DNA of 64,000 nt from Promethearchaeota archaeon (GTDB taxonomy: Archaea > Asgardarchaeota > Lokiarchaeia > Sigyniarchaeales > SOKP01). The notes under the pieces were generated by a model. The model did not search any database, was not told the origin of the DNA, and saw only the letters and a list, made by a program, of their open reading frames with translations. Each line of letters starts with the position of its first letter. The stretch's first letter is position 1. The translations under genes and the position numbers were made by a program. Below are positions 1 through 64,000 of this stretch, in pieces. Location: assembly GCA_013375475.1 (NCBI GenBank), contig JABXKD010000004.1:10659-74658 (forward strand), in the 5' to 3' direction.

Positions 1-36972: not shown

Positions 36973-39960
36973 ATGAGTAGTACAACAATAAAATACCCCT
37001 CAGAAGAGATTATATCTACATTTAATGTTAATAAAGATTTCGAGTACATTATACTTTGGATGCTTCATAACAATGATCGTTGCAGATGGGCTGATTTTAA
37101 AGCTAATCCTTTAAATATTAGTCAAGCTTCGTTATCTAAATATTTAAAACTGATGATAGCAAACGACCAAATCTTAAGAGAAAAAAAAGGGGAGTATAAG
37201 ATTACTCCTGAAGGGCGAAAACATTACATAGAAATACAATTAAAAGATTCTCTGACAGAACAATTGAACTACCCCCCTGAAGTCATCCTGAGAAGAAGAA
37301 ACTATGATCACATCATACTTTGGATGTTATACAATAATAATGTGTGTAAATGGTCAGATTTCTTTGAAGAGCCTCTCTCTATCAATAATTCTTCTCTCTC
37401 CAAAAATCTAGGGTTGTTAAAGGCCAGCGGATTAATAGATCACGATATTAGTTTAAAAGAATATCGAATTACAAAGAAAGGTGAGGCAAAATTCTTCAGT
37501 GTATTGAAAAGGTACGATTTGGATAGACAATCAATATTAGAGGAGGAGAGTAAAAGAATTGAGGTAATTACAGATAAAGTTAGTAAATTCTTTAGTGAAT
37601 ACGAAATTGAATCCGATGAGATAAAGTACCGGTTTTTAAATATCGTTTTAAGATTAGATTATACCCAAATAGAAAATACTTTAGCCAACGAGAACGAACT
37701 TAACAAAATTATGCTATTTTTGTCCCTTAATCACCCAGATCAATATCCTGATTATATAAGTGTCACCAATTTTTCTTTAAAATACAATATCAAACCCACG
37801 ACATTAAAATTCTTTCTTGAGAAAATTGTTAAGGAGGAAGGTTATCCTATTAAATTTTTTGAGTTAGAAGTAAGCAATGACATAACGTACTATATTCAAG
37901 CAGAAGAAAAGCTGGAGAAATTACTAAATGTTATCGTAGAGGATCATATTAGAAAATTTACATATTTGAATAAATTAAACAAAAAAGAAGGAGTAGACAA
38001 CTCAGAAATCAATGCTTTGGTTGAACTCATAGCTAATGAAATATGTACTAATGTATTTAACGAGAATTTAAAGCCATCAATGAATAAATTTCTCCCCGAA
38101 TTTATTGAAAATCTTGCGTATAAGTTTGAAAGTGAGAAGAGTTTAATCACACAAGATGATAAAACAAAAGGAGTTATTTATCAAAAGTTTCAGAATGTTT
38201 TCGAAGTAATCCAAAGTTTTGGAACTTCGGAGGCGGCGAGTTCGGCAAGTAAACCGATTGACAACGAAGCGTATTATTTCTTGCATAATAGAATATTTGA
38301 CACATTGGACATAATTTATCTCTCTAAAATCGATTTCTTCCGCATACCCGAGTTTAAGAAAGCGTATTTTTCAAAGAATTCTGGTTTTCTCTCAGCTATA
38401 GAAGAGAAGATGTCAAAAGGCAGTCTATCGAAGGCAAGCGAATTGCTTACAGATAATATTATTAACTTGAGTGACATCGAATTAATGATTTTAAGAGATA
38501 TTATCTACACAAGTAAAGGAGAGTTAGAAGATTCATTGGAGCTAACTCAAAAGATTATAGAGAAATATCCGGATGAGTATGTTGGCTACTTGTTCCAATC
38601 AGAAACGTATTTTTTGATGGGTAAATTCAAGGACGCTTTGAGCGTTGTAGAATTAGGCTTAACCAACGCCTTCGACGTCTTGTTAATAACTCAAAAAGCA
38701 CAGATTCTTATTAGTTACGATCATAGTAAAGCCGTGGAAACAATAGATGAAGTTATTGAGGACTACCCTGAGAATTTTGCCTTATTGCGTACGAAATTTT
38801 TAACTGTAATGACCGATAAAGAATGCTGCATAGGACCGATTGCTGCACCCAGAGCACTAATAGAATCGCTAATAGACGAGTATCCTGATAATTTTGAATT
38901 GAAGGTTTTGAAAGGATTGTTATATATCGTAAACCATCAATACCAAGAAGCTAAAAATTGGATTAAAGAGAGCATAAAACCAGATATTTCTGAAAATAAT
39001 CCACGAATTGACATTGCCTCATATTTAATTCGAACATACTCATATTTAGCTCGGGGAAAGTTTGAAAAAGCGTTGAAATACGTGAGAATCGCACAGTTTC
39101 ATTATCCAAATCATCCAATTTCCCATATAATGACTGGGTTGGTTCATGGATTTAATATTGTTTACAAATTTGATCCTAAGAAAGAAAACAAGGAGCTATT
39201 CAGAGAAGGATTTAAAAAAGCGATTTCGATGCAGCAAAGCGAGAAAAAATTGTCAAGATATTATCAACTGGAATGTTTAATATTAAACGAGACAGATGGG
39301 TTCGATGAGGCGGTTAATGCAATCGATAAAGCAATCGAATTAAGTCCGGAACACTTTGATATATACAACACAAAGGCTCACATATATTTAGCGCTTAAAG
39401 ACAAACAAGAGGAGGTATTCAAGTTTTACGACGAATTATATGAGAAATTTCCACACGAAGATAAGGACATTCGTAAAATGAAATCGTTTTCGCATTATTC
39501 ATTTGGAAACTTAGTAGAAGGAATTAATATTCTTGAAGAAAGTCTTGAAATATATCCGGGCTCGATAGGCATGTTAAACAACCTTGCTGTGTTTCTCAGT
39601 TATTCGGGGAGATTCGATGAAGCAATAGAAGCGATTGAAAAAGCAATTGAAATAGATCCAAATGAAGCGAACCTTTATGATACGTACGGTGAAATTTTAC
39701 TTCTTGCAAATGACTATAAAGGCGCTATAGAAAAGTTTGTTCAAGCATTAGACATGAGTCCAACGGGTTGGTTTGCATTTCATTCTTTTTTGAAACTTTC
39801 GAAAAGTTATAAAGCTCTGGGAATGATGGAGGAAGCTAGGACTTGCTACGAGAAAGCAGAGATATTAACAGAAAAAGTTCTTCCTGGAAAAAGAAAGATG
39901 TATATGGAACAATTAGATGAGATTATCGAAGAACTAGGCAAAGTACCCATACAGAAATGA
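36973..39960 (+). CDS. 995-aa protein: two N-terminal winged-helix (wHTH) modules, central helical region, C-terminal TPR array
   Basis: Duplicated module FEYIILWMLHNNDRCRWADF...LSKYLKLMIANDQILREKKGEYKITPEGRKHY / YDHIILWMLYNNNVCKWSDF...LSKNLGLLKASGLIDHDISLKEYRITKKGEAKF. Clear TPRs in the last approx 450 aa, e.g. AIEAIEKAIEIDPNEANLYDTYGEILLLANDYKGAIEKFVQALDMSP. Confidence 0.7.
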   Translation: MSSTTIKYPSEEIISTFNVNKDFEYIILWMLHNNDRCRWADFKANPLNISQASLSKYLKLMIANDQILREKKGEYKITPEGRKHYIEIQLKDSLTEQLNYPPEVILRRRNYDHIILWMLYNNNVCKWSDFFEEPLSINNSSLSKNLGLLKASGLIDHDISLKEYRITKKGEAKFFSVLKRYDLDRQSILEEESKRIEVITDKVSKFFSEYEIESDEIKYRFLNIVLRLDYTQIENTLANENELNKIMLFLSLNHPDQYPDYISVTNFSLKYNIKPTTLKFFLEKIVKEEGYPIKFFELEVSNDITYYIQAEEKLEKLLNVIVEDHIRKFTYLNKLNKKEGVDNSEINALVELIANEICTNVFNENLKPSMNKFLPEFIENLAYKFESEKSLITQDDKTKGVIYQKFQNVFEVIQSFGTSEAASSASKPIDNEAYYFLHNRIFDTLDIIYLSKIDFFRIPEFKKAYFSKNSGFLSAIEEKMSKGSLSKASELLTDNIINLSDIELMILRDIIYTSKGELEDSLELTQKIIEKYPDEYVGYLFQSETYFLMGKFKDALSVVELGLTNAFDVLLITQKAQILISYDHSKAVETIDEVIEDYPENFALLRTKFLTVMTDKECCIGPIAAPRALIESLIDEYPDNFELKVLKGLLYIVNHQYQEAKNWIKESIKPDISENNPRIDIASYLIRTYSYLARGKFEKALKYVRIAQFHYPNHPISHIMTGLVHGFNIVYKFDPKKENKELFREGFKKAISMQQSEKKLSRYYQLECLILNETDGFDEAVNAIDKAIELSPEHFDIYNTKAHIYLALKDKQEEVFKFYDELYEKFPHEDKDIRKMKSFSHYSFGNLVEGINILEESLEIYPGSIGMLNNLAVFLSYSGRFDEAIEAIEKAIEIDPNEANLYDTYGEILLLANDYKGAIEKFVQALDMSPTGWFAFHSFLKLSKSYKALGMMEEARTCYEKAEILTEKVLPGKRKMYMEQLDEIIEELGKVPIQK

Positions 39961-40009
39961 GATAAGGCTTTAATGTTAAGCCAACATTATTATTTTTTAT
40001 TACTATTTT

Positions 40010-41149
40010 TTATCTAGTATGTTCTTTTACGAGTTTTACTAAATCTGCTTTTCTATAAGAAGCGAGCACTTTAATATTGTTTTCATTGCAATAGTCTTTT
40101 AGTTGGTTCACTGTCCATCTGTTATAGTCAACCCATTTATCAACGCTCTCTTGAGGGGCCCCCTTCAGTATGAGATCTATAATTTGTTCTTTCCTGTAAG
40201 AAGATGGAATGTGAATATTTTTCTCTTTACAGTATAGTTTTAGATTACTTACCGTCCATGAGTTGTAATCAACTTCTTCTTCCTTTACAACAACTTTTTC
40301 CACAATTTTGGGCGCTTCTACTCTTTGGAGTATTTCGATTCCTTCTATATTCCCGGAGGTGCTGTTTGTATACAACCTTATTGTTCGATCGGTAAGTTCA
40401 ATTGGACCTTCTGGTACTGAGTTTACCGGTTCCCATTCTACTTCCTCGACTTCTTCTCCGAATACTTTTGCTTTTTTTACTACTGCTCCGTATATTTGAA
40501 AATCTCCTAAAAGCAAGTTTTGCCGTTTAAAATTGGCGGGAACTTTATTGATCACGATATTCTCAAGTATGTTTTTAGTATCTAGCTTAGTAGGTTTGAA
40601 ATTTGGTTTAAATTCATAGATAGTTTCCTCTTCCTCTTCTTTTTTTACCTCTACCGGAATTTCAGTTTCGTCATTCATCACAGGTGGAGAGCCCGTCCAT
40701 TTATGAACTGCTTTATCGCTAATTTCGGCCACTTCTTTGATAGTGTTAGCATGTAATTGTCTAAATTCCTCAGAATCTCTTTCTAATACTTCGGGAATTT
40801 CCACAGGTTTCAAATTAAAGGCTCTCATAAATTCGAGAGGTTCGTCTCCTTGATCTACTGAAATAATCTTGCATCGATGAAAGTGTCCTTTAACAACAAG
40901 CTCGTTTTGTAACTCGGCAGCGATACGAGACGCGATAAACTTTTTCCTAACGTGTGAATTCACTCCTTTCCAAATGTAAATTCTCCTTAATCCCTCTTTA
41001 ACGATCACTAAAACTTGGTGAGGATTGAGGATGTCTTGCCCGTTATTAGCGCGAAATTTATCTTCTGATATCTCTAGTTTTACTTTTTCTCCAGTACTTT
41101 CTAATCCAAAGATCATGAAGTTCTCGTAAGTTTCAGCCATACTTATCAT
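40010..41149 (-). CDS. Gelsolin-domain protein with two C-terminal SAP/HeH-like repeats
   Basis: N-terminal approx 115 aa: VLVIVKEGLRRIYIWKGVNSHVRKKFIASRIAAELQNE...ISVDQGDEPLEFMRAF fits the gelsolin-repeat pattern (iyiWxGxxss...k..Aa..A..L......v.qG.Ep.eF...F). C-terminus (approx 40022-40273): VDYNSWTVSNLKLYCKEKNIHIPSSYRKEQIIDLILK and VDYNRWTVNQLKDYCNENNIKVLASYRKADLVKLVKE. Confidence 0.6.
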   Translation of the reverse strand: MISMAETYENFMIFGLESTGEKVKLEISEDKFRANNGQDILNPHQVLVIVKEGLRRIYIWKGVNSHVRKKFIASRIAAELQNELVVKGHFHRCKIISVDQGDEPLEFMRAFNLKPVEIPEVLERDSEEFRQLHANTIKEVAEISDKAVHKWTGSPPVMNDETEIPVEVKKEEEEETIYEFKPNFKPTKLDTKNILENIVINKVPANFKRQNLLLGDFQIYGAVVKKAKVFGEEVEEVEWEPVNSVPEGPIELTDRTIRLYTNSTSGNIEGIEILQRVEAPKIVEKVVVKEEEVDYNSWTVSNLKLYCKEKNIHIPSSYRKEQIIDLILKGAPQESVDKWVDYNRWTVNQLKDYCNENNIKVLASYRKADLVKLVKEHTR

Positions 41150-41440
41150 AAATTAGGTATCATTTTTTTAATTTAAAAATACGACAACTCTGTTGAATTA
41201 TGTAAATACGATCTCTTAGTAGGTTTGATCCATAAAACTTTAACTTTTTTTTTGACACATAAATCATCTGGTAAGTCAATATAAAATTATTGAAATGGAA
41301 TGTTTGTGATTGAGGAAGGAATGCTCTTATTGTTTTTTAGTATAGTTTAATAGGCATTATCTATTTTATTCGTTAAGTTTTGTGAATTTTAGCACATTTT
41401 TATCTCATTCTGCTTGAAATTTCGTTTGTGATTTTATTTT

Positions 41441-42670
41441 ATGACTGAAAACAAAAATAAGAAGTTGTTCAAATATCGAATGCTTGCGCCTTTATGGATT
41501 GCCATTTTTATAGATGTTCTAGGTTTCACGATTCTTTTTCCGCTGGTAGGATTCTTTGGTGAATTATTCGAAACTAATAATATTGTAATCGGTTTAATAT
41601 TTTCTGTAAATGCGATGTTCGGTTTTGTGTTTGGCCCCATTTTATCAAAACTCAGCGATAGGTATGGAAGAAAACCGCTATTGCTAATTTCTCAATTTGG
41701 AACGCTTTTTGCTTTTGTACTAACAGCTTTTTCAAACACCTTATGGATGTTAATTATAGCGCGTATGATTGACGGAATGTTTGGAGGAAATTTTCCAATA
41801 GCCAAAGCGATTATAAGTGATAAAGTTCCACCAAAAGATAGGGGTATTCAGATGGCTAATGTTGGTATAGCACATGTTTTAGCTTCTCTGTTCGGACCTG
41901 CAATTGGTGGATTTTTCTTTACATTTTTTGGGCTTTTAGGACCTGGTTTGTTTGCAGCTGGATTAACCGTAATAACTATTGTTGTAACAATATCTATGCT
42001 GGAAGAAACATGGCCTAAGGAAAAGAGACTTCATTCCCATAAAAGGACATCCGATGTTTCCCTGAAAGTTAGAGAGAATAAAAACGCACTCTTCATGTTA
42101 GGTCTTTGGGCATTTCACACTATTTCATTCACAATCATTATGAGTTCATTATCATTTTTTAGCGTTACTGTTCTCAAACTGAGTGTTCTTGATGTGTCGT
42201 TCGTATTCATGATCTCCGGAATTTTTAGAGCCGGTGTAAGGTTTACGTTGTTTAAACCAACAATAAAGAAACTTGGAGAGACCAATGCGATTCGAGTAGG
42301 TTTGGTAATCTTCTTCGTAAGTTTTTTTCTAATAGGATTTTCTTCTAATGTGGTGGTAATTGTGATCATATTTATGTTTGTTAGTTTTGCTGCCTCCTTA
42401 ACTCGAGGTCCTATGAACAGTAAAATCAGTCAAACAGCTTCTCCAAAAATACAAGGTAAAATAAATGGGCTTTCTTCTGGGTTAGATAGTATAGCTCAAA
42501 TCATCGGGCCCTTAGCTGGAGCGTTAATCATCACAACTCTCCCACCATACTGGTTAGGCATAATTGTAGCATTGATAGCACTACCAGCAATAGTTATGTC
42601 TTTTCAAAATATTGAGAAGAAGAAATATGATCCTACAGCTAATTTAATAAATCATTCGATGGAAAGATAA
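41441..42670 (+). CDS. MFS transporter (drug/H+ antiporter-like)
   Basis: GPILSKLSDRYGRKPLLLIS (MFS motif A) and about 12 TM helices. Confidence 0.8.
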   Translation: MTENKNKKLFKYRMLAPLWIAIFIDVLGFTILFPLVGFFGELFETNNIVIGLIFSVNAMFGFVFGPILSKLSDRYGRKPLLLISQFGTLFAFVLTAFSNTLWMLIIARMIDGMFGGNFPIAKAIISDKVPPKDRGIQMANVGIAHVLASLFGPAIGGFFFTFFGLLGPGLFAAGLTVITIVVTISMLEETWPKEKRLHSHKRTSDVSLKVRENKNALFMLGLWAFHTISFTIIMSSLSFFSVTVLKLSVLDVSFVFMISGIFRAGVRFTLFKPTIKKLGETNAIRVGLVIFFVSFFLIGFSSNVVVIVIIFMFVSFAASLTRGPMNSKISQTASPKIQGKINGLSSGLDSIAQIIGPLAGALIITTLPPYWLGIIVALIALPAIVMSFQNIEKKKYDPTANLINHSMER

Positions 42671-42687
42671 AAAAAAAAGAATGTATA

Positions 42688-43524
42688 TTAATCTTTTAAG
42701 AAATCCATTATTTGTTGATTAACTTCTGGTACTTTCTCGAGAGGACTATTATGTCCTGCTTTATCAACGACATGTATTGTACTATTTGGTAAAAGTTCAT
42801 GCATTTCCTCCATGGACGATTTTGGAGTTATTCTATCGTGAGTTGCTGTTACTAGAAGTACAGGATTTGAAATGTTTTTTAGTCTATCTTTTGTATTATG
42901 AACTTTCAAAACATTACCCTGTAATTCAATTTCATGCTCTGTTGCAATATTTTTTGTACTTTCTTCAATAAGTTCATCTACTGACCATAATCCATACCAT
43001 TTTTTAGAAGGTTCTGCTTCCATCTGTTTTCTAAATTTAATATAATATCCTGTTCTCGCAGTAGACCAAAAAGCTTTAACAGGATCTTCTTTTTTAAGCT
43101 TTTCTTTTTCAAGTCGCATGTTTTTATAAGCTTCTGGACCAGATTCATCAGGAGTACCAGCGTTAGTATTGATTAAAACAACTTTATTTGCTCTCTCCGG
43201 ATACTTCAATACGAAGTTTTGTACCAACATTCCCCCTAAACTCCAACCGATTATATGAATCTTATCGATATTTAAATGGTCCAATAAACCTTTAATATCT
43301 TCAACGAAATCATCCAATTCATATTTGTCTTTAGTTCTACCGGAGTTACCTGCTCCACGATTATCAAACCTTATAACCTTGAAATTTTTTGATAATTCTG
43401 GTGTCTGAGCTCTCCAACCTTCCTTTGTATCTCCAAACCCATGAACTAATAACACAGGATAGCCATCTCCAAAAATTTCATAACATATTTTTATACCATT
43501 AACTTCAGTAAAAGATTCTACCAT
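42688..43524 (-). CDS. Alpha/beta-fold hydrolase, tandem copy 3
   Basis: HGFG oxyanion region, nucleophile elbow GWSLGG, C-terminal AGHNSPLE. Confidence 0.8.
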   Translation of the reverse strand: MVESFTEVNGIKICYEIFGDGYPVLLVHGFGDTKEGWRAQTPELSKNFKVIRFDNRGAGNSGRTKDKYELDDFVEDIKGLLDHLNIDKIHIIGWSLGGMLVQNFVLKYPERANKVVLINTNAGTPDESGPEAYKNMRLEKEKLKKEDPVKAFWSTARTGYYIKFRKQMEAEPSKKWYGLWSVDELIEESTKNIATEHEIELQGNVLKVHNTKDRLKNISNPVLLVTATHDRITPKSSMEEMHELLPNSTIHVVDKAGHNSPLEKVPEVNQQIMDFLKD

Positions 43525-43603
43525 ATTAATCTCCTAAATTTATATAAATCAAAACAAGTTTTAATTGATTTTAAGGTTTTTCCATATGAAAAAAAACTAA
43601 GAC

Positions 43604-44452
43604 TTATTGTTTTAGAAAATTAAGAACTTCCGTGTTAAAGATTGGAGCTTCTTCTAACATAAAATAGTGACTGCTCTTGAAGACGATTAGATTACTATTT
43701 GGGATTTTTTCATCAATAACCTCGCTAGCGATTTTGGGCACAATTCTATCTTTTTCAGCAGCTAAGATTAAAGTTTCAGATTTGATTTCATGAAGATGTT
43801 TTGTGGTATTATGGCGTGTAATCGCGTTTATTAGATTAAGGATATCTTGTGGTTTTGATGTCCCATTTACTTCTTCAAGTTTCATTAAATCTTTTGCAGA
43901 GAACTTATTGTGAAAAATTTTACTTGGATCTTGGTTCATTTCCTTAAAGAAATTACGACTGAACCTTTGTTTCATTTTATCCCAAAAGGCTTTCGTAGAA
44001 TCTTCGACTTTTGCTTCATAATTTGAGAGTTGACTTCTTTTATACATATCCAATCCTGATTTATCCAAGGGTAGATTAGCAAAAGTACTCATTAGAATCA
44101 ATTTGCTTAGGCGATTCGGGTAATTTAGCGCAAAATGTTGCGCGATCATGCCACCAAACGAATGACCGCCAAGATGAATCTTCTCTATATTTAAATAATC
44201 TAATAACGCTCTGATATCATCAGCTAAATCTTCCATAGAGAATGTTTCAGTAGGGTGGTCTGATTTGCCACATCCACGAATATCAAGTGTGATTACTCTA
44301 AATTCTTTAGAAAGTACTTTAACTTGCCACTTCCAGAATTCTTTATACATTGCGAACCCATGTAAAAAAATTAATGGATAACCTTCGCCATGAATTTCGT
44401 AAGCAATTTTAATACCATTTAGTTCTGCATAAGATTCTTTCATTCCATTCAC
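43604..44452 (-). CDS. Alpha/beta-fold hydrolase, tandem copy 2
   Basis: LHGFAMY, GHSFGG, SSHYFMLE. Colinear with its neighbours. Confidence 0.8.
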   Translation of the reverse strand: MNGMKESYAELNGIKIAYEIHGEGYPLIFLHGFAMYKEFWKWQVKVLSKEFRVITLDIRGCGKSDHPTETFSMEDLADDIRALLDYLNIEKIHLGGHSFGGMIAQHFALNYPNRLSKLILMSTFANLPLDKSGLDMYKRSQLSNYEAKVEDSTKAFWDKMKQRFSRNFFKEMNQDPSKIFHNKFSAKDLMKLEEVNGTSKPQDILNLINAITRHNTTKHLHEIKSETLILAAEKDRIVPKIASEVIDEKIPNSNLIVFKSSHYFMLEEAPIFNTEVLNFLKQ

Positions 44453-44462
44453 AATAGTACGT

Positions 44463-45299
44463 TTATGATTTTAAAAATTTAATAATTGCCCTATTAACTT
44501 CGGGCGCTTTTTCTTTTGGAGACTCATGTCCTGCTTCTTCTATTAAGTGATATGTGCTATTTGGCATTTTTTTATGAATCTCAAGCATTTTTTCCTTAGG
44601 AACTAATCTATCGTGAGAAGCGGTAAGAAGTAAGGTTTTATGGTTAATTTCAGATAATTTTTCATAGACATTATTTGTTTTAAAGGACGATGCTATATTT
44701 CGAACATCTTGAGCTGTTGGGCGGTCAGTTTTATAGTATTTAAGAACATCTTCTACTGACCACAACCCATAAAATTTTTCTTTAGGATTTGCCTTCATTT
44801 TATTTCGAAATTTATGATAAAATCCAAATTGAGTACTCTGCCAAAATGATAGCTCCGGATCTTTTTTAGCAAGTTCCAAAGCTTTAATTTTAGAATTAAC
44901 ATATGATTCGGGGTCGAAGTCATCAGGAAGTTGTGCTAAAGTATTTATTAAAACCAGTTTATTCACTCTTCTTGGATTTTTTAAAATGAAATTTAGGCCA
45001 ATCATTCCTCCTAATGAAAGTCCCAATAAATGGGCCGTACTAATTCCTAAATAATCCATCAAACCCTTAATGTCATCTACAAACATTTCCATAGAGTAAG
45101 GCATATCTGGTCGTTCAGATTTACCAGCTCCTCTATTATCAAACGAAATTATCTTGAATTCTTGTGATAGAACAGGTATTTGTGCCATAAAACTTTCTTT
45201 TTTTGAACCAAATCCGTGGATCAAAACAACAGGATATCCGTCTCCCTGCATTTGATAACAAATTTTAATGCCGTTTATGTCTACAAATTTTTCTGCCAT
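44463..45299 (-). CDS. Alpha/beta-fold hydrolase, tandem copy 1
   Basis: IHGFGSK, GLSLGG, AGHESPKE. Closest to copy 3 (both begin ...NGIKICY.. and end ..PEVN..I..FLK). Confidence 0.8.
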   Translation of the reverse strand: MAEKFVDINGIKICYQMQGDGYPVVLIHGFGSKKESFMAQIPVLSQEFKIISFDNRGAGKSERPDMPYSMEMFVDDIKGLMDYLGISTAHLLGLSLGGMIGLNFILKNPRRVNKLVLINTLAQLPDDFDPESYVNSKIKALELAKKDPELSFWQSTQFGFYHKFRNKMKANPKEKFYGLWSVEDVLKYYKTDRPTAQDVRNIASSFKTNNVYEKLSEINHKTLLLTASHDRLVPKEKMLEIHKKMPNSTYHLIEEAGHESPKEKAPEVNRAIIKFLKS

Positions 45300-45403
45300 A
45301 CATAGTGTAAAAATAATATGAAAATAAGTTTAATCAAAAAAATTTTAAATTTGTTTTACTTTTATCTTCGTATTCTTAATTCTAATATCTTGAAGTATAT
45401 CTT

Positions 45404-46165
45404 ATGATTGAGAAAAAAATTCTAATTCCTAATGCTGAAAGGAGCGATCTCCACGGTGTCTTTTATTTTGCTTCCGAAGAAAACCCTTCACACAGATCGC
45501 CCATTCTAATAATGTGTCATGGATTCACAGGTGATAAATACGAGTGGGGACGCTTTCCTGAAACAGCGAAAGCTTTAAATAAAGAAGGTTATGATGTGCT
45601 TATATTTGATTTTTCTGGCTCTGGGGAAAATAAAAGAGAACCGATAAATTTATCTAAACAAGCCTTGGATCTGGAAAATGTATATAATTGGGTTAAAAAT
45701 CAAAGATATTCAAAAATTGCTGTATTGGGGCTTTCTTTTGGAGGTCAGACAGTATTAAAGGCAAAGCTACCTGGAATTATTTCTTATGTATTTTGGGCTC
45801 CCCTTACCCTGCTCCACACTACAGGAGACCAAACTGACTGGTTTAAGGATATAGATAAGGGACCCGTAGAAATTCCGACATCTGGAGAAGGTGGCCCTGT
45901 AATTATTGATATGAGCTTTGTGATGGATGTTGCTGAATTTCAAGTAAGACCTGCTTTGAAGAATTTAACTCCCCCAACTCTTATAGTTCAAGGTACTGCG
46001 GACGAAAAAGTCCCTTTGGAATTGACCAAAAAAGCTTTCAGTATGATGCCTCAGAACGACAATCATAAGTTAGTAGAAGTTCAAGACGCGACACACGATT
46101 TTAAAGATAAACACTTACAAGAATTTATCAAAGAAACAGTAGATTGGTTGAAAATTTATTTCTAA
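45404..46165 (+). CDS. Alpha/beta hydrolase (dienelactone-hydrolase / S9-like)
   Basis: CHGFTGDK, GLSFGG, QGTADEKV, ATHDF: a Ser-Asp-His arrangement. Confidence 0.7.
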   Translation: MIEKKILIPNAERSDLHGVFYFASEENPSHRSPILIMCHGFTGDKYEWGRFPETAKALNKEGYDVLIFDFSGSGENKREPINLSKQALDLENVYNWVKNQRYSKIAVLGLSFGGQTVLKAKLPGIISYVFWAPLTLLHTTGDQTDWFKDIDKGPVEIPTSGEGGPVIIDMSFVMDVAEFQVRPALKNLTPPTLIVQGTADEKVPLELTKKAFSMMPQNDNHKLVEVQDATHDFKDKHLQEFIKETVDWLKIYF

Positions 46166-46171
46166 AAAAAA

Positions 46172-48532
46172 TTATTTGTTAATTTTGCTTTTGACTACTA
46201 TTGGAGGTGCCAGTTTTAGCATTTTAAAATTGTCTAATAAGTTTTCGAAACACTTATCGGTAACAACAAATTTACCTGGTGCTCTAGATAGTATCTGAGA
46301 GTTAGAAACTTTCTCAGTGTGGTTAATTATCATCTTCCCGTAGTAATTCTTAGATAGCTCGTGAATATCGTAAGACTTATCGTTAATTTTGTATAATTTA
46401 CATTTCAAAAGTTGTTGTTTTAACGTGTAAATTACTTTTATTGTCCATTTTTTAAAAGTTGGGAATTGTTTCAAAACTTTTATGTCAATTGACTCCAACT
46501 GATTGTTTTTAATTAATTCGCTTAGTTTTAACGATACAAATTTTTTAAAATCCAACTTTAGTTCCTGTAGTGATTGCTTCTTTAAGGTATCACTTTTAAA
46601 TTCGTTTAGATAGGATGGATTTGTGAAGATTTTTGAATGACGCTCGAAACCAATTATTCTCAGTACCTTACTCTTATAATTTGGCTTCTGTATTATCTTT
46701 AAGTAAGTTTTATTTAGTTCTTTCAAAATTTTCCGCTGGATGAAATCGCTAAAAAATTGTCGGACGCTGTCTTTTTTTGGTAGAAAACTGGTTTTAAACT
46801 TCTCATCGATTTTATCGTAGGCTTCTAGCTCATCGATTTGGTATTCTTTTAATTCGGTTATAATCTCGAAAGGAATATACGTTGAAACAAAATCTATTCC
46901 TTCCCATACGAGTTCTATTGCTGTTTTTATGTTGATTCTTCTTAATGGCCTTATAATTTTAATATTGCCCGCTTTAATTGCGATTGGAGTTGTCATACAT
47001 AATATCAGATCAAAAGGTTTAATTTCATGCGTTAGAGGATGATTATTATCAGGTATTAAGAAACCATCAGAAAATTGGCAAATGTAACTTCCTAACATGG
47101 GTTTTTGGACTAAATCCCACTCAATTAAAGTAAAGTTTTCAAGTTCCTTCAGATTGACTTGGAAATCTAAATCTACAACTCTATCAGCATATACCGTGTT
47201 CTTTATTTTTGGATTTTCTTTTCCCCAGAAATTTTTTACTAAATTTCTAACAGGATTATTCCCATCGAATATCTTGCTAAAAACGGGGTAATTTTCGATA
47301 AAATAGCTTTGTTCAAGATATTCTAAGTGATGTCGTTCGAGCCCACACTTTTCTAAGATATAATAATACAGAGGTGTTTCAGATCTAGAGGAAGAAGCCC
47401 AGATAAGCGTAGGATAGTTGTATTTATAAGTAAATTTCATTTGTTTAAGTTTATCGGCATGAGTATTTGCAATCACTAATGACCTAAGAAATGCGTGTTT
47501 CTGTTTAAGGCCCTCTAAATAGAGATCTGTCAACTTTTCCTTATAAACACCAATCTTAGAATAAATAACGCTATTATTATTGAATTTGCAATTTTCCGCA
47601 ATATTTAAATAGCCATCCATGGTATCTTCTGATTCCATATTCAAAATCGCTTCGTTAACGCTTTCTAACATATATTTTGCGACTTCCTCCTTTAAATCTA
47701 ACTTTCTACTCTTAGGAAGATCCTTAAAAAAATCGTCTAAATATATTCCAGAGGCAAACTTATGGAGTAATAGATATCTAAGAATTGGATTTTCTACAGC
47801 GATTACATCAATTTTTTTAAGTGTCTCAATGACAAGGTCTTTAGGGAAATTGAGTAAAAGATCTCGTAAGTTGAGGATCGTATCGATTTTTCTGTATAAT
47901 TCGTAGTCTATTATGCTTTTAAAGGTAGAGTTTAAAAAATTAGGGTAATCGGTAATGTACCCTCTAATTTCTTTGAATTTTACTGAATATTTTATAAACT
48001 GGTCGTATAACTTGTACTTAAGGCTAATATCTGCGATCTTCTTAATGTAATCTAAATTATTAGATTCCTTCTGAGCTTGCTCTAAAAAATTAATAGCTTC
48101 GTAATATTTGGATTCTTTTATTAACTCCTCTGCTTTTCCTATAAAATTTTCAGTTTTACTTTGCTGGATGAGATTAAAGCTTGAGGAGAAGTTTATTGTT
48201 CTTATATCTTGACACACGCTTTTGCATATATCCGGTTCAAGTAGAAGTAAAACCTTAACGATATGTTTACAGAATTTGGTATTTTTTTTAAAATCAGGGC
48301 AGTCGTGGACAATATTTACCCGTTGATCGTCCTTAAAGATATTTACTACATATTTTGAGTTACCAGAGCCCTGGATGTTGGCTAAAATTTTTATTTGGGG
48401 GCTCTTCTGGACACTAAAATTAATGATGTTCCTGTTAGGAATACTCTTTCCTCGATTGAATCTAGCTCCTAGTACATTCCTCTTGAATAATTCCCCATTT
48501 TGAATGTAATTTTTAAGATCTATTTTGTTCAC
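46172..48532 (-). CDS. 786-aa SWIM-like zinc-finger protein with long helical-repeat body; third gene of the MoxR-VWA operon
   Basis: HDCPDFKKNTKFCKHIVKVLL (H-x-C...C-x-H, SWIM-like), then TPR-like helices (KYYEAINFLEQAQKESNNLDY...). 23-nt gap to the VWA gene. Confidence 0.55.
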   Translation of the reverse strand: MNKIDLKNYIQNGELFKRNVLGARFNRGKSIPNRNIINFSVQKSPQIKILANIQGSGNSKYVVNIFKDDQRVNIVHDCPDFKKNTKFCKHIVKVLLLLEPDICKSVCQDIRTINFSSSFNLIQQSKTENFIGKAEELIKESKYYEAINFLEQAQKESNNLDYIKKIADISLKYKLYDQFIKYSVKFKEIRGYITDYPNFLNSTFKSIIDYELYRKIDTILNLRDLLLNFPKDLVIETLKKIDVIAVENPILRYLLLHKFASGIYLDDFFKDLPKSRKLDLKEEVAKYMLESVNEAILNMESEDTMDGYLNIAENCKFNNNSVIYSKIGVYKEKLTDLYLEGLKQKHAFLRSLVIANTHADKLKQMKFTYKYNYPTLIWASSSRSETPLYYYILEKCGLERHHLEYLEQSYFIENYPVFSKIFDGNNPVRNLVKNFWGKENPKIKNTVYADRVVDLDFQVNLKELENFTLIEWDLVQKPMLGSYICQFSDGFLIPDNNHPLTHEIKPFDLILCMTTPIAIKAGNIKIIRPLRRINIKTAIELVWEGIDFVSTYIPFEIITELKEYQIDELEAYDKIDEKFKTSFLPKKDSVRQFFSDFIQRKILKELNKTYLKIIQKPNYKSKVLRIIGFERHSKIFTNPSYLNEFKSDTLKKQSLQELKLDFKKFVSLKLSELIKNNQLESIDIKVLKQFPTFKKWTIKVIYTLKQQLLKCKLYKINDKSYDIHELSKNYYGKMIINHTEKVSNSQILSRAPGKFVVTDKCFENLLDNFKMLKLAPPIVVKSKINK

Positions 48533-48555
48533 CTTTAGAGGTAATTGGAATTAAT

Positions 48556-51138
48556 TCATTGATTAGTGATAATGTCAGATATTAATTTAGGAAAGTCTCT
48601 CCATTGATTTAATGTTAAAAGAACTCCATCAGCTTCTTTTACCATTTTGTTTGCCATTACTGGAGAAAATCCGAATTTTGGGACAACCATAACGAATCTT
48701 ATATCTTTTTCTTTCATTAATTTTAATTCCCTTAGACTATTATTGAAGTCAAAAACATCTGCGTCAGTGAAAAGTATATTGATTTTGTACTTCGAGCGCG
48801 CTTTTTTTTCAAACTGAAGGTTTGCCCATTTAAGTGCGTGGTTTATGCACGTGCCTCCTCTTGCGGTAATATCGAGTAATTCATCCACAACTTTTTCTAA
48901 TTCAACTTCCTCGTCAAGATTCTTTAACTTATGTGTATTAGATTCAAAAAAAGTGAGTGCGAGTTCTTCTGGTTTAAAGGCATATACCAACATTGTTGTA
49001 CATAACGCCATTTGAGCTAACTTGTTTCCTGACATGCTTCCGCTAATGTCCAGTTCAAGAACCAAGCATCGGAGACCATCGGTAGTTTTTGATACAAGAA
49101 AATCGTCGTTGGTAATGGTTTCTACCGTTTTTCCACCCTCCAATAAATTACTTATAGTCTCTTCTAAATCAATTAATTCAAAATCGTCTCCTAAAGTGTA
49201 AGGGATCACAACGTTCTCTACAAGAGGTCCGGACTTAGCGGTACCAATTAAAGAATTTGCCGCATTAATACCTAAATCAATCATTATTTGTTTTATGATC
49301 TCTTTCAGCCTCGTCTTGATTTTAGCCGAGACATTATGTCTTGAATAAAACCATTGCTCCAAAAGATCCAAACCGCTCCCCGCTCCAAGAGAGGAGAACG
49401 CCATATCAAGAGCATCGTCCCCCATTTGCTCAGCAGACTTTAATACTTGAGCTAGATTTTTCTCGCTTAACGCGCTCAGAACTTCTAAATTAGGTGGTTT
49501 TTGGGGAGCTCCTCCTAATGCTATTTTAACTATCTCGTCAATCTGCTGGGGAGTTAATCCCAACTGTTCAAGATATTCCTTATATGTCTGGTAATCCGAT
49601 TGATTCTCCTTAACTAATTGTTTAAAGATTTTATAGCTCTTCTCGATTAAGTTAAGAACCTCTGTCTCAGTCATTCCGAGTCTTTTACCTGCATTTTTTA
49701 TGGAATTTATATCGGGAGAAAAACCCATCTTGTTAAAATCTTTGACCATATTTTTTAACGACTCTTTACTCGCAGCATTTTCGACTGCTTTATCAACTAA
49801 TTCAGAAACTTTATTATTCAGTTGCGATTGGCAAGAAAGATCACTACAATTATTTTTAGATTCATTTAAGTTATCGATGTAATTCTTCATCTGGGCATCA
49901 ATCATTTGTCTATCGTTGTAATCGTCGCTAATTGATTGTAAATCTTTATCAATAATCTTTGACATTAATTTTCGCCATGCAGGAGTCTTAATAGGGTTGT
50001 TAATTAATTCCTGTTTAATGTCAGTTGAACTTTTTCCTTTACTAAAATTATCGAAATTTTCGTTAATCTCGTTTAGATATTTTTCGCTTAGACTGTCTCC
50101 AAAAAATTGATCAAAATTCTTTGCGTTATTATAAGCGTCTTTAAACGGCAGATTCAAACTGCTGTTTAAAATATCATCCATTTTATTCTTCGCTAAATTG
50201 GGATTTGATCCCAAGATTTTTGACGTGTTAAAAATATCGTTTAAGTTCTTGTTGGATTTAGAAAGATTTTGTTTCAAAAGATTTTTTACTATATCTTGAC
50301 CTTGCTGGTTTAATTTATTAGATTTCAAGGCAAATTCTGCGATGTTCAACCCTTCAAAGGAATTTTTGCTTAAAACTTTCGATAGTTTTTCTTTAAATTT
50401 GTCCAAGTTTTTGTCCTTAGCCAGTTGAGATATCATTTTTTCTTTTAACGATTCAGATTTTGATATTATATCGTCTAACAAATCTAATTTTTCAGCTGCA
50501 TCTATATCCTCGGGCTCTAAATGGTTCATTTTGTTTTTTAATAATTCTTTTGCGTAATCGATCATTGCCTTTAAATCTTTAAATTGATTGAAGTTGGGTA
50601 TCGCGTTCTTATCTATGACATCTAAAGCGGTCTTATATGGATCTTCTTCCAATTCTTTACTAAATCGGTCAAAAAAATCGTTTAAACTCTCGTCCATTAG
50701 CTGGTCTAAATCGAGATCTTTTAATTCATTAAAAAAATTTTCTAATAATTCAAAATCGTCAAAAACCTCATCTAACTCGCTTAAATCTAATCCTATATCA
50801 TCAAGCAAGTCTTGGGCAGTCTCACTCCCAAACATATCAGATTTTATCACATCAGAAGACATACGGTTTTTTGAGGGATCGTTATAAGATAATAGTTCAG
50901 TAGCAATTTTACGAGCTAATGCTTGGTTTTCAAGAGGACTGGTAACGACTGCTATTTCGATAAAATCGCTAACTTCACACGCACCTCTATTCATAAACCT
51001 CGCGAGAATTAATTTGCAAATAGCGATTGCTTGACGAACCGACGGCTTATACATACATTTTTCGTGGTTTCGTAAGGCCGTTATAAATTTAAGTGAAAAC
51101 CAAACTGGGCTTTGGGGGAAAATTATCATCCAAATCAA
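48556..51138 (-). CDS. 860-aa protein with C-terminal von Willebrand factor A (VWA) domain
   Basis: MIDAS motif LVLELDISGSMSGNKL, followed by ARGGTCINHAL and ILFTDADVFD. The preceding approx 600 aa are acidic, Asn/Lys-rich and coiled-coil-like. The start codon choice is uncertain. Confidence 0.75.
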   Translation of the reverse strand: MIWMIIFPQSPVWFSLKFITALRNHEKCMYKPSVRQAIAICKLILARFMNRGACEVSDFIEIAVVTSPLENQALARKIATELLSYNDPSKNRMSSDVIKSDMFGSETAQDLLDDIGLDLSELDEVFDDFELLENFFNELKDLDLDQLMDESLNDFFDRFSKELEEDPYKTALDVIDKNAIPNFNQFKDLKAMIDYAKELLKNKMNHLEPEDIDAAEKLDLLDDIISKSESLKEKMISQLAKDKNLDKFKEKLSKVLSKNSFEGLNIAEFALKSNKLNQQGQDIVKNLLKQNLSKSNKNLNDIFNTSKILGSNPNLAKNKMDDILNSSLNLPFKDAYNNAKNFDQFFGDSLSEKYLNEINENFDNFSKGKSSTDIKQELINNPIKTPAWRKLMSKIIDKDLQSISDDYNDRQMIDAQMKNYIDNLNESKNNCSDLSCQSQLNNKVSELVDKAVENAASKESLKNMVKDFNKMGFSPDINSIKNAGKRLGMTETEVLNLIEKSYKIFKQLVKENQSDYQTYKEYLEQLGLTPQQIDEIVKIALGGAPQKPPNLEVLSALSEKNLAQVLKSAEQMGDDALDMAFSSLGAGSGLDLLEQWFYSRHNVSAKIKTRLKEIIKQIMIDLGINAANSLIGTAKSGPLVENVVIPYTLGDDFELIDLEETISNLLEGGKTVETITNDDFLVSKTTDGLRCLVLELDISGSMSGNKLAQMALCTTMLVYAFKPEELALTFFESNTHKLKNLDEEVELEKVVDELLDITARGGTCINHALKWANLQFEKKARSKYKINILFTDADVFDFNNSLRELKLMKEKDIRFVMVVPKFGFSPVMANKMVKEADGVLLTLNQWRDFPKLISDIITNQ

Positions 51139-51164
51139 TTCTAAATTTTAATTATGATTCTAAA

Positions 51165-52307
51165 TTACGCAGATCCTAATACCTGAGAAATAATATTGCT
51201 AATAACATCTTTAGATTTAACACCAGGCTTAGTCTGGATTGCTCCAAATAGCACATTGCTCGCAAGACTTCGAAGAATTTTATTTGGTTCCTCTGTTTTA
51301 TTTCTTTTTTGTGCCACACCAGTTAATCGAGCTAACGCAATACCACTTCGTAAACTTGCAGGTGACTGTATTTGATGATGAGTGCGCGTTCTATTGATAA
51401 TCAAGTATATTTTTTCTAGTATACTTTCTTCTACTTTATAGTAAGGATTGTTGTGTTCGATTATCTTCATTTCAGTTTTCTTATCTGGATAGTCAAGTTC
51501 AATCCAAACATTAAACCGATCCTTTAAAGCTTCACCTAATCGGTGTGTTCCTACCAATTCAGAAGGATTCATCGCACCAATAAAGAAAAATCCGGGTGAC
51601 GCTTTTACACGTCCTATATGTGGAACTGATACCGTTTTTTCTTCTAACGGTTCCAATAACGAGTTTTGCGTATATTCAGTAGCACGATTCACTTCGTTTG
51701 CTAAAAATAAGCCACCGTTTAACATAGCTTTTATGAGTGGGCCAGGGTTAAACGCTTCGAACGAGAACCCCTTCTGAATCGTAGTTGCGGGGTTAAAAGA
51801 ACCAATCAAGTGAGCTGGTTTCGTAGATTCGTCAAATGTAATCCACTCGAACGAGTCGTTTCCTGTAATCTCTGCCCGTGACTGAGCATAATACCTACAT
51901 AGCGTTGTTTTACCAATTCCGGGAGGTCCTACCAGAATTGGGTATAAATTAGAAGCATCAGCTTCGAACATTAAATCAAGAGCTTGTTCGTATTGCCCAG
52001 TCATTACTATTTCTAGTTTTTCCTCTTTCTGGGAAAGTAAACTTCTATCAAATAAATCTTTAAGAGTTGGTTTCTTTTGAGGTGTTTTGGATTCATTTTT
52101 CTGCTTTAAATAGGGAGAACTTTTCAAAATTGAAAGATTGTCCAGTACCTTTACTTTAGGTTTTTGTGGCGTTACTTTTTTAGGAGTAGGTTTTTGAGTT
52201 GTCGTTTTACTTGTCGTTTTACTTGTTGTTGTGCTAGTGGGAGCTGGTTTTGCATCTTTTTGATCTTTATTCATTTGATTATTTTTAGTTACGAGTTTCT
52301 TAGCCAT
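51165..52307 (-). CDS. MoxR-like AAA+ ATPase with T/K/P-rich low-complexity N-terminal tail
   Basis: Walker A LVGPPGIGKTT. MoxR box LFLANEVNRATEYTQNSLLEPLEEKTVSV, where the Walker B position reads N-E rather than D-E. Sensor region GAMNP. Tandem TSKT-TSKT repeat (12-nt DNA repeat around 52200-52240). Confidence 0.8.
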   Translation of the reverse strand: MAKKLVTKNNQMNKDQKDAKPAPTSTTTSKTTSKTTTQKPTPKKVTPQKPKVKVLDNLSILKSSPYLKQKNESKTPQKKPTLKDLFDRSLLSQKEEKLEIVMTGQYEQALDLMFEADASNLYPILVGPPGIGKTTLCRYYAQSRAEITGNDSFEWITFDESTKPAHLIGSFNPATTIQKGFSFEAFNPGPLIKAMLNGGLFLANEVNRATEYTQNSLLEPLEEKTVSVPHIGRVKASPGFFFIGAMNPSELVGTHRLGEALKDRFNVWIELDYPDKKTEMKIIEHNNPYYKVEESILEKIYLIINRTRTHHQIQSPASLRSGIALARLTGVAQKRNKTEEPNKILRSLASNVLFGAIQTKPGVKSKDVISNIISQVLGSA

Positions 52308-52501
52308 AATTAAAGACCTTTACATATAGATTTTTGCTTTTTGAAATTTTATTTTAGAAATAGAATTTCATATGATCAGTTTTACATTTTCAAATATATA
52401 AACCCAGACAATAACGAAAAAGTAAATTAGTGAATATTACTTTGAGGGATAGAACCAAGCCAAATTATGCCGAAGCAAACAATTACTTAATACTTAGGGT
52501 C

Positions 52502-52783
52502 TTACACCTTGGTTAAATGATAGACTTCAGGAGGTTTTAATTCCCACTCTTCAAAAGGATCGTCCTTAACGGCTTCAATCATAGCGGGTCTTGCAGCTAA
52601 CCAATTTTTTTTAGAATCCCATATTGCTAATCCAATTAGCTGGTTCTTGTCTTCGTCTTTTGTAGTATGGGCCATAATTAAACCCTTTTTCCCTTCCATG
52701 GCTCTACCAAATCGATGCATAGACTCAATTAACAGGTTTTCCTTTTTAGGTTTAGGAAAATGAAAGGAGATATGAAAATATAT
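52502..52783 (-). CDS. ABM-like (dimeric alpha+beta barrel) protein; N-terminus extended to a non-canonical ATA
   Basis: Track ORF starts at ATG 52720, but the frame is open to 52807 and reads ..FK-I-YFHISFHFPKPKKENLLIESMHRF.., which supplies beta-strand 1. AGGGGA (52790-52795) lies 6 nt upstream of ATA 52783. No ATG/GTG/TTG lies upstream of 52720. Confidence 0.5.
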   Translation of the reverse strand: MYFHISFHFPKPKKENLLIESMHRFGRAMEGKKGLIMAHTTKDEDKNQLIGLAIWDSKKNWLAARPAMIEAVKDDPFEEWELKPPEVYHLTKV

Positions 52784-52837
52784 TTTGAATCCCCTTCTCT
52801 TTTTTAATTATAGGTTCTTTTTTTTATAAAGCTATTT

Positions 52838-53665
52838 TTAAGGTGCTATGTTCAATATGATGACATAAACAAGTATAAGGTTTCCTAAAATAATACCGAT
52901 ATCTTTAAGCGACGTTCTCCCTAATAAATCTGTCCGGGGCTTCCTAAAAATATATAATATTCCAAAAGGAAAGAAAATTATAGGGAGAAATATAATTTTT
53001 TGGGTAACTATTAAAGACACTGCTGTGATTACAAGCGATGTTACCGATGCAATCCAGATCACTAATTGAGATATTCTAGGAGATAATTTTGACAGCGAAT
53101 CTCCATCGATTAATTCGTGTAACATTTGTCCAGTGTATCCAACCGAGGCTATAGAAAGTAGTATTAGCAATTCATGAAGCGTTAGATTAGGAAAGAAATT
53201 AAAGGCAATGTCACCAGCATTAATTTTTATCATCAACCAAGGCAATACTATGTGCGAGATTCCTAAAAAGATATGGTTAATAATAACAAGCGACTTGAAG
53301 AGGCAGTATACAACTGCTAGAATAACAATAACGGCTAAATATATACCTAGAATTGGATATACAACAATACTATTCATAAAACAAAAAGTCCCTATTAAGA
53401 AACTCGCTAGCGATATTGTTATAATTTCCTTAGGTCTATACCCTTCGACTCTTTTGAGCGTTTCTTTTTCGTCTGGATCCTTCATATCTATTACATCGTT
53501 CAAGGTATTACCCGTGATAGCATAAAAGGCAAATCCCGCTAATATCCATATGTGAGCAATGATCTCGTAGTTATTAAGATAGATGCTAAGTAAACAAGGC
53601 ACAAGTACGCTAAAGAGGTATTCAATTCTTAATAATTTAAAGCCATTACTCATAGGAAGAATCAC
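52838..53665 (-). CDS. UbiA-family prenyltransferase
   Basis: First Asp-rich motif NDVIDMKDPDE (NDxxDxxxD), second acidic motif ELIDGDS, about 8 TM helices. GTG start. Confidence 0.65.
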   Translation of the reverse strand: MILPMSNGFKLLRIEYLFSVLVPCLLSIYLNNYEIIAHIWILAGFAFYAITGNTLNDVIDMKDPDEKETLKRVEGYRPKEIITISLASFLIGTFCFMNSIVVYPILGIYLAVIVILAVVYCLFKSLVIINHIFLGISHIVLPWLMIKINAGDIAFNFFPNLTLHELLILLSIASVGYTGQMLHELIDGDSLSKLSPRISQLVIWIASVTSLVITAVSLIVTQKIIFLPIIFFPFGILYIFRKPRTDLLGRTSLKDIGIILGNLILVYVIILNIAP

Positions 53666-53744
53666 ATGAAGATATCTTATAATGAATTAATAATTCATAA
53701 AGTAAAAAAATTTAGGATTTTAAATTCTACTTTCTTATCTAACT

Positions 53745-53768
53745 AAATCTTTGTAGATCATATAGAGA
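53745..53768 (+). repeat. 24-bp perfect direct repeat, copy 1
   Basis: aaatctttgtagatcatatagaga, identical to 55393..55416. Confidence 0.9.
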
Positions 53769-54011
53769 GAACTTTTTTATTTAAAAATAACTAGATTTCA
53801 TTAATTTATTACTTGAGTTGGTATTTGGGATTAATGGGAGTTTTTAAGAATAGATATTGACTCCCTAAGTATAAATAAGTGAAATAATTCTATCTTTTTA
53901 AAGGCAATTTAAATATGTGTTTGCGTTAAGACTAAGAGTTGACAATTTTCATGAGACTAAAAGCACTAAATGTCATTCAAAACGCTTTAGGTGGAAAAAT
54001 GAACTAATTAA

Positions 54012-55346
54012 ATGAAATTTATTATGGAGAATCCAAATTCTTATAAGTATTGGTATGAAAAAGCGATGAAAAGTATTCATCCAGACTGTTTTTTTGGTTC
54101 ACCATCAAGAGATTTAGAAAGAGCGCTCGAATTAAATCCTCACCACATTGAATCATGGATATTTTTAGCAGGAATAGCATCTTGGTCTGAAGCCAACGAC
54201 GATTTAATTGGACTGATAGAGAGATTAATAAAATACGAACCTGCATCAGATTCGAATAATTTGTTTCAATTTGCTTCAGAGAAAGTCCTAATTGAAGATT
54301 ATTCTATGTTAAACGTTAAGGCTTGCGGTTACAATACAGATTTAAGCAATCTATTAAAAAGATTGGGAGAATTGTTTATTGCAGGTGTTTTCTACATTAA
54401 AAAAAATCCTCGTAAGAAGGGATTAGAATATTTAAAAATGGCTTTTTCGAAGAGAAGCTCTGAAAGAGAAGCAGTCATTTGGTACATCTATTCTCTTTGC
54501 TGTTCAAGTGATGAGAATTACGATAATGCAATTAATTATGCTCTAGAAGCTATTCAGATGGATTACGATTTTAAATCTGCTATATATCTACTTGGAGAAT
54601 CGTATTATCTTAAGGGTGAGTACAATAAAGCGATGAATATTATTAATACATTGATAAAAAAAGACTCTAATTTTAGAAAAGCTCTTAATTTAAGAAATAA
54701 AATTAAAGAAGTCGTTCAAAATGGTGATATTGAACAAGATTCGCTTTATCAGGGGCAAAATGTGAGTAAGGATGAACTTGATTTTTTAATAGAACTCGAA
54801 AAAGTTTTTGGTGTGTCCATTCCTGTAGTTAAAAGTGTTCTAACTGATAGGTACGGTGGAGTATTTGGATTTGTTGCTAAATCAGGGCATATTATAGAAC
54901 TAGGATTATCAGGAATTACTGAAGTTTCATTAAGACAGATACCTGAGGCTATAGGTCTCCTCAGGCACTTAGAAATTTTAACTATTCGAGATACATATCT
55001 AATGGATTTTCCGGAAAGCATTACATATTTAAAGAATTTAAAACACTTAGTATACAGTCATCATCCATTACCCTACAGTAAATTAAATCCTAACCAACTA
55101 CCAGAATGTATATGTTCTCTGACATCGCTTGAGATACTGGAGTTTGGGGTAAGCTCAATCACAACGCTTCCAGACTGTTTAGCACACTTCCCTAAATTAA
55201 AAAAAATCGATATTTCTCAATGCTATAAGATGGGGAAGCTATCTTCATTATTTCAAAAATGTTTTACCGAACAGAAATCTGAACGACAAAGGCTAAGAAT
55301 CTTAATTAGGCGTGATTATCCTACACAAAAACCGCAGCAAGATTAA
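54012..55346 (+). CDS. TPR plus LRR protein
   Basis: N-terminal and central TPR-like helices (AINYALEAIQMDYDFKSAIYLLGESYYLKGEYNKAMNIINTLIKKDSNFRKAL). C-terminal LRRs (LRQIPEAIGLLRHLEILTIRDTYLMDFPESITYLKNLKHL...LPECICSLTSLEILEFGVSSITTLPDCLAHFPKLKKIDIS). Confidence 0.8.
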   Translation: MKFIMENPNSYKYWYEKAMKSIHPDCFFGSPSRDLERALELNPHHIESWIFLAGIASWSEANDDLIGLIERLIKYEPASDSNNLFQFASEKVLIEDYSMLNVKACGYNTDLSNLLKRLGELFIAGVFYIKKNPRKKGLEYLKMAFSKRSSEREAVIWYIYSLCCSSDENYDNAINYALEAIQMDYDFKSAIYLLGESYYLKGEYNKAMNIINTLIKKDSNFRKALNLRNKIKEVVQNGDIEQDSLYQGQNVSKDELDFLIELEKVFGVSIPVVKSVLTDRYGGVFGFVAKSGHIIELGLSGITEVSLRQIPEAIGLLRHLEILTIRDTYLMDFPESITYLKNLKHLVYSHHPLPYSKLNPNQLPECICSLTSLEILEFGVSSITTLPDCLAHFPKLKKIDISQCYKMGKLSSLFQKCFTEQKSERQRLRILIRRDYPTQKPQQD

Positions 55347-55392
55347 ATTCCAGAGCTTCTTTCTCCTACCAAGGAAAATGATATGACAAAAA

Positions 55393-55416
55393 AAATCTTT
55401 GTAGATCATATAGAGA
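55393..55416 (+). repeat. 24-bp perfect direct repeat, copy 2
   Basis: aaatctttgtagatcatatagaga, identical to 53745..53768. Confidence 0.9.
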
Positions 55417-55456
55417 TTGCAAAAATTAAAAAAAGAGTATTAAAAATACGAGCCGA

Positions 55457-55582
55457 TTATTCATAAGCCTTGTTCATGCTTTCGAAGAAGGATTCTAAAT
55501 ATCTATAAGTTTTTGGAATATAATGCATCCTTTCACTAAATGAGCGATTACTAGTTTTTTTCTTGCTAATTTTATATGCCAT
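55457..55582 (-). CDS. Candidate 41-aa protein (tandem paralogue 2)
   Basis: Not in the track. MAYKISKKKTSNRSFSERMHYIPKTYRYLESFFESMNKAYE*. The upstream TAGGTGTA box contains AGGTG about 11 nt before the ATG. Confidence 0.35.
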   Translation of the reverse strand: MAYKISKKKTSNRSFSERMHYIPKTYRYLESFFESMNKAYE

Positions 55583-55620
55583 TATTTTTTTACACCTATT
55601 TGTTTTTTTTAAATCTAAAT

Positions 55621-55773
55621 TTAATATGGAAAGGAATCGATAATCCGTTTATAGGATACCTTTTTTAGAAGAGCTTCTGTGTTTTCAAAATACTTTGCGT
55701 CATATCTAGAATCATTCATAGCTCGAGTTAATCTTTTACTATTATTACTAACAATTCTGTTTACTAATGCCAT
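55621..55773 (-). CDS. Candidate 50-aa protein (tandem paralogue 1)
   Basis: Not in the track. MALVNRIVSNNSKRLTRAMNDSRYDAKYFENTEALLKKVSYKRIIDSFPY*. Same upstream TAGGTGTA box. Ungapped alignment with the 41-aa ORF shares MA, (K/R), (F/L)(S/T), M, (R/K)Y(L/F)E. Confidence 0.35.
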   Translation of the reverse strand: MALVNRIVSNNSKRLTRAMNDSRYDAKYFENTEALLKKVSYKRIIDSFPY

Positions 55774-55882
55774 TTTTATATACACCTAATTAAAATGAAT
55801 TAGAAAAGGTATATATATTTTCTGTATAAAGTATATATACGAAATAGAAAAATATATATAAAATATAAATTTCTTGTATAAT

Positions 55883-64000: not shown

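Follow-up and report, generated by a model that had tools for sequence, protein, structure and literature searches.

The window (the whole 64,000-nucleotide stretch of DNA that was analysed, about 32% GC) carries on its minus strand, at 40010..41149, a coding sequence in which a gelsolin domain is fused to tandem HeH/SAP-type repeats. Counted from the first ATG the sequence encodes 379 aa, closes with a stop codon at 40010-40012 and specifies a product of 43.6 kDa with a pI of 5.6. The second ATG, at 41140, is the start used by gene callers and by nearly all of the homologues; it gives a protein of 376 aa that begins MAETYENF, and residues are numbered from it throughout (add 3 for the 379-aa reading frame). 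No transmembrane segment is present in the product, for which the top Kyte-Doolittle hydropathy over 19 residues is 0.89, well under the transmembrane value. A TATA-like element, TTTTTAAATT, lies at 41171..41180 on the minus strand, upstream of the first ATG by about 26 nt; on sequence reading only, this position suggests that the gene has a transcript of its own, leaderless or with a short leader and divergent from the gene for an MFS transporter. The gene for a 995-aa wHTH-TPR protein on the other side is convergent and, because the gelsolin-HeH gene diverges from one neighbour and converges with the other, it is probably its own transcription unit. Close relatives keep the same gene order (MFS transporter, gelsolin-HeH gene, wHTH-TPR protein). 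The neighbouring genes have no cytoskeletal link and the genomic context provides no functional clue. A GTPase of the Ras/Roc family and a homologue of GOLPH3/GPP34 are encoded elsewhere in the window, in no part of which Rfam families were found. The nearest relatives of the protein are found in Promethearchaeia/Lokiarchaeota MAGs, and from these relatives, the GTPase and the GOLPH3 homologue we take the source to be an uncultured Lokiarchaeial Asgard archaeon.

Residues 1-112 (40805..41140, minus strand) form a gelsolin-homology domain, as the first-pass annotation had proposed for the N-terminus from its sequence pattern. This assignment draws on sequence matches in the PDB, on AlphaFold and Foldseek, and on conservation (0.86-0.88). 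A single-sequence search of the PDB matched residues 28-114 to the Thor ProGel protein (7c2f_B) with an E-value of 6.2e-5, and further matched the N-terminus to 2DGel3 and to Heimdall 2DGel; when a family profile was used instead, the match to 7c2f_B rose to 2.8e-6 and the Lokiarchaeota 2DGel was added. The Pfam Gelsolin family (PF00626) remained below threshold for this protein (15.7 bits, E 0.014, where the gathering score is 21), and a precomputed match to the same family is present in several of the close homologues. In an AlphaFold model of the full protein, built with 48 homologues, residues 8-107 (pLDDT about 65-83) follow the order beta-beta-alpha-beta-beta-long alpha-beta-alpha, which is that of a gelsolin domain. 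Foldseek comparison of this segment with the PDB again returned 7c2f_B at the top (E 1.1e-5, target TM 0.73, rmsd 3.3 Å); all 11 of the matches at E <= 1e-3 are gelsolin-family domains, and below 7c2f_B the list contains dozens of gelsolin, adseverin, CapG and villin domains from eukaryotes. The N-terminal domain is thus shown to have the gelsolin fold, with its closest resemblance to Thor ProGel, a protein crystallised on actin. There is no second gelsolin domain in the protein by Pfam, by the AlphaFold model or by the HMMs used to assign architectures. The most conserved stretch of the domain, which terminates in VDQGDEPLEFMRAF, is a long helix at residues 62-85 (SHVRKKFIASRIAAELQNELVVKG), and we take this to be the counterpart of the helix by which ProGel and gelsolin G1 contact actin. 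From this conserved helix, common to ProGel, and from the published activity of the Thor 1DGelX protein (described below), we infer that the gelsolin domain would bind actin.

A flexible linker of about 75 residues connects the gelsolin domain to a conserved orphan beta-domain. The first-pass annotation had divided this part of the protein into an acidic linker and an unassigned middle domain of about 150 aa, for which we substitute four elements. The first is a predicted helix at residues 124-140 (40721..40771, minus strand), which is of low confidence and moderately conserved. A WH2-like motif (TIKEV) was considered for this helix and rejected, because it is not conserved across the family. 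The helix is followed by a short motif, KKVHxWxGPPP, at residues 143-153 (40682..40714, minus strand), which is specific to the two-HeH lineage (i.e. the group of relatives with a duplicated repeat, see below) and within which K143, W148 and P153 are invariant, and G150 and P152 nearly so, in alignment A1. Residues 154-185 (40586..40681, minus strand) are a variable disordered linker, with pLDDT below 50 over residues 132-185. The acidic run that had been noted is indeed present here (EVKKEEEEETIYEF), but relatives do not conserve it and for that reason we attach no functional role to it.

The fourth element is a domain of about 90 aa at residues 186-276 (40313..40585, minus strand), which is conserved in all subfamilies and contains invariant N, K, F-G, W, P, L and E residues. 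When it was modelled alone, from an alignment of 42 diverse copies drawn from both subfamilies, AlphaFold gave an N-terminal helix followed by five long beta-strands (pLDDT 83, pTM 0.68). The domain matched no family in Pfam and no relative among the PDB sequences, and Foldseek returned no credible hit, with a best E-value of 0.21 (TM about 0.3) against the PDB and of 0.11 against BFVD. Matches to fluorescent-protein barrels were dismissed as spurious (TM about 0.3, with rmsd values of at least 9 Å and mostly above 11 Å). The middle domain is therefore an orphan relative to the Pfam, PDB and viral-structure (BFVD) libraries.

The C-terminus carries two HeH/SAP-type repeats, at residues 289-326 (40163..40276, minus strand; pI 8.2) and 336-376 (40013..40135, minus strand; pI 9.3), which are 50% identical to one another in protein sequence and 61% in DNA sequence. 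With the whole protein as query, four Pfam models exceed their gathering scores, namely Ish1 (44.9 bits against 26.6), Rho_N (36.0 against 24.9), HeH (34.7 against 28.9) and SAP (28.5 against 23.9), and each of them matches two stretches. In the AlphaFold model the repeats are helix-loop-helix structures (pLDDT 77-86), made of helices 297-306 and 317-326 in the first and 344-353 and 364-375 in the second, with a 10-residue loop between the helices of each pair. The lysine that starts helix 2, K317 in the first repeat and K364 in the second, is invariant across the 36 repeats compared, and the two repeats are the sole basic patches in this otherwise acidic protein. A single-sequence search of the PDB with the pair found nothing, and a repeat profile found weak matches only, to the HeH-like motif of a Mu-like prophage (2out, E 0.022) and to the SAP motif of Tho1 (E about 1). 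The second repeat is closer than the first to the single HeH of one-repeat relatives: against five such proteins from the same clade (clade B, below) it is 55-63% identical in four, compared with 47-55% for the first repeat, and the two are tied at 50% in the fifth. We conclude that the second repeat is the ancestral terminal copy and the first an inserted duplicate. As the gelsolin fold was recovered for the N-terminus and the C-terminal repeats fold as helix-loop-helix elements that are conserved in relatives, the joining of a gelsolin domain to tandem HeH motifs observed in the first-pass annotation is confirmed. The basic pI of the repeats and their invariant lysine, taken together with the HhH and PKKKP tails of relatives (see below), support, but do not prove, the prediction that the pair binds nucleic acid (DNA or RNA). 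DNA binding is not universal among motifs of the HeH, SAP and Rho_N types.

The same domain combination is widespread in Asgard genomes. Searching a collection of 5.8 billion proteins yielded 370 homologues, and another homology search 749. Among the best 120 of the 370, nearly all are full length (342-392 aa, with one partial record), identities lie between 56 and 87%, and the name, wherever a source supplies one, is that of a hypothetical protein. Four blocks of the protein are conserved across more than 120 full-length homologues at these identities, and the features are therefore not the product of chance. A profile search against 1.84 billion cluster representatives returned 443 clusters (50% identity) at E <= 1e-3, to which architectures were assigned with sub-domain HMMs. 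The conserved core consists of the gelsolin and middle domains (GEL-MID); representative clusters include 48 with this core and no further recognised domain, 17 plus 12 fragments with one HeH, and 3 with a second middle domain, and the two-HeH form falls into a single 50% cluster. Within this search the fusion of gelsolin to HeH was found only in the present Asgard family. The GTDB species genomes contain 183 loci that encode relatives, in MAGs labelled Loki, Thor, Odin, Hod and Hermod, and the best 80 of these comprise 62 GEL-MID-HeH (MAGs labelled Thor, Odin, Hod and Hermod among them), 11 GEL-MID-HeH-HeH, 5 GEL-MID with other tails and 1 GEL-MID-MID, as well as an interrupted two-HeH orthologue (L012). 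The tandem HeH is limited to one Lokiarchaeial lineage, represented by 11 intact species copies among the best 80 of the 183 loci and by about 130 proteins. Two or three loci per genome are present in several MAGs, and every named match, both in the homology searches and among the GTDB loci, belongs to an Asgard MAG. The feature is thus real and strongly conserved, and it is a lineage-specific, duplicated-HeH variant of a widespread Asgard family.

A rough neighbour-joining tree of the gelsolin and middle-domain cores resolves three groups. Clade B proteins carry a single HeH without a terminal motif, and inside this clade the two-HeH form makes up one lineage. In its sister, clade A, one HeH is followed by a terminal RRxLPKIP motif, while members of the deeper clade C have basic tails and the RRxLPKIP motif, with HeH absent. 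Clades A and B are two paralogous subfamilies, and in some members of both the HeH is replaced. One group within clade B (P0139, L062 and L083) has an (HhH)2 domain at the HeH position, for which HHH_5 gives E 3.5e-8 and 34.2 bits, above its gathering score of 27. In clade A, tandem APKKKPA(T/S) repeats with a net charge of +14 to +29 take the place of the HeH in members that adjoin HeH-bearing proteins, and one of these PKKKP-repeat tails gives a weak, sub-threshold match to the histone-H1-like HC2 family. On the rough tree both variants are nested among HeH-bearing members. Other relatives carry a second middle domain, or just a short basic tail, in the HeH position. HeH motifs, HhH domains and SPKK/H1-like repeats are classic non-specific DNA-binding elements. 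The two independent swaps among tails of these types, our most informative finding, suggest that nucleic-acid binding, probably DNA binding, is the property under selection at the C-terminus of the family. Polybasic tails, however, bind F-actin, RNA and acidic lipids as well.

The same tails bear on three other accounts of the C-terminal half. The repeats might be modules for protein-protein interaction or oligomerisation that have no role with polyanions, the HhH and PKKKP tails then being unrelated divergence between paralogues. LEM domains, which share the HeH fold, do bind the protein BAF and not DNA, and paralogues, of which genomes carry two or three, may differ in what they do; the repeats of the present protein, however, match Ish1, Rho_N, HeH and SAP, no LEM family is in its list of Pfam matches, and chance hardly explains why basic, DNA-binding-type tails recur in both subfamilies, which leaves this account very improbable. 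A second account has RNA, ribosomes or acidic membranes as the targets of the HeH pair and of relatives' basic tails, so that actin regulation is brought to sites of translation, to the cell membrane or to protrusions; it seems to us quite unlikely. It is true that Rho_N is among the matching Pfam families and that lokiarchaeal cells have actin-filled protrusions, but the protein has no amphipathic or transmembrane element, and the typical ligand of HhH domains is DNA.

The third account leaves DNA uninvolved and treats the middle domain, the HeH motifs and the basic repeats as filament-side elements, comparable to a villin headpiece, which dock on negatively charged F-actin for severing or bundling. 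Villin consists of a gelsolin core, a linker and a small C-terminal headpiece, and the present arrangement of gelsolin core, flexible linker and small C-terminal helical module parallels it; polycationic tails, moreover, could bind F-actin. We nevertheless consider this account unlikely, although less so than the other two: the Pfam villin-headpiece family gives no match even up to E 10, neither HeH nor (HhH)2 is known as an actin binder, the independent replacements are all DNA-binding-type elements, and side binding would be better assigned to the middle domain, which is universally conserved, than to the C-terminal motifs.

Asgard proteins with a single gelsolin domain and a non-gelsolin extension have been described as the 1DGelX or GelX class (PMC7444086; bioRxiv 10.1101/2025.11.30.690169). 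The Thor 1DGelX protein bound rabbit actin with a Kd of 7.7 uM, promoted nucleation at low ratios and severed filaments independently of Ca2+ (PMC7444086), and its C-terminal extension was proposed to hold an element that binds the side of actin (Akil et al. 2020 PNAS, PMC7444086). B35_GelX of L. ossiferum (39.97 kDa) co-immunoprecipitates with Lokiactin, and its X region was called a disordered domain of unknown function (bioRxiv 10.1101/2025.11.30.690169). In a 2022 paper, 1DGelX was counted in two or three paralogous copies per Loki genome (MK-D1 and GC14_75). According to the supplement of the preprint, the accessions of the Thor 1DGelX and of B35_GelX are KXH72031.1 and UYP44381.1, respectively; neither is recognisable among the matches listed for our homology searches or in the cluster look-up. 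By architecture, taxon, size and paralogy the present protein fits the 1DGelX/GelX class, its orthology to these two proteins being judged only from architecture, mass (about 40-43 kDa) and number of paralogues, and the middle domain is likely to be the 'X' of GelX.

The first-pass annotation had not recognised the combination of domains among described Asgard gelsolins. This holds in part: the tandem duplication is lineage-specific, and our literature search found no paper linking Asgard gelsolins (GelX) with HeH, SAP or HhH modules. The architecture itself, on the other hand, fits the published class, the single-HeH form is the commonest among the best 80 of the 183 GTDB loci, and NCBI already names some single-HeH relatives 'HeH/LEM domain-containing' or 'Rho termination factor N-terminal domain-containing', the gelsolin domain having been missed. 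What is added here is the anatomy of X, i.e. an orphan folded domain plus one or more HeH motifs, and the pattern of interchangeable tails of DNA-binding type.

A reading that joins the two halves of the protein is that it is a soluble regulator of actin, modular in build and of the GelX (1DGelX) type, which couples actin to DNA through its HeH motifs; on the domain assignments and tails described above, we hold belief and doubt in this reading about evenly balanced. The gelsolin domain would bind the barbed face of Lokiactin monomers or of filament ends through its conserved long helix, in the manner of ProGel, and so might cap, sever or sequester actin as the Thor 1DGelX does in vitro. The flexible linker would let the C-terminal half reach a second partner, and the tandem HeH would bind double-stranded nucleic acid non-specifically, most likely the chromosomal DNA, with an avidity that duplication may raise over that of a single copy. 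A lone gelsolin domain needs self-association in order to sever, and the middle domain may provide this or else a contact on the filament side. In this way an actin-regulating activity, or a filament end, could be placed at the nucleoid, or actin turnover could be made responsive to DNA. The DNA step finds its main support in the tails of the family, because the same C-terminal position holds HeH, (HhH)2 or H1-like PKKKP repeats and non-specific DNA binding is the property that these have in common.

Asgard actin regulators are central to ideas on how eukaryotic cells originated, and GelX/1DGelX proteins are their least understood class. With X dissected and its tails compared, what had been a domain without known function becomes a concrete hypothesis about actin and DNA that can be tested cheaply. 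If the hypothesis is true, coupling between actin and the chromosome is older than the nucleus; if its DNA part is wrong, the HeH would represent an actin-associated module of a new kind. A broader and rather doubtful extension is that the GelX family is an ancient Asgard actin-chromosome adaptor, whose interchangeable DNA-binding tails would anchor Lokiactin ends, or severing and capping activity, at the nucleoid. Were this the case, actin-based positioning, compaction or segregation of DNA would have existed before the nucleus, and the family could be a functional forerunner of the cytoskeleton-to-chromatin links that involve HeH/LEM proteins at the nuclear envelope of eukaryotes.

Compared with known systems, the gelsolin half of the protein is most like ProGel and 2DGel (7c2f, 7c2g and 7c2h; Loki and Heimdall 2DGel, 7whg and 7whf), which are the best matches to residues 1-112 and have in common with it the KK(F/L)(I/M)xxR(I/V)AAxL helix. 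ProGel is, however, a gelsolin domain alone and 2DGel a pair of them, and neither has the middle domain or the HeH motifs. Like 1DGelX/GelX proteins, the present protein has one N-terminal gelsolin domain, a long linker and a non-gelsolin X, is confined to Asgard archaea, has a mass of about 40-43 kDa and belongs to a set of two to three paralogues per genome. The published X has been described as unknown, coiled-coil or disordered, in contrast to the orphan beta-domain and HeH motif(s) found here, and the 'disordered' X of the 2025 preprint has no obvious fit with our well-folded middle domain. Unlike relatives labelled Thor or Odin, the protein has no terminal RRxLPKIP and represents a paralogous subfamily with a duplicated HeH.

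As in villin, advillin and supervillin, a gelsolin-type core is joined by a flexible linker to a small helical module, about 35 residues long, that closes the chain at its C-terminal end, but villin types have six gelsolin domains and a headpiece, whereas here there is one gelsolin domain and an HeH/SAP-type end with no homology to the headpiece; because it has no headpiece, the protein is not of the villin type. A membrane-anchored LEM/HeH protein was also considered and rejected, because the product has neither a transmembrane segment nor an MSC domain, MSC/winged-helix giving no Pfam match in it. These absences separate it from the nuclear-envelope HeH proteins (Heh1/2, MAN1 and LEM2), from which it further differs in that its motifs are fused to an actin-binding-type domain. 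In the motifs themselves the resemblance is to a wider comparison set of HeH, SAP and LEM-like elements, comprising yeast Heh1/Src1 and Heh2, the LEM-like domain of LAP2, SAF-A, the SAP motif of Tho1, the Rho N-terminal domain, the fungal Ish1 repeats and the HeH of FluMu gp35 (2out), with which the repeats have in common a length of about 35 residues, the succession of helix, extended loop and helix, the hydrophobic pattern, and the lysine that starts helix 2.

The window protein and many of its relatives recurrently return weak matches to Pfam DUF7904 (PF25480) that lie below threshold (E 0.005-0.17) and cover the latter half of their gelsolin domains. Judged from these sequence matches, DUF7904 may itself be an unrecognised gelsolin-like family.

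The gene convergent with the gelsolin gene (36973-39960, plus strand) encodes a 995-aa protein in which N-terminal winged-helix HTH matches, falling in two segments that look similar by eye, precede a long TPR array. This pairing is kept in two loci encoding relatives of the window protein (L001 and L002), at 70-75% identity, and these syntenic loci also contain a cluster similar to the four alpha/beta-hydrolase paralogues that stand in a row at 42688-46165 (three on the minus strand and one on the plus strand), adjoining the MFS transporter gene. Further along, at 48556-52307 on the minus strand, a gene for an AAA_5 (MoxR-like) ATPase adjoins one whose 860-aa product carries a VWA domain at its C-terminus; next comes a 786-aa protein for which a Pfam search gave no match. 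Two eukaryote-like signature proteins are also encoded within a few kb of the gelsolin gene, both on the minus strand. One, at 33781-34389, is a homologue of GOLPH3/GPP34 (Pfam E 2e-11); the other, at 30681-31994, is a small GTPase of the Ras/Roc family, 437 aa in length (Ras E 6.5e-39).

Repeats similar to the HeH repeats of the window protein (profile E 1e-15 to 1e-26) also make up proteins of 243-771 aa, each carrying an array of 2-5 HeH/SAP/Rho_N repeats as counted with repeat HMMs built here (cluster representatives P0198, P0199, P0212, P0216, P0226, P0230, P0235, P0241, P0247 and P0250); domain analysis of this set found no further confident domain besides the repeats. A two-HeH orthologue in MAG isolate 33X4 (locus L012; 2998-4125 in locus coordinates) gives a tblastn match spanning query residues 1-376, and its start-codon frame reaches a stop after 35 codons, reflecting either a pseudogene or frameshift, or else an assembly error. 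A further variant of about 390-480 aa has the orphan middle domain doubled in tandem behind the gelsolin domain and is devoid of HeH repeats (locus L072; representatives P0124, P0138, P0146, P0371, P0373, P0375, P0376, P0379, P0380 and P0385).

Comparison of family members shows that those of clades A and C share a conserved motif, [KR]RxL[PK]xIP followed by acidic residues, at the extreme C-terminus (e.g. RRQLPKIPSKED and KRALKKIPS); carriers include L077, L051, L058, P0124, P0141, P0153 and P0351-P0387, among others, and the motif is lost in the clade of the window protein. Its pattern is similar to that of a class-I SH3 ligand (RxLPxhP) or, in some members, to a WH2/thymosin LKK[TV]-like motif. 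Between the middle domain and this terminal motif, some relatives carry tandem APKKKPA(T/S)xK(T/S) repeats with a net charge of +14 to +29 (P0150, P0351, P0357, P0358, P0362, P0369, P0370, P0374, P0377, P0378, P0382, P0383, P0386 and P0387), one of which matches Pfam HC2 weakly. In their sequence, these basic tails resemble those of the histone-H1/SPKK type.
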